A DNA stretch of 59,077 nucleotides from an uncultured Chromatiales bacterium (GTDB lineage: Bacteria; Pseudomonadota; Gammaproteobacteria; SZUA-140), in contig CAYLYS010000002.1 in assembly GCA_964388175.1 (NCBI GenBank), positions 33,424 to 92,500 of the forward strand, written 5' to 3'. The notes under the pieces were generated by a model. The model saw nothing but the letters and a program-made list of their open reading frames with translations. It did not search any database and had not been told where the DNA came from. Within the stretch, counting starts at the first letter, position 1, and every line of letters begins with the position of its first letter. Made by a program: the position numbers and the translations under genes. Shown piece after piece: positions 1 through 59,077 of the stretch.

Positions 1-2217
1 CTTGCCGATGTCGTGCACGTCGCCCTTCACCGTCGCCAGCACCAGTATCCCTTTCTCGCCGCCTTCGAGGCGCTCCATATGGGGTTCGAGGAAGGCGACC
101 GCGGCCTTCATCGTTTCCGCCGATTGCAGCACGAAGGGCAGCTGCATCTGCCCGGCGCCGAACAGTTCGCCGACCACCTTCATGCCGTCGAGCAGCAGCT
201 CATTGATGATGTCGAGCGGCGCGTAGGTTTCCATCGCCGTGCGCAGATCATCATCGAGACCCTGGCGGTCGCCGTCGATGATGCGCTGCTTGAGCGCTTC
301 TTCTATGGTCGCGGGCCGCGCCTTGATCTCGCCCGCCGCTTTGACGTCCTTGAACAGATCGACGAAATGCAGCAGGGGATCGCGGCCGTCGCGCCAGTTG
401 TTGAAGATCAGATCTTCGGCCGCGATGCGATGCGCCTCATCGATGCGGTGCAGCGGCATGATCTTGGAAACGTGGATGATCGCCGCGGTCATACCGCGCT
501 GCTGGGCGTGGTGCAGAAAGACCGAATTGAGCACGTGACGCGCCGCCGGCGCCAGGCCGAATGAAATATTCGACAGGCCGAGCAGGATCTGGCAGCGCGG
601 CAGTTCGCGCGCGATCGCCTCGATCGCGTTCAGCGTATTGACGCCGTGCTCGCGATCATCGTTCATGCCGGTGCAGATGGTGAATGTCAGCGGATCGAAC
701 ATCAGATCCTCCGACGCCAGCCCGTACTGATTGACCGCGAAGTCATGCAGGCGATGGGCGATTTCGAGCTTTCTCTCGACGCTCTTCGCCATGCCCTCCT
801 CGTCGATGGTCAGCGCCACCACGGCGGCACCGAAGCGCCGGGCATAGGACAGAATGGTCGCCGCTTTCTCCTCGCCGTCCTCGAAATTGATCGAATTGAT
901 GATGCTCTTGCCGCCGATCATCTTCAGCGCCGCCTCGAGCACCGGCGTTTCGGTGGAATCGATCACCAGCGGCACGGTGATCTGGCCGCGGTAACGCGAA
1001 ATCACCTGGCACATGTCCACCGCCTCGGGCCTGCCGACATAGGCGACACAGACGTCGATGGCATGGGAACCTTCCTTGACCTGCTCGCGCCCGATGGCGG
1101 TAAGCCCGTCCCAATCCTCGACCGCGAGCAGCTCGCGGAACTTCTTCGAACCGTTGGCGTTGGAACGCTCGCCGACGGCGAATACCGCGTTCTCCTGGCG
1201 CAAGGGCACGCTGGTATACAGCGAGGTGACCGCCGGCAGCAGCGTCACCTCACGCCCGCGCGGCGCCGGATCGGGGCGCGCATCGATCATCTCGCGCAGC
1301 CGCGCGATGTGCGCCGGCGTCGTCCCGCAACAGCCGCCGATCAGGCTGACGCCGTCTTCCTCGATGAAGCGCTGCTGCCAGTCGGCGAGTTCCTCCGGAC
1401 CGAGCGGATATTCGGTCTTGCCGTCGACCAGCATCGGCAAACCGGCATTGGGCATCACCGAAATGAGGCCGGGCCAGTTCTCGCCGAGATAGCGCACGTG
1501 CTCGGCCATCTCCGAAGGTCCGGTGGCGCAATTGAGGCCGATCGCGTCCACCTTCATGGCGGCGAGCGCGGTCACCGCGCACGCCATGTCGGAGCCGACC
1601 AGCATGGTGCCCGTGGTTTCGATGGTGACCTGGGCGAAGATCGGCACGTCCTCGCGACCCTGCTCGCGCGCGGCGCGGCGGCAGGCGCTGATCGCCGCCT
1701 TCATGGTGAGCAGATCCTGATTGGTTTCGAGCAGGAGAACATCGACACCGCCGTCGAGCAGGCCGCGCACCTGTTCGTAATAGGAGTCTTCGAGCATGTC
1801 GAAACCGATGTGACCGAGGCTCGGCAGCTTGGTGCCAGGCCCGATCGAGCCGATGACGTAGCGCGGCCATTCGGGTGTGGCGAACTCGGCCGCCGCTTCG
1901 CGCGCGAGTTCGGCGGCGAGGCGGTTGAGTTCATAGGTCTGTTCGACCAGATCGAATTCGGCGAAGACCACCTTGTTGGCGCCGAAGGTGTTGGTTTCCA
2001 CGCAATCGGCGCCGGCGGCGAAATAAGCCCGGTGCATGCCACGCACGAAATCCGGCCGTGTCCGGCACAGGATTTCAGAGCAGTTTTCCAGACCGAGAAA
2101 ATCCCGATCGACGTCCCAGTCTTCGGCCTGGATCAGCGTGCCGGTACCGCCATCACAGAGCAGCACACGCCGGCGCAGGCGATCGATGAAACGCTCCTGG
2201 TTCACAGCATCGTTCAC
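1..2217 (-). CDS. metH: Cobalamin-dependent methionine synthase, N-terminal 739 codons (3' end lies beyond the left edge)
   Basis: The minus-strand frame is open from the window edge to GTG at 2215-2217. My translation starts MNDAVNQERFIDRLRRRVLLCDGGTGT (homocysteine-binding domain) and reaches the edge at ...GILVLATVKGDVHDIGK (B12-binding DxHxxG motif). It is absent from the ORF track because its stop is off-window. The + ORF 646..2268 is its antisense shadow. Confidence 0.9.
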   Translation of the reverse strand, partial: MNDAVNQERFIDRLRRRVLLCDGGTGTLIQAEDWDVDRDFLGLENCSEILCRTRPDFVRGMHRAYFAAGADCVETNTFGANKVVFAEFDLVEQTYELNRLAAELAREAAAEFATPEWPRYVIGSIGPGTKLPSLGHIGFDMLEDSYYEQVRGLLDGGVDVLLLETNQDLLTMKAAISACRRAAREQGREDVPIFAQVTIETTGTMLVGSDMACAVTALAAMKVDAIGLNCATGPSEMAEHVRYLGENWPGLISVMPNAGLPMLVDGKTEYPLGPEELADWQQRFIEEDGVSLIGGCCGTTPAHIARLREMIDARPDPAPRGREVTLLPAVTSLYTSVPLRQENAVFAVGERSNANGSKKFRELLAVEDWDGLTAIGREQVKEGSHAIDVCVAYVGRPEAVDMCQVISRYRGQITVPLVIDSTETPVLEAALKMIGGKSIINSINFEDGEEKAATILSYARRFGAAVVALTIDEEGMAKSVERKLEIAHRLHDFAVNQYGLASEDLMFDPLTFTICTGMNDDREHGVNTLNAIEAIARELPRCQILLGLSNISFGLAPAARHVLNSVFLHHAQQRGMTAAIIHVSKIMPLHRIDEAHRIAAEDLIFNNWRDGRDPLLHFVDLFKDVKAAGEIKARPATIEEALKQRIIDGDRQGLDDDLRTAMETYAPLDIINELLLDGMKVVGELFGAGQMQLPFVLQSAETMKAAVAFLEPHMERLEGGEKGILVLATVKGDVHDIGK

Positions 2218-2336
2218 AGTATCTTTCCCCGCATCAGTCCCGGTATCGATCATGGGTATCGATCATGAGCCATGAATCAAACCTGTTATCATACCCGCAA
2301 AACGCGTGCCCCACATTGTCACGACCGCCTTTTTAC

Positions 2337-3215
2337 ATGCGAGCGACACTCATCAAGCTCTTCATGCGCTTTTGCGCCTTGCTGCCGCTGCGCGCCGCCC
2401 ATGCCGTCGGCGCCGGCGCCGGCAGCCTGCTGTCGATCCTGCCCAATCGCACGCACCGGGTGTCGCTGCGCAATCTCGAGCTCTGCCTCCCCGAACTGCC
2501 GGCGGATGAGCGGCGGCGCCTGGCCGCGCGCGCGCTGCGCGAAACCGGCAAGACCGCGGCCGAGACCGGCGCCCTGTGGCTGTGGCCGCGCGAGCGCGTA
2601 CTGCAACTGGTACGCGCCACCAGCGGCCGCGAAGCGCTAGATGCCGCCATCCGCGACGGCCGCGGCGCGATCATCATCACGCCGCACCTCGGCAGCTGGG
2701 AGATGGTCGGCCTGTACTGCTCGTCCCTGCAAACGCTGACCAGTCTCTACCGGCCGCCGCGCCTCGCCGCGCTCGATGACTTCATGCGCGCCGGCCGCGA
2801 ACATCTCGGCGCGCACCTGGTGCCGACCAATGCCGGCGGCGTCCGCCATCTCTACCGCGCGCTCGAACGCAATGAGATGGTGGGACTGCTGCCGGATCAG
2901 GAACCGGGCCAGGGCGGCGGCATCTTCGTTCCCTTTTTCGGCATTTCCGCCTATACCATGACCCTGCTCGCCCGTCTGGTGCAGAAAAGCGCGGCGCCGG
3001 TGTTCTTCACCTATGCCGAACGGTTGGAGCGCGGCGCCGGCTTCCATCTGCATTTCATCGCCGCGGGCGCGGATTTCGCCCACGGCTCGGCGGAAGACAT
3101 CAGCGCCGCGATGAACGCCGGCGTCGAAGCCTGCGTCAGGCGCATCCCCGAACAATACCAATGGGGCTACAAGCGCTTCCGCACCCGGCCCGAAGGCGAA
3201 GCGCGGTTCTACTGA
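2337..3215 (+). CDS. Late lipid A acyltransferase family protein (LpxL/LpxM/HtrB-like)
   Basis: Track ORF 2265..3215, with start taken at internal ATG 2337 (MRATLIKLF). It has the TPHLGSWE acyltransferase motif, LPDQEP, and the C-terminal PEQYQWGYKRFRTRP typical of this family. Confidence 0.75.
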   Translation: MRATLIKLFMRFCALLPLRAAHAVGAGAGSLLSILPNRTHRVSLRNLELCLPELPADERRRLAARALRETGKTAAETGALWLWPRERVLQLVRATSGREALDAAIRDGRGAIIITPHLGSWEMVGLYCSSLQTLTSLYRPPRLAALDDFMRAGREHLGAHLVPTNAGGVRHLYRALERNEMVGLLPDQEPGQGGGIFVPFFGISAYTMTLLARLVQKSAAPVFFTYAERLERGAGFHLHFIAAGADFAHGSAEDISAAMNAGVEACVRRIPEQYQWGYKRFRTRPEGEARFY

Positions 3216-3225
3216 ATCCGCCGCC

Positions 3226-3870
3226 TCAGGCGGATGCAGAATCTGGCTTGCGGGCGACGATCATGGCCTCATCGCGGAAACCCTGGCCGAGATCCCCGAT
3301 CCGCCCCTCTTCCCGATAGACCAGCAGTTGCAGGCCGGCGAACAGCGCCAGCAGCTCATTTTCCGCGAGGCGAAACTCGGGATTGCCCGGCCCGGCATCG
3401 GTAACGCGGCTGCGGGTGAAGGTCTGATAGAAAACGAGACCGCCCGGGCGCAGCGCGGCGATGATGTGCGGCATCAGCGTGCGGTCGAGGAAATGCGCGA
3501 CGACGATGACATCGCAGCTCTCCGGCGCGGGCGGCTGCAACAGCAGATCGCGCGCCTCGCTCTCCAGCGCCAGCCCCTGCTGCCGCGCATAGGCGGCGAC
3601 GCACTCGGCGGCGACCGCTGAAATATCCCAGGCGCGCGTGCGCAGACCGAGGCCGGCAAGCAGTACCGCGTTGCCGGCCAGACCGCAGGCGAGTTCCAGC
3701 GCGTCCCCCGCTGCCGGCAGCAGATGGCGATTCTCCGCCAGCACCCGGCTCGGCGCGCCGGGCATCCCCCCGGTCGTCCCACTACTCGTCCCACTACTCG
3801 TCCCAGCGCCCGTCCCGGTTTTGCCGCTGTAGATCGCATCCCATTTCGCACGCGTATCGTTACTCATCAT
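3226..3870 (-). CDS. Class I SAM-dependent methyltransferase with a Gly/Thr/Ser-rich N-terminal insert
   Basis: Track ORF of 214 aa. LELACGLAGNAVLLA resembles methyltransferase motif I, followed by DVIVVAHFL and LRPGGLVFY. The start ATG overlaps the trkH stop (ATGA). Confidence 0.7.
   Translation of the reverse strand: MMSNDTRAKWDAIYSGKTGTGAGTSSGTSSGTTGGMPGAPSRVLAENRHLLPAAGDALELACGLAGNAVLLAGLGLRTRAWDISAVAAECVAAYARQQGLALESEARDLLLQPPAPESCDVIVVAHFLDRTLMPHIIAALRPGGLVFYQTFTRSRVTDAGPGNPEFRLAENELLALFAGLQLLVYREEGRIGDLGQGFRDEAMIVARKPDSASA
3775..3816. repeat. 12-bp tandem repeat (GTCCCACTACTC x2 perfect, then 2 degenerate copies)
   Basis: Read directly: gtcccactactc gtcccactactc gtcccagcgccc gtcccggttttg. 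On the minus strand it encodes the GTSSGTSSGT stretch of the methyltransferase. Confidence 0.9.
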
Positions 3871-5309
3871 TTTCTCCAGAATTCAGGCATCAGCAGTATG
3901 AGCAGGGTAAACACTTCCAGCCGGCCAATCAGCATCGCCACGCACAAGGTCCACTTGGCGAAATCACCGAGGCCGGCATAGCCGTGCGCCACTGCGCCCA
4001 GCCCCGGCCCCAGATTGTTCATGCAGGCGGCGACGGCGGAGAACGCCGTCACCGGATCGAGGCCGGCCATCGCCAGCATGATCGTCATGAGGCAGAAACA
4101 GCTCATGTAGAGCGCGAAAAATCCCCACACCGAATCGATCACATCGGGCGCCATATGCCGGTTGCCGATCTTGACGGAAAAAACGCCGTCGGGGTGAATG
4201 AGACGGCGGATCTCGCGCGCGCCCTGTTTGAGCAGAAGCAGCACGCGCACCACCTTGAGGCCGCCGCCGGTCGATCCCGCGCAGCCGCCGATGAAGCTCG
4301 CCATGATCAGCAGCACCGGCAGGAACAGCGGCCAGGACTGGTAGGGCACGGTGGAAAACCCGGCCGTCGTGCTGATCGATACCGCCTGGAACACGCCATG
4401 ACGCGCGGCGCCATCGATGTCTTCGACTCCGGTCAGGTAAAGACTCAGCGACACGATGACGATCATGGCGGCGATCGCGACGCCATAGGCGCGCAGCTCC
4501 GCATTCTCGCGGTAGGGCTGCATGCTCGCCCGGCGCCAGGCGAGGAAGTGCAGGATGTAATTGGTTCCGGCCAGCAGCATGAAGATCACCGCCACGCCCT
4601 CGATCGCGGCGCTGTCGAAATAGGCGAAGTTGGCGTCGTGGCTGGAGAAGCCGCCGAGCGCGAGCGTCGACATGGCATGACCGACGGCATCGAAGACAGT
4701 CATGCCCACCAGCCAGTACAGCAGCGCGCAGACCACGGTCAGACCGAGGTAGATGTACGACAGGGCGCGCGCGCTCTCGATGATGCGCGGCGTCAGCTTG
4801 TTGAACTTCATCGGCCCCGGCGTCATCGCGCGGTATATCTGCATGCCGCCGATACCGAGCATGGGCAGCACCGCGACCGCGAGAACGATGATGCCCATGC
4901 CCCCCAGCCACTGCAGTTGATGGCGGTAGAACAGCGTCGAGCGCGGCAGATCGTCGAGCCCGTCGATGACGGTCGCGCCGGTCGTGGTCAGGCCGGAAAC
5001 GGACTCGAACACCGCATCGACGGGCGCGAGGCCCGGACTGAACAGAAAAGGAACGGCGCCGCACAGCGATACGCTGCCCCACATCACGGCGACGAGCAGG
5101 AAGCCGTCGCGCAGGCGCAGATCATCACGCCGCGCCCGCACCGGCAGCCACAGCGCAGCCCCAAGCGCGAGCAGCGCGGCGCACATCGACAGAAAGACCT
5201 GCAGTGTCGCTTCGTCGTAAATCCAGGCGACCAGCGCCGGCGCCAGCATGGACAGGCCGAACAGCGTCAGCAGCTCAGCCACTATGCGTTGGATCGAACG
5301 CAGCCGCAT
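3867..5309 (-). CDS. trkH: Trk-type potassium uptake membrane subunit
   Basis: A 480-aa polytopic membrane protein with repeated MPM-like segments (GLTTTGATV, STTAGFST, GGCAGSTGGGLKV). It lies directly downstream of trkA. Confidence 0.9.
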   Translation of the reverse strand: MRLRSIQRIVAELLTLFGLSMLAPALVAWIYDEATLQVFLSMCAALLALGAALWLPVRARRDDLRLRDGFLLVAVMWGSVSLCGAVPFLFSPGLAPVDAVFESVSGLTTTGATVIDGLDDLPRSTLFYRHQLQWLGGMGIIVLAVAVLPMLGIGGMQIYRAMTPGPMKFNKLTPRIIESARALSYIYLGLTVVCALLYWLVGMTVFDAVGHAMSTLALGGFSSHDANFAYFDSAAIEGVAVIFMLLAGTNYILHFLAWRRASMQPYRENAELRAYGVAIAAMIVIVSLSLYLTGVEDIDGAARHGVFQAVSISTTAGFSTVPYQSWPLFLPVLLIMASFIGGCAGSTGGGLKVVRVLLLLKQGAREIRRLIHPDGVFSVKIGNRHMAPDVIDSVWGFFALYMSCFCLMTIMLAMAGLDPVTAFSAVAACMNNLGPGLGAVAHGYAGLGDFAKWTLCVAMLIGRLEVFTLLILLMPEFWRK

Positions 5310-5384
5310 GCATTCACTCCACGCTCAAAGTCCTGATCACGGGATCCGCCATCACGAGCGCCGCAGTCATGACAGCGGCGGCGG

Positions 5385-6761
5385 TCAGAAGAAAGTCGCG
5401 CCGACCTGGAACAGGCGTTCCACCTCGGCGATGCGCTTCTTGTCGACCACGAACAGAATGACGTGATCCTCGGCCTCGATGACCGTGTCGTGATGCGCCA
5501 TGATGACCTCATCGCCGCCGCGCACGATCGCACCGATGGTGGTGCCGGGCGGCAACTTGATGTGCTCGATGGCGCGGCCGACGACTCTGGACGATTTGGT
5601 ATCGCCATGCGCCACCGCCTCGATCGCCTCGGCGGCGCCGCGACGCAGCGAATGCACCATCACCACGTCGCCGCGCCGCACGTGGGCCAGCAGCCGGCCG
5701 ATGGTCGACAGATAGGGCGATATCGCGATATCGATGGTTCCGCTTTCGACCAGATCGATGTAGGCGGCGCGGTTGATCAGCGAGATCACCTTGCGCGCGC
5801 CGAGGCGCTTGGCCAGCATCGCGGAAAGAATGTTGGCCTCGTCGTCGTTGGTGACGGCGCAGAACACGTCGGTGTTCTCGATGTTCTCCTCCAGCAGCAG
5901 CTCTTCGTCGGCGGCGTCTCCGAGCAGGACCAGGCTGCGATCGAGCTCCTGCGACACATGCTGCACGCGCTCGGAATTGTGCTCGATCACCTTGACCTGG
6001 TAGCGCTGCTCCAGCGCCGCCGCCAGGCCGTAGCCGATATTGCCGCCGCCGGCGAGGATGATGCGCTTGACCTCCTTGTCGAGCCGGCGCATTTCACCCA
6101 TGACGGCGCGGATATCGCCGGTGGCGACGATGAAGAACACCTCGTCGTCCACCTCGATGACGGTATCGCCCTGCGGAATGATCGGCGCGCCGCGGCGGAA
6201 GATGGCGGCGACGCGGGTCTTGATCTCCGGCATGTGCTTGCCGAGTTCGCGCAGCTCATGACCGACCAGCGGCCCATCGTAATAGGCCCGGATGGCGACC
6301 AGCTGCACCTTGCCGCCGGCGAAATCGAGTACCTGCAGCGCGCCGGAGTATTCGATGAGGCGCTGCAGCTGATCGATCACCAGCTGCTCCGGGCTGATCA
6401 GCACGTCGACCGGCAGTGCGCCCTGGCCGAAGAGCTGCGGCGAACGCAGATAGTCGCGGGCGCGGATACGGGCGATCTTGATCGGCGTATGGAACAGCGT
6501 GAACGCGACCTGGCAGGCAATCATGTTCGTTTCGTCGCTGCTGGTCACCGCGATCATCATGTCGGCGTCCTCGGCGCCGGCACGGCGCAGCACGTCGGGA
6601 TGAGAAGCGGCGCCAAGCACGGTGCGCAGATCGAAGCGCTCCTGCAGATCGTGCAGACGCCGCGGATCGTGATCGATCACCGTGACGTCGTTGTCCTCAC
6701 GGGACAGATTCTCCGCCACCGAAGCGCCGACCTGGCCGGCGCCGAGCACGATGATTTTCAT
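5385..6761 (-). CDS. trkA: Trk system NAD-binding peripheral subunit
   Basis: 458 aa with two RCK-N Rossmann repeats ([19 protein letters not shown] and [17 protein letters not shown]), the classic TrkA architecture. Confidence 0.92.
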
Positions 6762-6784
6762 GATGCGTCCAATCCGCCGGTGTT

Positions 6785-8137
6785 CTAGTCGTGCTTGGGC
6801 TTTATGCCCAGCATGCGCAGCTTGCGGTAGAGATGAGTGCGCTCGATGCCGGCGCGATTGGCGACGTCGGCAATGTTGCCGCCGACCATGCTCATCTGGT
6901 ATTCGAAGTAGGCGCGCTCGAACTCGGCGCGCGCCGTGCGCAGCGGCGCATCGAAGCTCACCGGCAAACCGGCGGCCTGACGGCTGCGCGCGCCGAGCGC
7001 ATGCTCCACCTCATCCAGCGATATTTCCTCGCCCGAACCCAGGATCAACAGGCGCTGCACCAGGTTCTTCAGTTCACGCACATTGCCGGGCCAGGAATGG
7101 GCGCAAAGGCGGTTCCTCGCCGCCGCCGAGAAACGGCGCTGCGGCAGCTTCTCGTTCTGCACGAACACATCGACGTAGTAATCGAGTATCTCCGGCACAT
7201 CTTCGCTGTGCTCGCGCAGCGGCGGCACGCGCACCGGCACGACGTTGAGCTGATAATAGAGATCCTCGCGAAACCGGCCCGCAGCGATGTATTCCTGCAG
7301 ATCGCGATGCGTGGCCGCGACCACGCGCGCGTCGAACTGTACCGGATCATGCCCGCCGACGCGGACAAAGGATTTGTTCTCCAGCGCTCCCAGCAGCTTG
7401 GCCTGCACCCCCGCGTCCATATCGGCCACTTCGCCGAGGAAGAGCGTGCCGCCATTGGCCTGCTCCAGATAACCGTAATGGATATTGCTGCCCTGCTCGG
7501 ATCCGAACAGCGCGCCCGCGGCATTCTCGCTGGCGATGGCGGCCACGCCGGCATCGACGAAGGGGCCATTGCTGCGCGCGCCGCTGAAATGCAGATAGCG
7601 CGCCAGCAGCTCCTTGCCGGCGCCGGGTTCGCCGCTGATCAGCACCCAGGCATTGTGACGGGCGATGCGCAGCGCCTGCGTGCGCAGTTCCTGCATGACC
7701 CTGCTGCCGCCGATCGGCTCGATCAGCGTATGCGCCTGGCGACGCAGATCGATGTTCTCGCGCTGCAGCTTGCCCACCTCGAGCGCGCGCTGCACGCTCA
7801 GCAGCAGCTTGGACAGCGACAGCGGTTTCTCGACGAAATCGTAGGCGCCGAGCCGGGTCGCCTCGACCGCCGTTTCCACCGTGCCGTGACCGGAAATCAT
7901 GATGACCGGGCTGTCGAAACCGCCCTGCTGCACCCATTCGCGCAGCAGCGTGACACCGTCGGTATCGGGCAACCACACGTCCATCAGCACCAGATCGGGA
8001 CGGCGCAGGCGGCGCGCCTGGCGCGCTTCCTCGGCGGTCTCCGCCACGCTGACTTCATAACCTTCATCCACCAGGATATCGCGCACCAGTTCGCGGATAT
8101 CCTTTTCGTCATCGATGACCAGAACATGGGCGCTCAT
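6785..8137 (-). CDS. ntrX: Response regulator with sigma54-type AAA+ domain and Fis-type HTH, NtrX-like
   Basis: It has a REC domain ([12 protein letters not shown]...[11 protein letters not shown]), a Walker A (GEPGAGKE) and a C-terminal HTH ([21 protein letters not shown]). GAFTGA is replaced by a divergent loop, as in NtrX. It overlaps ntrY by 4 nt. Confidence 0.8.
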
Positions 8138-10440
8138 TTTTCCACCTGTCTGCCGTTATCCGTCAGCTTCGTTCTTCCCTCGCCAGCGATATTACCGGCG
8201 ATATCACCAGCCACATTGCCGGCCTGATGAACAGGCGCGGCAGGCGCCGCTTCGTCCTTCGGCGCCGCATCACAAGGGAAACGCATCACGATCACCGCCC
8301 CGCCTTCGGGCGCACTCTCGGCCCAGACACTGCCGCCGTGCTCCTCGACGATCTTCTTGACGATCGCCAGCCCGAGACCACTGCCCTTGCGCTTGGTGGT
8401 GATGTAGGGCTCGAAGGAGCGGCCCAGCATATCGGCAGGCAGTCCGGGCCCGTTGTCCTGCACGCGCATTTCCGCGACCCGCTCTCCTTCCGGGCCGAGC
8501 AGCGCGGTCTGGATGGTGATGACGAAATCCTGATCGGCCGGCGCCGCCTCGATCGCGTTCTTGAGCAGATTGTGCAGCAACTGGCGCATGCGGCCCGGAT
8601 CGACGCGCAGCCTGGGCAGCGCGGCATCGAAGCGGGTGACGAAATGCCTGCGACTCGCTTCCTCGCGGTAAAGATCGAGCACTTCGTTGATCAGGGTGTG
8701 CAGATCGAGCCACTGCGGACGCAGCTGGGGCGTGCGCGCGTACTCGGAGAACGCCTTCACCATTTCCTCCATCACTTCCACCTGCTGCACGATGGTGTGC
8801 GTCGAGCGGTCGAGAATTTCGGCATCGCCGGGCTCCATGCCATGCAGATACTTGTGACGCAGGCGCTCGGCGGAGAGGCGTATCGGCGTCAGCGGATTCT
8901 TGATCTCATGCGCGAGCCGGCGCGCCACCTCGCCCCAGGCGGCGTCGCGCTGTACCTGCACCAGCGCCGTCACATCCTCGAACACCAGCACGTTACCGCC
9001 GTGCTGATGCTCATCGCCGGCGAGCGAGGCGCCGCCACACATGAGTATGCGCCGTCCGGAAGCAGCATGGATGACGATTTCCTCGCGCCAGTCTTCCGCT
9101 TCGGCCAGATGCGGACGGATGGCGTCGACGAACTGCGCCAGGTATTCATGGTCGTTGCCGATGCTCACCAGCGGTTTGCCCACGTAGTTTCTCAAATCAG
9201 CGCCGAGGATCTGGCCGGCGGCGTGATTGGTTGTCCGGATCACCCGCCGCCGGTCGAGCGTGATGACGCCCGAAGAAAGGCGCCCGAGCACCGCGCGCAA
9301 GTAGGCGCGCTCGCCCTCGGCCTGGCGCTGGCTGAGCTGCGCCTCGTCGCGCGCCTGGGCCAGCCGGCGCGTCATCTCGTTGAAGGACTGCACCAGGAAA
9401 CCCATCTCATCGTTGGAATAGTGCGGCAGCTGGCGATCGTAATTGCCGGAAGCAACCGCCCGCGTGCCGACGGCGAGCACCCGGATCGGCGCCACCAGCC
9501 GCCGCGCCGAGAAAAAGGCCGCCCACACTGCCAGCAGCAGGCTGAGCAGGAGCACCAGCGACAGCGTCAGCACAAAGCTGCTTTTCAGCGGTCCGCGCAG
9601 ATAGGCGAGCTGCTGATAGCGGCTGGTCGCCTCCTCGACGCTGGCGGCCAGCGCGTTCATATGGCCCGACACCGGATACAGCGCCTGCAGCAGGCGCGGA
9701 TCCTCGGTCGGACTCGATAGCGGCAGCTCGATGAGGATGCGGATATACAGATCGAAGTTGCCGACCGGATCCAGGCCGACGTAGTTGGTGCCCTGCCTGA
9801 CCTGGCGCATGATCACTTCCGACGGCAGATGCGGCAGTATCGCCAGCGGATTCGCACTGCTGAAAGCGATGATGTGCCCGCTGGCGCCGATCAGGGTCAG
9901 CTCATAGACATCGCTCTGCGCTCTCATGTCGTTGAGCACGATCGCCGCCTGGTTGCCGGGCAGAAAGGAAAGCGCGCCGCCGATCTGATGGGTGCGCCGC
10001 AGATAGTCGCGCTTGCGTTCGTCGAGCGAGATCCGGCTCAGTTCGAGCGCATCGTCGAAGGCACGCTCGAACTGCACGTCGAACCAGCTGTCGACGCCGC
10101 GGGCGATGAAATCGAGCGAGAAATAATAAACCACCGCACCCGGCATGAGCGCCAGCGTGATGAAGATCGCCAGCAACCGCGCCGTGAGGCGCGAGCCGAC
10201 GACACCGGCACGGTATTGCCGCACCAGACGCGCCAGATTGGCCACGATCAGCACCATCAGCGTGATCAGACCGATCACGTTGAGCACGAGCAGGGAAATG
10301 TACAGGCGGCTGAAGTCGTCGGAATTGCGTGTCGCCGCGCCCATCAGATAGAGCGACACCAGCAGCAGCACCGACAGCGCCAGGATCGGCAGGATGCCGA
10401 TGGCCAGCCCGCGCGGATTCAGAAATGCCACTCGTGCCAC
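8134..10440 (-). CDS. ntrY: Membrane sensor histidine kinase (TM-HAMP-PAS-HisKA-HATPase), NtrY-like
   Basis: 768 aa with N-terminal TM helices, the H-box LAHEIKNPLTPI, N/G boxes (LLKNAIEA, DNGPGL, GSGLGLAIV), and position upstream of ntrX. Confidence 0.8.
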   Translation of the reverse strand: MARVAFLNPRGLAIGILPILALSVLLLVSLYLMGAATRNSDDFSRLYISLLVLNVIGLITLMVLIVANLARLVRQYRAGVVGSRLTARLLAIFITLALMPGAVVYYFSLDFIARGVDSWFDVQFERAFDDALELSRISLDERKRDYLRRTHQIGGALSFLPGNQAAIVLNDMRAQSDVYELTLIGASGHIIAFSSANPLAILPHLPSEVIMRQVRQGTNYVGLDPVGNFDLYIRILIELPLSSPTEDPRLLQALYPVSGHMNALAASVEEATSRYQQLAYLRGPLKSSFVLTLSLVLLLSLLLAVWAAFFSARRLVAPIRVLAVGTRAVASGNYDRQLPHYSNDEMGFLVQSFNEMTRRLAQARDEAQLSQRQAEGERAYLRAVLGRLSSGVITLDRRRVIRTTNHAAGQILGADLRNYVGKPLVSIGNDHEYLAQFVDAIRPHLAEAEDWREEIVIHAASGRRILMCGGASLAGDEHQHGGNVLVFEDVTALVQVQRDAAWGEVARRLAHEIKNPLTPIRLSAERLRHKYLHGMEPGDAEILDRSTHTIVQQVEVMEEMVKAFSEYARTPQLRPQWLDLHTLINEVLDLYREEASRRHFVTRFDAALPRLRVDPGRMRQLLHNLLKNAIEAAPADQDFVITIQTALLGPEGERVAEMRVQDNGPGLPADMLGRSFEPYITTKRKGSGLGLAIVKKIVEEHGGSVWAESAPEGGAVIVMRFPCDAAPKDEAAPAAPVHQAGNVAGDIAGNIAGEGRTKLTDNGRQVEK

Positions 10441-11057
10441 CCGCTGCCGAGCGCCCAGCCCGGACTCACCAGTGCGCGCAGACGCAGCGGAACCGGCAGC
10501 GCGTTGGTGTCTATACGCGCCTGCAGTCTGCCGCTGTAGACCCCGTTGCGATCGAGCAGGCCGGCATCGATCACCGGCAGATCGACGACGCGGCCGAGTC
10601 CGGCGATCGCGGCCTGCAGTGTGGGATAGGCGGTCTGGGTGCCGATATTGATGTTGCGGATCACGTACTGGCGGGTAAGCGCGTGGTAATCGAGTTCATA
10701 GCGCTGCTGCAGCGTGGTCACCGTCTCGTCCCAGAGATAGGATCGTTCGCGCAGGATTTCGATTTCGAGCAGGATCGGCAGCACGATGCCGCGGTCCAGC
10801 GCTTCCAGCAGTTGCCGGCCCAGGCGGTAATCGATGCCGGCGTCGAGATAATAGACATCGTCCTTGAGCGCGACCTGCACGCCATCGATGTCGATGCCGG
10901 CGGCAGTGCCGGTATGGGCATCGCCGTCGGTGACAACGCCGGTATCGACCATGCCGGCATCCGGCGGAAACTCTTCCTGGGCGTACGCGGCGCCGGCCCA
11001 TGCCGTCGACAGGCACATCACGAGCAGGCCGATCTGCGCGGCATGCGCCAGCGTCAT
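10419..11057 (-). CDS. Secreted protein of unknown function in the rsmB-ntrY gap (DUF4390-like by position)
   Basis: Track ORF 10419..11192, with start moved to ATG 11057 (MTLAHAAQIGLLVMCLSTAWAGAAYA, signal-peptide-like). This start sits just after the rsmB stop at 11068. The family name is inferred from the conserved rsmB-X-ntrY synteny only. Confidence 0.55.
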   Translation of the reverse strand: MTLAHAAQIGLLVMCLSTAWAGAAYAQEEFPPDAGMVDTGVVTDGDAHTGTAAGIDIDGVQVALKDDVYYLDAGIDYRLGRQLLEALDRGIVLPILLEIEILRERSYLWDETVTTLQQRYELDYHALTRQYVIRNINIGTQTAYPTLQAAIAGLGRVVDLPVIDAGLLDRNGVYSGRLQARIDTNALPVPLRLRALVSPGWALGSGWHEWHF

Positions 11058-11067
11058 GACGGAAATC

Positions 11068-12378
11068 CTAAGTGCGGAGCTTGTCCACGCATGCGTAGAA
11101 AAAACCATCCATCCCATTTTCACCCGGAAGAATCTGGCGACCGCAGGACAATGCCCTGCCCCAGGCGGCGTCGATCGCGCGGGCGCGGGCATCCGGGCGC
11201 CGGGCGAGAAAATCCTCTATCTGGGCATTATTTTCCTGATGCATGATAGAGCAAGTGGCGTACAAGAGCATCCCGCCCGGCGCGAGCAGCGTCCACGCCG
11301 CATCCAGCAGCGCGCGCTGCTGGACGGCGAGTGCGGCGAGATCCTCCGGCCGGCGCAGGCGCTTGATGTCCGGATGCCGGCGTATTACACCGCTCGCCGA
11401 ACACGGCGCATCGAGCAGGATGCGATCAAACGGCACCCCGTCCCACCATGATTGCGGACAGGCGGCGTCGGCGCAGATCAGTCGCGCCTGCAGGCCGAGA
11501 CGGTCCAGCGTCTCGCGCACGCGCTGCAGCCGGCCCTCGTCTATATCGACCGCGCACAGATCGACATTCGCATTCAATTCCAGAATGTGGGCGCTCTTGC
11601 CGCCGGGCGCGGCGCACAGATCGAGCACACGCTGGCCGGCGGCGATGCCGAGCAGCGGCGCGGCAAGCTGCGCCGCGCCGTCCTGCACCGATACGCGCCC
11701 GGTGGCAAAACCCGGCAGGCGCATGACATCCACGGGCTCGTCCAGCAGCAGCGCATCGGCGCCGGCCGCAGCGGCGGCGGCGATGCCGGCAGCCTCCAGC
11801 TCGCGCAGATAATCGTCGCGCGTTCCCTGACGCCGGTTGACGCGCAGCCACATCGGCGCACGCTGGTTGTTCTCCTGCGCGATGCCGCGCCAGTCCGCGG
11901 GCCAGTCCGCACGGATGCGCTGCAACAGCCAGGCGGGATGCGCCAGCGCCGCCACTTCGTCTTCGTCGGCGCGGGCGAGCAGCGCATCGCGCTCGCGCTG
12001 GAAACGCCGCAGCACCGCATTCACCATGCCGCGCGCCCAAGGCTTGCGCAGCACCGCCGTCACCGCCACCGTCGCCGCCACCGCCGCGTGCTCCGGCACG
12101 CGCGTATGGATCATCTGGTACAAACCGATCAGGATCAGGCAGTGCACGTCGGCATCGCGCGGCGGCAGCGGCCGATGGACCAGCTCGCGTGCGACCGCTT
12201 CCAGGCGCGGCCACCAGCGCAGCACGCCATAACAGAGGTCCTGGGCGAAAGCGCGGTCGCGCGCCGCGGCGATGCCCGGCAGCGTTTCCGCACAGGCCGC
12301 GGTCAGCGAACGGCCACTGGAAAATACGGCGAGCAGAATCTGTACGGCGGCGTAACGGGGGTCGGTCGCACCGCTCAT
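11068..12378 (-). CDS. rsmB: 16S rRNA (cytosine967-C5)-methyltransferase
   Basis: 436 aa with an N-terminal NusB-like domain and a C-terminal m5C methyltransferase domain ([37 protein letters not shown]). It is in the fmt-rsmB operon. Confidence 0.9.
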
Positions 12379-13319
12379 GTCCGCGCACCGCCGCCGGGCG
12401 CGGCACGGGCGGCGTTGAGAAAATCGGCGACGGCGAGGGGGCGGCCGCCGGGACGCTGGATTTCGAGCAGGCGCAGCACGCCGTCACCGGTGGCGACGTC
12501 GATACCGTCGCGTCCCGCATCGAGCACCGTCCCCGGCGGCAGCGCGGCGCAATCGCCGGATATGACCCGTGCGCGCCAGACGCGCAGCGGCCCGTAGCCA
12601 TCCAGTTCGGCGTGGCTGACCGGCCAGGGATTGAACGCTCTCACCTTGCGTTCGAGCTGGGCAGCCGGCTGCCGCCAGTCGAGCGCAGCCTCGGCCTTGT
12701 CGATCTTTGCCGCGTAGGTGGCGAGCGCATCGTCCTGCGTCACCGCCGGCAGCGATCCGTCCACCAGTCCAGCGAGAGCGGCGCGCAGCGCCGTCGCGCC
12801 CAGTCCGGCGAGGCGGTCGTGCAGACTGCCGCCGGTATCATCGGGCGCGATGGGACAGGGCAGGCGATAGAGCATGGGGCCGGTATCGAGACCGGCCTCC
12901 ATCTGAATGATGGTGACGCCGCTTTCCGTGTCCCCGGCGAGCAGGGCGCGCTGGATCGGCGCCGCGCCGCGCCAGCGCGGCAGCAGGGAGGCGTGCACAT
13001 TGATACAGCCGAGGCGCGGAATCGCCAGTACCGCACGCGGCAGGATCAGCCCATAGGCGACCACCACCATGAGATCGGGCGCGTAAGCCGCGAGCGTGGA
13101 TTCCGTCGCCGGGTCGCGCAGCCGCTCGGGCTGATGCACCGGGAGGCCGTGCTCGCCGGCCAGCAGCTTCACCGGGCTCGGCCGCAACTGGCGTCCGCGA
13201 CCGGCGGGACGATCCGGCTGGGTGAAGACGGCGACGACCTCGCACGGCGCGGACAGCAGCGCCTGCAGGGATACGGCAGCGAACTCCGGCGTGCCGGCGA
13301 AAACGATGCGCATCGTCAC
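12375..13319 (-). CDS. fmt: Methionyl-tRNA formyltransferase
   Basis: 314 aa: [12 protein letters not shown]..., [20 protein letters not shown] (SLLP motif). It has 4-nt overlaps with def and rsmB. Confidence 0.92.
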
Positions 13320-13819
13320 ATGCTGCGCAGACGCTGCTTTTCCAGCTTCTTGCGGATGCGTTGGCGTTTGAGTTCGGTGAGGTAGTCGACGAACAGCTTG
13401 CCGTCGAGGTGATCGATTTCATGCTGGATGCAGACCGCCATCAGACCCTCGGCCTCGGCTTCGATCGGCTGGCCGTCGCGATCGAGTGCCCGGTAGCGGA
13501 TCCAGGCCGAGCGCTGCACCGGTTCGCTGATGCCGGGCACGGAAAGACAGCCCTCATCCATGCTCTCAGTCCCGGACTGCTCCAGGATGACAGGGTTGAT
13601 CAGGCAATGCGGATCTTGACCGTCCTCAGAAACATCCAATACGATCAATCGCTTGGCAACGCCGACCTGGATCGCGGCAAGGCCGATGCCAGGCGCGTCG
13701 TACATGGTTTCCAGCATGTCGCCGGCCAGCTTGCGGATGGCGTCGTCGACATGGTCGACCGGCAGCGCGCGATTGCGCAAACGGGGATCGGGATAGTGCA
13801 GGATGTGAAGCAGTGCCAT
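13316..13819 (-). CDS. def: Peptide deformylase
   Basis: 167 aa with the three PDF motifs [15 protein letters not shown] and QHEIDHL. Confidence 0.93.
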
Positions 13820-13942
13820 GGCTCGGTCCGGATCGTATCGGGTTATCTATAAATATCCGTCCACCGTCGCCGATAACAAGCGGGTATGCGGAAAAAAACC
13901 GCCGCCAAGGCGACTCACCCTGGGGATTCTAAGGCAAGTCCG

Positions 13943-15001
13943 ATGTCAAAAAAACCCTTTATCATTAAAGTATTACTTCTGATCACACTGGCCTTCGGCA
14001 GCGTCTCGCAGGCCGATACCGTCAGGCTCGCCCCCGATCATCCGGAGCGCTACGTCGTCATCAGGGGCGACACGCTGTGGGATATTTCCGCGCGCTTCCT
14101 GGAAGATCCGTGGATGTGGCCGGAAATCTGGCACATCAACCCCGAAATCGCCAATCCCCATCTGATTTATCCGGGCGACATCATACGCCTGGAATATGTC
14201 GACGGCAAACCGGTGCTGCGGCTGGAACGGCCGGGCATGGGCGATCTGCACACCGTCAAATTCTCGCCGACGGCGCGCATGACCGTCCTCGACTCCGCGA
14301 TCCCCACCATTCCGATGGACGCCATCGGACAGTTCCTGAAATATCCGCGCATCGTCACCGACGGCGAGCTGGAACGTAGTCCTTATATAGTAGCCAGCAG
14401 CGAGGACCGTCTGATCAGCGGCACCGGCAACAAGGTGTACGCGCGCGGCATCGGCGACGAAGGCATCGTCCGCTACAGCATCGTCCGCCAGGGGCAGGTC
14501 TACCGCAACCCGGACAATCGCCGCGACATTCTCGGCTACGAGGCGATCCATGTCGGCTATGCCACCGTTACCCGCAGCGGCGATCCGAGCACCCTGATCA
14601 TCGAGCAGGCCGAGCGCGAAGTGCTGGCCGGCGACCGCCTGCTGCCGCTGGGTGAGGATGAGATCAACCAGTATTTCCTGCCGCACGCCCCGGCGAAAGC
14701 CGTCGAAGGCAAGATCCTCTCGGTGCTCGACGGCCTGGCCCGCATCGGTCAATACCAGGTGATCGCCCTGAGCCAGGGCGCCGATGCCGGGCTCGAACCC
14801 GGCCATGTCCTCGCCATACACCAGACCGGCGAAGTGATCCGGGACAACTTCACCCAGCAGCGCGCGGCGCGCAAGGTCCAATTGCCGAACGAACGTACCG
14901 GCACCGTCATGCTGATCCGCGTCTTCGACCGCGTCAGCTACGCGCTGGTCATGGAAGCGGCGCGCGATCTGCGCGTGCTCGATACCTTCACCCAGCCCTG
15001 A
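13943..15001 (+). CDS. LysM peptidoglycan-binding domain protein (secreted)
   Basis: Track ORF 13886..15001, with start taken at MSKKPFIIKVLLLITLAFGSVSQA (signal peptide). The LysM motif is YVVIRGDTLWDISARFL...PGDIIRL. It holds the usual position between def and dprA. Confidence 0.8.
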   Translation: MSKKPFIIKVLLLITLAFGSVSQADTVRLAPDHPERYVVIRGDTLWDISARFLEDPWMWPEIWHINPEIANPHLIYPGDIIRLEYVDGKPVLRLERPGMGDLHTVKFSPTARMTVLDSAIPTIPMDAIGQFLKYPRIVTDGELERSPYIVASSEDRLISGTGNKVYARGIGDEGIVRYSIVRQGQVYRNPDNRRDILGYEAIHVGYATVTRSGDPSTLIIEQAEREVLAGDRLLPLGEDEINQYFLPHAPAKAVEGKILSVLDGLARIGQYQVIALSQGADAGLEPGHVLAIHQTGEVIRDNFTQQRAARKVQLPNERTGTVMLIRVFDRVSYALVMEAARDLRVLDTFTQP

Positions 15002-15046
15002 GCCCATACCGCCCGCTTCGCACGCACACGGAAACATAAGCATGTC

Positions 15047-16168
15047 ATGGACGACATCAAATACTGGCTGGCGCTGCCGCGCATCCCGGGCCTCGGCCCG
15101 GTGGTGTGCCGGCAACTGCTGAAGCACTACTCCGGACATCCCCGTCTGCTGTTCGCCGATGCCGCCGGCGCCTCACCGGCGCTGGCGGCAGGGCTTCCGC
15201 CCGCCCTGTTGCGCGCCCTGGCCGCACCCGACTGGCCGGCGGTCGAACGCGATCTCGCCTGGATGGAACAGCCGGATAACCATGTCCTGACGCTGTGCGA
15301 TCCGCGCTATCCGCCCCGGCTGAAGGAAATCCACGGCGCGCCGCCCGTGCTCTACGTGCGCGGCCGGGTGGAGGCGCTGCAGAAGCCCCAGATCGCCGTC
15401 GTCGGCAGCCGCAGCCCGAGCCCCGGCGGCCTCGATACCGCCGGCGACTTTGCCGCCGCGCTCGGCCGCAGCGGACTGACCATCACCAGCGGCCTCGCCC
15501 TCGGCATCGACGGCGCCGCCCATCGCGGCGCGCTGGCCGCGGCCGCCCCCACCATCGCGGTGGCCGGCACCGGACCGGATCTCGTCTATCCGGCGCGTCA
15601 CCGCGAACTGGCAGACGAAATCATGCGCACCGGTGCACTGGTCACCGAATTCGCGCCCGGCCATCCGCCCCTGCCGGCGTCGTTCCCGCGCCGCAACCGC
15701 ATCATCAGCGGTCTCAGCCTGGGCACGCTGGTGGTCGAGGCGGCGCCGGGCAGCGGTTCGCTGATCACCGCACGGATGGCGCTGGAACAGGGGCGCGAGG
15801 TTTTCGCCATCCCCGGCTCCATCCACAATCCCCGCTCCCGCGGCTGCCATGGCCTGATCCGCCAGGGCGCCAAACTGGTCGAACGCATCGAGGACATACT
15901 GGAGGAACTGGAGCCGCTGCTGTACCCGGCCGCCCATACGCCCGACACCCCGGCGAACGGACCATCGCCCCCGGCGCCGCGGCTGGACGACACCGCCGCA
16001 TACGTTCTCTCGCAAATCGATTACAGTGCCACCACCATCGATATCCTGAGCGGACGCACCGGTCTTTGCGCCGAACAGCTGCATCACATTCTGCTAGACT
16101 TGGAATTGGCGAATCACATTGTTTCAGCGCCCGGAAGCGCCTACGTGCGCCGCCAAACGGAGGTTTGA
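15047..16168 (+). CDS. dprA: DNA processing protein A (Smf)
   Basis: 373 aa with a Rossmann-like core: VVGSRSPSPGG, ITSGLALGIDGAAHRGAL, FPRRNRIISGLSLGTLVVEA. Confidence 0.88.
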   Translation: MDDIKYWLALPRIPGLGPVVCRQLLKHYSGHPRLLFADAAGASPALAAGLPPALLRALAAPDWPAVERDLAWMEQPDNHVLTLCDPRYPPRLKEIHGAPPVLYVRGRVEALQKPQIAVVGSRSPSPGGLDTAGDFAAALGRSGLTITSGLALGIDGAAHRGALAAAAPTIAVAGTGPDLVYPARHRELADEIMRTGALVTEFAPGHPPLPASFPRRNRIISGLSLGTLVVEAAPGSGSLITARMALEQGREVFAIPGSIHNPRSRGCHGLIRQGAKLVERIEDILEELEPLLYPAAHTPDTPANGPSPPAPRLDDTAAYVLSQIDYSATTIDILSGRTGLCAEQLHHILLDLELANHIVSAPGSAYVRRQTEV

Positions 16169-16175
16169 TCGCGAC

Positions 16176-16637
16176 ATGCTGGACGTACTGCTCTATCTGT
16201 TCGAACACTACATGGAGGAAGGGCGCGAAGTCCCCCATGACGAGTCCATACTGAAGACCATGCTCAAGGACGCGGGCTTTCCCCAGTCCGAAATCAACAA
16301 GGCCTTCATCTGGCTCGAGGATCTGGTGCGCCAGCGCGGTGCCGACGACGCTCTGACGACGCACGGCTCCTTCCGCGTCTTCTCGCGCCGGGAAATCGCC
16401 AAGCTGAGCAGCGAGTGCCGCGGCTACCTGATCCTGCTCGAACACAACGGACTCATCGGACCGCTCGAGCGCGAGCTGATCATTGAGCGCGCCATGGCGC
16501 TCGATCTGGACGAACTCGACCTCGACAAGCTCAAGCTCATCATCATGATGGTGCTCGCCAACCAGTCCAGCGACGAATACGCGCAGGACTGGATCGAAGC
16601 GCTGATCTTCGACAACAGCAACGGCAAACTGCACTGA
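16176..16637 (+). CDS. smg: Smg protein (DUF494)
   Basis: Track ORF 16119..16637, with start at MLDVLLYLFEHYM, typical of Smg. It is in dprA-smg-topA synteny. Confidence 0.85.
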   Translation: MLDVLLYLFEHYMEEGREVPHDESILKTMLKDAGFPQSEINKAFIWLEDLVRQRGADDALTTHGSFRVFSRREIAKLSSECRGYLILLEHNGLIGPLERELIIERAMALDLDELDLDKLKLIIMMVLANQSSDEYAQDWIEALIFDNSNGKLH

Positions 16638-17030
16638 GGCTGCGCCGCGAACACCGGCCCGCCACCCTCGCTTCGCCGTTAACGATTTGTCTCCCCTCGA
16701 ATAAGCAAACACACCGAACGCCTCGCGCCCAGCCGCCCGCCGCCCTGCGCCGGACTCCGTACCGCCCCCATACTGAATCCCTGGCTGAACCCCGGCTGAA
16801 CCCGGGCGGGCCGGCGGGGTCATAATCATCATGAAGGCGTGGCGGCGTCACGACGCGGGCGAACGCCCTTCAGCTTTCACCGCCGCTACCGAAACAGCTT
16901 TGACAAGCGCGGGATTAGACTTCAAGATAAGCCCGCTTCGTTCAAGCGGTCGTGAAAACTTCAGATATTCCGGGAACTTCTCCTGTCGATGGCGCGAGCG
17001 CCGCGACGCACCCGGAGCGATACGGAACCC

Positions 17031-19349
17031 ATGAGCAAGAATCTGGTCATCGTCGAATCACCGGCCAAAGCCAAGACACTCGGGAAATACCTGGGCAAGG
17101 ATTTCCACGTGCTGGCTTCCTATGGCCACGTGCGCGACCTGCTGCCGAAAGAAGGCGCAGTCGATCCCGCGCACGATTTCGCGATGAAGTATCAGCTCAT
17201 CGAAAAAAACCAGAAGCACATCGACCAGATCTGCAAGGCGATCAAGAATGCCGACGCGCTCTATCTCGCCACTGACCCGGATCGCGAAGGCGAAGCCATT
17301 TCCTGGCATCTGTACGAGATCCTCGCCGGCAAGAAGCTGATCAAGGACAAGCCCGTCCATCGCATCGTCTTTCACGAGATCACGCGCCAGGCGGTGCAGG
17401 AAGCGCTCAAGCATCCGCGCGACGTTTCCATGAATCTGGTCAACGCGCAGCAGGCGCGCCGTGCGCTCGATTACCTGGTCGGCTTCAATCTTTCCCCGCT
17501 GCTGTGGAAAAAGATCCGCCGCGGCCTGTCGGCCGGACGCGTGCAGAGTCCGGCGCTGCGCATGATCGTCGAGCGCGAGCTGGAAATCGAAGCGTTCAAG
17601 TCACGCGAATACTGGACCATCGAGGCAGCGGTCGCCAAGCAGGAAGAGCGCTTCCGCGCCCGCCTCACCGCCCACCAGGGCAAGAAGATCTCGCAGTTCA
17701 CCATCGGCGACGAGAAGCACGCGAAGACGGTCGAACGCGCCCTGCTCGACGCCGCGAACGGCAAGCTGACCGTCATCGCCGTCGAGAAGAAACAGCGCAA
17801 GCGCAATCCGGCGGCGCCGTTCATCACCTCGACCCTGCAGCAGGAAGCGGCGCGCAAGCTCGGCTTCACCGCGCAGCGCACCATGCGCACGGCGCAGCAG
17901 CTCTATGAAGGTATCGATACCGGACAGGGCGCGGTCGGCCTCATCAGCTACATGCGTACCGACTCGGTCAATCTGGCGCAGGAAGCGCTCGACGAAATCC
18001 GCCGCCTGATCGGCGAACGCTACGGCGCCGACAAGCTGCCGAAGCAGCCGCAGACCTACAAGACCAAGTCGAAGAACGCGCAGGAAGCGCACGAAGCGAT
18101 CCGTCCGACCTCGGCCTACACCGATCCGGATTCGGTCAAGGAACAGCTCAACGCCGATCAGTTCAAGCTCTACCGCCTGATCTGGCAGCGCACCATCGCC
18201 TGTCAGATGATCCACGCCACCATCGATACGGTCGGCGTCGACCTCGAAGGCGGCAAGGGCGACGTCTTCCGCGCCACCGGCTCGACCATCGTCGACCCCG
18301 GCTTCATGGCCGTGTACCGCGAGGATGTCGACGACAGCAAGGACGCGGACGAGCAGCAGAGCCTGCTGCCGGAACTGAACGAAGGCGAAGTGGTGGCGCT
18401 GGAAGCCATTCACACCGATCAGCACTTCACCGAGCCGCCGCCGCGCTACACGGAAGCCAGCCTGATCAAGACGCTCGAGGAACACGGCATCGGCCGTCCG
18501 TCGACCTACGCCGCAATCATCGCCACGCTGCAGCAGCGCGAGTATGTCACGCTCGACAAGAAACGCTTCCAGCCGACCGACGTCGGCCGCATCGTCAACA
18601 AGTTTCTCACCGAGCACTTCGCGCGCTACGTCGACTACGAATTCACCGCCCACCTCGAAGACAGCCTCGACGCGGTATCGCGCGGCGAGCAGGACTGGGT
18701 GCCGCTCATGCGCGCATTCTGGGAACCGTTCCGCGAGCTGGTGGACGACAAGGAAAAATCGGTCCAGCGCAAGGACGTGACCCAGGAAGCGCTCGACGAG
18801 GCCTGCCCCAAGTGCGGCAAGCCGCTGTCGATACGCCTCGGCCGGCGCGGGCGCTTCGTCGGCTGCACCGGCTTCCCCGAATGCGACTACACGCGCAATC
18901 TCGGCGACGCCGGCGACGAGCCCGCGGTGGAACAGGTCGAAGGGCGTGACTGCCCGAGTTGCGGCGGCGGCCTCATCGTCCGCAGCGGCCCCTACGGCAG
19001 ATTCATCGGCTGCAGCAACTATCCCAAGTGCAAATTCATCGAGCCGCTGGTCAAGCCGGCCGACACCGCGGTTTCCTGTCCGCAGTGCAACAAGGGCACC
19101 ATGCTCCAGCGCCGTTCACGCCGCGGCAAGATCTTCTATTCCTGTTCGACCTATCCCACCTGCGATTACGCGGTGTGGAACGAACCGGTGGCGACGCCGT
19201 GCCCGGAATGCCAGTGGCCGATACTCACCGTCAAGACCACCAAGCGCGGCGGCAGCGAGCTGGTCTGCCCGCAGAAGGAATGCGGTCACACCGAGCCCTA
19301 CGAACAGCCGGACGGCGGACAGGAGAACAAGAAGCAGGCGCACGGCTGA
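17031..19349 (+). CDS. topA: DNA topoisomerase I
   Basis: Start at MSKNLVIVESPAKAKT (Toprim). The active-site region is GLISYMRTDS, and there are several C-terminal CxxC zinc ribbons (CPKCGKP, CPSCGGG, CPQCNKG, CPECQWP). Confidence 0.93.
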   Translation: MSKNLVIVESPAKAKTLGKYLGKDFHVLASYGHVRDLLPKEGAVDPAHDFAMKYQLIEKNQKHIDQICKAIKNADALYLATDPDREGEAISWHLYEILAGKKLIKDKPVHRIVFHEITRQAVQEALKHPRDVSMNLVNAQQARRALDYLVGFNLSPLLWKKIRRGLSAGRVQSPALRMIVERELEIEAFKSREYWTIEAAVAKQEERFRARLTAHQGKKISQFTIGDEKHAKTVERALLDAANGKLTVIAVEKKQRKRNPAAPFITSTLQQEAARKLGFTAQRTMRTAQQLYEGIDTGQGAVGLISYMRTDSVNLAQEALDEIRRLIGERYGADKLPKQPQTYKTKSKNAQEAHEAIRPTSAYTDPDSVKEQLNADQFKLYRLIWQRTIACQMIHATIDTVGVDLEGGKGDVFRATGSTIVDPGFMAVYREDVDDSKDADEQQSLLPELNEGEVVALEAIHTDQHFTEPPPRYTEASLIKTLEEHGIGRPSTYAAIIATLQQREYVTLDKKRFQPTDVGRIVNKFLTEHFARYVDYEFTAHLEDSLDAVSRGEQDWVPLMRAFWEPFRELVDDKEKSVQRKDVTQEALDEACPKCGKPLSIRLGRRGRFVGCTGFPECDYTRNLGDAGDEPAVEQVEGRDCPSCGGGLIVRSGPYGRFIGCSNYPKCKFIEPLVKPADTAVSCPQCNKGTMLQRRSRRGKIFYSCSTYPTCDYAVWNEPVATPCPECQWPILTVKTTKRGGSELVCPQKECGHTEPYEQPDGGQENKKQAHG

Positions 19350-19368
19350 GCCACCGGTGCGGCCTCTG

Positions 19369-20289
19369 CTATACCGCCATCGCCCGATCCACGGTCTGCC
19401 GATCCAGTTGCGGCGCGAACATCTCGATGAAGGCATACATATAGCCGCGCAGCTGACTGCCGCGGCGCACGCCGAGGCGCGTGGTACAGGGCTCGAACAG
19501 ATGGCTGGCATCGAGCATGCGCAGATTGGTATCGCGCTCGGAATTGAAGGCCATGCTCGCCATCAGACCGATGCCGATGCCGATCTCCACGTAGGTCTTG
19601 ATCACATCCGAATCGATCGCCGAAAAGACCACGTTGGGGCGCAGACCGGCGCGCTCGAAAGCCTCGTTGATCTTGATGCGCCCGGCGAAGGAGAAATCGT
19701 AGGTGACGATCGGATACTCCGCGATCTTCTCCAGGGTCAGCGGCTGGTCGCGCAGGATCGGCAGGCCCGGCGGTGCGATGACGCAGTGGTTCCAGTCATA
19801 GCAGGGCATCATCACCAGGTCTTCGAACAGATCGATGCCCTCGGTGGCGATGGCGATGTCGGCGACGCCCGAGGCGGCGAGCTGCGCGATCTGCATCGGG
19901 TCGCCCTGGTGCAGGTGCAGGCGCACGTTCGGATAGCGCTCGACGAAGGTCTTGATCACCGGCGGCAGGGCATAGCGCGCCTGGGTGTGGGTAGTGGCGA
20001 TGGACAGGCTGCCGCCGACCTCGTCGGTATATTCGAAGCCGACCTGGCGAATGTGCTCCAGCTCGCGCAGGACACGCTCGGCCATGGCGAGCACGGCGCG
20101 CCCCGGCTGGGTAATGCCGACCAGACGTTTGCCGTTACGCTCGAAGATCTGGACCCTGAGCTCCTTTTCGAGCTGCCGGATCTGGTTGCTGATGCCCGGC
20201 TGGGCGGTGTTGAGCACCTGCGCGGCGGCGGAAATATTGAGCCCGCAGCGAGCGATTTCCCGGACGTAACGGAGCTGCTGAAAGTTCAT
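19369..20289 (-). CDS. cysB: LysR-family regulator, CysB/Cbl-like
   Basis: Start at MNFQQLRYVREIARCGLNISAAAQVLNTAQPGISNQIRQLE (CysB-type wHTH). It is divergent from a sulfite reductase gene. Confidence 0.8.
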   Translation of the reverse strand: MNFQQLRYVREIARCGLNISAAAQVLNTAQPGISNQIRQLEKELRVQIFERNGKRLVGITQPGRAVLAMAERVLRELEHIRQVGFEYTDEVGGSLSIATTHTQARYALPPVIKTFVERYPNVRLHLHQGDPMQIAQLAASGVADIAIATEGIDLFEDLVMMPCYDWNHCVIAPPGLPILRDQPLTLEKIAEYPIVTYDFSFAGRIKINEAFERAGLRPNVVFSAIDSDVIKTYVEIGIGIGLMASMAFNSERDTNLRMLDASHLFEPCTTRLGVRRGSQLRGYMYAFIEMFAPQLDRQTVDRAMAV

Positions 20290-20316
20290 ACTGCCCGGCC
20301 TCGATATACCCATTAA

Positions 20317-20330
20317 TTATATGCATATAA
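20317..20330. promoter_or_regulatory. Perfect 14-bp palindrome TTATATGCATATAA in the cysB/sulfite-reductase divergent promoter region
   Basis: Read directly. It lies in the only AT-rich stretch between two GC-rich genes. The LysR-type T-N11-A-like symmetry makes it a plausible CysB operator, but this is not demonstrated. Confidence 0.3.
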
Positions 20331-20442
20331 GATACCATTATTTTTTCTAATATAGAAACACTGCTATCATTACCGAGGCATGGTGTGCGCCCGCCCCGCG
20401 CGTGCGGCGCTCCATGATGGAAACCGGGGGAGAAACAAAGCA

Positions 20443-22533
20443 ATGAGTGAAGTGCGATCACTGATCGATCATGAGGAGCTGGAGCGCTTCGAAGAAAGCG
20501 TCCGCTCGTTCCTGTGCAATGAGCTCGACGCGGAACGCTTCCAGTCGATGCGGCTGCAGCAGGGCGTCTACGGTCAGCGCCAGGAAGGCGTCAACATGGT
20601 CCGCGTCAAGATTCCGGGCGGGCGCATGACACCGGCCCAGCTCGAGACCATGGCCGACGTGCTCGAAAGCTATTCCCTGCACGACGTCGCGCACATCACC
20701 ACGCGCCAGGACATCCAGATTCATCACGTGCCGCTGGAAAAGACCCCGCTGGCGCTGAAAGACCTCGGCCGCGGCGGCCTGACCACGCGCGAGGCCTGCA
20801 ACAACACCGTGCGCAACGTCAGTTGCTGCCCTCTCGCCGGCCTGTGCAGCAGCGAGCGCGTCGACATCCGCCAGTACCAGGATCATGCGATGCGTTATTT
20901 CCTGCGTCATCCGCTGACGCAGCATCTGCCGCGCAAATTCAAGATCAGTTTCTCGGGCTGCGAAGCCGACTGCGCCCAGGGCATGATCCACGATCTCGCC
21001 GTGGTCGCGGTGAAGAAGGACGGCCGTTTCGGCTTCAAACTGCTCGCCGGCGGCGGTCTCGGCCACAAGCCGCGCAAGGCGGTCACGGTGGAAGAGCTGA
21101 TCCCCGAGGAAGAGCTGATCCCGTGCATGGAAGCGGTGATCTCGCTGCACAACCGCTATTCCGATCGCAAGCGCCGCGCCAAGTCGCGCATCAAGTTCCT
21201 CGTCGACCGTTTCGGCGAGGAAGGCTTCATCGAAAAATACAAGGAAGAGCTGGCGCGCACCCGCACCGCGCTCGCCGGCCAGAACTACGTCAAGGGCGAA
21301 TGGACCGACGGTACGCCGTCGGAGCACTGCGGCAGCCCGGGCGCGCCGCGCAAGGTCGTGCCCCAGCGCCAGCCCGGCCTGCGCATCTTCCCCGTCAGCG
21401 TGCCGATCGGCGACATGACCGGCCCGCAGATGCGCGGTATCGCCACGCTGATGTACCGTGAAAAGCTCTCCGATCTGCGCGCCACCCAGGATCAGAACCT
21501 GATGCTGGCCGATGTGCCGGAGCATCGCGTCGCCGCCATCCGCGAAGCACTGGCGGAACTCGGCCTGGGCGAACCCAAGACCGGCGACGATGTCGTCGCC
21601 TGCCCCGGCACCTCCACCTGCCGTCTCGGCATCACCTCGTCGAAAACCATCGGCACCAAGATCGACGGCGGCATCCACGATCTGCGCGTGCGCGCCAGCG
21701 GCTGCCACAATGGCTGCGCGCAGCCGGAGACCGGGGACATCGGCATCTACGGCGAAGGCAAGCGCCTGCACGGCAAGCTGGTTCCGCACTATCAGATGTA
21801 CCTCGGCGGCGACGGCCGCAACGGCGGCGACATCGCGGTCAAGGGCCCTTCGGTTCCCGCCGCGCGCGTGCAGCAGGCGATCAAGCGCGTCCAGGACACT
21901 TATGACGGCGAGCGCGTCAACGGCGAGACCTTCTTCGCCTGGGCGCACCGCCAGGAACCGGCATACTTCAGCACTCTGCTCGCCGACATCATGGCCGTGA
22001 CGCCGGAAGAGGTACCTTCGGTGCTCAGCGACCACGGCGACGAACAGGCGTTCAAGGTGTTCCAGTTCGGCGGCGGCGAATGCGCCGGCGCCGCCCAGGA
22101 AACGGTAGCGGCGAATTTCGCCGAAGCCGCCAACGAGCGCAACTACCGCAACGGCTTCCTGATGCAGCGCAAGTACACCGAATCGATCGAATGCGCCCAG
22201 GCCATCGGCCGCCTCATCGGCCAGTCACTGCTGTTCCTCGCCGGCCAGCCGCCGGCGGACGATCTGCGCGACATCGGCCGTCAGCTGTCGACCGCCCTCG
22301 CAGCCAACCCGGCGCTCGGCGAGAGACTGGTGCATTTCGCCGGCCAGATGGAACAGCTGCGCGACGAGTTCGACGAACCGGCCTACCGCCAACTGAACGA
22401 AGCGCTGGATGCCTGGACGGTCACCGCCGCCGCACTGTGCCAGGATATCGATCGCCAGCTCGACCTCAGCGCTTCGCTGCAGAGCATCAAAGGCGCCGTG
22501 GCTGAAAAAAAAAGAGCGAATCTATCGATCTGA
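20443..22533 (+). CDS. Siroheme/[4Fe-4S] sulfite (or nitrite) reductase hemoprotein with a C-terminal extension of about 150 aa
   Basis: Track ORF 20380..22533, with start at ATG 20443 after GGGGGAG. It has two NIR_SIR repeats and cluster ligands in VACPGTSTCRLG and SGCHNGCAQP. It is divergent from cysB. Confidence 0.85.
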   Translation: MSEVRSLIDHEELERFEESVRSFLCNELDAERFQSMRLQQGVYGQRQEGVNMVRVKIPGGRMTPAQLETMADVLESYSLHDVAHITTRQDIQIHHVPLEKTPLALKDLGRGGLTTREACNNTVRNVSCCPLAGLCSSERVDIRQYQDHAMRYFLRHPLTQHLPRKFKISFSGCEADCAQGMIHDLAVVAVKKDGRFGFKLLAGGGLGHKPRKAVTVEELIPEEELIPCMEAVISLHNRYSDRKRRAKSRIKFLVDRFGEEGFIEKYKEELARTRTALAGQNYVKGEWTDGTPSEHCGSPGAPRKVVPQRQPGLRIFPVSVPIGDMTGPQMRGIATLMYREKLSDLRATQDQNLMLADVPEHRVAAIREALAELGLGEPKTGDDVVACPGTSTCRLGITSSKTIGTKIDGGIHDLRVRASGCHNGCAQPETGDIGIYGEGKRLHGKLVPHYQMYLGGDGRNGGDIAVKGPSVPAARVQQAIKRVQDTYDGERVNGETFFAWAHRQEPAYFSTLLADIMAVTPEEVPSVLSDHGDEQAFKVFQFGGGECAGAAQETVAANFAEAANERNYRNGFLMQRKYTESIECAQAIGRLIGQSLLFLAGQPPADDLRDIGRQLSTALAANPALGERLVHFAGQMEQLRDEFDEPAYRQLNEALDAWTVTAAALCQDIDRQLDLSASLQSIKGAVAEKKRANLSI

Positions 22534-22724
22534 GTAGCTTCGGCTGCCCGCTCCACTATATAAAGGCGCGTCACGAGCTGCGGGCACGGACGGCGGGAGA
22601 AATCGTCGAATTCGTGTTCAGCTCGGAAGACGCGGCGAAACAGGCGGCGGGCAGTCTGCGCGAAGACGGTCACGAGATCCTGTCGCTGCAGAACGAGCGC
22701 ACCCTGATCCGCAAACAGTCCTGA
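22506..22724 (+). CDS. TusA/SirA-like sulfur-carrier domain; open frame without ATG/GTG/TTG, in the -1 frame relative to the reductase
   Basis: My translation is KKKSESIDLSSFGCPLHYIKARHELRARTAGEIVEFVFSSEDAAKQAAGSLREDGHEILSLQNERTLIRKQS, with stop TGA at 22722-22724. It has the Cys-Pro active-site layout and the length of the TusA family. It is not in the ORF track. The frame opens inside the A9 run at 22505-22513. Confidence 0.55.
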   Translation, partial: KKKSESIDLSSFGCPLHYIKARHELRARTAGEIVEFVFSSEDAAKQAAGSLREDGHEILSLQNERTLIRKQS

Positions 22725-22753
22725 GCCAACGACCGAGTCGGTGACAAACGCCG

Positions 22754-23182
22754 ATGACAGACGGAAAAAGCGAGGGCACACTGAAGCAATACCCGAAGCC
22801 ATACCGGAACCGCCATCGCGACAGTGCGCCCTTCATCACCAAGGACGGATCGACGGTGCGCGAACTGATGCATCCGGACGTGCACGGCAACCATGCCCAA
22901 AGCCTTGCCGAAGCCGTCGTTCCCGCCGGTGGCCGCACGCTCCTGCATCGGCACCTGCGCAGCGAAGAGCTGTATCACTTCACCGCCGGCAGCGGACGAA
23001 TGACTCTGGGAGAAGACAGCTTCGAAGTCCAGGCGGGCGATACCGTCTATATCCCGCCCGGCACCGCCCATGCCCTGATCTGCGACGGCGCGGACGAGCT
23101 GCGACTGTTATGCTGTTCCTCTCCGCCCTATTCCGACGCCGACACCGAGCTGCTCGGACCGCCGGCGCGACGGGAAAGCTAG
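22754..23182 (+). CDS. Cupin-domain protein
   Basis: 142 aa. HRHLRSEELYHFTAGSG...GDTVYIPPGTAHAL matches the two cupin motifs (G/H-x-H...E and P-x-G-x-x-H). Confidence 0.7.
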   Translation: MTDGKSEGTLKQYPKPYRNRHRDSAPFITKDGSTVRELMHPDVHGNHAQSLAEAVVPAGGRTLLHRHLRSEELYHFTAGSGRMTLGEDSFEVQAGDTVYIPPGTAHALICDGADELRLLCCSSPPYSDADTELLGPPARRES

Positions 23183-23301
23183 CCGCCGGCCGGTTTTGAC
23201 CGGCACGGCTTTGCTTTTTCGCCAGAAAGGGCGATCATGCCATCTTTGCAGAACATCTATCTCCGGTACCGGAGCCGGTATCGGAAAAAATTGAGGAAGC
23301 A

Positions 23302-23712
23302 ATGGAAAATCAGCCGCCTATCATCGTTTCCAGCCTGGATCTGGAACGACTCGAGCACATCCTGGATTCAGGGCAGTACAAGCGCCTGCCGGGTGTCGAT
23401 ACGCTGCGCAAGGAGCTCGATCGGGCGACCATCGTCGAACCCACCGAAGTCCCGCTGGGCGTCGTCACCATGAACTCGACCGCCCGCTTCATCGACGATG
23501 CGACGCAGCAGGAATATGAACTGACCCTGGTCTATCCGGAATCCAGCGGCCCGGCCAACACCGTTTCCGTACTAGCGCCGGTCGGCAGTGCCCTGCTGGG
23601 TCTATCCATCGGCCAGTCGATTTCATGGCAGGTCCCCGGCGGCCGCCGGCTGCAACTGCGCATTCTGGACGTGACCTACCAGCCCGAAGCGGTGGGACTG
23701 TACCATCGCTGA
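23302..23712 (+). CDS. rnk: Nucleoside diphosphate kinase regulator (GreA/GreB C-terminal domain family)
   Basis: 136 aa. IIVSSLDLERLEHIL... and VTMNSTARFIDD...VSVLAPVGSALLGLSIGQSISW are typical of Rnk. Confidence 0.8.
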   Translation: MENQPPIIVSSLDLERLEHILDSGQYKRLPGVDTLRKELDRATIVEPTEVPLGVVTMNSTARFIDDATQQEYELTLVYPESSGPANTVSVLAPVGSALLGLSIGQSISWQVPGGRRLQLRILDVTYQPEAVGLYHR

Positions 23713-23779
23713 GCGCGCGTGCCCTGCATGCGGGGCACGCAGCCACCCGCAACAAACCGAATAAAGGCAAGGGAATTCG

Positions 23780-24400
23780 ATGATATCAGCCATGGAAGCT
23801 CTCGAACGCCTGCGCGCAGGCAACCGCCGCTTCGTCGACGGCGAGCAGGCCAGCGAAGACCCCGGCGGTCGCGCACGCCTGCGTGAACTGGCGGCGAAAC
23901 AGGCGCCCTTTGCCATCATTCTCGGCTGCTCGGATTCGCGGGTACCGGCCGAGATCGTCTTCGATCAGGGACTCGGCGACCTCTTCGTCATCCGCGTCGC
24001 CGGCAACATCGTCGCGCCCTCGCAGATCGGCAGCGTCGAATTCGCCGCCGAACGCTACGGCACCAGCCTCGTCGTCGTGGTCGGACATTCCGGTTGCGGC
24101 GCGGTACAGGCGACGCTGGAAGAACTCCAACGCCCCTCGGAAGACCAGTCGCGCAATCTGCGCTCCATCGTCGACCGCATCCGCCCCTCGGTGGAAAGCC
24201 TGCTGATGACCGATCTGGCAAATCGACCCGATGAGCTGATCCGCAAGGCCGTGCGCACCAACATCCGCATCTCGGCCAACCAACTGCGCCACGGTTCGGA
24301 ACTTCTGGAACAACTGATCCTGAAAAAAGGCCTGCTGGTGATCGGCGCGGAGTATTCGCTCGAAACCGGCGTGGTCGACTTCTTCGACGGCGTGCCCTGA
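23780..24400 (+). CDS. Beta-class carbonic anhydrase
   Basis: 206 aa with zinc-ligand motifs ILGCSDSRVPAE and VVVGHSGCGAV. Confidence 0.88.
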   Translation: MISAMEALERLRAGNRRFVDGEQASEDPGGRARLRELAAKQAPFAIILGCSDSRVPAEIVFDQGLGDLFVIRVAGNIVAPSQIGSVEFAAERYGTSLVVVVGHSGCGAVQATLEELQRPSEDQSRNLRSIVDRIRPSVESLLMTDLANRPDELIRKAVRTNIRISANQLRHGSELLEQLILKKGLLVIGAEYSLETGVVDFFDGVP

Positions 24401-24451
24401 GAATATTCAGCCGCCGGCGCAAACCGTTCAGTGAACGAGGGAGGCATGCCC

Positions 24452-24859
24452 ATGCGACCGGCTTTCAGTCCAGGACGGAACATCGCCATGAAGGTACCGG
24501 CGCACGAATACGAGCGCACGGTGGACTTCTATCGTAACGTGCTCGGCCTGCACCAGCTCGCCGACACCGCACCCGGCAGCGCCGAGACCACCGCCTTCGC
24601 ATTCGGCGACAAGGTGCTGTGGATCGATCGCGTACCCGGCATCAGCCAGGCGGAACTGTGGCTGGAAATCGCCACCGATGACCTCGACGCCGCGGCCGAG
24701 CATCTCCGCCGCAATGGCTGCGCCCGCCGCGACGAAATCGAACCGCTGCCCGAAGGATTCGGCGGCTTCTGGCTCGCCAGCCCCTGCAACGTCATCCACC
24801 TGGTCACCGCCGATGCGGCACAAGAAACCGCGACAGCGCACGAACAGCAGACACCGTGA
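24452..24859 (+). CDS. VOC (glyoxalase/bleomycin-resistance/dioxygenase) family protein
   Basis: Track ORF 24431..24859. I prefer ATG 24452, which lies 7 nt after GAGGGAGG. The N-terminal VDFYRNVLGL is a beta-alpha-beta VOC signature. The start is uncertain. Confidence 0.6.
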   Translation: MRPAFSPGRNIAMKVPAHEYERTVDFYRNVLGLHQLADTAPGSAETTAFAFGDKVLWIDRVPGISQAELWLEIATDDLDAAAEHLRRNGCARRDEIEPLPEGFGGFWLASPCNVIHLVTADAAQETATAHEQQTP

Positions 24860-24952
24860 CAGCGGTGCCGACATCGGCGCCGAACCGTCCGCTGCCGACG
24901 ACTTTCCCGCTCGCCCACGATCGTTGCTAGGCCTCGCCGGGAGGACTGACCG

Positions 24953-25405
24953 ATGAACCGCCCGCTCCACGAAACCATGCTCACCGTCGCCATCGCAGAA
25001 GCGAAGGCGGGTCTTGCCGAAGGCGGCATACCGATCGGCGCCGCCCTCTTCCATCGCGACGGCACCCTGCTCGGCCGCGGGCACAATCGCCGCGTACAGG
25101 AAAACGATCCGTCGATACACGGCGAAACGGACGCGTTCCGCAAGGCCGGGCGCCAGCGCGACTATCGCGACACCGTCATGGCGACCACGCTCGCGCCGTG
25201 CTGGTACTGCAGCGGGCTCATCCTGCAGTTCCGCATCGGCGCCGTCATCGTCGGCGAATCGCGCACCTTCCGCGGCGGTATCGATTGGCTGCGCGAGCGC
25301 GGCGTCGAGGTCATCGATCTGGAGTCGCGGGAATGCGAGCAACTCCTCGGCGCCTACATCTGCGCCCATCCCGACATCTGGAACGAAGACATAGGGGAAC
25401 CCTGA
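24953..25405 (+). CDS. CMP/dCMP-type zinc deaminase (small cytosine/nucleoside deaminase)
   Basis: 150 aa with HGETDA (H-x-E) and TLAPCWYCSG (PCxxC) zinc and catalytic motifs. Confidence 0.8.
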   Translation: MNRPLHETMLTVAIAEAKAGLAEGGIPIGAALFHRDGTLLGRGHNRRVQENDPSIHGETDAFRKAGRQRDYRDTVMATTLAPCWYCSGLILQFRIGAVIVGESRTFRGGIDWLRERGVEVIDLESRECEQLLGAYICAHPDIWNEDIGEP

Positions 25406-25476
25406 AACCGGCGGGCCGATCCCTCAACGCCACCCGCCCCTGCGAAAACGCCGCGACACTTCAAGGAGGAAGCGCC

Positions 25477-26421
25477 ATGACGATCCCAGCAGATCACGCA
25501 TCGCACGCGGCCTGGCCGTACCTGCCGCCGCTGCGCGAATGGGAAGACACCTGCACCACCGTCCACATGTGGACCCAGATCGTGGGCAAGATCCGCCTCG
25601 CGCTGGGACCGTGGTTCAATCATTCCTGGGGCGTGGCGCTGTATCCCACCGCGCGCGGCCTGACCACCTCGCCCATGCCGTACGGCACCCGCACCTTCAC
25701 CATCGATTTCGATTTCATCCGGCACGCGCTGCATATCGCAAGCGACGACGGTATCGGCCGCTCATTCGAACTGCAGCCGATGACGGTGGCCGAGTTCTAC
25801 CACCGTCTGATGACGACGCTGCGCGGCATCGGCATACGCGTTCCGATCCATGCCCGGCCGGTGGAAGTGGTGGAAGCCATCCCCTTTGCCGACGATGACC
25901 GGCACGCGGCCTACGACGCCGCGGCGATCGCACGCTACTGGCGCGCGCTGCTGCAGGTCGACCGCGTCTTCAATGAATTCCGTGCCCGCTTCATCGGCAA
26001 GGCGAGCCCGGTGCATTTCTTCTGGGGCGCATTCGATCTGGCGACGACGCGCTTCTCCGGCCGGCGCGCGCCGCGCCATCCCGGCGGCGCGCCCAACTGT
26101 GCGGACTGGGTGATGGTCGAAGCCTATTCGCACGAGGTGGCGAGCGCCGGCTTCTGGCCCGGCAGCGGCATCGGCGCGGCGGCTTTCTATGCCTACGCCT
26201 ATCCCGAACCCAGCGGATTCGACATCGCACCGGTCATACCCGCAGCCGCGCATTATCTGCGCAATCTCGGTGAGTTCATCCTGCCCTATGAAGCGGTGCG
26301 CACCGCGCCGGACCCGAACCAGGCGCTGCTCGCCTTCCTGCAGAGCAGCTACGAAGCGGCCGCGGACCTGGCGCGCTGGGACCGCGCCGCGCTCGAACGC
26401 GATGGCGCGGCGCTGGTGTGA
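25477..26421 (+). CDS. Conserved hypothetical protein (DUF5996-like)
   Basis: Track ORF 25198..26421. The real start is probably ATG 25477, after AAGGAGGA (MTIPADHASHAAWPYLPPLREWEDTCTTVHMWTQIVGKIRL). The upstream part overlaps the deaminase out of frame. The family name is from memory only. Confidence 0.6.
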   Translation: MTIPADHASHAAWPYLPPLREWEDTCTTVHMWTQIVGKIRLALGPWFNHSWGVALYPTARGLTTSPMPYGTRTFTIDFDFIRHALHIASDDGIGRSFELQPMTVAEFYHRLMTTLRGIGIRVPIHARPVEVVEAIPFADDDRHAAYDAAAIARYWRALLQVDRVFNEFRARFIGKASPVHFFWGAFDLATTRFSGRRAPRHPGGAPNCADWVMVEAYSHEVASAGFWPGSGIGAAAFYAYAYPEPSGFDIAPVIPAAAHYLRNLGEFILPYEAVRTAPDPNQALLAFLQSSYEAAADLARWDRAALERDGAALV

Positions 26422-26486
26422 GTGCTGGTACGGGATCTGGTGTGGGCTTCTGGTATGGGATCTGGCATGAGCCCCGCCGTGGCGCC

Positions 26487-26849
26487 TCAGCCGCACAACA
26501 CCACGATCCACACGACCGCCGTCAGCAGCAGCGTCACCATCACCGCAGCGGAACCGAGATCCTTGGCGCGCGCCGACAGCGCGTGATCATCGTCGCTGAC
26601 GCGATCGACCACCGCTTCGACGGCTGAATTGAGCAGTTCCACCGGCAGCACCAGCAGCAGACTGCCGATCAGCAGCGCGCGCTCCACCGCACCGTCGGCC
26701 AGCCACAGCGCGAGCGGCACACCGCACGCGACCAGGGCAAGCTCCTGACGGAATGCCGATTCGTATCGCCACGCCGCACGCAGACCGGCCAGCGAATACC
26801 GCGCCGCCAGCGCGATCCGTTTCAGGCCGCTATGGCCAGGCTTCCCCAT
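26487..26849 (-). CDS. dgkA: Diacylglycerol kinase (prokaryotic membrane type)
   Basis: Start at MGKPGHSGLKRI. AWRYESAFRQE, LVLPVELLNSAVEAVVDRVS and AKDLGSAAV are DgkA signatures. About 120 aa with three TM helices. Confidence 0.85.
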   Translation of the reverse strand: MGKPGHSGLKRIALAARYSLAGLRAAWRYESAFRQELALVACGVPLALWLADGAVERALLIGSLLLVLPVELLNSAVEAVVDRVSDDDHALSARAKDLGSAAVMVTLLLTAVVWIVVLCG

Positions 26850-27014
26850 ACCCACTTCCTCATCTGTCGACACAAGACCGTCATCTATCTCACGCCAATG
26901 TGAAGATCCGGTGACAGCGCAGCGGCAGCGCGGGCATCACCGCGCACGGCCGTCACACAAGCTTCACCATTCCGTCGCCGCAGCGTCATGCAGCGGGCAT
27001 ACCTTGCATTCTGC

Positions 27015-28271
27015 ATGCGCATACTGATGATGTCAGATGTCTACTTCCCGCGGGTCAACGGCGTATCCACGTCCATCGCAACCTATCGCGACTCGCTGCG
27101 CGAGCTCGGACACGAGGTCGCGCTGATCGCGCCGGAATACCCGTCTGCCAGACCCGGATCAGAATCCGAACCAGAACTGAGCTCCGGACACGACGAAGGC
27201 TGGATACACCGCATTCCCGCGCGCGGCGTCTGGCGCGATCCCGAGGATCGGATGATGCGCTGGCGCGTGATCATGACACAGACGTCGCGACTGCGCGCAG
27301 CGGCATTCGACATCGTTCACATCCAGACGCCCTTCGTCGCCCATTACGCCGGCGTCCGCCTCGCGCGCACGCTGAACATTCCGGTGATCGAGTCCTATCA
27401 CACCTATTTCGAGGAATACCTAGGCTGCTATCTGCCGCTGCCGCAGTCGCTGGCGCGCATGCTTGCCCGCCGCATCTCCCGCGCGCAGGGCAAGGCGGTC
27501 GATGCGCTGGTGACGCCATCACAGGCGATGCGGGACCGGCTGAGGAGCTACGGCGTCACCACACCCATCAGCGTCATCCCCACCGGTCTCGATCTGCGGC
27601 ATTTCAGCGGCGGCGACGGCGCGCGCTTCCGCGCCGCGCTTGAAATCGACAGGGGCATTGCCGTCGACCGTCCGCTGCTGCTCTACGTCGGCCGCGTCGC
27701 GCACGAGAAGAATATCGATTTCCTGCTCGAAACGATGCGTGACATCCGCCGCGCGCGGCCGGACGCCGTGCTGCTCGTCACCGGCGAAGGCCCGGCGGAA
27801 ACACATCTGCACCGTCTCGCCGACCGTCTCGGCATCGGCGACAGCGTGATCTTCACCGGCTATCTCGACCGCAAGACCACGCTGCTCGACTGCTACGCCG
27901 CCGCCGATGTCTTCGTGTTCGCCTCGCACACCGAAACCCAGGGCCTGGTACTGCTCGAAGCGATGGCGATGGGACTGCCGGTGGTCGCTCACTCGATCAT
28001 GGGCACGAGCGAAGTGCTGCGTGACGGCGAAGGCGCGCTCATCGCCCGCACCGGCGACCATGCCGATTTCGCCGCCAAGGTCCTGCGCATCCTCGACGAT
28101 GCCGCACTGCATCAACAGCTGCGGCAGCGAGGGCGCGCATACGCCGCGCAGTGGTCGAACGAATCCTGCACGCACAGCATGGTCGCGCTCTATCGGAGCC
28201 TGATCGCCCACAGCGGCTCGGCCGCGCCAGCCGACGGAACCGTCCGCCATGACGGCAGCGGCGCACACTGA
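27015..28271 (+). CDS. GT-B glycosyltransferase (family 4-like, diacylglycerol glycosyltransferase-like)
   Basis: Start at MRILMMSDVYFPRVNGVSTSI. The C-terminal portion has the EX7E-type motif THTETQGLVLLEAMAMGLPVVA. Confidence 0.8.
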   Translation: MRILMMSDVYFPRVNGVSTSIATYRDSLRELGHEVALIAPEYPSARPGSESEPELSSGHDEGWIHRIPARGVWRDPEDRMMRWRVIMTQTSRLRAAAFDIVHIQTPFVAHYAGVRLARTLNIPVIESYHTYFEEYLGCYLPLPQSLARMLARRISRAQGKAVDALVTPSQAMRDRLRSYGVTTPISVIPTGLDLRHFSGGDGARFRAALEIDRGIAVDRPLLLYVGRVAHEKNIDFLLETMRDIRRARPDAVLLVTGEGPAETHLHRLADRLGIGDSVIFTGYLDRKTTLLDCYAAADVFVFASHTETQGLVLLEAMAMGLPVVAHSIMGTSEVLRDGEGALIARTGDHADFAAKVLRILDDAALHQQLRQRGRAYAAQWSNESCTHSMVALYRSLIAHSGSAAPADGTVRHDGSGAH

Positions 28272-29463
28272 AGCGCGGGCGCCGGTCGAGCCGCCGCGGC
28301 GGCTGACCGTCTGCATCGTCAGCGAAACCTTTCCACCCGAGATCAACGGCGTCGCCATGTCGCTGTCGCGCTTCGCCGCCGGCTTGCGCATGCTCGGCCA
28401 CGAAGTGCAGTTGATCCTGCCTCACCGCAGCGACCGTCGCAAACACCATCTGTACGGCAGCGCCACGGTATTGCCCGTGCATGGACTGCCACTGCCGCGT
28501 TACCCCGAGCTACGCTTCGGCCTGCCGGCGGGACGCGCCATCCGCGCGCTGTGGCGCCAGCATCCACCCGACATCGTCTACGTCGCCACACAGGGACCGC
28601 TCGGCTGGTCCGCCGTGCGCGCGGCGCGGCAGGCCGCCATTCCCGTGCTGAGCGGATTCCATACCAACTTCCACGTCTATTGCCGCCACTACGGCATGAA
28701 AGCGCTGGAAACCCTGGCGATCGCCTGGCTGCGCCGCTTCCATCGCCGGACCGACTGCACGCTCGTCCCCACCAGCGATATGCAGAACATGCTGATGGCG
28801 ATGGGGCTGCCATCGGTGCGCGTCCTCGGTCGCGGCGTCGATAATGGCCTGTTCACGCCCCAGCGCCGCGATCCGGTGCTGCGTGCACATTGGGAGCTGG
28901 CGCCGGACGACCTTGCCGTCATCTACGTCGGCCGCCTGGCGGCGGAGAAAAACCTGCCGCTCGCCGTCAACGCATTCCGCGCGCTGCAGGAAGCATGCGG
29001 CAATGCGCGCTTCATCCTCGTCGGCGACGGCCCGCTCGCCGCCGAGCTGCGGCGCGACAATCCCGATTTCATTTTCTGCGGTATGCGGACCGGCGAGGAT
29101 CTCGCCCGCCACTATGCCAGCGGCGATCTGTTCCTGTTTCCCAGCGTGACGGAAACCTTCGGCAACGTGCTGCTCGAAGCGATGGCGAGCGGTCTGTCGG
29201 TGCTCGCCTACGACTGCGCCGCCGCCCGCGAGCACATCCGCAGCTACCGCAACGGCGTCACCGTCGAAACGGGATGCGAGCCCGCCTTCCTGCAAGCGGC
29301 GATCACGCTTGCCACCGACCCGGCGCTGCTGCGCACGACGCGCGAGAACGCCCGGCGGCACACACTCGCCCACGACTGGAGCGACGTCGCGCGCACCCTG
29401 GAACGACTGCTCATCGAGCATCTGCCACCGACGCCGCCCTGCGCCAGCGGCGGTAAAGAATGA
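28249..29463 (+). CDS. GT-B glycosyltransferase (family 4/1)
   Basis: 404 aa: CIVSETFPPEINGVAMSL..., PSVTETFGNVLLEAMASGLSVLA. It overlaps the preceding glycosyltransferase by 23 nt. Confidence 0.8.
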   Translation: MTAAAHTEARAPVEPPRRLTVCIVSETFPPEINGVAMSLSRFAAGLRMLGHEVQLILPHRSDRRKHHLYGSATVLPVHGLPLPRYPELRFGLPAGRAIRALWRQHPPDIVYVATQGPLGWSAVRAARQAAIPVLSGFHTNFHVYCRHYGMKALETLAIAWLRRFHRRTDCTLVPTSDMQNMLMAMGLPSVRVLGRGVDNGLFTPQRRDPVLRAHWELAPDDLAVIYVGRLAAEKNLPLAVNAFRALQEACGNARFILVGDGPLAAELRRDNPDFIFCGMRTGEDLARHYASGDLFLFPSVTETFGNVLLEAMASGLSVLAYDCAAAREHIRSYRNGVTVETGCEPAFLQAAITLATDPALLRTTRENARRHTLAHDWSDVARTLERLLIEHLPPTPPCASGGKE

Positions 29464-29538
29464 TTCACGCAAACGTAGCCCTGCTGTCACTTGCCGGACC
29501 GACACTATCCATGTACTGGCACAGCGAGACCCGACGCC

Positions 29539-30081
29539 ATGGCGACCAGCAAGACAGTCCTGTTCGCGCGCCGCATCTGGAAAATCGATACCTCGATCTG
29601 CCGCGGACTCAATCGCACCAGCCGTATCTATGGCGTGCGTCCCTTCTTCGCCGCCGTCAGCCGCCTCGGTGACGGCGTCTTCTGGTACACACTCATCGCG
29701 CTGATCGCGCTCCTCGACCGCGAGGCCGGCTATCTGCACGGACTGCAGATGCTCGCCACCGCAGCGGTCGGCCTGCTGATCTACAAGCTGATCAAATCGG
29801 CCACCGTGCGGCCGCGGCCCTATACCGGCAACCGCGGCATCGATCTGTGCACGCAGCCGCTCGATCAGTACAGCTTCCCCTCCGGCCACACCCTGCACGC
29901 CGTTTCCTTCAGCATCATCGCCTGCGCGCACTACCCGATGCTGTACGAGACGCTGTTCCTGTTCGCCGTGCTGGTCGCCCTGTCGCGCATGGTGCTCGGC
30001 CTGCACTATCCCACCGACGTCCTCGCCGGCGCGCTGCTGGGCGCGACGCTGGCAGGAATCAGTCTCAGCCTCTATTCCTGA
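29539..30081 (+). CDS. PAP2-family phosphatase (membrane)
   Basis: Track ORF 29491..30081, with start at MATSKTVLFARR. PAP2 motifs are KxxxxRxRP (KSATVRPRP), PSGH (FPSGHT) and SRxxxxxHxxxD (SRMVLGLHYPTD). Confidence 0.8.
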   Translation: MATSKTVLFARRIWKIDTSICRGLNRTSRIYGVRPFFAAVSRLGDGVFWYTLIALIALLDREAGYLHGLQMLATAAVGLLIYKLIKSATVRPRPYTGNRGIDLCTQPLDQYSFPSGHTLHAVSFSIIACAHYPMLYETLFLFAVLVALSRMVLGLHYPTDVLAGALLGATLAGISLSLYS

Positions 30082-30235
30082 AGTCGTCCCGCCGCCCGCC
30101 GCCGCCCACCCGTCATCGCCGTCCGCGTTCGTCCGTTTGCTTGGAACGCGGCACGACATGCGCTAGCGTTGATGACAGACCCGATAACGGATCCACTGAT
30201 GGATCTCAGCGCTCACAGTCACGCGGAGGTGCGAA

Positions 30236-30469
30236 ATGGCCAGATGCGAAGTCTGCGGCAATGATTACCACTTGGCGTTCGAAGTCATGATGGCCGGCGA
30301 GCGGCACACCTTCGACAGTTTCGAATGCGCGATACACCGGCTCGCACCGTCATGTGAGCACTGCGGCTGCCGTATCATCGGACACGGCGTGGAAGCCGCC
30401 GGGATCTTCTATTGCTGCGCGAACTGCGCACGCGCCGGCGGCGCGCACAGGATCAGGGATCGCGCCTGA
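30236..30469 (+). CDS. Small Cys/His-rich putative metal-binding protein (77 aa)
   Basis: MARCEVCGNDY...FDSFECAIHRLAPSCEHCGCRIIGHGVEAAGIFYCCANCA. It has 9 Cys arranged as CxxC, CxHCGC and CCxxC. GGAGG lies upstream of the ATG. Confidence 0.6.
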   Translation: MARCEVCGNDYHLAFEVMMAGERHTFDSFECAIHRLAPSCEHCGCRIIGHGVEAAGIFYCCANCARAGGAHRIRDRA

Positions 30470-30489
30470 GCACCGGCGTCACCGCCGCC

Positions 30490-30906
30490 TCAATCCGAAT
30501 CCACCGGCCGCGGACGCCGTTCGCTATCGATGGCGACGTAAGTCAGCGTCGCCTCGGTGACGCGGACACACTCCTCGCGCCCACGGTTGCGCTCGGCGTA
30601 GACCACGACCTGCACCGTCAGCGAAGTTCGTCCGATGCGGATCACTTCGGCATAGCAACTGATCAGATCGCCGACGAACACCGGCTTGCGGAACTGAAAG
30701 GAATTGACGGCCACGGTCACGACGCGACCGTGCGTGCGGCGATGCGCTTCGACGCTGCCGGCGATATCCACCTGCGACATGATCCAGCCGCCGAAGATAT
30801 CGCCGGCGGCATTGGTATCGGTCGGCATCGCCAGCACGCGGATGGTGGGCGGGCGATCGGGCAGCACATCCATGACCGTCGCCTGCGGCTGCTCTTCAGT
30901 GACCAT
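30490..30906 (-). CDS. Acyl-CoA thioesterase, hotdog fold (YciA-like)
   Basis: 138 aa. MPTDTNAAGDIFGGWIMSQVD...VTVAVNSFQFRKPVFVGD is typical of YciA. It is the last gene of the fad operon. Confidence 0.8.
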   Translation of the reverse strand: MVTEEQPQATVMDVLPDRPPTIRVLAMPTDTNAAGDIFGGWIMSQVDIAGSVEAHRRTHGRVVTVAVNSFQFRKPVFVGDLISCYAEVIRIGRTSLTVQVVVYAERNRGREECVRVTEATLTYVAIDSERRPRPVDSD

Positions 30907-32746
30907 GATACAAACCCTCCAGAACGGCGCGCATATGCGCCAATACCTGCGCGCGCCGCAGCTTCAGCGTCGGTGTCAGCATGCCGTTCTCCACCGTCCA
31001 CGGCTCCAGCGTCAACGCCACCCGCCGCACCCGGGCATAGCCGGGGAAGGCGCCGAGCAGACCGCCGACGCGGCGGCACACTTCATCGCGCACCCGCGCA
31101 TCATCCAGCGCCGCTGCATAATCCGGCGCCGCCGCACCACCTGGCACCGCTGCGCCTTCACCGTCCAGGCCGAGACCGGCGGCGAACACCCGCCAGCGCT
31201 CGCGGTTCAGCACCAGCAGCGCGGCCAGGTACGGCCGCCCTTCACCGACGACCATCGCCTGCTCGAACAGCGCATCCCCGGTGATGGCCATTTCCATGTC
31301 GGTCGGCGAGATCTTCTCGCCGTTCGAGAGCACGATGATGTCCTTCAGCCGGCCGGTGATGTAAAGCCGTTCATCCTGCATGCGTACCCTGTCGCCCGTA
31401 TGCAGCCAGCCTTCGCCGTCAATGGTCTGCGCCGTCGCTTCCTCGTCGTCGAGATAGCCGCGCATCATCCCCGGACTTTTCACCAGCAGCTCGTCTTCGG
31501 CGCCGATGCGCAGCTCGACATCGCGCAGGGCGCGGCCGACGCTCATCGGCTCGTTGTCGGCGAGCGTATTGCCGCTGACCACCGGCCCGAGTTCGGTCAT
31601 GCCGTAGCCCTGCACCAGCGGCAGGCCGAGACCGATGAAGCGCCGCGCCACCGCCGCCGGAATCGGCGCGCCGCCGCACACGGCGATGCGCAGGCGTCCG
31701 CCGAGACGCGCGAGCACCTTGTCGGCGACCATGCGCCTGAGCAACGGCCACAGCAGAAAACCCGGATGCCACGCGCCGCGGCCCTGCGCATGCTCGAAGC
31801 GCCGCCAGCCGATCTCCACCGCGCTGCGCAGCAGCCGCCGCGCCAGCGCGGGACGCGCCGCCATCTGCTCATCGATGCGCGCGTACACGCGCTCGTAAAT
31901 GCGCGGCACCGAAATCAGCACCGTCGGCCGCACCACCGGCAGATCCTCGGCCAATTGCGCCACCGAACGCGCATAGGCGACAGTGGCGCCGGCCATCATC
32001 GGCAGATAGTAGCCGAGGGTGCGCTCCAACATGTGCGAGAGCGGCAGAAAGGAGAGGAACAGATCGTCGGCATGAACCGTGTTGCAGTCGTGCGACGCCC
32101 AGGCGTTCCACAGAATATTGCCGTGGGTGAGGATCACGCCCTTGGGACGGCCGACCGTGCCGGAGGTATAGACGATGGTGGCGACGCTGTCGCGGCCGCC
32201 GGCGCTGATGCGGAATTCATCCGCCGGCGCCGCGGGCAGCCAGTCGCCGAGCGTGCTCAGGCGCGCATCGCCGCCGATCTCATTGCCGGTATCATTGTCG
32301 GCAGCCTTACGCAGCACGACGCGCAGACCGTCGAACGCGCGCAGTGCCGGCGCCAGCGCTTCCCACTGCGCCGCTCCTTCGATGAACAGCAGACGCACCT
32401 GCGTACGTTCGATGATGTAGGCGACGTTGTCCGCGCGGTCGTTGAAGAACAGCGGCACCACCACCAGCCCGAGACCGAGCGCGGCCTGATCGAAACACAC
32501 CCAGTCCGGCCCGTTCGGCAGCATGATGGCGACGCGGTCGCCGGCGCGCAGGCCGCTCGCCGTCAGCGCCGCCTGCCAGCGCCGCGCGCGCTGCTCGATC
32601 TCGCGCCAGCTCAGATCACGCCATTGCTTCCGCCCTGAATCGAAGCAGCGATAGGCCACCGCTTCCGGCGTGCGCCGCACGCGTTCGCGAAACAGCGCGC
32701 ACAGGCTGTCGACGGCCAGCGGTTCGATGAAAGCGCCGACACTCAT
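30896..32746 (-). CDS. fadD: Long-chain fatty-acid--CoA ligase (AMP-binding)
   Basis: Track ORF 30896..32965, with start at ATG 32746 (MSVGAFIEPL), which overlaps the fadB stop (ATGA). Motifs are TIVYTSGTVGRPKGV, GYGMTE, WLHTGD and LKLRR. Confidence 0.85.
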   Translation of the reverse strand: MSVGAFIEPLAVDSLCALFRERVRRTPEAVAYRCFDSGRKQWRDLSWREIEQRARRWQAALTASGLRAGDRVAIMLPNGPDWVCFDQAALGLGLVVVPLFFNDRADNVAYIIERTQVRLLFIEGAAQWEALAPALRAFDGLRVVLRKAADNDTGNEIGGDARLSTLGDWLPAAPADEFRISAGGRDSVATIVYTSGTVGRPKGVILTHGNILWNAWASHDCNTVHADDLFLSFLPLSHMLERTLGYYLPMMAGATVAYARSVAQLAEDLPVVRPTVLISVPRIYERVYARIDEQMAARPALARRLLRSAVEIGWRRFEHAQGRGAWHPGFLLWPLLRRMVADKVLARLGGRLRIAVCGGAPIPAAVARRFIGLGLPLVQGYGMTELGPVVSGNTLADNEPMSVGRALRDVELRIGAEDELLVKSPGMMRGYLDDEEATAQTIDGEGWLHTGDRVRMQDERLYITGRLKDIIVLSNGEKISPTDMEMAITGDALFEQAMVVGEGRPYLAALLVLNRERWRVFAAGLGLDGEGAAVPGGAAAPDYAAALDDARVRDEVCRRVGGLLGAFPGYARVRRVALTLEPWTVENGMLTPTLKLRRAQVLAHMRAVLEGLYHGH

Positions 32747-34803
32747 CGCTGCGCTTCGCCGGATGACAGATGCAGCCAGCCCTCGTCCGGCTCGAAACGC
32801 GCGCCGTGACGACGCGAAAGCGCCTGCAGGCGTTCGCGCAACTGCGCCGCACCGACGCTGCGGATGTAATGCAGGGGACCGCCGCGGAAAGGAGCGAAGC
32901 CGGCGCCGAAGACGATGCCGGCATCGATGGCATCCTCGTTCGCCGCAATGCCTTCGCGCAGGCAAGCCACCGCTTCGTTGAGCATGCCGAGGATAAGACG
33001 GTCGCCGAGATCGGACGGCATGCTCCCGTCCGCTTCATCCCGCGTTTTCACCGCTTCACCGTTGCGGTAGCTGTAGAAACCGCGGCCGCTCTTGCGGCCG
33101 AGCTGTCCCGCCTCCACCATGCGGCGCAGACGCTCGGGCACCGGCAGGTCGAGATGCTCGGCGAGGTTGTCCGCCACCGCGAGACAAATGTCGAGGCCGA
33201 CGGCATCGGCCAGCTCCACCGGACCGACGGGCATGCCGAAGGTGATCGCCGCGCGATCGACCGTCTCGGGGCGTATGCCCTCGGTCACCGCCATCACCGC
33301 CTCCAGCAGATACGGCATCAGCACGCGGTTGACCAGAAAGCCCGGCCGGCTGCGCACCGCCAGCGGCAAACGGTCGATGCGGCGCACGAAGGCGGCGGCG
33401 CGGCGCGCCAGCGCGGCATCGGTGCGCCCGGTGCTCACCACTTCCACCAGCTGCATCTTCGCCACCGGATTGAAGAAATGCAGGCCGACGAGGCGCTGCG
33501 GCGCGGCCAGCGCCGTGACCAGCGTTTCCAGCGCAATGCTCGAGGTGTTCGTCGCCAGCAGCGCATCCGCTTTCAGCCGCGGCTCGATGTCGCGCAGCAG
33601 CGCCTGCTTCGCCGCCGCATTCTCGCTGATCGCTTCGATGACGACATCGGCATGGGCGACGCCGGCGCCGTGCACATCGGGAATCAGCCGGTCCATCGCC
33701 GCGCGCACCAGGCGCGGTTCGCGCAGCCGCTTGCGCAGCAGTCCCTGCGCCCGCGCGAGCGCCGCGCCGATGTGCTCGGCGGACAGATCCTGCAGCGTCA
33801 CGGTCAGGCCCTGTGCCACGCACCAGGCGGCGATGTCACCGCCCATGGCGCCGGCGCCGACGACATGCACGCGCTGCACGGTCGGCGCGGCGGCGGTCTT
33901 GCCGAACGCTTTGAGCTTTTCCTGCAGGAAGAAAACGCGGATCAGATTCTTCGCCGTATCGCCGAGCACCAGCCGTGCCACCGAGTTGGCTTCCTCCGCG
34001 TACATGCGCGCGGGATCATCGGCATGATGCTCCCACAGATCGATCAGCGCGTGAGGCGCCGGATAATGATGTTCGGGCGCCTTGGCGGCGACACGGCGGC
34101 GCAGCCGGCGCGCGATCTGCGGACGCGCGAAGCGGTGCGCGGCCAGCCGCTGCCATAGCGGCGGACGGTGGCGGGCGGGTTCGTGCAGTATCGTTTCCCG
34201 CGCCGCGCGCTCGAGCTGTCGGCGCGGCAGCGCATAATCGACCAGCCCCAGCCGCGCGGCGGCGCGCGCATCGAGCGCGCGGCCGCTCAGCATCAGATCG
34301 AGCGCCGGCAGCGCACCGATCAGACGCGGTGCGCGCACGGTACCGCCGAAGCCGGGATGAATGCCGAGACGAACCTCGGGCAGGCCGAGGCGTGTGCGCG
34401 GGTCGTCCTCGGCGATGCGGTAGCGCGTTGCCAGCGCCAGTTCGAGACCGCCGCCCAGGCAATAGCCGTGGATCAGCGCCACGGTCGGACACGGCAGCGC
34501 CTCGAGGCGATCGAACACCGATTGCGCGCGGCGGATCAGCGCCACCGCTTCGCCGTGACTGTCGAGGTGCAGCAGCTCACCGATGTCGGCGCCGGCGATG
34601 AAACCGGCGGATTTCGCCGAACGGATGACCACGCCGCGCGGCGGTGCGGCTTCGATGTCGCGCAGCGCCTCGTCGAGCCCGGCAATGACATCGGCCGACA
34701 GTGTGTTCACCGCGGCGTCGCGCTTGTCGAAACTCAGCCACAGGATGCCGTCGCCGTCGCGCTCGCTCAGCCAGTGCGGACGCACGGGTTCAAGCCCGTT
34801 CAT
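32743..34803 (-). CDS. fadB: Fatty acid oxidation complex alpha subunit (enoyl-CoA hydratase / 3-hydroxyacyl-CoA dehydrogenase)
   Basis: Start at MNGLEPV. It has an N-terminal crotonase fold (SAKSAGFIAGADI) and a central NAD Rossmann (VHVVGAGAMGGDIA). Confidence 0.9.
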   Translation of the reverse strand: MNGLEPVRPHWLSERDGDGILWLSFDKRDAAVNTLSADVIAGLDEALRDIEAAPPRGVVIRSAKSAGFIAGADIGELLHLDSHGEAVALIRRAQSVFDRLEALPCPTVALIHGYCLGGGLELALATRYRIAEDDPRTRLGLPEVRLGIHPGFGGTVRAPRLIGALPALDLMLSGRALDARAAARLGLVDYALPRRQLERAARETILHEPARHRPPLWQRLAAHRFARPQIARRLRRRVAAKAPEHHYPAPHALIDLWEHHADDPARMYAEEANSVARLVLGDTAKNLIRVFFLQEKLKAFGKTAAAPTVQRVHVVGAGAMGGDIAAWCVAQGLTVTLQDLSAEHIGAALARAQGLLRKRLREPRLVRAAMDRLIPDVHGAGVAHADVVIEAISENAAAKQALLRDIEPRLKADALLATNTSSIALETLVTALAAPQRLVGLHFFNPVAKMQLVEVVSTGRTDAALARRAAAFVRRIDRLPLAVRSRPGFLVNRVLMPYLLEAVMAVTEGIRPETVDRAAITFGMPVGPVELADAVGLDICLAVADNLAEHLDLPVPERLRRMVEAGQLGRKSGRGFYSYRNGEAVKTRDEADGSMPSDLGDRLILGMLNEAVACLREGIAANEDAIDAGIVFGAGFAPFRGGPLHYIRSVGAAQLRERLQALSRRHGARFEPDEGWLHLSSGEAQR

Positions 34804-36118
34804 CGTCGTCGCCTCCCCGATCGCGCCCGGACAACCCATTCTCTATCAACATGGCACCGCCCTGGCCGCCTCCTATGCACAGACTGGCGATGCCGCGCTG
34901 TGCCGCATTCGTCTTCAGCACGTGCAGCAGATGCAGCACGATGCGCGCACCGCTGGCGCCGACCGGATGACCGAGCGCGATCGCACCGCCATCGACGTTG
35001 AGGCGCGCCGGGTCGATCGCGCCGAGCGCGCCCGGCAAGCCCAGCGCCTGCCGGCAGTATTCCGGATCCTGCCAGGCGGCGAGAACGGCGAGCACCTGCG
35101 CGGCGAACGCTTCGTTGATCTCCCAGTAATCGATGTCGCTCACGGTCAGGCCGTGACGCTGCAGCAGCGGCAGCGCGGCATGCGCCGGACCCAGCCCCAT
35201 GAGCGCCGGATCGACGCCGGCCCAGGCACTGTCGACGAGGCGTCCGAGCACCGGCAAACGCCAGCGCGCCACGGCTTCCGCGCTGGCGAGAAGCAACAGC
35301 GCGGCGCCGTCCGTCACCTGCGCGCTATTGCCGGCGGTGACGAGGCCGAAGGGACGATCGAACACCGGCTTGAGCGCGGCAAGGCGCTCCATGCTGGTAT
35401 CGCGGCGCAGTCCGTCATCCTCGGCATAGACCTTGCCGTCGCCATCGTAGATCGTTGCGATTTCGCCGAGACGGTTTTCATCGACGGCGTGCGCCAGACG
35501 GCGATGGCTGTCGAGCGCGTAGGCATCCATGCGTTCACGCTCGATGTGGAAACGGTAGGCAAGGTTTTCCGCCGTCTGCCCCATCGACAGACCGGCGATC
35601 GGATCGGTGAGGCCGCGCAGCAGGCCGGGCACCGGTTTGAAATGCGCCGGACGCAGCCGCGTCAGACTGCGCGCCCGTGCGCGCCAGTCGCGCGCGCCGT
35701 TCCACTGCGCCAGCCAGTCGGCGAGCGCGTCGCCGAACAGCAGCGGTGCATGACTCATCGCTTCGGTGCCGCCCGCCAGCACCAGATGCGAGCGCCCCAG
35801 GCGGATCCGCGCCGCCGCAGCATCGAGCGCCTGCATGCCCGAGGCACAGTTGCGCTGCACCGTCCAGGCGGTGACGCCATGACCGCAGCCGAGACGGAGC
35901 GCGGTGACACGGGCGATGTTGGCCTCGTCGGCGCCGGGCATGGCGCAGCCGAGGATGAGTTCGTCGAGATCGGCGGGCGCGAACGGCTGGCGCAGCAGCA
36001 GCGCCCGGCCCGCGGCCACCGCCAGATCGGAAGCGCCAAAGGGATTGCGCGCGCCGCGCGCCTTGAGGAAAGGCGTGCGACAGCCGTCCACTATATAGAC
36101 GGAGCCGTCCGCATTCAT
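34790..36118 (-). CDS. fadA: Acetyl-CoA C-acyltransferase (thiolase)
   Basis: Start at MNADGSVYIVDGCRTPF, overlapping the fadE stop (ATGA). Thiolase signatures are VQRNCASGMQAL, NINEAFAAQ and GGAIALGHPVGASG. Confidence 0.9.
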   Translation of the reverse strand: MNADGSVYIVDGCRTPFLKARGARNPFGASDLAVAAGRALLLRQPFAPADLDELILGCAMPGADEANIARVTALRLGCGHGVTAWTVQRNCASGMQALDAAAARIRLGRSHLVLAGGTEAMSHAPLLFGDALADWLAQWNGARDWRARARSLTRLRPAHFKPVPGLLRGLTDPIAGLSMGQTAENLAYRFHIERERMDAYALDSHRRLAHAVDENRLGEIATIYDGDGKVYAEDDGLRRDTSMERLAALKPVFDRPFGLVTAGNSAQVTDGAALLLLASAEAVARWRLPVLGRLVDSAWAGVDPALMGLGPAHAALPLLQRHGLTVSDIDYWEINEAFAAQVLAVLAAWQDPEYCRQALGLPGALGAIDPARLNVDGGAIALGHPVGASGARIVLHLLHVLKTNAAQRGIASLCIGGGQGGAMLIENGLSGRDRGGDDDERA

Positions 36119-38562
36119 GAGTGCCTGGTGTTCCAATAGTCCGCCGGAAATTCGTCTACCATGATGACTTCACGCCGCGCGGTCAAGGCCCGGCGCCAGA
36201 GATCGGCTTCGCCTTCATCGATCACGCCGGCGCCGAGACCGGCTTCGATCAGCTCGGTCTCCGCAGCCCCGATCCGTTCGTCCATTCTTCCCTGACGCAT
36301 GGCGCGCCTGAGCTTGCACTCCACCTGCTCGGCGGCATGCACCAGCGCCAGCGCCGCATCGACGCGGCCGATGGTCTGCACCGTATCGCCGGTAGTGTAC
36401 ATCCCCGCCGTCAGCCGCTCGCGCGCCGCGCCCGGGCTCATGATCACCGCCGCGGCGCGCCGCCCGAGTGTATCCGAAGGCCCGCGGTAACGGCGCCCGA
36501 GCGGAAAGATCAGCACCGACAACAACCAGGCGACGGGGCGCGAGGGCAGGTTGCGCAGCAGACCGCTCAGGCTGTCCTGCACCCGCGCCAGCGCATCCTC
36601 GCACGCCCATTGCATCAGCGCCACATCCGCCTGCGGACGCGCTTCCATTTCGAAGCGGCGCAGCACCGCTGTCATCAGATAGAGCTGGCTCAGCACGTCG
36701 GCGAGACGCCCGGACAGATGCTCGCGGCGCTTCAGTTCGCCGCCGAACAGCAGCAGCGCGGCATCGGCGGCGAGCGCGAAGGCCGCGCTCATGCGCGCGA
36801 GCTGGCGGAAATAGGGCTGCGCATGCCGTCCGCCCGGCGCCGGCAGCAGGTGCGCGCCGCCGAGCCCGAACCACAGTGCGCGGGCAGCATTGCTGACGAT
36901 GAAGCCGGCATGCCCGAACAGCGCGCGGTCGAATTCGAGCAGCTCCCGTTCCTCGTCCCCGCACGCCGCCGCGCGCATCTCGGCCAGCACCCAGGGATGG
37001 CAGCGCACCGCGCCCTGGCCGAAGATGATCATGCTGCGCGTGAGGATGTTGGCGCCTTCGACGGTGATGCTGATCGGCACCGCCTGGTAGACGCGGGCGA
37101 GCAGATTGCGCGGCCCCATGCAGATGCCGCTGCCGCCCTGCACGTCCATGCCGTCGTTGACCACGCTGCGCATGCGCTCGGTGAGATTGTACTTGACGAT
37201 GGCCGAGGCCACCGCCGGATGCTCGCCGCGATCGATCGCCTGCACGGTCATCACGCGCGCGGCATCCATGAGATAGGCATGGCCGGCGATGCGCGCCAAC
37301 GCTTCCTCCACGCCTTCGAAACGACCGATGGGCTGGCGGAACTGGCGGCGGATGCGGGCATAGGCGCCGGTATAGCGCGCCACCAGCTTGCCGGCGCCGG
37401 CGGCGAGCGCCGGCAGCGAGATCGCGCGGCCCGCGGCCAGACATTCCATCAGCATGCGCCAGCCTTCGCCGATGCCGTCACGGCCGCCGATGATCCAGTC
37501 GAGCGGAATGAACACGTCGCGGCCGCGCAGCGGACCGTTCTGGAAAGCGATGCCGAGCGGTTCATGGCGCGCGCCGACGCTGACGCCGGGTGTATCGCGC
37601 GGAATCAGCGCCAGCGTGATGCCGCGTTCGACCTCGTCGCCGAGCAGGCCGTCCGGATCGCGCAGATTGAAGGCGAGCCCGAACACGGTGGCGACCGGCG
37701 CGAGCGTGATGTAGCGCTTGTCCCAGTCGAGGCGGATGCCGAGCACCGCCTCGCCATCGACTTCACGCCGGCAGACGATGCCGGTGTCCGGCATGCTGCC
37801 GGCGTCGCTGCCCGCCTCGGGACCGGTGAGCGCGAAACAGGGTACTTCCTCGCCGCGGGCGAGACGCGGCAGATAATGATCCTTCTGATCGCGGCTGCCA
37901 TAGCGCAGCAGCAGCTCGGCCGGACCGAGCGAGTTCGGCACCATGACGGTGACGGCGGCGGCGAGGCTGCGCGTCGCCACCTTCATCACCACCGCGGAAT
38001 GCGCGAGCGCGGAAAAACCGAGCCCGCCGTATTCACGCGGAATGATCATGCCGAAGAAGCCCTGCGCCTTGATGTATGCCCACACCGGCGGCGGCAGATC
38101 GTGGCGCTCGGCGCTGATGTGCCAGTCGTCGAGCATGGCGCACAGGGTCTCGACCGGCCCGTCGAGAAAGGCCTGCTCCTCGGCCGAGAACCGCGGCGGC
38201 GGCAGATCGAGCACCTCGCGCCAGCGCGGACGACCGCTGAACAGCTCACCCTCCCACCACACCGTGCCCGCCTCCAGCGCCTCGCGCTCGGTGCGCGACA
38301 GCGCCGGCATGACGCGGCGGAACCAGGGCAGCACGCGCGCCGTGATCCCGCGCCGGCGCAGCGGTATGACGTTCAATGGAATGGCGACCAGCAGGAACAA
38401 CGTCCACAGCAACAGCAGCGGCAGGACACCGAGCGCGGACCACAGCGTCAGCGCAACGAGCATCACGGCGACGATCGCGGTCGCAAACGGCAGCGCGATC
38501 CGTGTAACGGCAAGAGTCCAGAGGACGGCGAGCAAGGCAAACAATGAGAGCAAAGTCATCAT
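36115..38562 (-). CDS. fadE: Large membrane-anchored acyl-CoA dehydrogenase
   Basis: 815 aa with N-terminal TM helices, an ACAD core (ALTGPEAGSDAGS, TVEGANILTRS) and a long C-terminal DUF1974-like tail, as in FadE. Confidence 0.88.
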   Translation of the reverse strand: MMTLLSLFALLAVLWTLAVTRIALPFATAIVAVMLVALTLWSALGVLPLLLLWTLFLLVAIPLNVIPLRRRGITARVLPWFRRVMPALSRTEREALEAGTVWWEGELFSGRPRWREVLDLPPPRFSAEEQAFLDGPVETLCAMLDDWHISAERHDLPPPVWAYIKAQGFFGMIIPREYGGLGFSALAHSAVVMKVATRSLAAAVTVMVPNSLGPAELLLRYGSRDQKDHYLPRLARGEEVPCFALTGPEAGSDAGSMPDTGIVCRREVDGEAVLGIRLDWDKRYITLAPVATVFGLAFNLRDPDGLLGDEVERGITLALIPRDTPGVSVGARHEPLGIAFQNGPLRGRDVFIPLDWIIGGRDGIGEGWRMLMECLAAGRAISLPALAAGAGKLVARYTGAYARIRRQFRQPIGRFEGVEEALARIAGHAYLMDAARVMTVQAIDRGEHPAVASAIVKYNLTERMRSVVNDGMDVQGGSGICMGPRNLLARVYQAVPISITVEGANILTRSMIIFGQGAVRCHPWVLAEMRAAACGDEERELLEFDRALFGHAGFIVSNAARALWFGLGGAHLLPAPGGRHAQPYFRQLARMSAAFALAADAALLLFGGELKRREHLSGRLADVLSQLYLMTAVLRRFEMEARPQADVALMQWACEDALARVQDSLSGLLRNLPSRPVAWLLSVLIFPLGRRYRGPSDTLGRRAAAVIMSPGAARERLTAGMYTTGDTVQTIGRVDAALALVHAAEQVECKLRRAMRQGRMDERIGAAETELIEAGLGAGVIDEGEADLWRRALTARREVIMVDEFPADYWNTRHS

Positions 38563-38695
38563 GTCATCGCCTCATTACGACGATCCGCGGCGCCGACGAA
38601 TACGCGAATACTCTGATTGTCACTGTACTCCGGTTTTCCGGCAATGACAGTGCAGCCATGCCGTTATCCGGCCAGGAACAAGAGCGAGCAACGCG

Positions 38696-39049
38696 TCAGC
38701 CGCCCTTGGCACCCCTCCCCCGCACCGCCGCCGCCACCCGCTCCAGCAGCTTCGGCGTCACCCGATCTTGACGCTCGATCTTGCTGATGTAGGCCTGGCT
38801 GACACCCATCCGCCGCGCCAGTTCGGCCTGCGACAGACGCGCCCTGACGCGCGCGAGGGCGACGGGGTTATCGACGTAATCCTCGAGCCGGAACGGAACA
38901 TAGTCCTTGCCTGCCCTGTCGGGGCGCTCCTTGAGCTTGCGCTCCAGATCGCCACGCAGACGCTGGAACAAGTCATAGGGCAGCAACACGTATTCCGGTT
39001 TGCCGTCCAGCGACTGGATGACCTGGATCTTCTTCAAGGCCGAGCTCAC
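38696..39049 (-). CDS. XRE-family HTH antitoxin (HigA-like position)
   Basis: 117 aa with a C-terminal HTH, RARLSQAELARRMGVSQAYISKIER. It overlaps the upstream toxin gene by 4 nt. Confidence 0.75.
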   Translation of the reverse strand: MSSALKKIQVIQSLDGKPEYVLLPYDLFQRLRGDLERKLKERPDRAGKDYVPFRLEDYVDNPVALARVRARLSQAELARRMGVSQAYISKIERQDRVTPKLLERVAAAVRGRGAKGG

Positions 39050-39309
39050 TTATAAACGTCTCCCCGCATTCCTATGCGATGAATCGCGATCACCCGCGTT
39101 TCGTCGTCGCGGGTGAACAGAATCCGCCAACCGCCGACGCGCAAGCGCCATTCCGAGCGACCGGCCATCGCCTTGACGTTCAGCGCCGGTGCATCGGGAT
39201 CATCCCCCAACACCTGAATCCGTTCGGCGATGCGCTGCCGCGTCGTTCGGTCGAGGCGGACCAGCATGCGCTGCGCCTCGCGATGGATGACGATCGTCCA
39301 TGTCGTCAT
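39046..39309 (-). CDS. RelE/ParE-superfamily type II toxin
   Basis: Track ORF 39046..39450, with start at ATG 39309 (MTTWTIVIHREAQRML...WRLRVGGWRILFTRDDETRVIAIHRIGMRGDVYK). This is the canonical RelE/ParE C-terminal pattern. Confidence 0.8.
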   Translation of the reverse strand: MTTWTIVIHREAQRMLVRLDRTTRQRIAERIQVLGDDPDAPALNVKAMAGRSEWRLRVGGWRILFTRDDETRVIAIHRIGMRGDVYK

Positions 39310-39552
39310 GGTTATATCATAAGGTTGTATTTTATTGTATCTCGGCAAGCATGACCGCTGAGGAACTACCCCATGTTCGGTGGCCGGGAGGATCAGGGAT
39401 AGAACAGACGGCCCGGAATCGAAACAGGCTACCGTCTGATTTTCCTGCACGGCGGGAAAGGCGAATCGGCAGATCCGCCCTCCGGTGCTATCATCGGAAA
39501 ATTCCCCCGGCCGGCCGGTATTCCAACGATAAACAACGGGTTGATTCCACCA

Positions 39553-40323
39553 ATGAAGATCGCGAGCTGGAACGTCAATTCACTGCGCGTGCGCCTGCCC
39601 CAGGTGCTCGCCTGGCTGGAGCTGCACAAACCCGATGTCGTCGGGCTGCAGGAAACCAAGCTGCAGGACGAGCAGTTTCCGGTGGAAGAGCTACGCGCCG
39701 CCGGCTATCACGCGGCGTTTTCCGGGCAGAAGACCTACAACGGCGTGGCGCTGCTCAGCCGCATGCCCGCCGCCGACGTCGTGCGCGACATCCCCGGCCT
39801 CGACGACCCGCAGCGGCGCATCATCGGCGCCAGCTTCGACGACGTGCGCGTGATCGATCTCTACGTGCCCAACGGCCAGTCCGTCGATTCCGATAAATAC
39901 GCCTACAAGCTGCACTGGCTGGAACGCGTCACCGCCTGGCTGGCGCAGCAGCGCCGGAGCCACGAGCGCCTAGTGGTGCTCGGCGACTTCAACATCGCGC
40001 CCGAACCCATCGACGTGCATGAGCCCGCCGCCTGGGAAGGCAAGGTGCTGTTCAGCCTGCCCGAGCGCACCGCCTTCGCCCAACTGCTCGACGACGCCGG
40101 CCTGTGCGATACTTTTCGCCTGAAGCGGCCCGAAGAAACCGCATACAGCTGGTGGGACTACCGCATGGGCGCCTTCCGCCGCAATCTGGGACTGCGCATC
40201 GATCACATCCTCGCCAGCACGGCACTGTGCGAGCGCTGCCGCGACAGCACCATCGACACCGAACCGCGGCGCGCGCCGCAGCCCTCCGACCACGCGCCCG
40301 CGGTCGCCGAATTCGATCTCTGA
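39553..40323 (+). CDS. xthA: Exodeoxyribonuclease III
   Basis: Start at MKIASWNVNSLRVRL. Also LQETK, GDFNIAP and SDHAPV (the EEP nuclease catalytic set). Confidence 0.92.
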   Translation: MKIASWNVNSLRVRLPQVLAWLELHKPDVVGLQETKLQDEQFPVEELRAAGYHAAFSGQKTYNGVALLSRMPAADVVRDIPGLDDPQRRIIGASFDDVRVIDLYVPNGQSVDSDKYAYKLHWLERVTAWLAQQRRSHERLVVLGDFNIAPEPIDVHEPAAWEGKVLFSLPERTAFAQLLDDAGLCDTFRLKRPEETAYSWWDYRMGAFRRNLGLRIDHILASTALCERCRDSTIDTEPRRAPQPSDHAPAVAEFDL

Positions 40324-40430
40324 AGCCGCGCGATGAACGAAGCACGAGACCAGGCCATGCACTCCGACTCCCGCTCCGGACCTCACTCTGGTCCCAGCTC
40401 TGATCCCAACTCTAATTACAGAACCCACCG

Positions 40431-41906
40431 ATGAAATACACCGATCTGCGCGACTTCATCGCCATGCTGGAAAAATCCGGTGAACTGGTACGCGTCGGCA
40501 CCGAGGTGGATCCGCGCCTGGAAATGACCGAGATCTGCGACCGCACGCTGCGCCGCGGCGGCCCGGCGATTCTGTTCGAAAATCCGAAGGGACACGACAT
40601 CCCGGTGCTCGCCAACCTCTTCGGCACGCCGCACCGCGTCGCACTCGGCATGGGCGCCGACTCGGTCGACGCGCTGCGCGAGATCGGCAAGCTGCTTGCC
40701 TACCTGAAGGAACCGGAACCGCCCGCCGGCCTGCGCGACGCCTGGGACAAATGGCCGGTGCTGAAACAGGTACTCAATATGAACCCGAAAACGGTCGGCA
40801 GCGCGCCCTGTCAGCGCAACGTGATCGAAGGCGACGACGTCGACCTCTCGCGCCTGCCGATCCAGACCTGCTGGCCCGGCGACGCCGGCCCGCTCATCAC
40901 CTGGGCACTGGTGGTGACGCGCGGACCGCACAAGCCGCGGCAGAACCTCGGCATCTACCGCCAGCAGGTGATCGGCCGCAACCGCGTCATCATGCGCTGG
41001 CTCGCGCACCGCGGCGGCGCGCTCGACTTCAGGGACTGGCAACAGAAACATCCGGGCGAACCCTTCCCCGTCGCCGTCGCCCTCGGCGCCGACCCGGCGA
41101 CCATCCTCGGCGCGGTGACGCCGGTACCGGACACGCTGTCGGAATACGCCTTCGCCGGCCTGCTGCGCGGCGGCAAGACCGAAGTGGTCAAATGCATCGG
41201 CAGCGACCTCACCGTACCGGCGAGCGCGGAGATCGTGCTCGAAGGCCACATCGCGCCCGGCGACATGGCCGACGAAGGCCCCTTCGGCGACCACACCGGC
41301 TACTACAACGAAGTGGAACGCTTCCCCGTCTTCACCATCGACCGCATCACCCACCGCGACAGCCCGATCTATCACAGCACCTACACCGGCCGCCCGCCGG
41401 ACGAACCCGCCGTGCTCGGCGTCGCGCTCAACGAAGTCTTCGTGCCCATCCTGCAAAAGCAGTTCCCGGAGATCATCGACTTCTACCTGCCGCCCGAAGG
41501 CTGCTCCTATCGGATGGCCTGCGTCAGCATGCGCAAGCAATACCCCGGCCACGCCAAGCGCGTGATGCTCGGCATCTGGTCCTTCCTGCGCCAGTTCATG
41601 TACACCAAATTCGTCATCGTCGTCGACGACGACATCGACGTACGCGACTGGAAGAGCGTGGTCTGGGCCATGACCACCCGCATGGACCCGCACCGCGACA
41701 TGGTCTTCATCGACAACACGCCGATCGATTATCTCGATTTTGCCTCGCCGGTATCGGGGTTGGGATCGAAGGTCGGGTTTGATGCGACCAATAAGTGGAA
41801 GGGAGAGACGAACCGCGAGTGGGGGCTACCGATTGAGATGGATGCGGGGGTTAGAGGGAAGGTGGATGAGATTTGGGAGGGGCTGGGGATATTTGGAAAG
41901 GAATAA
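40431..41906 (+). CDS. ubiD: 4-hydroxy-3-polyprenylbenzoate decarboxylase
   Basis: 491 aa: [22 protein letters not shown]..., [10 protein letters not shown], full-length UbiD. Confidence 0.93.
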
Positions 41907-42268
41907 ACGCCGGACTGATAATCCCAATAAGTCGCCGCTCTCAAAAAACGTCACCTTCAACAGCAGATTGCCAAAAACTCAGATGTCGCTATTGGTTTTA
42001 TACGTCATTTTTGACATCTAATTATAGTTGGGCCGCTCGGATCAACCTCTATGGCTGTGTGGGTTTCCGCTGCTGCTACCGCGTTGCGCAAGCTCCGTGC
42101 TCCAGAGTTCAGCGCCGCACCTTCATTCCCGATCGTTCATAGCGCAAGCCACTGGCTGACGGAGGTGTGCGCCGCAACGGGCTTCCCGAGAGTTCTCGGG
42201 GCAAGCTTGCCGTCGCAAGGTTTTGGCGTACAGTTTCGTCAGGCAGGCCGTTGGCATCGTCGCCGGCG

Positions 42269-42328
42269 GCCCAACAATTCGTTCAAGCCGACGCCGCTTC
42301 GCGGCGCGGCTTAACTCAAGCGTTAGGG
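42269..42328 (+). repeat. attC-like site 1 (60 bp)
   Basis: GCCCAAC-aattcgttcaagccgacgccgcttcgcggcgcggcttaactcaagc-GTTAGGG. The arms TTCAAGCCG / CGGCTTAAC and GCCGC-ttc-GCGGC pair. It is homologous to site 2. Confidence 0.6.
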
Positions 42329-42336
42329 TTGATCGA

Positions 42337-42444
42337 ATGGAATTTATAATTGGCCTTTTAAAGGTTCTAATAGGTGGCTTCATTCTGTTCACATTGGCGA
42401 GAATTACCTATGAAAGTATTGGCAAAAAATCAAAGTGGGGTTAG
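42337..42444 (+). CDS. 35-aa hydrophobic peptide (single TM) in cassette 1
   Basis: ATG lies 8 nt after attC1: MEFIIGLLKVLIGGFILFTLARITYESIGKKSKWG. The cassette is AT-rich. There is no homology call. Confidence 0.35.
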   Translation: MEFIIGLLKVLIGGFILFTLARITYESIGKKSKWG

Positions 42445-42453
42445 GTAGTTTTT

Positions 42454-42675
42454 GTGGGTGGTTTAGCTTTAACGAATATGCTGATTTATCGCTTATTTGG
42501 TAGCTCAATAAACCCTCCATTTTTTACTGCTGTTTGGTTTGCTATTACTCTTTTAGGTCTCGCTCCTAAAGAATCTCCCACGGTATCTCTTTGGTATAAA
42601 AGAGGCTTCTATGCAATCGTATTGGGTACTATTGTTGGCTGGGCATCCTATGCTGAAGTTATCACACTACCCTAA
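42454..42675 (+). CDS. 73-aa small membrane protein (2-3 TM) in cassette 1
   Basis: Track ORF with a GTG start (alternative ATG at 42478). The sequence is hydrophobic (FFTAVWFAITLLGLAP, AIVLGTIVGWASY). Its TAA stop lies inside the attC2 left box. Confidence 0.45.
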   Translation: MGGLALTNMLIYRLFGSSINPPFFTAVWFAITLLGLAPKESPTVSLWYKRGFYAIVLGTIVGWASYAEVITLP

Positions 42676-42729
42676 CCCATCATTCAAGCGGAACTGGCTA
42701 AAGCCAGCCCCTTAATTCAAACGTTAAGC
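42670..42729 (+). repeat. attC-like site 2 (60 bp)
   Basis: CCCTAAC-ccatcattcaagcggaaCTGGCtaaaGCCAGccccttaattcaaac-GTTAAGC. It has a perfect central hairpin, and its arms resemble those of site 1. Confidence 0.7.
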
Positions 42730-42743
42730 GTCGCCCCATCGTC

Positions 42744-43250
42744 ATGCCAGCATTACCCATAACAACATTCGCTTCACTCGCCCGGGAGTACTGCGCATGG
42801 GCCACTGGCGCTGATGGCTCGTCCATGACAGAGCGTGGCGCCCTGCAGAACATCTGTAGGCTCTATGTGGCAGCGCTGGAGTTGCCGCCTCCGTGGAACG
42901 AAGCCCTTCCCGTCGAGGTGCCGGATATCGAACTATCCCAGTCCGAGATAGATGCAGTCCAGGCGCGGGCGTCTGAACTGCAGCGGCAAATCTACTGGGA
43001 AACCTTCGATCCATATCAAGATCCGCCAGAGCAACCGGTCATTGGACATCTGACCGACGACCTTGGGGATATATATCGGGACATCGCAAGAGGGATTCTA
43101 CTTTTCGACAGCGGTCGAGTTGATGAAGCACTTTGGGAGTGGGCCTTCAACTTCCGAATACACTGGGGAGAACACGCAACTGGCGCGATACGTGCTCTTC
43201 ATGCTTACCTCGCGCAGGAAGACCCTGATGGCCTATCACGCGACTCCTAA
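42744..43250 (+). CDS. Cassette-borne hypothetical protein, 168 aa (possibly DUF5063-like)
   Basis: Track ORF. ATG lies 14 nt after attC2, and the TAA stop lies inside the attC3 left box. The protein is acidic and helical, with ...WEWAFNFRIHWGEHATGAIRALHAYL. The family guess is from memory, at low confidence. Confidence 0.6.
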   Translation: MPALPITTFASLAREYCAWATGADGSSMTERGALQNICRLYVAALELPPPWNEALPVEVPDIELSQSEIDAVQARASELQRQIYWETFDPYQDPPEQPVIGHLTDDLGDIYRDIARGILLFDSGRVDEALWEWAFNFRIHWGEHATGAIRALHAYLAQEDPDGLSRDS

Positions 43251-43355
43251 CAAGCGGTTCGGGTCGGACGCTTTCCTGCGGGCGCTCATGAACCGCGTAA
43301 TATTCTCGGTCCACGAACGCCCGCAGGAAAGCGCCACTCAACCGCGGCGTTAAGC
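43245..43355 (+). repeat. attC-like site 3 (111 bp)
   Basis: TCCTAAC ... GTTAAGC, with a 16-bp perfect inverted repeat CGCTTTCCTGCGGGCG (43269-43284) / CGCCCGCAGGAAAGCG (43318-43333) and outer arms AAGCGGTT / AACCGCGGC. Confidence 0.7.
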
Positions 43356-43364
43356 CGCACAGAG

Positions 43365-43906
43365 ATGCCCCAGTTCGTAGCCCTGCTCCGCGGAGTGAAT
43401 GTAGGCAAGGGAAACCGAGTGCCTATGGCCGAGTTCAGGCTCATGCTCGAGCAGATCGGCTACACCGAGGTCAAAACGCTGCTCAATAGTGGTAATGCCG
43501 TCTTTACCAGCTCCGGGCGCTCAGGAAAGAAGCACGCTCAGGTCATCGCGGCTTCACTACACAGCAGGGGTTCGGTGTGTCTACGTCTGTCATCGTAAAA
43601 TCGGCCGCGGAACTGGCCGCGATCATCAAAGACAACCCGATGGTTCCATCCGAATCAGAGCACTCGCGGTTGCTTGTGGCATTCGGGCAAGAAAAATCCG
43701 CACTGCGGTCGCTGGAGCTGCTGCTACCGCTGGCCAAAGACCCAGAGCGTCTGGTCATCACCAGCAAGGCAGCCTACCTGCGCTGTCCGGCAGGGTTGTT
43801 GGAGAGCAAGGTTGGAGAGGCGATGCTTGGCAAGGCGGGCAGAGGAGTCACCACGCGCAACTGGGCTACAGTACTCAAATTGGGCGTGCTGCTGAGTGCG
43901 GCCTAA
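43365..43906 (+). pseudogene. DUF1697 family gene split by a -1 frameshift at a G4 run (43567-43570)
   Basis: Track ORFs 43365..43598 (MPQFVALLRGVNVGKGNRVPMAEFR...NSGNAVFTS) and 43577..43906 (...VIVKSAAELAAIIKDNP...TTRNWATVLKL) together make one DUF1697 protein. A fifth G would restore ...HSRGFGVSTSVIV. Confidence 0.8.
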
Positions 43907-44006
43907 CAATCATTCAACGCACAACCTTCTTGCGAATTCTCTGGCACAAACCCCTGTCCATGCACATCTGGCTCGCGTAATATTCTGGGAATTTAACCAG
44001 TTATCA
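43901..44006 (+). repeat. attC-like site 4 (left arm clear, right boundary tentative)
   Basis: The left arm GCCTAACAATCATTCAACGC is nearly identical to the left arm of site 2. The right end GAATTTAACCA-GTTATCA resembles the site 2 right arm but pairs poorly. The interior shares CGCGTAATATTCT with site 3. Confidence 0.45.
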
Positions 44007-44017
44007 GGAGAAGTTTC

Positions 44018-44119
44018 ATGAGCAAAGGCATGGATCGAAAGAAGGAAGTCAAAAAGAAACCCGCCAAGACCCTGGAGGAAAAGCGCACTGTGAAAAAGGA
44101 GAAGAAGGCGAAGCGGTAA
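44018..44119 (+). CDS. 33-aa lysine-rich basic peptide (below the track length cut-off)
   Basis: AGGAG sits 7 nt upstream of the ATG: MSKGMDRKKEVKKKPAKTLEEKRTVKKEKKAKR, stop TAA 44117-44119. It resembles small basic proteins I recall from other proteobacterial genomes. The function is unknown. Confidence 0.5.
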   Translation: MSKGMDRKKEVKKKPAKTLEEKRTVKKEKKAKR

Positions 44120-44274
44120 TCCCAAGAACGGGGCGGATTCACTTCCCCTGATCGGGCAGTATCCGATGAGCTGCGGATTTCGAACCATTCGCCATTGAGC
44201 CTTGTAGGGGTTGGAAACGCGGGCTCCCGGCATAACAAACATCCAAACCAACGCCAGAGGCCAATAGAAGCACC

Positions 44275-45153
44275 GTGGACATCTTCCTGAGCAGACCAAC
44301 CTGGATACACGACAGCTATAAAACCGGGCTGCGGACTCTCGATACACAACTCAAGAACCTGGACATCATCCCTCGCACGCTGGGGATCAGTGATTACCCG
44401 AGCAAGGCGCCGCTCGACGAGGTGATCGAGCTGATGGGGAAATGCCAGGGCGCGATCATTCTCGGCATCCCCCAGATCAGCGTTACCGCCGGCCTGTTCA
44501 AAGCGGACGCCATCGACAATCCTTTCGATCTGGCCACGGAATGGAATCATCTCGAAGCAGCGCTCGCCTACTCTCTCGGACTGCCCATCGTCATCATCAA
44601 GCATGAGAGCGTTTCGAGAGGCATCTTCGATCGCGGCGTACTGAACGCTTTCGTCCACTCCATAGACATGAAACAGCCGGCCTGGTCGATGGAAGAAGCG
44701 ATCAACGGATCGTTGATTCAGTGGAAGCAGAACTGCCTCTCGGGGAAGGGTAATCTCTCGGTCGACAAGCAAGGCGGCCAAGCGAACACGCTCACCGCCA
44801 TTCTCGAAGCGCTCAGCAACACGCTGAACAGCCAGGCGCCGAAACATGAGTCGAACGTGGACGCGGCTTCGGTCGCCTTTCGCGAAGCGATGACGGAGAC
44901 GCAGATATACTTGTCATCGGCAACCCGATCCGGGAAGCGTGATTACCCGCAGGAAGCTGCTCTCGCAAGACTGTGGTCGAAAACCTCGACCGCCGCCCGG
45001 AAACACGCGACGGGACTCTCGGACCAGTGCCTGGAATTTTCACGCTACTGGGCAAACCCCGGAGAGGATCCGCTTGCCCAGGCAAGTCAGACGCTGGCGC
45101 TGATCGAGCGCATCTTCGCCAAAGCCCGCGAGGACGAAGTACTGAGCGAATAA
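44275..45153 (+). CDS. 292-aa protein with an N-terminal TIR-like/DUF4062-like (nucleoside 2-deoxyribosyltransferase-fold) domain and a helical C-terminal domain
   Basis: Track ORF with a GTG start. The pattern is DIFLSRP (beta1), ...CQGAIILGIP..., ...ATEWNHLEAALAYSLGLPIVII. This fits the strand/helix order and conserved Glu of TIR-like STIR/DUF4062/NDT domains. The C-terminal 130 aa match no family I recognise. The fold assignment is an inference. Confidence 0.6.
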   Translation: MDIFLSRPTWIHDSYKTGLRTLDTQLKNLDIIPRTLGISDYPSKAPLDEVIELMGKCQGAIILGIPQISVTAGLFKADAIDNPFDLATEWNHLEAALAYSLGLPIVIIKHESVSRGIFDRGVLNAFVHSIDMKQPAWSMEEAINGSLIQWKQNCLSGKGNLSVDKQGGQANTLTAILEALSNTLNSQAPKHESNVDAASVAFREAMTETQIYLSSATRSGKRDYPQEAALARLWSKTSTAARKHATGLSDQCLEFSRYWANPGEDPLAQASQTLALIERIFAKAREDEVLSE

Positions 45154-45175
45154 TATTGCCCTAGCCGATATCAGC

Positions 45176-45784
45176 ATGCGCTTTCAGGGAAGAATCACAG
45201 AGTGGCGTGATGAACAGGGTTACGGCTTCATCACGCCAAACGGCGGCGGAGAGCGCGTTTTCCTGCACATCAAGGCGTTCAAGTCACGGGCGCGACGGCC
45301 CACGGGTGGCGAGCTGGTCAACTTCGTCATGGGGCGTGACGACAAAGGCCGGCCGTGTGCTCAGCAGGTCGAGTATGCTTCCGTCCACAAACGGCCAGCG
45401 TCCGGCACGAAGAAAATTCCGCTCTCGCTTCCCTTCGCGGGCGGCTTCCTGAGCATCGTCGGGGCGCTCGTCCTCGCCGGTCAGGCGCCGATCGCCGTGC
45501 TGCTGGTATATCTTGGCCTGAGCGCGCTCACCTTCGGGGTATATGCAGCGGACAAGCACGCGGCGCAGAAAGGACAATGGCGCACGCCGGAAAGCACGCT
45601 GCAATTGCTCGCCCTGCTCGGCGGCTGGCCCGGTGCTCTGCTCGCCCAGCGGCTCCTGCGGCACAAATCACGGAAATCGTCTTTTCAGCTGGTGTTCCGG
45701 GTGGCGGTCGCCGTCAACGTCATCGCCTTCGCGTGGATCGCCTCCGGCGGCGATCCGCGGATGCTTGTGGAACTCATCGGGTGA
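45176..45784 (+). CDS. Cold-shock domain fused to a DUF1294 membrane domain
   Basis: 202 aa. GRITEWRDEQGYGFITPNGGGERVFLHIKAF forms a CSD with an RNP1-like GYGFI. ADKHAAQKGQWRTPESTLQLLALLGGWPGALLAQRLLRHKSRK is the DUF1294 signature. It starts 22 nt after the previous gene. Confidence 0.8.
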   Translation: MRFQGRITEWRDEQGYGFITPNGGGERVFLHIKAFKSRARRPTGGELVNFVMGRDDKGRPCAQQVEYASVHKRPASGTKKIPLSLPFAGGFLSIVGALVLAGQAPIAVLLVYLGLSALTFGVYAADKHAAQKGQWRTPESTLQLLALLGGWPGALLAQRLLRHKSRKSSFQLVFRVAVAVNVIAFAWIASGGDPRMLVELIG

Positions 45785-46029
45785 TGCTGAAGACTACCGG
45801 CGGGAGCGGCAAAGACGCCGCGCGCAAAGACAGAACCCGGTTTATGCCGGCATAGCCCTCTGCGCCCGCGCAGATTGTCCTTCGACCACAGACCTGCCCC
45901 GCTCCCGCCTGATATTCCTCCCGCCCGCCCGATGCGGGTCTCCGCATGGGTCACCTCCCCATGACAGAACCGGATTCATGCCAATTTCGCCGTAAAGCAG
46001 CGCGCGATAGATATGGCGGTCATACCCGA

Positions 46030-46059
46030 TTGACATCCACGTCTCTCAGTAAATATATT
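46030..46059 (+). promoter_or_regulatory. Candidate sigma70 promoter TTGACA-18-TATATT upstream of brnTA, next to the inverted repeat ATTGTA-TG-TACAAT (46057-46070)
   Basis: The hexamers were read directly. Caveat: the -10 element overlaps the only candidate start (TTG 46058) of the conserved BrnT frame, so either the promoter call or that start is wrong. Confidence 0.3.
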
Positions 46060-46352
46060 GTATGTACAATATCATATCGGATTCGAATGGGATCCCTCCA
46101 AGGATCGCGCCAACCGCAGCAAGCATGGCATCTCCTTTTGAAGAAGCCCGGTCCGCGTTCCTTGATGAGCATGCGATCCAGTTCTACGATGAGGATCATT
46201 CCGGGCCGGAAGATCGCTTCATCCTGCTTGGCATGAGCATCCGCTCAAGGATCCTGGTCGTATGTCATTGCGAGCGCGCTTCAGGGAAGATCATCCGGAT
46301 CATTTCCGCTCGCAAGGCAACGCCCTCCGAGCGAGCGTTCTACGACAGGTGA
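46058..46352 (+). pseudogene. brnT: BrnT-family (DUF497) toxin gene with a frame disruption at a T4 run (46136-46139)
   Basis: The conserved N-terminus FEWDPSKDRANRSKHGISF is in one frame (46082-46138, then TGA). The rest, EEARSAFLDEHAIQFYDEDHSGPEDRFILLGM...IIRIISARKATPSERAFY, is in the frame of track ORF 46062..46352. Removing one T joins them. Confidence 0.75.
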
Positions 46353-46356
46353 GGCC

Positions 46357-46581
46357 ATGAAAGCGGAATATGACTTCTCGAAGATGAAGCACAGAAAGAA
46401 TCCCTACGCCTCCGGCTTGAAGCGGCAGGTGACCATACGCATGAGCGAGGAGGTCGTCGCATACTTCAAGGCCATGGCGGAGGAAACGGGGATTCCATAC
46501 CAAAGCCTGATCAACCTCTATCTTCGCGACTGCGTCGCCAAGAACAGAAAGCTGGACGTAAACTGGCCGAAGCGCGCCTGA
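46357..46581 (+). CDS. brnA: BrnA-family antitoxin (ribbon-helix-helix)
   Basis: 74 aa. DFSKMKHRKNPYASGLKRQVTIRMSEEVVAYFKAMAEETGIPYQSLINLYLRDCV matches the BrnA pattern. It starts 4 nt after brnT. Confidence 0.8.
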   Translation: MKAEYDFSKMKHRKNPYASGLKRQVTIRMSEEVVAYFKAMAEETGIPYQSLINLYLRDCVAKNRKLDVNWPKRA

Positions 46582-46636
46582 CGATCAGAGGAAGCGAAGC
46601 CCTCCAGTCCGATCAGCAAACCCCACCTGCCCCCGC

Positions 46637-47839
46637 CTACAGCTCCACCTCAATCCGCTCGATCACCCGCCGCGCCTTTTCCCGCGCGGCGTCGATGCTG
46701 TCGCCCTTGGCCAGGGCCACGCCCAGTCGGCGCTGGCCGGTGACTTCGGGCTTGCCGAAGAGCTTGAGGTCGGTATCGGCTTCGGCGAGGGCGGCGGCGA
46801 GGTTGCCGTAGCGCATCTGTTTCGATTCGCCGTCCACCAGCAGGACGCAGGAGGCGGTCGGCCCCTGCTGGCGGATGGCGGGTACGGGCAGGCCGAGGAT
46901 GGCGCGGGCGTGCAGGGCGAATTCCGAGAGATTCTGCGACAGCAGGGTGACCAGGCCGGTGTCGTGCGGACGCGGCGAGACTTCGCTGAACCAGACCTCA
47001 TCGCCCTTCACGAAGAACTCCATGCCGAAGATACCCTGGCCACCCAGGGCGTCGGTGACTTTCCGCGCCACGTCCTGCGCGCGCTGCAGGGCAGCAGCGG
47101 ACATGGGCTGAGGCTGCCAGGATTCGCGGTAATCGCCCGCCTCCTGAAGATGACCGATGGGTTCGCAGAAGGAGGTGACGGTCCGGCCCTGGCCGTCGTT
47201 GTGACGCAGGGTGAGCAGGGTGATTTCGTAGTCGAAATCCACGAAGCCTTCGACGATGACACGGCCGGCGCCGGCACGGCCGCCGGACTGGGCGTAATCC
47301 CAGGCGGGGCGGATGTCGCCGGCGCTGCGCACCAGGCTCCGGCCCTTGCCGGAGGAGGACACGACGGGCTTGACCACGCAGGGCAGGCCGATGCGGGCCA
47401 CGGCCTGCTCGAAGGCATCGAAGCTGTCGACGAAGGTATAGGCCGAGGTCGGCAGGCCCAGGGTTTCGGCCGCCAGGCGGCGGATGCCTTCGCGGTTCAT
47501 GGTGAGCTGCGCGGCGCGGGCGGTGGGCACCACGCGCCAGCCTTCGGCTTCGAGCTTCACCAGTTCGTCGGTGGCGATGGCTTCGATTTCCGGCACGATC
47601 AGCGCCGGCCGTTCGGTTTCGATCACGCGGCGCAGGGCGACCCCGTCGAGCATGGAGATGACATGGCTGCGGTCCGCCACCTGCATGCCGGGGGCGTTGG
47701 GGTAGCGGTCCACGGCAATGACTTCGCAGCCGAGGCGCTTCAGTTCGATGATGACTTCGCGCCCCAGTTCGCCGGCGCCCAGCAGCAGGACGCGAGTGGC
47801 CGTGGGCGAAAAGGGTGTGCCGATGGCGGGCGATGTCAT
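46637..47839 (-). CDS. purT: Formate-dependent phosphoribosylglycinamide formyltransferase
   Basis: 400 aa: [31 protein letters not shown], an ATP-grasp core, full-length PurT. Confidence 0.93.
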
Positions 47840-48142
47840 GAACGCGCTTCCGAAGGATTTGGAGTGTGGGCTCGATCCCGGCCGAGGATATCACAAGGCG
47901 ACAAAAAGCGGGGTCGAGCCCGACAGTGCCGATGGCTTCAATCCGCTTTTTCCGCATCCGCCAGTATGGCGCGCATGCATGCTGCGAGCGGCTGCCAATG
48001 TCTGCCGGCTGCCGCAGCCATGCGTGACGATCATGACAGACGCACCGTAACGAATCCGCCATCCAGCCTTCCCGGTTCCGTCACATCGAAGCGCTATGTT
48101 CTGACCCTGCTTTCCAGAGCCGAGCAAATAAGGAGATTCGAT

Positions 48143-50230
48143 ATGATTCGCAAGTCCCTCAGTCTGATCGTCGACAATGGCAACGGTGACGAGCCGCCGA
48201 GCAATCACTCCGGCAATCGCAGCTTCGCCGATGTGCTCGATGCGCGCATACAGCGCCGCACGGTGCTCAAGGGCAGTCTGGCCGCAGCCGTTGCCGGTCT
48301 GTTCAGCGGCGCGCTGGCCGGCTGCAATTCCAGCTCGTCGAGTGTCGGGCCGGAGGAAGGTCCGCCGCAACTGCTCGGCTTCGATGCGATCCCGATCGGC
48401 ACGGACGACACCATCCACGTACCTGCCGGCTACAGCTGGCAACCCCTGGTCGAGTGGGGACGTTCCCTGGGCACCGGCGAGCTGGAAAACCTGCCCTTCC
48501 CCGCCGGCCAGGGCGGCGCCCGACAGGCGGATGCGATGGGCTCGCACCACGACGGCATGCATTTCTTCCCTATCGACGGTCTCGACCCTTACGAGGGCAG
48601 TTCGGACGACGGTCTGCTGGTCATGAACCACGAATACGTCGAGCCGCGCTATATGCACGCGGAAGCGGTGGGCCAGTCGCTCTCGCGCGACGCCTTCCTC
48701 AGCTACGACGATGGCGGCGTCCTGCGCCGTGACAGCGATCAGGTGCTCGCCGAGATGAACGGCCACGGCGTCAGCGTGGTGCGCGTGCAGAAGCAGCTGA
48801 ACGGCGAGTGGATCATGATGGCGGGCGATCCGCGCAACCGCCGCATCACGGCATTGACGCCGATGGAGATCGCGGGACCGGTGCGCGGCACGGACTTCGT
48901 CAAGACGCGCTTCAGTCCGGGCGGCACGATGACCCGCGGCACGATCAACAACTGCGCCCATGGCGTGACGCCGTGGAATACCTACCTGACCTGCGAGGAG
49001 AACTGGGCCGGCTACTTCCGCAACCGCGACAGCGGCGGCGACCCGCAGCCGCGCGAGCACCAGCGCTACGGCGTCGCGGCCGGCACCGGCCGTTACGGCT
49101 GGGAATCGGCGGATACCGATCCGGACACCAACGACCAGGCCTACGCCCGCTTCAACGCCGCGCCGATCGGGGCCGTTCCCACGGACGACTACCGCAACGA
49201 ACCCAACGCCTTCGGCTGGGTGGTGGAGATCGACCCCTTCGATCCCGTCAGTACGCCGGTGAAGCGCACGCACCTCGGCCGCTTCGCGCACGAGGGCGTG
49301 GTGTTCCAGCCGCCGATCGAAGGCCAGCCCGTGGTCCTCTACTCGGGCGACGATGCCACCCACGAGTACATCTACAAGTTCGTCTCGGCGCAGCCCTATC
49401 ACCGCGAGACCGCCGGCGGCCACCTGCTGGACAGCGGTACGCTGTACGTCGCCAAGTTCAACGACGACGGCAGCGGCGAATGGCTGCCGCTGGTCTGGGG
49501 CCTGGGTGTCCTGCGTCCGGATGCCGAGGTGCCCTTCCAGAGCCAGGCCGATGTCCTGGTCAATACGCGCCTCGCGGCCGACGCGGTCGGCGCGACGCGG
49601 ATGGACCGCCCGGAATGGGGCGCCGTGGACCCCACCACGCGGCAGGTGTACTTCACGCTCACCAACAACACCGCCCGCACGGCGACCGACGCGGCCAATC
49701 CGCGCGCCAACAGCCGCTGGGGACACATCATCCGCTGGAGCGAAGCCGGCGGTAATCCGGCTGCGACCGCCTTCGCGTGGGATATCTTCCTGCTCTCCGG
49801 CCCGACCGACGATTCCGATTTCAACGGCCAGACACTCGACGAGGACCAGATCCACAACAGCCCGGACGGCCTGTGGTTCGACGCCGAGGGCCGTTTGTGG
49901 ATCCAGTCGGATATCAGCGAGAGCGTGATGAACACCGGCGACTACGCCCAGTTCGGCAACAATCAGATGCTGGCGGCGGACCCGGCGAACAATGAGCTGC
50001 GCCGTTTCCTCACTGGTCCGCTCGGCCAGGAAATCACCGGCGTCGTCACCACGCCCGACCGACGCACGATGTTCATCAACGTGCAGCACCCCGGCGCGAC
50101 GATCACGCCGGCGCAGTTCGCGGCCGGCGAACTGGAAGGCAACGGCACCTGGCCACTCGGCGGCGGCAACTACGGCCGTTCCTCGACCGTGGTCATCACC
50201 AAGGACGACGGCGGCGTGATCGGCAGCTGA
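48143..50230 (+). CDS. phoX: PhoX-family secreted alkaline phosphatase (DUF839)
   Basis: This is the real gene within track ORF 46910..50230. ATG 48143 follows AAGGAG. It has the Tat motif RRTVLKGSLAAAVAG plus LAGC, and PhoX blocks MNHEY, NNCAHGVTPWNTYLTCEEN, RMDRPEWG and FINVQHPG. Confidence 0.85.
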   Translation: MIRKSLSLIVDNGNGDEPPSNHSGNRSFADVLDARIQRRTVLKGSLAAAVAGLFSGALAGCNSSSSSVGPEEGPPQLLGFDAIPIGTDDTIHVPAGYSWQPLVEWGRSLGTGELENLPFPAGQGGARQADAMGSHHDGMHFFPIDGLDPYEGSSDDGLLVMNHEYVEPRYMHAEAVGQSLSRDAFLSYDDGGVLRRDSDQVLAEMNGHGVSVVRVQKQLNGEWIMMAGDPRNRRITALTPMEIAGPVRGTDFVKTRFSPGGTMTRGTINNCAHGVTPWNTYLTCEENWAGYFRNRDSGGDPQPREHQRYGVAAGTGRYGWESADTDPDTNDQAYARFNAAPIGAVPTDDYRNEPNAFGWVVEIDPFDPVSTPVKRTHLGRFAHEGVVFQPPIEGQPVVLYSGDDATHEYIYKFVSAQPYHRETAGGHLLDSGTLYVAKFNDDGSGEWLPLVWGLGVLRPDAEVPFQSQADVLVNTRLAADAVGATRMDRPEWGAVDPTTRQVYFTLTNNTARTATDAANPRANSRWGHIIRWSEAGGNPAATAFAWDIFLLSGPTDDSDFNGQTLDEDQIHNSPDGLWFDAEGRLWIQSDISESVMNTGDYAQFGNNQMLAADPANNELRRFLTGPLGQEITGVVTTPDRRTMFINVQHPGATITPAQFAAGELEGNGTWPLGGGNYGRSSTVVITKDDGGVIGS

Positions 50231-50268
50231 TCGCCGTCGTATCGGAGTTCCACCCCTCCTCGATCAGG

Positions 50269-50292
50269 CCCCCTCGCTGTGCAGCGAGGGGG
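50269..50292 (+). terminator. Stem-loop after phoX (9-bp GC stem CCCCCTCGC / GCGAGGGGG, loop TGTGCA)
   Basis: Read directly, 39 nt after the phoX stop. There is no clear U-tract afterwards, so its function as an intrinsic terminator is uncertain. Confidence 0.45.
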
Positions 50293-50544
50293 GCTTGCCG
50301 GACATCGGATCACGGACCGGCGGAAGCTTTGCCAGCCGAATCCCATTCTTAACCCTGCTCTCAAGTAATATAAAGAGCATGGACGGGCAGCAAGGAGCCC
50401 GACGATGCGCTATCGGTCTTCTTCCCACCGCCGAACCATGGCGTCATGCACGCCAATGGCCAGCGAGCAGCTGGAAAATCTGTACATCGCCACATTCGCA
50501 TCACGCGGCGCACCCTGATCGAAGCAAACGCGAGGAAATTCCCG

Positions 50545-51465
50545 ATGACCAAAAAGAAAAAACCGTCATCCAAGAAAGCGCTCGTCGACATCGACCCGGA
50601 AGAGTTTCGTGTCGAGGCCGGCGAGCGATTGAATCTCGCGCAACATCCCACGCAGATCGCGCCGCTCTACGAATCGAAGAAGGACTACGAGAAGCTGCTC
50701 GAAGCCGGCACGCGTGAGCTCAGCCGCTTGCAGCAACTGCTCTACGCGCACGACCGTTATGCGCTGCTGCTGATCTTCCAGGCCATGGACGCGGCAGGCA
50801 AGGACGGCGCGATCCGCCACGTGATGTCGGGGGTCAATCCGCAGGGCTGCCAGGTGCACAGCTTCAAGCATCCGAGCGCCGAAGAGCTCGATCACGATTT
50901 CCTCTGGCGCACGCAGCGCTCGCTGCCGGAGCGCGGGCGCATCGGCATTTTCAACCGCTCCTATTACGAGGAGGTGCTGATCGTGCGCGTGCGGCCGGAG
51001 ATTCTGCGCGCCCAGCAGTTGCCGCCCTCGGCGCTGAACGAGCAGGATTTCTGGCAGGGGCGCTACCGCTCGATCGTCGACTCCGAGGCGCATCTGCATC
51101 GCAACGGCACGCGCATCCTCAAGTTCTTCCTGCATCTCTCGCGCGAGGAGCAGCGCCAGCGTTTCCTCGCCCGCATCGACGATCCCGACAAGAATTGGAA
51201 ATTCTCACGCGCCGACCTCGAGCAGCGCGAATCATGGGACGATTACATGGTCGCCTACGAGGACTGCCTGCGCGCCACCAGCAGCGCGGAATCGCCCTGG
51301 TTCGTCGTTCCGGCCGACGACAAGCGCAATGCGCGGCTGATCGTCTCGCGTATCATCGTCGATGCGCTGTCGCGGCTGGAGCTGAGCTATCCGAGCGTGA
51401 GCAGCGAACGCAAGGCGGAGATCGTCGCCGCGAGGCGCCTGCTCGAGAAACAGGCGCCGGAATAG
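50545..51465 (+). CDS. ppk2: Polyphosphate kinase 2 family protein
   Basis: Track ORF 50446..51465, with start at [14 protein letters not shown]2 blocks are [14 protein letters not shown] (Walker A-like), FLWR and [10 protein letters not shown]. Confidence 0.88.
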
Positions 51466-51537
51466 CGCCAGGCGGAGCGAGCTTCCCGGCGCGAACCGCG
51501 CTAACATCACCCGTACGCAAACTGCCAAGGAAGAACC

Positions 51538-52599
51538 ATGAAAACTTCCACACCTCTTTTCGCCGCTCTCTCACTGCTGACTGCAGCCCTGTTCATCGGC
51601 GCAAGCGCCCATGCCTGCACGCGCGCGGTCTATCTCGGACCGGCGGACCGCGTACTGACGGGACGCAGCATGGACTGGAAACTGGACTGGGAAGGCAATA
51701 TGTGGATCCTGCCGCGCGGGGTCGCGCGCAGCGGCGCCGCCGGTCCGCGCTCGGTCGAGTGGACTGCGAAATACGGCAGTGCGGTGATCACCGGGTACGA
51801 GGTCGCGACTTCCGACGGCTTCAATGAAGCCGGGCTGATGGTCAACGCGCTGTGGATGACGCAATCGGTCTACCCCGAGGACGACGGCCAAACGCCGCGG
51901 CTGTCGCTGTCGATCTGGCCCCAGTATCTGCTCGACAATTTCGCCACCGTCGCCGAGGCGGTCGCACACCTGCACGCCAGCCCCATCCACGTCGCCACCG
52001 GCGAAGTGCCCGACCAGCCCGGCCGCATCGCCACGACTCATCTGTCGCTGTCCGATTCGTCGGGCGACAGCGCCATCCTGGAATGGATCGACGGCGAACT
52101 GCGCATCCACCATGGGCGCCAGTACCAGGTGATGACCAACGAGCCGGTCTTCGAGGATCAACTGGCGATCACGAAATACTGGTCGCGCGTGGAGGGCCTG
52201 CATTTCCTGCCCGGCAGCAGCCGCGCCGAGGACCGCTTCGCGCGCGCCAGCTTTTTCATCAATGCCGTGGAAAAACACGACGATGCGCGGCTGGCCGCGG
52301 CCGCCGTGTTCAGTGTCATGCGCAACGTCTCCGCGCCCTACGGCGTCAGCATCGACGACCAGCCCAACCTGTCGACGACGCGCTGGCGCGTCGTCGCCGA
52401 CCACAAGGACATGCTCTATTACTTCGAATCGGTGGTCTCGCCGAATCTGTTCTGGGTGGACATGAAAAAAGTCGACTTCTCGCCCAAAGCCGGCGTGCGC
52501 AAGCTCGATCTCGGACCGCGCCAGCAGAATCTGTTCTCCGGCGACGTATCCGGCAAATTCAAGGCAGCCAAGCCTTTCCCCTTCATGCCGGCGGAGTGA
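51538..52599 (+). CDS. Secreted Ntn-hydrolase of the choloylglycine hydrolase / linear amide C-N hydrolase family
   Basis: The signal peptide MKTSTPLFAALSLLTAALFIGASAHA is followed directly by the nucleophile Cys (CTRAVYLG). The SMDW and GFNEAGL blocks are present. Confidence 0.8.
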   Translation: MKTSTPLFAALSLLTAALFIGASAHACTRAVYLGPADRVLTGRSMDWKLDWEGNMWILPRGVARSGAAGPRSVEWTAKYGSAVITGYEVATSDGFNEAGLMVNALWMTQSVYPEDDGQTPRLSLSIWPQYLLDNFATVAEAVAHLHASPIHVATGEVPDQPGRIATTHLSLSDSSGDSAILEWIDGELRIHHGRQYQVMTNEPVFEDQLAITKYWSRVEGLHFLPGSSRAEDRFARASFFINAVEKHDDARLAAAAVFSVMRNVSAPYGVSIDDQPNLSTTRWRVVADHKDMLYYFESVVSPNLFWVDMKKVDFSPKAGVRKLDLGPRQQNLFSGDVSGKFKAAKPFPFMPAE

Positions 52600-52620
52600 A
52601 GCGGGCGCATACTCGCGGAC

Positions 52621-53049
52621 ATGCGGCTCTGGTCCCTGCACCCGAAATATCTCGATCCGCAGGGTCTCGTCGCGCTGTGGCGGGAGACACTGCTGGCGCA
52701 GGCGGTGCTGCGCGGGGAAACGCGCGGCTATCGCAAGCATCCGCAGCTCGACCGTTTCCGCAGCCACTCGGCGCCGCTGGCGGCGATCTCCACCTATCTC
52801 AAGGCCGTTCACGCCGAGGCCGAGGCGCGCGGTTATGCCTTCGACAAAGGGAAGATCAAACCGGCGCGGCAATCCCTCACGCTCGCCGTCACCGCCGGCC
52901 AGCTGGAGTATGAATGGGCGCATCTGCTGGCGAAGCTGAAAGCGCGCAATCCGGCGCTTTACCGGCAGTGGCGGAGCACGGAAACGCCGGACACGCATCC
53001 GCTGTTCTCGCTATGCGCCGGCGACATCGCACCGTGGGAACGCCGCTGA
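52621..53049 (+). CDS. Pyrimidine-dimer DNA glycosylase / endonuclease V (DenV-like) family protein
   Basis: 142 aa. MRLWSLHPKYLDPQGLVALWRETLLAQAVLRGETRGYRKHPQLDRF matches the bacterial Pyr_excise family N-terminus as I remember it. Confidence 0.7.
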   Translation: MRLWSLHPKYLDPQGLVALWRETLLAQAVLRGETRGYRKHPQLDRFRSHSAPLAAISTYLKAVHAEAEARGYAFDKGKIKPARQSLTLAVTAGQLEYEWAHLLAKLKARNPALYRQWRSTETPDTHPLFSLCAGDIAPWERR

Positions 53050-53087
53050 ATCCGGCATCATCCCGATCAGGGGAAGCAAGCAACACC

Positions 53088-53426
53088 ATGGAAACCATCG
53101 GCTGGGACGATTTCACCAAAGTAGAGCTGCGCGTGGGCCGCATCATCGGCGTCGAACCCTTCCCCGAAGCGAGAAAGCCGGCCTACCTACTGCGCGTCGA
53201 TTTCGGCCCCGAGATCGGCATCAGGAAATCGAGCGCACAGATCACCCGGCTCTACCGGCCGGAAGACCTCATCGGCAAGCTCGTCGTGGCGGTGATCAAT
53301 TTCCCGCGCAAGCAGATCGGGCCGCTCATGTCCGAATGCCTGGTCACCGGCTTCCACGACGAGCGCGGAGACGTGGCACTGTGCGTTCCCGACAAGCCGG
53401 TGCCGCCGGGCACGAGGCTGCTGTGA
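53088..53426 (+). CDS. tRNA-binding protein (CsaA/YgjH, EMAP-type OB fold)
   Basis: This is the real start within track ORF 52914..53426: METIGWDDFTKVELRVGRIIGVEPFPEARKPAYLLRVDFG... Confidence 0.8.
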   Translation: METIGWDDFTKVELRVGRIIGVEPFPEARKPAYLLRVDFGPEIGIRKSSAQITRLYRPEDLIGKLVVAVINFPRKQIGPLMSECLVTGFHDERGDVALCVPDKPVPPGTRLL

Positions 53427-53604
53427 GGGCGGCGCCGCTATATCCATATTTATTAAGCAACAACATTGGCATCGGCACACCAGGACCGCATTGCCGGCGG
53501 CGACGCGCGACGGCATCACCGCGCCGCTGCCGAATGCGCGACGGGATACCTGACCGCAGCCGGACGCCTTGCTATACTCCAGCGAAATCGCAGGGAGCAG
53601 GATC

Positions 53605-54447
53605 GTGACGGCAGACAGCGCCATCCATTTCAGCAAGATGCACGGCCTCGGCAACGACTTCGTGGTGATCGACGCGGTCAATCAGACCGTGCTGCCGACG
53701 CCGGCCTGGGTCAAGCGCCTGGCAGACCGCCACACCGGCATCGGTTTCGATCAGTTGCTGCTGGTCGAGCCGGCCAGCAGCAATGCGGCGGATTTCCGCT
53801 ACCGCATTTTCAATTCCGACGGCAGCGAGGCCGAGCAGTGCGGCAACGGCGCGCGCTGCTTCACCGACTTCGTGCGCCGCCGCGGCCTCACCGACAAGCG
53901 CGAACTGGTGCTGGAGACGCGCACCGGACTGATCGGCGCACGCGTCGAAGACGGCAATCTGATCGCCATCGACATGGCGGTGCCGTCGTTCGAACCCGCC
54001 GCCCTGCCCTTCGCTGCCGCGGCGCGCGCCGAGACCTATGCGCTCGCCGTCGACGGCGAGACGGTCGAGATCCGTGCCGTGTCGATGGGCAATCCGCACG
54101 CGGTGATCCTGGTCGACGATGTGACCACGGCGCCGGTGGCCCGCCTCGGCGCGGCGATCACCACGCACGAACGCTTTCCGCAGGGCGTCAACGTCGGCTT
54201 CCTGGAAATCCAGGACCGCGTCAGCGCCCGCCTGCGCGTGTTCGAACGCGGCAGCGGCGAAACCCTCGCCTGCGGCAGCGGCGCCTGCGCCGCGGTCGCC
54301 GCGGCGCGCCAGGCCGGCCTGCTCGAAGATCGCGTACTGGTCGAATTGCCGGGCGGCCGTCTTCTGATACAGTGGCCGGGTGAGGGACACCCCGTCCGCA
54401 TGACCGGCCCCGCCACCCACGTCTTCGAAGGAACCGTCACCCCATGA
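53605..54447 (+). CDS. dapF: Diaminopimelate epimerase
   Basis: GTG 53605 follows [41 protein letters not shown] and [11 protein letters not shown] contain the two catalytic Cys. Confidence 0.9.
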
Positions 54448-55193
54448 GCACACAGAAGACCGAAAAGAACGGCGCAACGACCGTTGCCGCCGAAACCGTC
54501 GAACATTATCTGCGCACGCACCCGGAGTTTTTCCTCGACCGCGATGCGCTGCTGCTCGAAATCACCGTACCGCATCAGGTCAACGGCGCCGTCTCGCTGG
54601 TCGAGCGCCAGGTCAGCCTGCTGCGCGAGCAGAACCGCCGCTACCGCCGCCAGTTGCAGGATCTGGTGGATATCGCGCGCAGCAACGACGAACTGCTCGG
54701 CCGCCTGCAGCAACTGACGCTGCGCATGATGGACGCGCCCGCATCCGCGCCGGTATTCGCGGCGCTGGAGGAAAGCCTGCAGGCCGATTTCAGCGCCGAT
54801 GCCGCCAGCCTCTATCTTTTCGGCGACGCCGAATCGGCGCTGCCCGCGGCGCCCGGCGGATTTCTGCGCGTCCATGTGCAGGAAGCCGGGCACATGGGAG
54901 AAGAGCTGCGCCGCCTGCTCGCCGGCGACAAACCGGTGTGCGGCCGGCTGAAGAACGAACGGCTGGTCGATCTGTTCGGCGACGGCGCCGACGCCATCGG
55001 CTCGGTCGCGCTGCTGCCGCTGGTCGCCGGCACGGAGAAGCGGCGCCTGCTCGGCGCGCTCGCCATCGGCAGCCACGACAGCGACCGCTTCAACGCCGAA
55101 ATGGCCACGACCTATCTGTGCCACCTGGCCGATCTGATCGCCCACCGCCTGGCCCCGCTCGTATCCGCACCGGCGCCCGCACGCCCGGCCTGA
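54444..55193 (+). CDS. DUF484 family protein (YigA-like)
   Basis: 249 aa. [22 protein letters not shown] is the N-terminus, and the C-terminal half is GAF-like. It holds the conserved dapF-yigA-xerC position and overlaps dapF by 4 nt. Confidence 0.75.
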
Positions 55194-55197
55194 AACG

Positions 55198-56124
55198 ATG
55201 ACGCCCGATGAAGCATCATCCGATGATGCATTGGGCGAGGTCCTGACACGTTTCGCGGCGCACCTGCGGGCGCGCCGTCTGTCTCCGCACACGCAGCAGG
55301 CCTATCTGCGCGACCTCGATGCGCTGCGCGATCACTGCGGCAGGGAAGGGATCGCGGACTGGCGCGTTGTCGACGTGCATCGCGTGCGCGCCTTCATCGC
55401 TGCCGGACACCGCCGCGGCCTCGGCGCCAAAAGCCTGCAGCGCATGCTGTCTTCGCTGCGCGCCTTCTTCGATTTCCTGATCGGGGAAGGCATGCTCAAG
55501 CACAACCCCGCCGATGGCCTGCGCGCCCCGAAGTCACGGCGGCGCCTGCCGGAAATCCTCGATGTCGACCAGACCGCACGGCTCCTCGACATCCACGCCG
55601 ATGATCCGCTCGCCGTGCGCGACCACGCGCTGATGGAGCTGATCTATTCTTCGGGCCTGCGCCTCGCCGAAGCCGTGGGACTCGATCTCGGCGACGTCGA
55701 TCTCGACAGCCATATCGTCGACATCACCGGCAAGGGCGACAAGATGCGCCGCGTGCCGGTGGGACGGATGGCGCGCACGGCGCTGCGGCGCTGGATCGAA
55801 GCGAGCACGGCCCTGCGCGCGCCCGGGGAGACCGCGCTCTTCGTTTCCCGCCAGGGCCGGCGGCTGTCGCCGCGCAGCATGCAGATCCGCATCGACACCT
55901 GGGCGCGACGGCAGGGTATCGACATCAAGGTCCACCCGCACATGCTGCGTCACGCCTTCGCCAGCCACCTGCTCGAATCCTCCGGCGACCTGCGCGCCGT
56001 GCAGGAGCTGCTCGGCCACGCCGATCTCGCCACCACCCAGATCTACACTCACCTCGATTTTCAGCACCTCGCCAAGGTCTACGACGACGCGCATCCGCGC
56101 GCACGGCGGCGCACGCGCGACTGA
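55198..56124 (+). CDS. xerC: Tyrosine recombinase XerC
   Basis: 308 aa with the catalytic set R...HMLRHAFASHLL...LLGHADLATTQIYTHL. It is in dapF-yigA-xerC synteny. Confidence 0.88.
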   Translation: MTPDEASSDDALGEVLTRFAAHLRARRLSPHTQQAYLRDLDALRDHCGREGIADWRVVDVHRVRAFIAAGHRRGLGAKSLQRMLSSLRAFFDFLIGEGMLKHNPADGLRAPKSRRRLPEILDVDQTARLLDIHADDPLAVRDHALMELIYSSGLRLAEAVGLDLGDVDLDSHIVDITGKGDKMRRVPVGRMARTALRRWIEASTALRAPGETALFVSRQGRRLSPRSMQIRIDTWARRQGIDIKVHPHMLRHAFASHLLESSGDLRAVQELLGHADLATTQIYTHLDFQHLAKVYDDAHPRARRRTRD

Positions 56125-56197
56125 GGCGACGGCCATGCGGGCGGGCGCGGCCGATGGTGTACAATGGCCGATCCAATAGCCGTCAGGAGTTCAGGTC

Positions 56198-56758
56198 GTG
56201 GAGCAGTTCCGGGGCACCACCATACTATCGGTCAGGCGCGGAGGACGCGTCGCCCTCGGCGGTGACGGGCAGGTTTCCCTCGGCAACACCGTCATGAAGG
56301 GCAATGCGCGCAAGGTCCGCCGCCTCTACAACGGCCAGGTGCTGGCCGGTTTCGCCGGCGGCACCGCCGATGCCTTCACGCTGTTCGAGCGCTTCGAAGG
56401 CAAGCTGGAAAAACATTCCGGCAATCTCACCCGCGCCGCCGTCGAACTGGCCAAGGACTGGCGCACCGACCGTTTGCTGCGCCGCCTCGAAGCGCTGCTG
56501 GTGGTGGCGGACCGCAACGTTTCGCTGACCATCTCCGGCAACGGCGACGTCATCGAACCCGAACACGACGCCCTGGCGATCGGCTCGGGCGGCTCCTTCG
56601 CCCTCGCCGCCGCGCGCGCGCTGCTCGAGAACACCGATCTCGACGCCCGCGCCATCGTCGAGAAAAGCCTGTCGCTGGCGGCGGATATCTGCATCTACAC
56701 CAATAAGTCGCTGTCGATCGAAGAGCTGCCCGACAGCCAGGATACGGTGCTCGTCTGA
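56198..56758 (+). CDS. hslV: ATP-dependent protease subunit HslV
   Basis: GTG start: [44 protein letters not shown]...GSGG. It aligns with E. coli HslV throughout. Confidence 0.93.
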
Positions 56759-58095
56759 TGTCGGAAATGACTCCCCGCGAAATCGTCCAGGAACTCGACA
56801 AGCACATCGTCGGACAGCAGGCGGCCAAGCGCGCCGTCGCCATCGCGCTGCGCAACCGCTGGCGGCGCATGCAGGTTGCCGAGCCGCTGCGCAACGAGAT
56901 CACGCCGAAGAACATTCTGATGATCGGCCCGACCGGCGTCGGCAAGACCGAGATCGCCCGCCGCGTCGCCCGCCTGGTCAACGCGCCCTTCGTCAAGGTC
57001 GAAGCGAGCAAATTCACCGAAGTCGGCTATGTCGGCCGCGATGTGGAATCGATCATCCGCGAACTGACGGACATCTCCTTCAAGATCACGCGTGAGCGCG
57101 AGATGGAGAAAGTGCGCCGGCGCGCCGAGGATCTGGCGGAAGACCGCATCCTCGATATCCTGCTGCCGCCGGCGCGCGTGCCTTCGGCTGCGGCCGGCCG
57201 CGGCGACGGCGAGGCCGGCGCCGCCCGGCAGAAATTCCGCAAGAAGCTGCGCGAAGGCGATCTCGACGATACCGAGATCGAGGTCGAGGTGAGCGCGGCG
57301 CCGATGGGCGTGGAGATCATGGCGCCGCCCGGCATGGAAGAGATGAGCGGCCAGTTGCAGAGCATGTTCCAGAACATCGCCGGCCAGCGCACCAAGAAGC
57401 GCCGCCTGCCGATCAGGGAAGCCTTCCGCCTGCTCACCGACGAAGAGGCGGCGCGGCTGATCAACGACGACGACATCAAGACGCGGGCGCTGGAAAACGC
57501 CGAGCAGAACGGTATCGTTTTCATCGACGAGATCGACAAGATCACCCGCCGCGCCGACCAGCACGGCGGCGCGGACGTTTCGCGCGAAGGCGTGCAGCGC
57601 GACCTGCTGCCGCTGGTGGAAGGCTGCACCGTCAGCACCAAGCTCGGCATGATCCGCACCGACCATGTGCTGTTCATCGCTTCCGGCGCCTTCCATCTCA
57701 GCAAGCCCTCGGATCTCATTCCCGAGCTGCAGGGCCGGCTGCCGATCCGCGTCGAGCTCAATGCGCTCTCGGTCGAGGACTTCGTGCGCATCCTGACCGA
57801 GCCCGATGCCGCCCTGACCGTACAGTACAAGGCGCTGATGGCGACCGAGAGCGTCGCCATCGACTTCACCGCCGACGGCATCGCGCGCATCGCCGAGATC
57901 GCCTGGCAGGTCAACGAACGCACCGAGAACATCGGCGCGCGCCGCCTGCACACGGTCATGGAGCGCATCATGGAAACGCTGTCCTTCGACGCCTCCGACC
58001 AGGCCGGCCAGCACACCACCATCGATGCCGCCTACGTCGACCGCCATCTCGGCAAGCTGGTCGCCGATGAGGATCTCAGCCGTTACATCCTCTAG
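56758..58095 (+). CDS. hslU: ATP-dependent protease ATPase subunit HslU
   Basis: 445 aa: [17 protein letters not shown], Walker [14 protein letters not shown], Walker [10 protein letters not shown]. The start overlaps the hslV stop. Confidence 0.95.
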
Positions 58096-58106
58096 ATCAT
58101 AAACGC

Positions 58107-58496
58107 ATGAACGCGAAGAAACTCACTCCGACCGACATCCGCCTGCATCAGCGTTCGCGCCGGCTGGAAATCGCCTTCGACGACGGTGCGCGTTTCGAGC
58201 TGCCCTGCGAACTGCTGCGCGTGTATTCCCCGTCCGCCGAGGTACGCGGCCACGGTCCGGGGCAGGAAGTGCTGCAGCTGGACAAGGAAAACGTGAACAT
58301 CGTCGGCATCGAGCCGGTCGGCACCTACGCCGTCAAGCTCATCTTCGACGACGGCCACAGCACCGGGCTCTACACCTGGGATCTGCTGTACAAACTGGGC
58401 GCGCGGCAGCAGGAATTCTGGGATCTCTATCTCGAACGGCTGCGCGAGGCCGGGCACGAGCACCGCGCCGCCGCCCCTAGCGGACACAGCCACTGA
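58107..58496 (+). CDS. DUF971 (gamma-butyrobetaine hydroxylase-like N-terminal domain) protein
   Basis: 129 aa: LEIAFDDGARFELPCELLRVYSPSAEV...VGTYAVKLIFDDGHSTGLYTWDLLYKLG. Confidence 0.8.
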   Translation: MNAKKLTPTDIRLHQRSRRLEIAFDDGARFELPCELLRVYSPSAEVRGHGPGQEVLQLDKENVNIVGIEPVGTYAVKLIFDDGHSTGLYTWDLLYKLGARQQEFWDLYLERLREAGHEHRAAAPSGHSH

Positions 58497-58517
58497 GCTC
58501 ACAGGCATGATACGGGA

Positions 58518-59077
58518 ATGAACGATCCGAAATCGCGCCAGGACGACGCCGCCTCGACCCACTTCGGCTTCGAGGAAATCGCCGCCGGCGAAAAAGCGCG
58601 GCGCGTCAGAGGCGTCTTCGACTCGGTCGCTGGGCGTTACGACATCATGAACGATCTGATGTCCGCCGGCGTGCACCGCCTGTGGAAACGCATGGCGATC
58701 GATCTCGCCGCGGTGCGTCCGGGGCAGCACGTGCTCGATCTCGCCGCCGGCACCGGCGATCTCACGCGCGCGCTGTCGCAGCGCGCGGGCGACGGCGGCA
58801 GCGTGGTTGCCGCCGACATCAACGCCGCCATGCTCGGTGTCGGCCGCGACCGCCTGCTCGACCGCGGCGTCGCCGGCAACGTCACCTACGTGCAGGCCGA
58901 CGCCGAACGCCTGCCCTTCGCCGACGACAGTTTCGACTGCATCACCATGGCCTTCGGCCTGCGCAACGTCACCGACAAGGCCGCCGCGCTCGCCGCCATG
59001 CACCGCGTGCTGAAGCCGGGCGGCAAGGCGCTGGTGCTGGAATTCTCGCGCCGCCACCGGGCCCGGATGGGGGCGCG
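58518..59077 (+). CDS. ubiE: Ubiquinone/menaquinone C-methyltransferase, N-terminal part (runs off the right edge)
   Basis: My translation from ATG 58518 is [58 protein letters not shown]...[10 protein letters not shown]...[13 protein letters not shown]. It is not in the track because there is no stop in the window. Confidence 0.9.

Follow-up and report, generated by a model that had tools for sequence, protein, structure and literature searches.

To our knowledge, few non-mobile bacterial genes contain well-supported recoding sites; prfB and dnaX do, with a handful more. Several of the closest described systems involve long runs of A. Transcriptional slippage at an A9 or A10 yields tau and gamma in Thermus thermophilus, from its dnaX gene, and in Chlorobi, where dnaX has two ORFs. 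Bacterial RNA polymerase, with an RNA–DNA hybrid of 9–10 bp, slips efficiently on runs of nine A or nine T, and a run of just this kind serves Thermus dnaX (PMC5009743). In the insect endosymbionts Buchnera and Blochmannia, slippage restores the reading frame in 12–50% of transcripts (PMC5009743). Reporter tests of poly-A tracts of the Mg-chelatase type gave frameshifting of 10% at A7, 40% at A9 and 63% at A11 (PMC3711429).

The window, meaning the whole 59-kb (59,077-nucleotide) stretch of DNA that was analysed, contains a run of this sort where a sulfite reductase gene ends, and the sulfite reductase–TusA tract is an undescribed case of a known kind, that of dnaX and Mg-chelatase. Comparison with related loci suggests that the run is probably a conserved A9/A10 slippage site, through which one gene would give both a plain reductase and a reductase–TusA fusion, mainly by way of transcriptional slippage. 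The features on which the argument turns are as follows.

19369..20313, minus strand: CysB-family LysR regulator, divergent (NCBIfam NF009327, 477 bits)
20443..22533, plus strand: siroheme sulfite/nitrite-reductase-family gene, assimilatory (open reading frame list, Pfam, match to database protein P0001)
22505..22513, plus strand: A9 slippery homopolymer, candidate recoding site (sequence; run conserved in the clade)
22506..22724, plus strand: TusA-like domain, 72 codons and a TGA, no start codon of its own (frame, Pfam, model)
22531..22533, plus strand: TGA stop of the zero frame, terminating the short form (sequence, aligned loci)
22535..22537, plus strand: TAG closing the third frame (sequence)
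22545..22550, plus strand: Cys-Pro codons (TGC CCG) of the GCPLH motif, with the presumed persulfide-carrying cysteine (orthologue alignment)

The reductase, the TusA-like frame and the tract between them

Read in the zero frame from the ATG at 20443, the gene encodes a 696-aa product that ends in AEKKRANLSI and is 100% identical to database protein P0001; an ATG further upstream in the open reading frame list, at 20380, would make the reductase 717 aa long. Pfam recognises NIR_SIR (162.8 bits) and NIR_SIR_ferr (103 bits) in two stretches each, and the cluster/siroheme motifs (C-x5-C ... C-x3-C) are invariant as ACPGTSTC and SGCHNGC. A modelled fused relative matches the folds of M. tuberculosis NirA (1zj8) and plant ferredoxin NiR/SiR, as well as 5h8y and 1aop. 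The enzyme is placed in assimilatory sulfur metabolism because a CysB-family LysR regulator lies divergently beside it, a synteny kept throughout the reductase family. Short-only orthologues, which have no TusA part, occur in cultured Nitrosomonas within a cysH-cysD operon, which argues that the short form is a competent enzyme. Downstream, the Gre-family gene rnk adjoins the reductase in the closest subclade only. A tie between rnk and the tract was considered and is probably coincidental, as rnk is missing next to the other slippery loci. No tRNA genes were found in the 59-kb window and no Rfam families in 20000–23500; a promoter and terminator scan returned no promoter-like site and terminator matches at chance level only.

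A sequence-only reading of this DNA had described a TusA-like −1 frame, open from 22506 to 22724 and about 72 aa long, and translation bears this out. The frame follows a TGA at 22503–22505, runs through 72 sense codons (22506–22721) to a TGA at 22722–22724, and encodes the peptide KKKSESIDLSSFGCPLHYIKAR...RKQS; from 22506 up to the Cys codon (22545–22547) the sequence contains no ATG, GTG or TTG, again as the reading had stated. The AlphaFold model of the 72 residues (pLDDT 91.6) has the order beta-alpha-beta-alpha-beta-beta, that of the TusA two-layer alpha/beta sandwich. Its top Foldseek matches in the PDB are E. coli TusA/YhhP (1dcj, 3lvj_C, 3lvk_B; TM scores of 0.70–0.80) and 8k1r, with TM scores of 0.70–0.83 for the whole set, and YeeD is also among the best fold matches. 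The PF01206 profile finds the window peptide at 27.5 bits (E 2.8e-6), slightly under its gathering cut-off of 28.6, and matches 12 of the 16 orthologous −1-frame peptides with an E-value of at most 0.01 (4.5e-10 for the strongest); the fused relatives carry a precomputed PF01206 match. A profile of the −1-frame peptides searched against PDB sequences retrieved no TusA entry, even at E 10. The canonical TusA motif is an N-terminal Cys-Pro-x-Pro (CPxP). Here the Cys-Pro is invariant in 16/16 frameshifted orthologues and in 45 fused relatives, and the motif is C-P-[LVM]-H in all relatives, with His instead of the second Pro. The TusA/SirA layout proposed earlier agrees with the best model match, E. 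coli TusA, and needs a small correction in its motif, which is CPLH and not CPxP.

Across the junction, the zero frame reads GCT GAA AAA AAA AGA GCG AAT CTA TCG ATC TGA. The nine A residues lie in it as G-AA AAA AAA A-GA and enclose an A_AAA_AAA heptamer, as the sequence-only reading had noted; its distance to termination, nine codons, is right when counted from GAA, and from the second AAA the count is six. The TGA arises from those codons of the TusA frame that encode its conserved IDL-S/T (aTC GAT CTG A). In a window of 65% G+C, the A9 is the sole A/T run of at least 8, with 0.02 expected per window, and across 94.6 kb of run-clade loci the A9/A10 is likewise the sole such run.

From this anatomy, a simple scheme can be proposed. 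The DNA as written would direct a 696-aa reductase that stops six codons past the A run. RNA polymerase slipping on the T9 template would add one A, and ordinary translation of the resulting A10 mRNA would give a 760-aa reductase–TusA fusion (...AEKKKSESIDLSSFGCPLHY...). Since the third frame is closed by its TAG, A8 or A11 mRNAs would again give short reductases (697–698 aa), so that only two kinds of protein would arise. The tract falls in a disordered linker, in which an extra or missing lysine should be harmless. The same tract is also mutable in DNA, with A9 and A10 alleles in one species, and lineages may drift back and forth between 'mostly short' and 'mostly fused' with the tract kept.

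Conservation of the tract and of the TusA frame

The comparison set comprises 138 related loci, in which the run-bearing loci, all from uncultured organisms, form one clade of gammaproteobacteria. The same −1 break occurs in 20 loci from independent assemblies (the window, L001–3, L006, L007, L022, L081–85, L089–91, L093, L110 and L136–138), and an A9 or A10 stands at the break in 20/20; among the 138 related loci, no broken junction lacks a run. All 26 clade loci except L086 have an A9 or A10 at the homologous place, and at six (L004, L005, L088, L105 and L134/135) the run is in frame. Inside the clade, the run persists through four or more flips of the frame state, and the tract is kept throughout a protein divergence that reaches about 40%. 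Every one of the 20 breaks needs +1 nt, with none of the opposite type. The tract is always 9 or 10 long, never 7 or 8; it occurs in all three codon phases and is followed by G, C or T. The broken state extends across some 45 protein clusters at 66–86% identity, and only one fused member is found among about 30 near-identical cluster members. Within the clade, three lineages (P0003/L086, P0010 and P0012) have gone back to plain fusions with no tract, and the two-isoform arrangement would therefore be dispensable.

In-frame NIR_SIR–TusA fusions align residue for residue with the −1-frame peptides, as in KKNSERIDL (L003) versus KKNAEDIDL (L086). The sequence-only reading had counted A10 or ordinary-fusion orthologues against recoding. 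Some relatives are indeed of this kind; the closest relatives are overwhelmingly frameshifted, which is read as strengthening the case. Its central proposal, that a −1 slip, whether by the ribosome or through a polymerase adding one A, would fuse TusA to the reductase and give two products, is supported by these comparative data.

Codon usage provides a second line of evidence. At other positions in these genes, lysine is encoded by AAG 356 times and by AAA 141 times; in L081 and L082, AAA accounts for 0/28 and 1/33 of the lysine codons, and both keep the A9. Retention of the run despite the preference for AAG argues for selection on the nucleotides of the tract, beyond coding needs. The TusA frame is itself intact in 16/16 complete frameshifted loci, in which DL..GCPLH..KAR is invariant, and its median dN/dS is 0.30 with synonymous divergence saturated. 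Scaled to the rate of the reductase part, the evolution of TusA is about 1.4 to 2 times faster in the frameshifted lineages than in plain fusions, so constraint on TusA is relaxed there, which could mean low or intermittent use.

A polymorphism of tract length in DNA, which the sequence-only reading had not foreseen, is seen within one species, whose contigs are at least 99.8% identical and carry either a broken A9 (L136–138) or a fused A10 (L134/135). The A10 allele is linked, in two samples, to a SNP 56 nt upstream. The A10 contigs are 9.5–15 kb long, span divergent genes and have similar end points, which suggests that they are assemblies of DNA, not RNA.

Routes from one gene to two products

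Slippage by RNA polymerase fits the data better than stimulated −1 ribosomal frameshifting, because no conserved RNA structure or Shine-Dalgarno stimulator accompanies the run and the run is never shorter than nine. Folding of 45 nt upstream and 60 nt downstream in 21 loci gave z-scores scattered around 0, no stabler than shuffles; RNAalifold on 17 loci gave −1.27 kcal/mol with four pairs, no covariation and no conserved structure; and inspection of the aligned upstream contexts revealed no consistent Shine-Dalgarno element. A heptamer is enough for ribosomal frameshifting, and stimulators are usual, not obligatory. Frameshifting on A_AAA_AAA (A_AAA_AAG in some orthologues) as the main route to the fusion, in the manner of E. 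coli dnaX, is worth weighing: a heptamer in the correct phase exists in every frameshifted locus, all breaks are of the −1 type, and the fusion protein would be identical to the slippage product. A tract of at least nine makes such a heptamer available in every phase. Against this route, the tract never falls below nine where seven residues would suffice for the ribosome, neither the phase nor the following base is conserved, and the full tract is also kept by the six in-frame loci. With the missing hairpin and Shine-Dalgarno element, these points make the ribosomal route unlikely. A switch acting in DNA alone, with TusA heritably ON (in frame) or OFF (broken) and little fusion made from the broken allele, is rather improbable. 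It would account for the near-identical A9 and A10 contigs with their linked SNP, for the repeated frame flips in the tree and for the relaxed constraint on TusA in broken lineages. Yet, of the two possible OFF frames, all broken loci share the same one (20 versus 0), lengths are confined to 9–10 although contingency tracts usually vary widely, and the broken state is stable over its many clusters, with that single fused exception. The product is moreover a cytoplasmic metabolic enzyme, and an A9 is expected to slip in transcription anyway.

A separate small TusA protein, made from a non-canonical start or by reinitiation, would begin, for example, at a CTG overlapping the TGA (CTGA, in the window and several orthologues) or the ATC at 22524, with a weak AAGAG 7 nt before it. 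Reinitiation at the CTG was rejected, since L006, L084, L091 and L110 lack this codon whereas the A run is universal. ATG, GTG and TTG are all absent in at least nine loci, the scan detected no promoter-like site, and a separate protein would leave both the universal A9/A10 and the homologous in-frame fusions unexplained. The rare start (ATC or CTG) that the sequence-only reading had allowed for finds no support, CTG being the sole candidate in the comparison, and is very improbable. Even harder to credit is an error of sequencing or assembly that conceals an A10 and an ordinary fusion gene. Homopolymers are error-prone, all loci come from metagenome assemblies, and one near-identical pair differs solely by A9 versus A10. 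The same break nevertheless recurs in 20 assemblies from varied pipelines (SPAdes NODE_, MEGAHIT k141_, JGI, ENA, Logan), sister loci have correctly assembled in-frame tracts of both lengths, the A10 allele co-segregates with its SNP, and frameshifted loci with A10 exist too; together, these observations contradict the earlier suggestion of an error. Gene decay, in which the TusA part would be a dying remnant after a frameshift mutation, is just as hard to credit. Short-only orthologues show that TusA is dispensable in some lineages, and its faster evolution in broken ones points the same way. Against this stand the intact frames, the invariant active-site motif, a dN/dS of about 0.3 and a tract conserved against codon bias, and decay, too, is contradicted.

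Slippage at a conserved tract therefore remains the preferred account. We infer that the tract does slip, chiefly during transcription, and that there is a need for both isoforms. Conceivably, the tract acts at two levels, with slippage supplying both isoforms in each cell and a heritable A9/A10 change resetting their ratio between mostly short and mostly fused, an extension that we advance tentatively. If true, the stoichiometry of the sulfur-carrier arm on sulfite reductase would be tunable by a population and could be fixed by evolution, and the tract would represent a selected isoform rheostat for an enzyme of core metabolism in free-living bacteria of high G+C.

Significance and comparison with known systems

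Literature searches found no paper that pairs transcriptional slippage with sulfite reductase, or TusA with a frameshift, and the sulfite reductase–TusA case is absent from the GeneTack survey and the 2016 recoding review; on fusions of TusA with assimilatory sulfite reductase, the papers found concern other topics, judged by title. Public databases list about 45 protein clusters as 693–703-aa reductases and overlook their TusA domain altogether. More generally, a long poly-A in a G+C-rich metagenomic gene can be a functional signal and not an assembly error. The natural variants of this one enzyme (plain fusion, slippery in-frame, slippery broken and short-only) are ready-made controls, useful for measuring slippage and for probing the role of the TusA arm on an assimilatory sulfite reductase. 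We speculate that the arm captures the sulfide product or hands it over as persulfide.

Among known systems, the poly(A) frameshifts of Buchnera and Blochmannia are likewise kept over evolutionary time within long A tracts. Those genomes are AT-rich, reduced and under weak selection, whereas the genomes here have 52–69% G+C and prefer AAG, so that the tract is anomalous and would have to be selected. Genes of the Mg-chelatase family (GeneTack clusters) share with the reductase a non-mobile, cellular setting and a conserved poly-A at a −1 break; their tract ranges from 7 to 11 as against 9–10 only, and the protein families differ. The in-frame gammaproteobacterial NIR_SIR–TusA fusions, annotated 'sulfite reductase beta subunit-like hemoprotein/TusA-related sulfurtransferase', have the same architecture and the same linker, but no slippery tract and a single product.

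The dnaX genes offer the most instructive parallels. The −1 frameshift of E. coli dnaX resembles the present case in its slippery heptamer of lysine codons, its direction and its two products from one gene. Its A_AAA_AAG is assisted by a Shine-Dalgarno element and a stem-loop, of which no conserved counterparts were found here; the tract here exceeds a heptamer and varies in phase; and the shift lengthens the protein here, whereas it shortens the E. coli one. With dnaX of Thermus and Chlorobi, the likeness extends to 9–10 A on the coding strand at a domain boundary with off-frame stops close by, to a long and a short product with a common N-terminus from one gene, and to a DNA-written form that is long or short depending on the orthologue (PMC5009743; PMC3711429). 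The present gene joins a metabolic enzyme to a sulfur-carrier domain, where those systems concern a replicase subunit, and its slippage is predicted from sequence comparison. In most members of the sulfite reductase clade, the long form would need the slip, as in Chlorobi dnaX and unlike Thermus dnaX.

The A9 junction and the TusA-like frame

The reductase frame of the window ends shortly after a run of nine adenosines, across which a second frame opens:

22505-22513, + strand: A9 run (sequence reading)
Stop at 22531-22533, + strand: reductase-frame end, ...GCT GAA AAA AAA AGA GCG AAT CTA TCG ATC TGA (sequence reading)
22503-22505, 22506-22721 and 22722-22724, + strand: -1 frame, comprising TGA, 72 sense codons and TGA (translation)

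The sequence-only reading had described this -1 frame as open without a start codon before its Cys-Pro, and translation bears this out: 22506-22721 encodes KKKSESIDLSSFGCPLHYIKARHELRARTAGEIVEFVFSSEDAAKQAAGSLREDGHEILSLQNERTLIRKQS, with no ATG, GTG or TTG ahead of the Cys codon at 22545. The A9 is the sole A/T run of at least 8 in the 59-kb window (65% G+C; expectation 0.02 per window). Elsewhere, two A7 runs 56 nt apart (13892-13898 and 13948-13954) lie at the start of ORF 13886-15001, whose N-terminus (MRKKTAAK...MSKKPF) is rich in Lys; each run is in frame, without sign of a frame break, and translation could truly begin at either ATG.

Pfam matches (NIR_SIR, 162.8 bits; NIR_SIR_ferr, 103 bits) place the reductase in the siroheme sulfite/nitrite-reductase family. 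Its assignment as an assimilatory sulfite reductase is supported by a divergent CysB-family regulator gene and by the two ORFs that follow the orthologue in cultured Nitrosomonas halophila (L035), presumably cysH and cysD as recognised by eye. The -1-frame peptide matches Pfam TusA (PF01206) at E 2.8e-6, although its 27.5 bits fall slightly below the gathering score of 28.6 bits. Its AlphaFold model (pLDDT 91.6; order beta-alpha-beta-alpha-beta-beta) finds its best PDB matches in E. coli TusA/YhhP (1dcj, 3lvj_C, 3lvk_B) and YeeD, at TM 0.70-0.83, in agreement with the TusA-like nature first proposed for it. The canonical TusA motif is Cys-Pro-x-Pro. In the reductase-linked domain, by contrast, His takes the place of the second Pro within G-C-P-[LVM]-H-[YF]-[IVL]-K-A-R, invariant in all relatives (window 22545-22556), and this motif may mark a distinct TusA subfamily present only as a reductase appendage.

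Distribution and history of the tract

When the hypothetical reductase-TusA fusion was used as protein query, ~45 of the closest clusters (66-86% identity) proved to be 693-703 aa long with a common stop place, ending ...EKK[RTS]xxxSI before the stop; in the more distant relatives (57-72%), NIR_SIR and TusA are fused in frame in proteins of 760-775 aa. The DNA comparison covered 133 related loci, drawn from both species-representative genomes and metagenome contigs, and 5 contigs obtained by exact protein look-up.

Junction states among related loci
Broken, TusA in the -1 frame: 20 loci; A9 in 15, A10 in 5
In frame with tract: 6 loci (L004, L005, L088, L105, L134, L135); A9 or A10
In-frame fusion without long A run: ~59 loci; no tract
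Short-only, TusA absent from every forward frame: ~50 loci, mostly betaproteobacterial nitrifiers; no tract

In the comparison of orthologous loci that was proposed earlier, some relatives are ordinary fusions, but the window's closest relatives are overwhelmingly frameshifted, as the window is. Among the loci examined (133 + 5) no broken junction lacks the long A run, and apart from this junction run no A/T run of at least 8 occurs in the 94.6 kb that the run-clade loci span. The betaproteobacterial orthologues L034-L080 end 15-30 residues past a QLDL motif without a TusA domain, as at L035 2938-5100 (N. halophila Nm1); in L078 a cysH-like domain apparently continues the reductase in frame. 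Two unusual relatives from the protein search, P0013 (1002 aa; divergent motif HPCPINF, then a long Arg/Pro-rich tail resembling out-of-frame read-through) and P0044 (752 aa; internal deletion within the TusA domain), could be further frame anomalies in this family.

Neighbour-joining on the reductase part, for which L110 was too short, gathers every run-bearing locus in the tree into a single clade, within which the frame relation has switched four times or more. The basal lineage, L105, is in frame; broken groups comprise L022/L007/L090/L091, then L089/L093, then L002 through the window, while L004/L005/L088 are in frame, as are L134/135 inside the otherwise broken P0014 cluster. L110 is broken, and its TusA peptide is much like those of L004 and L088. 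In L086, a plain fusion with an interrupted run (AAGAAAAAC), the linker, KKNAEDIDL, lines up with KKNSERIDL, which its broken sister L003 encodes in the -1 frame. This alignment, the single clade and the repeated frame changes together argue that the tract arose once and was retained while its written frame toggled. Lysine codons elsewhere in these genes favour AAG over AAA (356 vs 141), and AAA makes up 0/28 in L081 and 1/33 in L082, both of which carry A9: the tract is maintained against codon preference.

Tract length also varies at short range. One 90%-identity protein cluster holds seven truncated members and one fusion (P0132, 764 aa); both P0132 contigs (L134, L135) have A10, and three contigs of its truncated twin (L136-L138) have A9. 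The A10 contigs differ from the closest A9 contig at 5 of ~8,000 positions and from more distant ones at 11-14. A C/T SNP 56 nt upstream of the tract occurs in both A10 contigs and in no A9 contig; such co-segregation makes assembly noise an unlikely source, and the homopolymer error once considered loses ground with it. Tract length is heritably variable within a species, and the tract is therefore also a mutational switch. Other protein clusters showed no mixing of fused and truncated members, so that each frame state is usually stable.

Decay, translation and transcription as explanations

Of the breaks, 20/20 are cured by +1 nucleotide and 0/20 are of the other type, which argues against random decay of the TusA part. 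In 16/16 complete broken loci the -1 frame runs without a stop for 69-84 codons; 12/16 of their peptides match PF01206, every specified residue of DL..GCPLH..KAR is invariant, and pairwise dN/dS has a median of 0.30, synonymous sites being nearly saturated. These sequences argue against the decay that had been entertained and indicate that the TusA frame is alive, if under somewhat relaxed constraint: for the same reductase divergence, TusA divergence is ~1.4-2x greater in broken lineages than in plain fusions. The same one-sidedness speaks against simple ON/OFF phase variation, for which both OFF frames are expected. Independent initiation fares no better; at least nine loci lack a canonical start throughout the open stretch of the TusA frame, and the sole reinitiation candidate, a CTG overlapping the stop, is missing in L006, L084, L091 and L110, so that the rare start suggested previously is not supported.

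A single break type is compatible both with a -1 shift of the ribosome and with RNA polymerase adding one A. For the ribosome, however, a heptamer would suffice, yet tract lengths are 9 or 10 in every case and never 7 or 8; the tract's phase in the zero frame varies (1, 2 or 3), as does the following base (G, C or T), and neither a conserved or unusually stable RNA structure nor a consistent Shine-Dalgarno element was found on either side of it. RNA-polymerase slippage is therefore favoured, and would most likely be the main route. Bacterial RNA polymerase, with its hybrid of 9-10 bp, is reported to slip efficiently on runs of 9 A or T (PMC5009743), and poly-A frameshift sites of Mg-chelatase genes gave 10% (A7), 40% (A9) and 63% (A11) in reporter tests (PMC3711429). 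The second gene downstream of the tract, rnk (23302-23712), encodes a regulator of nucleoside diphosphate kinase from the Gre family, whose members bind in the secondary channel of RNA polymerase. It is unlikely to be connected with slippage, since a cupin-rnk-carbonic anhydrase block after the reductase is confined to the closest subclade (L001, L006, L081, L083, L084, L134-138) and is absent beside other slippery loci.

Predicted products and related recoding sites

The best reading of these comparisons is that the A9/A10 tract is a recoding site by which one gene is predicted to yield plain and TusA-bearing sulfite reductases. RNA polymerase would slip on the tract and give some mRNA one extra A, encoding the TusA-bearing form; unslipped A9 mRNA in the window would give the plain reductase, and tract-length mutation would shift the balance. 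The two-product proposal of the sequence-only reading is thus favoured by comparative data (all 20 breaks on A9/A10; conserved TusA frame), the slip itself being a prediction. In computed translations, A9 mRNA encodes 696 aa, A8 or A11 697-698 aa (stop TAG 22535-22537), and A7, A10 or A13 a fusion of 759-761 aa, so slippage would yield just two protein kinds. The junction peptide, EKKKSES, is identical for ribosomal and RNA-polymerase slips. The model of a fused relative, P0003 (mean pLDDT 79.6), comprises a reductase core matching M. tuberculosis NirA (1zj8) and plant ferredoxin NiR/SiR, an all-helical domain (548-669), a disordered linker (670-690; pLDDT < 50 at 683-690) and a TusA fold (692-759). 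Because the lysine run lies in this modelled linker, lysine gain or loss should be harmless. The ~120-aa helical domain (window ~22000-22440) has no Pfam match, occurs also in short-only Nitrosomonas orthologues, and follows an invariant QFGGGEC[AS]GAAQE segment, modelled at low confidence, that has a conserved Cys.

A literature search found no prior description of a reductase-TusA slippery junction, and for TusA fused to assimilatory sulfite reductase gave only two papers, both titled on other topics. In kind, the tract is likened to the recoding sites of Thermus and Chlorobi dnaX, the former giving two products from such a 9-A/T run (PMC5009743), and of Mg-chelatase genes with a poly-A frameshift; to this kind it would add a case for which no earlier description was found.

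Follow-up and report, generated by a model that had tools for sequence, protein, structure and literature searches.

Clusters of attC sites lacking an integron integrase (CALINs) were defined in 2016, together with their known origins (PMC4889954). Such elements are common, with 2961 counted in 21,105 complete genomes, but their origin is a matter of debate; integrase loss, rearrangement and insertion at secondary or attG sites are among the proposed routes. [quoted passage not shown]

The locus described here lies in a 59-kb window (the whole stretch of DNA that was analysed, to which all coordinates refer) from a high-G+C, Moraxellaceae-like gammaproteobacterium, the PurT of which is 83% identical to that of Amnimonas aquatica. 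At about 41912–43945, between ubiD and a conserved 33-aa ORF, there is a segment of ~2.0 kb that is, with high confidence, an inserted fragment of an integron cassette array. The fragment contains four co-oriented cassettes, three complete attC sites (S1–S3), the left arm only of a fourth attC site and an AT-rich leader of 115 nt. The G+C content of the array is 0.39–0.60, compared with 0.65–0.70 for the flanks, and cassette composition and attC types are both heterogeneous across it.

Several features are shared with the CALINs of the 2016 survey (PMC4889954): two or more attC sites that share one orientation and lie within 4 kb, the lack of an intI gene or pseudogene in the vicinity, a small size (fewer than six sites are present in 83% of CALINs), and cassettes that are mostly of unknown function and carry no resistance genes. 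In contrast to those elements, both ends of the present array are ragged (a truncated last attC on one side and a non-native AT-rich leader on the other), three of the four cassettes appear to be non-functional or non-coding, and an array-free relative locates the insertion to ~10 nt.

Integrase search and class of the element

Searches of the 59-kb window using tblastn with IntI1 and environmental IntI sequences returned only the region 55198–56124, 11 kb from the array. The ORF in this region scores above the NCBIfam cut-off for XerC (351.9 > 335.15) but below those for integron integrases (130.5 < 265); the sole tyrosine recombinase of the window is XerC. [quoted passage not shown] Since only XerC is present, the element falls within the CALIN definition, with at least two clustered attC sites on the same strand and neither an intI gene nor a pseudogene nearby. 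An IntI encoded elsewhere in the genome, if present, would leave this label unchanged but would alter the dynamics of the array.

The other classes of integron describe the locus less well. In a complete integron the intI gene adjoins the array, whereas here the upstream side is occupied by ubiD and no IntI homologue is present. Sedentary chromosomal integrons, such as the ilvD-linked integron of Xanthomonas and the Vibrio superintegron, resemble this locus in their chromosomal site, in their cassettes of unknown function and in having toxin–antitoxin genes close by. Their long homogeneous arrays are conserved in relatives, however, whereas here intI is absent, attI and Pc are not recognized, there are only 3.5 heterogeneous sites (60, 60 and 111 nt plus one other) and the array is missing from the close relative L229; moreover, the BrnTA pair near the array is a separate insertion without attC sites. 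With respect to mobile (class 1–5) integrons, plasmid records match the 60-nt S1 only, and neither an integron backbone nor a resistance gene was matched. The element is a real but ordinary, partly decayed CALIN of a kind that is already known. The attC model, the folds and the array-free relative all bear out the core of the original prediction, namely a chromosomal, co-oriented ORF–attC array with no integrase nearby.

attC sites

The attC covariance model was our own build from 16 class 1 integron attC sites, with a short calibration, and is distinct from that of IntegronFinder. When both strands of the window were searched with filters off, exactly three matches with E ≤ 0.01 were obtained, all on the + strand and inside 1.1 kb; the next best match had an E value of 0.62. 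No match with E ≤ 0.01 was obtained in 1.33 Mb of control DNA consisting of ubiD neighbourhoods from 80 other gammaproteobacteria, a negative control in which the ubiD loci also held no integrase and which yielded no close relative. Across 23 independent sites, 89.9% of the cells of the model structure are paired, compared with 16–48% in slid controls, and the L-box helix is 95.5% paired, with compensatory changes at six of its nine pairs. For the boxes, an R'' box RYYYAAC and an R' box GTTRRRY that pair in the folded strand were required.

S1 (42269–42328, + strand, 60 nt; 69.8 bits, E 3.8e-16) is a site of the aadA1/aadB 'Xanthomonadales-type' with boxes GCCCAAC/GTTAGGG. It is identical to the aadA1 attC along 53 consecutive nucleotides and matches 2514 plasmid records. 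Its bottom strand folds with a z-score of −3.35 and has a bulged T and G as in aadA1. Recombination function is presumably likely for S1 alone, judging from its near-identity to the widely studied aadA1 attC. S2 (42670–42729, + strand, 60 nt; 42.0 bits, E 9.3e-9) has boxes CCCTAAC/GTTAAGC and gave a constrained bottom-strand fold with an R box, an L box and an extrahelical G at top-strand position 16, the same position as in S1 and in the aadA1 and aac(6')-Ib attCs. The differences between the stems of S2 and S1 are compensatory changes. S3 (43245–43355, + strand, 111 nt; 21.7 bits, E 0.0021) has boxes TCCTAAC/GTTAAGC and a long variable terminal stem. Its E value of ~0.002 is only moderately strong taken alone; its bottom strand folds at −39.8 kcal/mol (z −7.4), with a bulged T and G on the R''/L'' side. 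The R'' and R' boxes are paired in the bottom-strand folds of all three sites.

The original prediction had given these three sites with exact coordinates and strand, and they are the only matches in the window with E ≤ 0.01 to an attC model built independently of it. Of the checks that it had proposed, a covariance-model search gave significant matches at S1–S3, and on folding of the bottom strands S1–S3 form hairpins of R and L boxes in which the G at top-strand position 16 is extrahelical. The CTGGC/GCCAG stem that it described in S2 and the 16-bp perfect stem in S3 are both real.

Compared with the class 1 aadA1/aadB attC (Ghaly et al., 2021; PMC8352920), S1 shares the 53-nt run and the bulged T and G, and S2 matches it in its 60-nt architecture and resembles it in its arms. 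Here, in contrast, the cargo comprises no resistance gene, the class 1 backbone is absent and the host is Moraxellaceae-like rather than a member of the Xanthomonadales. In the 2021 survey, 99.4% of Xanthomonadales-type attCs were found in Xanthomonadales (PMC8352920). A site so close to aadA1/aadB, present with non-resistance cargo in the chromosome of a bacterium that is environmental and outside the Xanthomonadales, shows how widely this attC type has travelled.

The fourth of the four sites originally claimed is truncated and retains only its left arm. It occupies 43901–43945 (+ strand) and consists of the R'' box, spacer and L'' box plus the first part of the variable region, with an uncertain right boundary at 43941–43950; an R' box is lacking. 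The left arm resembles that of S2 and is genuine, as the start of cassette 4 is complementary to the R'' end at 11 of 12 positions, whereas the 'weak right arm' assigned to it is native DNA. The full interval 43901–44006 is not an attC: the model did not match site 4, even in a 2.9-kb search (43800–46700), and the bottom strand of the interval folds no better than shuffled sequences (z +0.24). The missing right arm was not found in the window using the reverse complement of the left half, and an exact-pattern scan of metagenome contigs with the left arm gave no matches. The 13-mer CGCGTAATATTCT occurs both in the S3 loop and in the supposed site 4 and was considered as an attC-loop motif or as junction microhomology; it was rejected as either, its second copy being native and 25–30 nt from the junction.

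As G+C-rich hairpins placed right after stop codons, the palindromes could in principle be intrinsic terminators or REP-like repeats that merely resemble attC. This reading is refuted by several observations. S1 is the aadA1 attC over 53 nt, the model matches are confined to a 1.1-kb stretch of the window and do not occur in the 1.33 Mb of control DNA, and neither T-tracts nor terminator-like sites were called at S1–S3. In addition, the R'/R'' complementarity is cassette-specific, and the sequences are wholly absent from the close relative L229 and so are not conserved terminators.

Cassettes

The first cassette begins at the core site GTTGGGC (42027–42033, + strand), with the crossover at G|TT. 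This core is complementary at all ten positions to the R'' end of cassette 1, GCGGCCCAAC. When the start of each cassette was compared with its own R'' end, the inverse-core complementarity was 10/10, 8/8, 10/12 and 11/12 for cassettes 1–4, respectively. The stop codon TAA lies within the R'' box of sites 2, 3 and 4, and start codons follow 8, 14, 9 and 11 nt past the right boxes, both as originally described.

Cassette 1 (42028–42322, + strand, 295 bp) belongs to a family of ~300-bp cassettes that often occur in several copies per array and have no coding signal. Fourteen distinct copies were found in the window and eight metagenome loci, 13 of them outside this array; three stand in tandem in one locus (L175) and four occur among at least 23 cassettes in another (L201). 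These relatives sit in arrays of aadA-type attCs. Each copy combines a conserved body of ~235 nt, with invariant blocks that include the palindrome GGCAAGCTTGCC, and an attC of the aadA/Xanthomonadales type. Cassette 1 was rejected as a protein gene: the three codon positions vary equally, with a nonsynonymous:synonymous ratio of ~183:38. It was also rejected as a structured RNA, covariation being absent across the family. Rfam gave no matches in the whole window at gathering thresholds, none in 41850–44300 at E ≤ 1 and none in the related arrays; cassette 1 therefore corresponds neither to sRNA-Xcc1 nor to another curated RNA. A weak promoter-like match, TTGGCA-16-AACAAT (42251–42278), is present in cassette 1 and is not conserved across the family.

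Cassette 1 is tentatively placed in an undescribed family of non-coding integron cassettes, a reading that we regard as possible rather than probable. Its members may work as DNA elements, for instance as internal promoters or operators by which transcription is restarted or regulated far inside long arrays, or else cassette 1 may be a cassette that amplifies selfishly. If either is true, the 87-codon ORF of cassette 1 would be no gene. The conserved ~235-nt body without coding constraint recalls the ORF-less integron cassettes described previously (Tansirichaiya et al., 2019; PMC6557892), from which the family differs in being multi-copy within arrays and in having only a putative promoter role.

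Cassette 2 (42323–42723, + strand, 401 bp) has a G+C content of ~39% and a 112-codon membrane-protein-like frame that is interrupted by an in-frame TAG at 42442–42444; its product matched no protein family. Cassette 3 (42724–43349, + strand, 626 bp) carries an intact DUF5063 gene at 42744–43250 (Pfam PF16702, E 2.5e-26). Other arrays (L101 and L093) contain homologues of 59–60% identity with attC sites on their flanks, and one homologue lies beside an IntI gene; the array in question carries an IntI N-terminal half with 52.7% identity to IntI1. A copy with 78% identity (L230) stands behind a different (NERD) cassette, and the homology begins at G|TT. The DUF5063 gene is a recurrent cassette in other arrays. 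Cassette 4 (43350–43945, + strand) is truncated at its 3' end. Its DUF1697 gene is frameshifted (43365–43598 and 43577–43906), with positions 1–68 and 73–137 of the PF08002 profile in two different frames.

With one nonsense mutation and one frameshift, the fragment is apparently decaying. The suggestion that such arrays are reservoirs of adaptive and anti-phage genes fits poorly here: of the four cassettes, two are pseudogenes and one looks non-coding, the sole intact gene is that for DUF5063, and no cassette product matched a defence system in the PADLOC models. The element is small as well as decaying, and its phenotypic consequence is probably slight.

Array-free relative and boundaries of the insertion

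In the close relative L229, the ubiD region of which is 92.75% identical, ubiD is followed directly by the 33-aa ORF and there is no array. Homology to L229 stops at about 41911, to the left of the leader, and resumes at 43941–43951, to the right of the array. Given this empty site, about 41912–43945 constitutes an insertion of roughly 2 kb, which has replaced about 36 nt of native spacer. L229 also holds a homologue of 43951–44006, with GTTAACA in place of the GTTATCA of the window, and since no array accompanies it there, the 'right arm' of the supposed fourth site is native upstream DNA of the 33-aa ORF. Composition, and parsimony with this single relative, argue for a gain in the present lineage rather than a precise loss in L229.

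The 33-aa ORF, p292, CSD-DUF1294 and BrnTA were considered as additional cassettes and were rejected, as no attC is present there. Both the 33-aa ORF and p292 follow ubiD in the array-free L229, and the DUF1294 gene adjoins purT in another relative. The low-GC3 3' end of ubiD was likewise rejected as the junction of an array-linked island: L229 has the same tail, and neither a repeat nor a displaced piece of the ubiD 3' end is present.

The 2-kb insertion is not flanked by any IS, transposase or repeat. This bears on the possibility that a functional integron lies elsewhere in the genome and that the fragment was separated or copied from it by rearrangement and is still serviced by its IntI. 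About half of CALINs are in IntI-encoding replicons, rearrangements are a recognized source of them (PMC4889954) and the window spans only 59 kb. Such an origin is nevertheless unlikely, as the insertion is tiny, ragged-ended and inside an intergenic spacer, and nothing in the window suggests a resident integron.

Origin of the array

The leader (41912–42026, + strand, 115 nt, 38% G+C) lies to the left of the first cassette and is absent from L229. It gave no attC model match. It ends in ...TTATAG|TT, and its likeness to attI1 or to the attI region of L101 is limited to the core; it may be an attI remnant. A remnant of this kind would be expected if a resident integron had decayed through deletion of intI and the distal array downstream of ubiD, leaving four cassettes behind. 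Loss of intI is an accepted route to CALINs (PMC4889954), the end of the leader resembles the AT-rich run before the attI1 crossover, and the pseudogenized cassettes point to age and decay. We nevertheless give this history little weight. An IntI pseudogene remnant occurs nowhere in the window, the stop codon of ubiD is only 120 nt upstream of cassette 1, the 3' end of ubiD is common to the array-free L229 and the L229 spacer bears no scar. The heterogeneous attC types and G+C content are also unlike those of a long-resident sedentary integron.

The clean G|TT at the left junction would suit insertion by IntI at a genomic attG (5'-GWT-3'), in which a multi-cassette circle recombined with a GTT of the spacer and later deletions trimmed the right-hand attC. 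IntI can place cassettes at genomic attG sites, and small CALINs or SALINs may arise in this way (bioRxiv 10.1101/2022.09.11.507474). Like the attG-inserted cassettes of SALINs (Loot et al., bioRxiv 10.1101/2022.09.11.507474), the present cassettes lie outside any attI and beside a resident gene from which transcripts might extend into them, and a native GTTATCA (GTTAACA in L229) is located 50 nt to the right of the junction. However, the junctions lack the structure of an attC × attG product. In such a product the attC remains whole as far as the G of R', whereas the fourth attC stops after ~40–50 nt, and the native sequence restarts 50 nt before GTTATCA. This route also predicts that the 115 nt preceding the first G|TT are native, yet they are absent from L229 and have a G+C content of 38%. 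At least two extra events would be required, and we consider this route quite improbable.

Neither end of the fragment lies at a complete att site and ~36 nt of spacer has been replaced, so capture of foreign DNA by illegitimate, non-IntI recombination is suggested instead of a clean insertion by IntI. We put the chances of this origin, which is drawn from the two ragged ends only, at about even. If it is correct, the ragged ends and the clean empty site would document a CALIN made by IntI-independent capture. With the insertion fixed within ~10 nt by the array-free relative, the locus would serve as a clean example of one CALIN origin.

Predicted mobility and expression

The array would be unable to rearrange on its own. 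An IntI acting in trans, whether encoded elsewhere in the genome or brought in by a mobile integron, could fold S1–S3 on their bottom strands and could excise cassette 2 (S1 × S2) and cassette 3 (S2 × S3) as circles for capture at an attI. Cassette 4 would be immobile because its attC is truncated, and cassette 1 would have no recognizable upstream partner site. Promoter-like matches upstream of the first cassette are weak only. No terminator-like site was predicted between ubiD and the array, so read-through from ubiD is possible; as there is no recognizable Pc, expression of the cassettes would come from such read-through or from internal promoters.

attC sites

Between ubiD (40431–41906, + strand) and purT (46637–47839, − strand) lies a genuine cluster of attC sites lacking an integrase (CALIN), one more example of an already known class; it comprises three and a half sites. 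The G+C content between the two genes is 0.39–0.60 versus 0.65–0.70 in the flanks. No Rfam entry matches the array stretch, so a covariance model was built from 16 different attC sites, taken from plasmid records of the cassette arrays that nine class 1 integrons carry. The sites were aligned, canonical pairing of the R and L boxes was imposed together with the bulged position, and the whole window was searched on both strands with filters off. Exactly three sites were returned at E ≤ 0.01, all on the + strand and all originally predicted: site 1 (42269–42328; 69.8 bits, E = 3.8e-16), site 2 (42670–42729; 42.0 bits, E = 9.3e-9) and site 3 (43245–43355; 21.7 bits, E = 0.0021). The fourth-ranked match had an E value of 0.62. 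The negative control, a total of 1.33 Mb surrounding ubiD in 80 further gammaproteobacteria, had no match at E ≤ 0.01. In a set of 23 attC sites that combined those in the window with others from unrelated metagenome arrays, the imposed structure was 89.9% paired versus 16–48% with slid partners, and compensatory changes were present in six of nine L-box pairs.

Site 1 is identical to the aadA1 attC across 53 consecutive bases (positions 5–57) and is matched by 2514 plasmid records, every time at aadA/aadB-type attCs; no other part of the island matched plasmid records. As bottom-strand DNA, sites 1 and 3 fold far more stably than shuffled sequences (z = −3.35 and −7.4, respectively). Site 2, which is AT-rich, folds weakly (z = −1.5) and adopts the architecture of site 1 once AAC/GTT pairing is enforced. 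The expected extrahelical bases are present: a G at top-strand position 16 in sites 1 and 2, the same as in the aadA1 and aac(6')-Ib attCs, while site 3 has both a G and a T bulged out on that side. The predicted register with the open reading frames was also recovered, with TAA stops within the left boxes of sites 2–4 and start codons 8, 14, 9 and 11 nt past sites 1–4, respectively. A tblastn search with IntI1 and an environmental integron integrase (IntI) fragment gave a sole match in the window, at 55198–56124. This frame is XerC by NCBIfam (351.9 bits, cut-off 335.15) and scores well under the integron-integrase cut-offs, in agreement with the predicted lack of an integron integrase.

Empty site and extent of the insertion

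A close relative lacking the array (L229; Logan SRR12908358) was found via the 292-residue protein encoded to the right of the array. Its xth–ubiD region shares 92.75% nucleotide identity with the window up to the ubiD stop, followed by 110 nt, a 33-codon frame and the 292-codon gene. Homology stops at about 41911 and restarts at 43941–43951. From there to the ATG identity is about 82%, and GTTAACA replaces GTTATCA, which had been read as the R' box of site 4 (43901–44006). The alignment thus indicates that site 4 consists, in its right half, of native DNA upstream of the 33-codon frame, that this attC is cut off after about 40–50 nt, and that the element is an insertion of ~2.03 kb (about 41912–43945) replacing about 36 nt of spacer. 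Site 4 gave no model match, even when the search was restricted to 2.9 kb, and folded no better than shuffles (z = +0.24); the complement of its left half is absent throughout the window. Of the four attC sites in the original prediction, sites 1–3 and the left arm of site 4 therefore stand, and the delineation was correct elsewhere. The alternative that the hairpins are conserved terminators fails, because the relative lacks the array.

GC3 falls from ~0.9 to ~0.7 within the final ~60 ubiD codons (41720–41906), with a shift toward G-ending codons; L229 has the same tail, so the drop is older than the insertion. Metagenome contigs L001, L002 and L092 (Logan SRR16797981 and SRR16798010), which match the window at 99.97–100% identity, break at two points: 42296/42297, within site 1, and 43972, immediately to the right of the insertion junction. 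These breaks could come from attC repeats, from array-bearing alleles co-existing with array-free ones, or from both. Only two copies of the 13-mer CGCGTAATATTCT exist in the window: one (43294–43306) is in site 3, in its apical loop, and the other (43974–43986) is in the native region upstream of the 33-codon frame, where L229 reads GGCGTAATATTTT; neither lies at an insertion junction.

Cassettes

Cassette 1 starts at GTTGGGC (42027). After G|TT, each cassette opens with bases inversely complementary to its R'' end (10/10, 8/8, 10/12 and 11/12 positions for cassettes 1–4), a pattern that reads as the signature of formerly circular cassettes; the value for cassette 4 identifies the left arm of site 4 as genuine.

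Cassette 1 (295 bp) has an 87-codon open frame, the final 15 codons of which are attC. The cassette is a member of a ~300 bp family (14 distinct copies from nine sources) that is often multi-copy: L175 has three in tandem, and L201 has four within an array of at least 23 cassettes. The three codon positions vary equally (33, 39 and 43 of 72 columns variable), and codon differences comprise about 183 nonsynonymous versus 38 synonymous. The family showed no RNA covariation, and cassette 1 in this and related arrays had no Rfam match. On these patterns cassette 1 is probably non-coding; a multi-copy family without sign of protein coding is the most novel loose end of the locus. The array in L201 (metagenome contig Ga0209794_1000518; 3803–12630, − strand) reaches the contig end. 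Its attCs, at least 23, are all of aadA type (aadA/aadB/aac(3)-Ia or 'Xanthomonadales-type' kinds, 31–76 bits), and it is a possible sedentary source of such sites.

Cassette 2 (about 39% G+C) has one hydrophobic 112-codon frame, broken by an in-frame TAG. Cassette 3 carries an intact DUF5063 gene, the product of which has an uncharacterized Bacteroides protein as its closest solved structure. Its homologues are common on short metagenome contigs and elsewhere are attC-flanked cassettes in other arrays, one of which adjoins an IntI gene fragment 52.7% identical to IntI1. L230 has a copy with 78% identity that is preceded by a different cassette, and homology begins at G|TT. Cassette 4 is a frameshift-split DUF1697 gene. 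No cassette product had a PADLOC match.

Origin and mobility

PurT shares 83% identity with its counterpart in Amnimonas aquatica and 80–82% with those of Perlucidibaca (Moraxellaceae), which places the host outside the Xanthomonadales. The aadA1/aadB-type attCs have been assigned to Xanthomonadales, which hold 99.4% of such sites (Ghaly et al., 2021; PMC8352920). Together, the heterogeneous attCs, the differences in G+C between cassettes and the empty site indicate horizontally acquired cassettes of mixed origin.

The favoured route, to which we give about an even chance, is that an array fragment was captured through illegitimate recombination. The 115 nt leader left of cassette 1 (38% G+C) resembles attI1 and the attI region of L101 in the core alone. 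With a non-native leader at the left end and a right end inside an attC, a clean attC × attG insertion misfits unless extra deletions are invoked; attG insertion followed by decay is less favoured than illegitimate capture, as are a decayed resident integron and a split integron.

Unaided, the array would be inert. IntI supplied in trans could recombine site 1 with site 2 and site 2 with site 3, releasing cassettes 2 and 3; cassette 4 would be stranded, and cassette 1 would have no recognizable upstream partner site. Transcription could come only from internal promoters or from ubiD read-through, which is possible because no terminator-like site is predicted between ubiD and the array.

Neighbouring genes

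The 33-codon frame and the 292-codon gene were considered as cassettes and rejected as native, since both follow ubiD in L229. The former (44018–44119, + strand) encodes a lysine-rich product, MSKGMDRKKEVKKKPAKTLEEKRTVKKEKKAKR, is kept with its upstream region in L229 and probably encodes a real small basic protein. The 292-residue product (44275–45153, + strand) had no Pfam, NCBIfam or PADLOC match. Its N-terminal ~155 residues are common to 695 proteins whose C-termini vary. In Foldseek, an AlphaFold model of the shared domain (pLDDT > 90) is nearest, though weakly (E = 1e-3 to 1e-2, TM 0.55–0.70), to CMP N-glycosidases (MilB/BcmB), nucleoside 2'-deoxyribosyltransferases and TIR domains.

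The CSD-DUF1294 gene was also rejected as a cassette: it abuts purT in another relative (L226/L227; PurT 93% identical), which makes the BrnT/BrnA toxin–antitoxin pair (45786–46610) a separate 825 bp insertion, one without attC sites. The spacer upstream of brnT holds a 20 nt direct repeat, GACAGAACC(C/G)G(G/A)TT(T/C)ATGCC, at 45829–45848 and 45963–45982, 134 nt apart. A strong promoter-like site, TTGACA-18-TATATT (46030–46059), lies beside a palindrome, a possible operator.

Upstream of xth, two small overlapping frames (38696–39450, − strand) encode 117 and 134 residues. The 134-residue product had no NCBIfam family match, and the 117-residue product matched HTH antitoxin models (HipB-like) weakly, far under cut-offs; the two look like another toxin–antitoxin pair.
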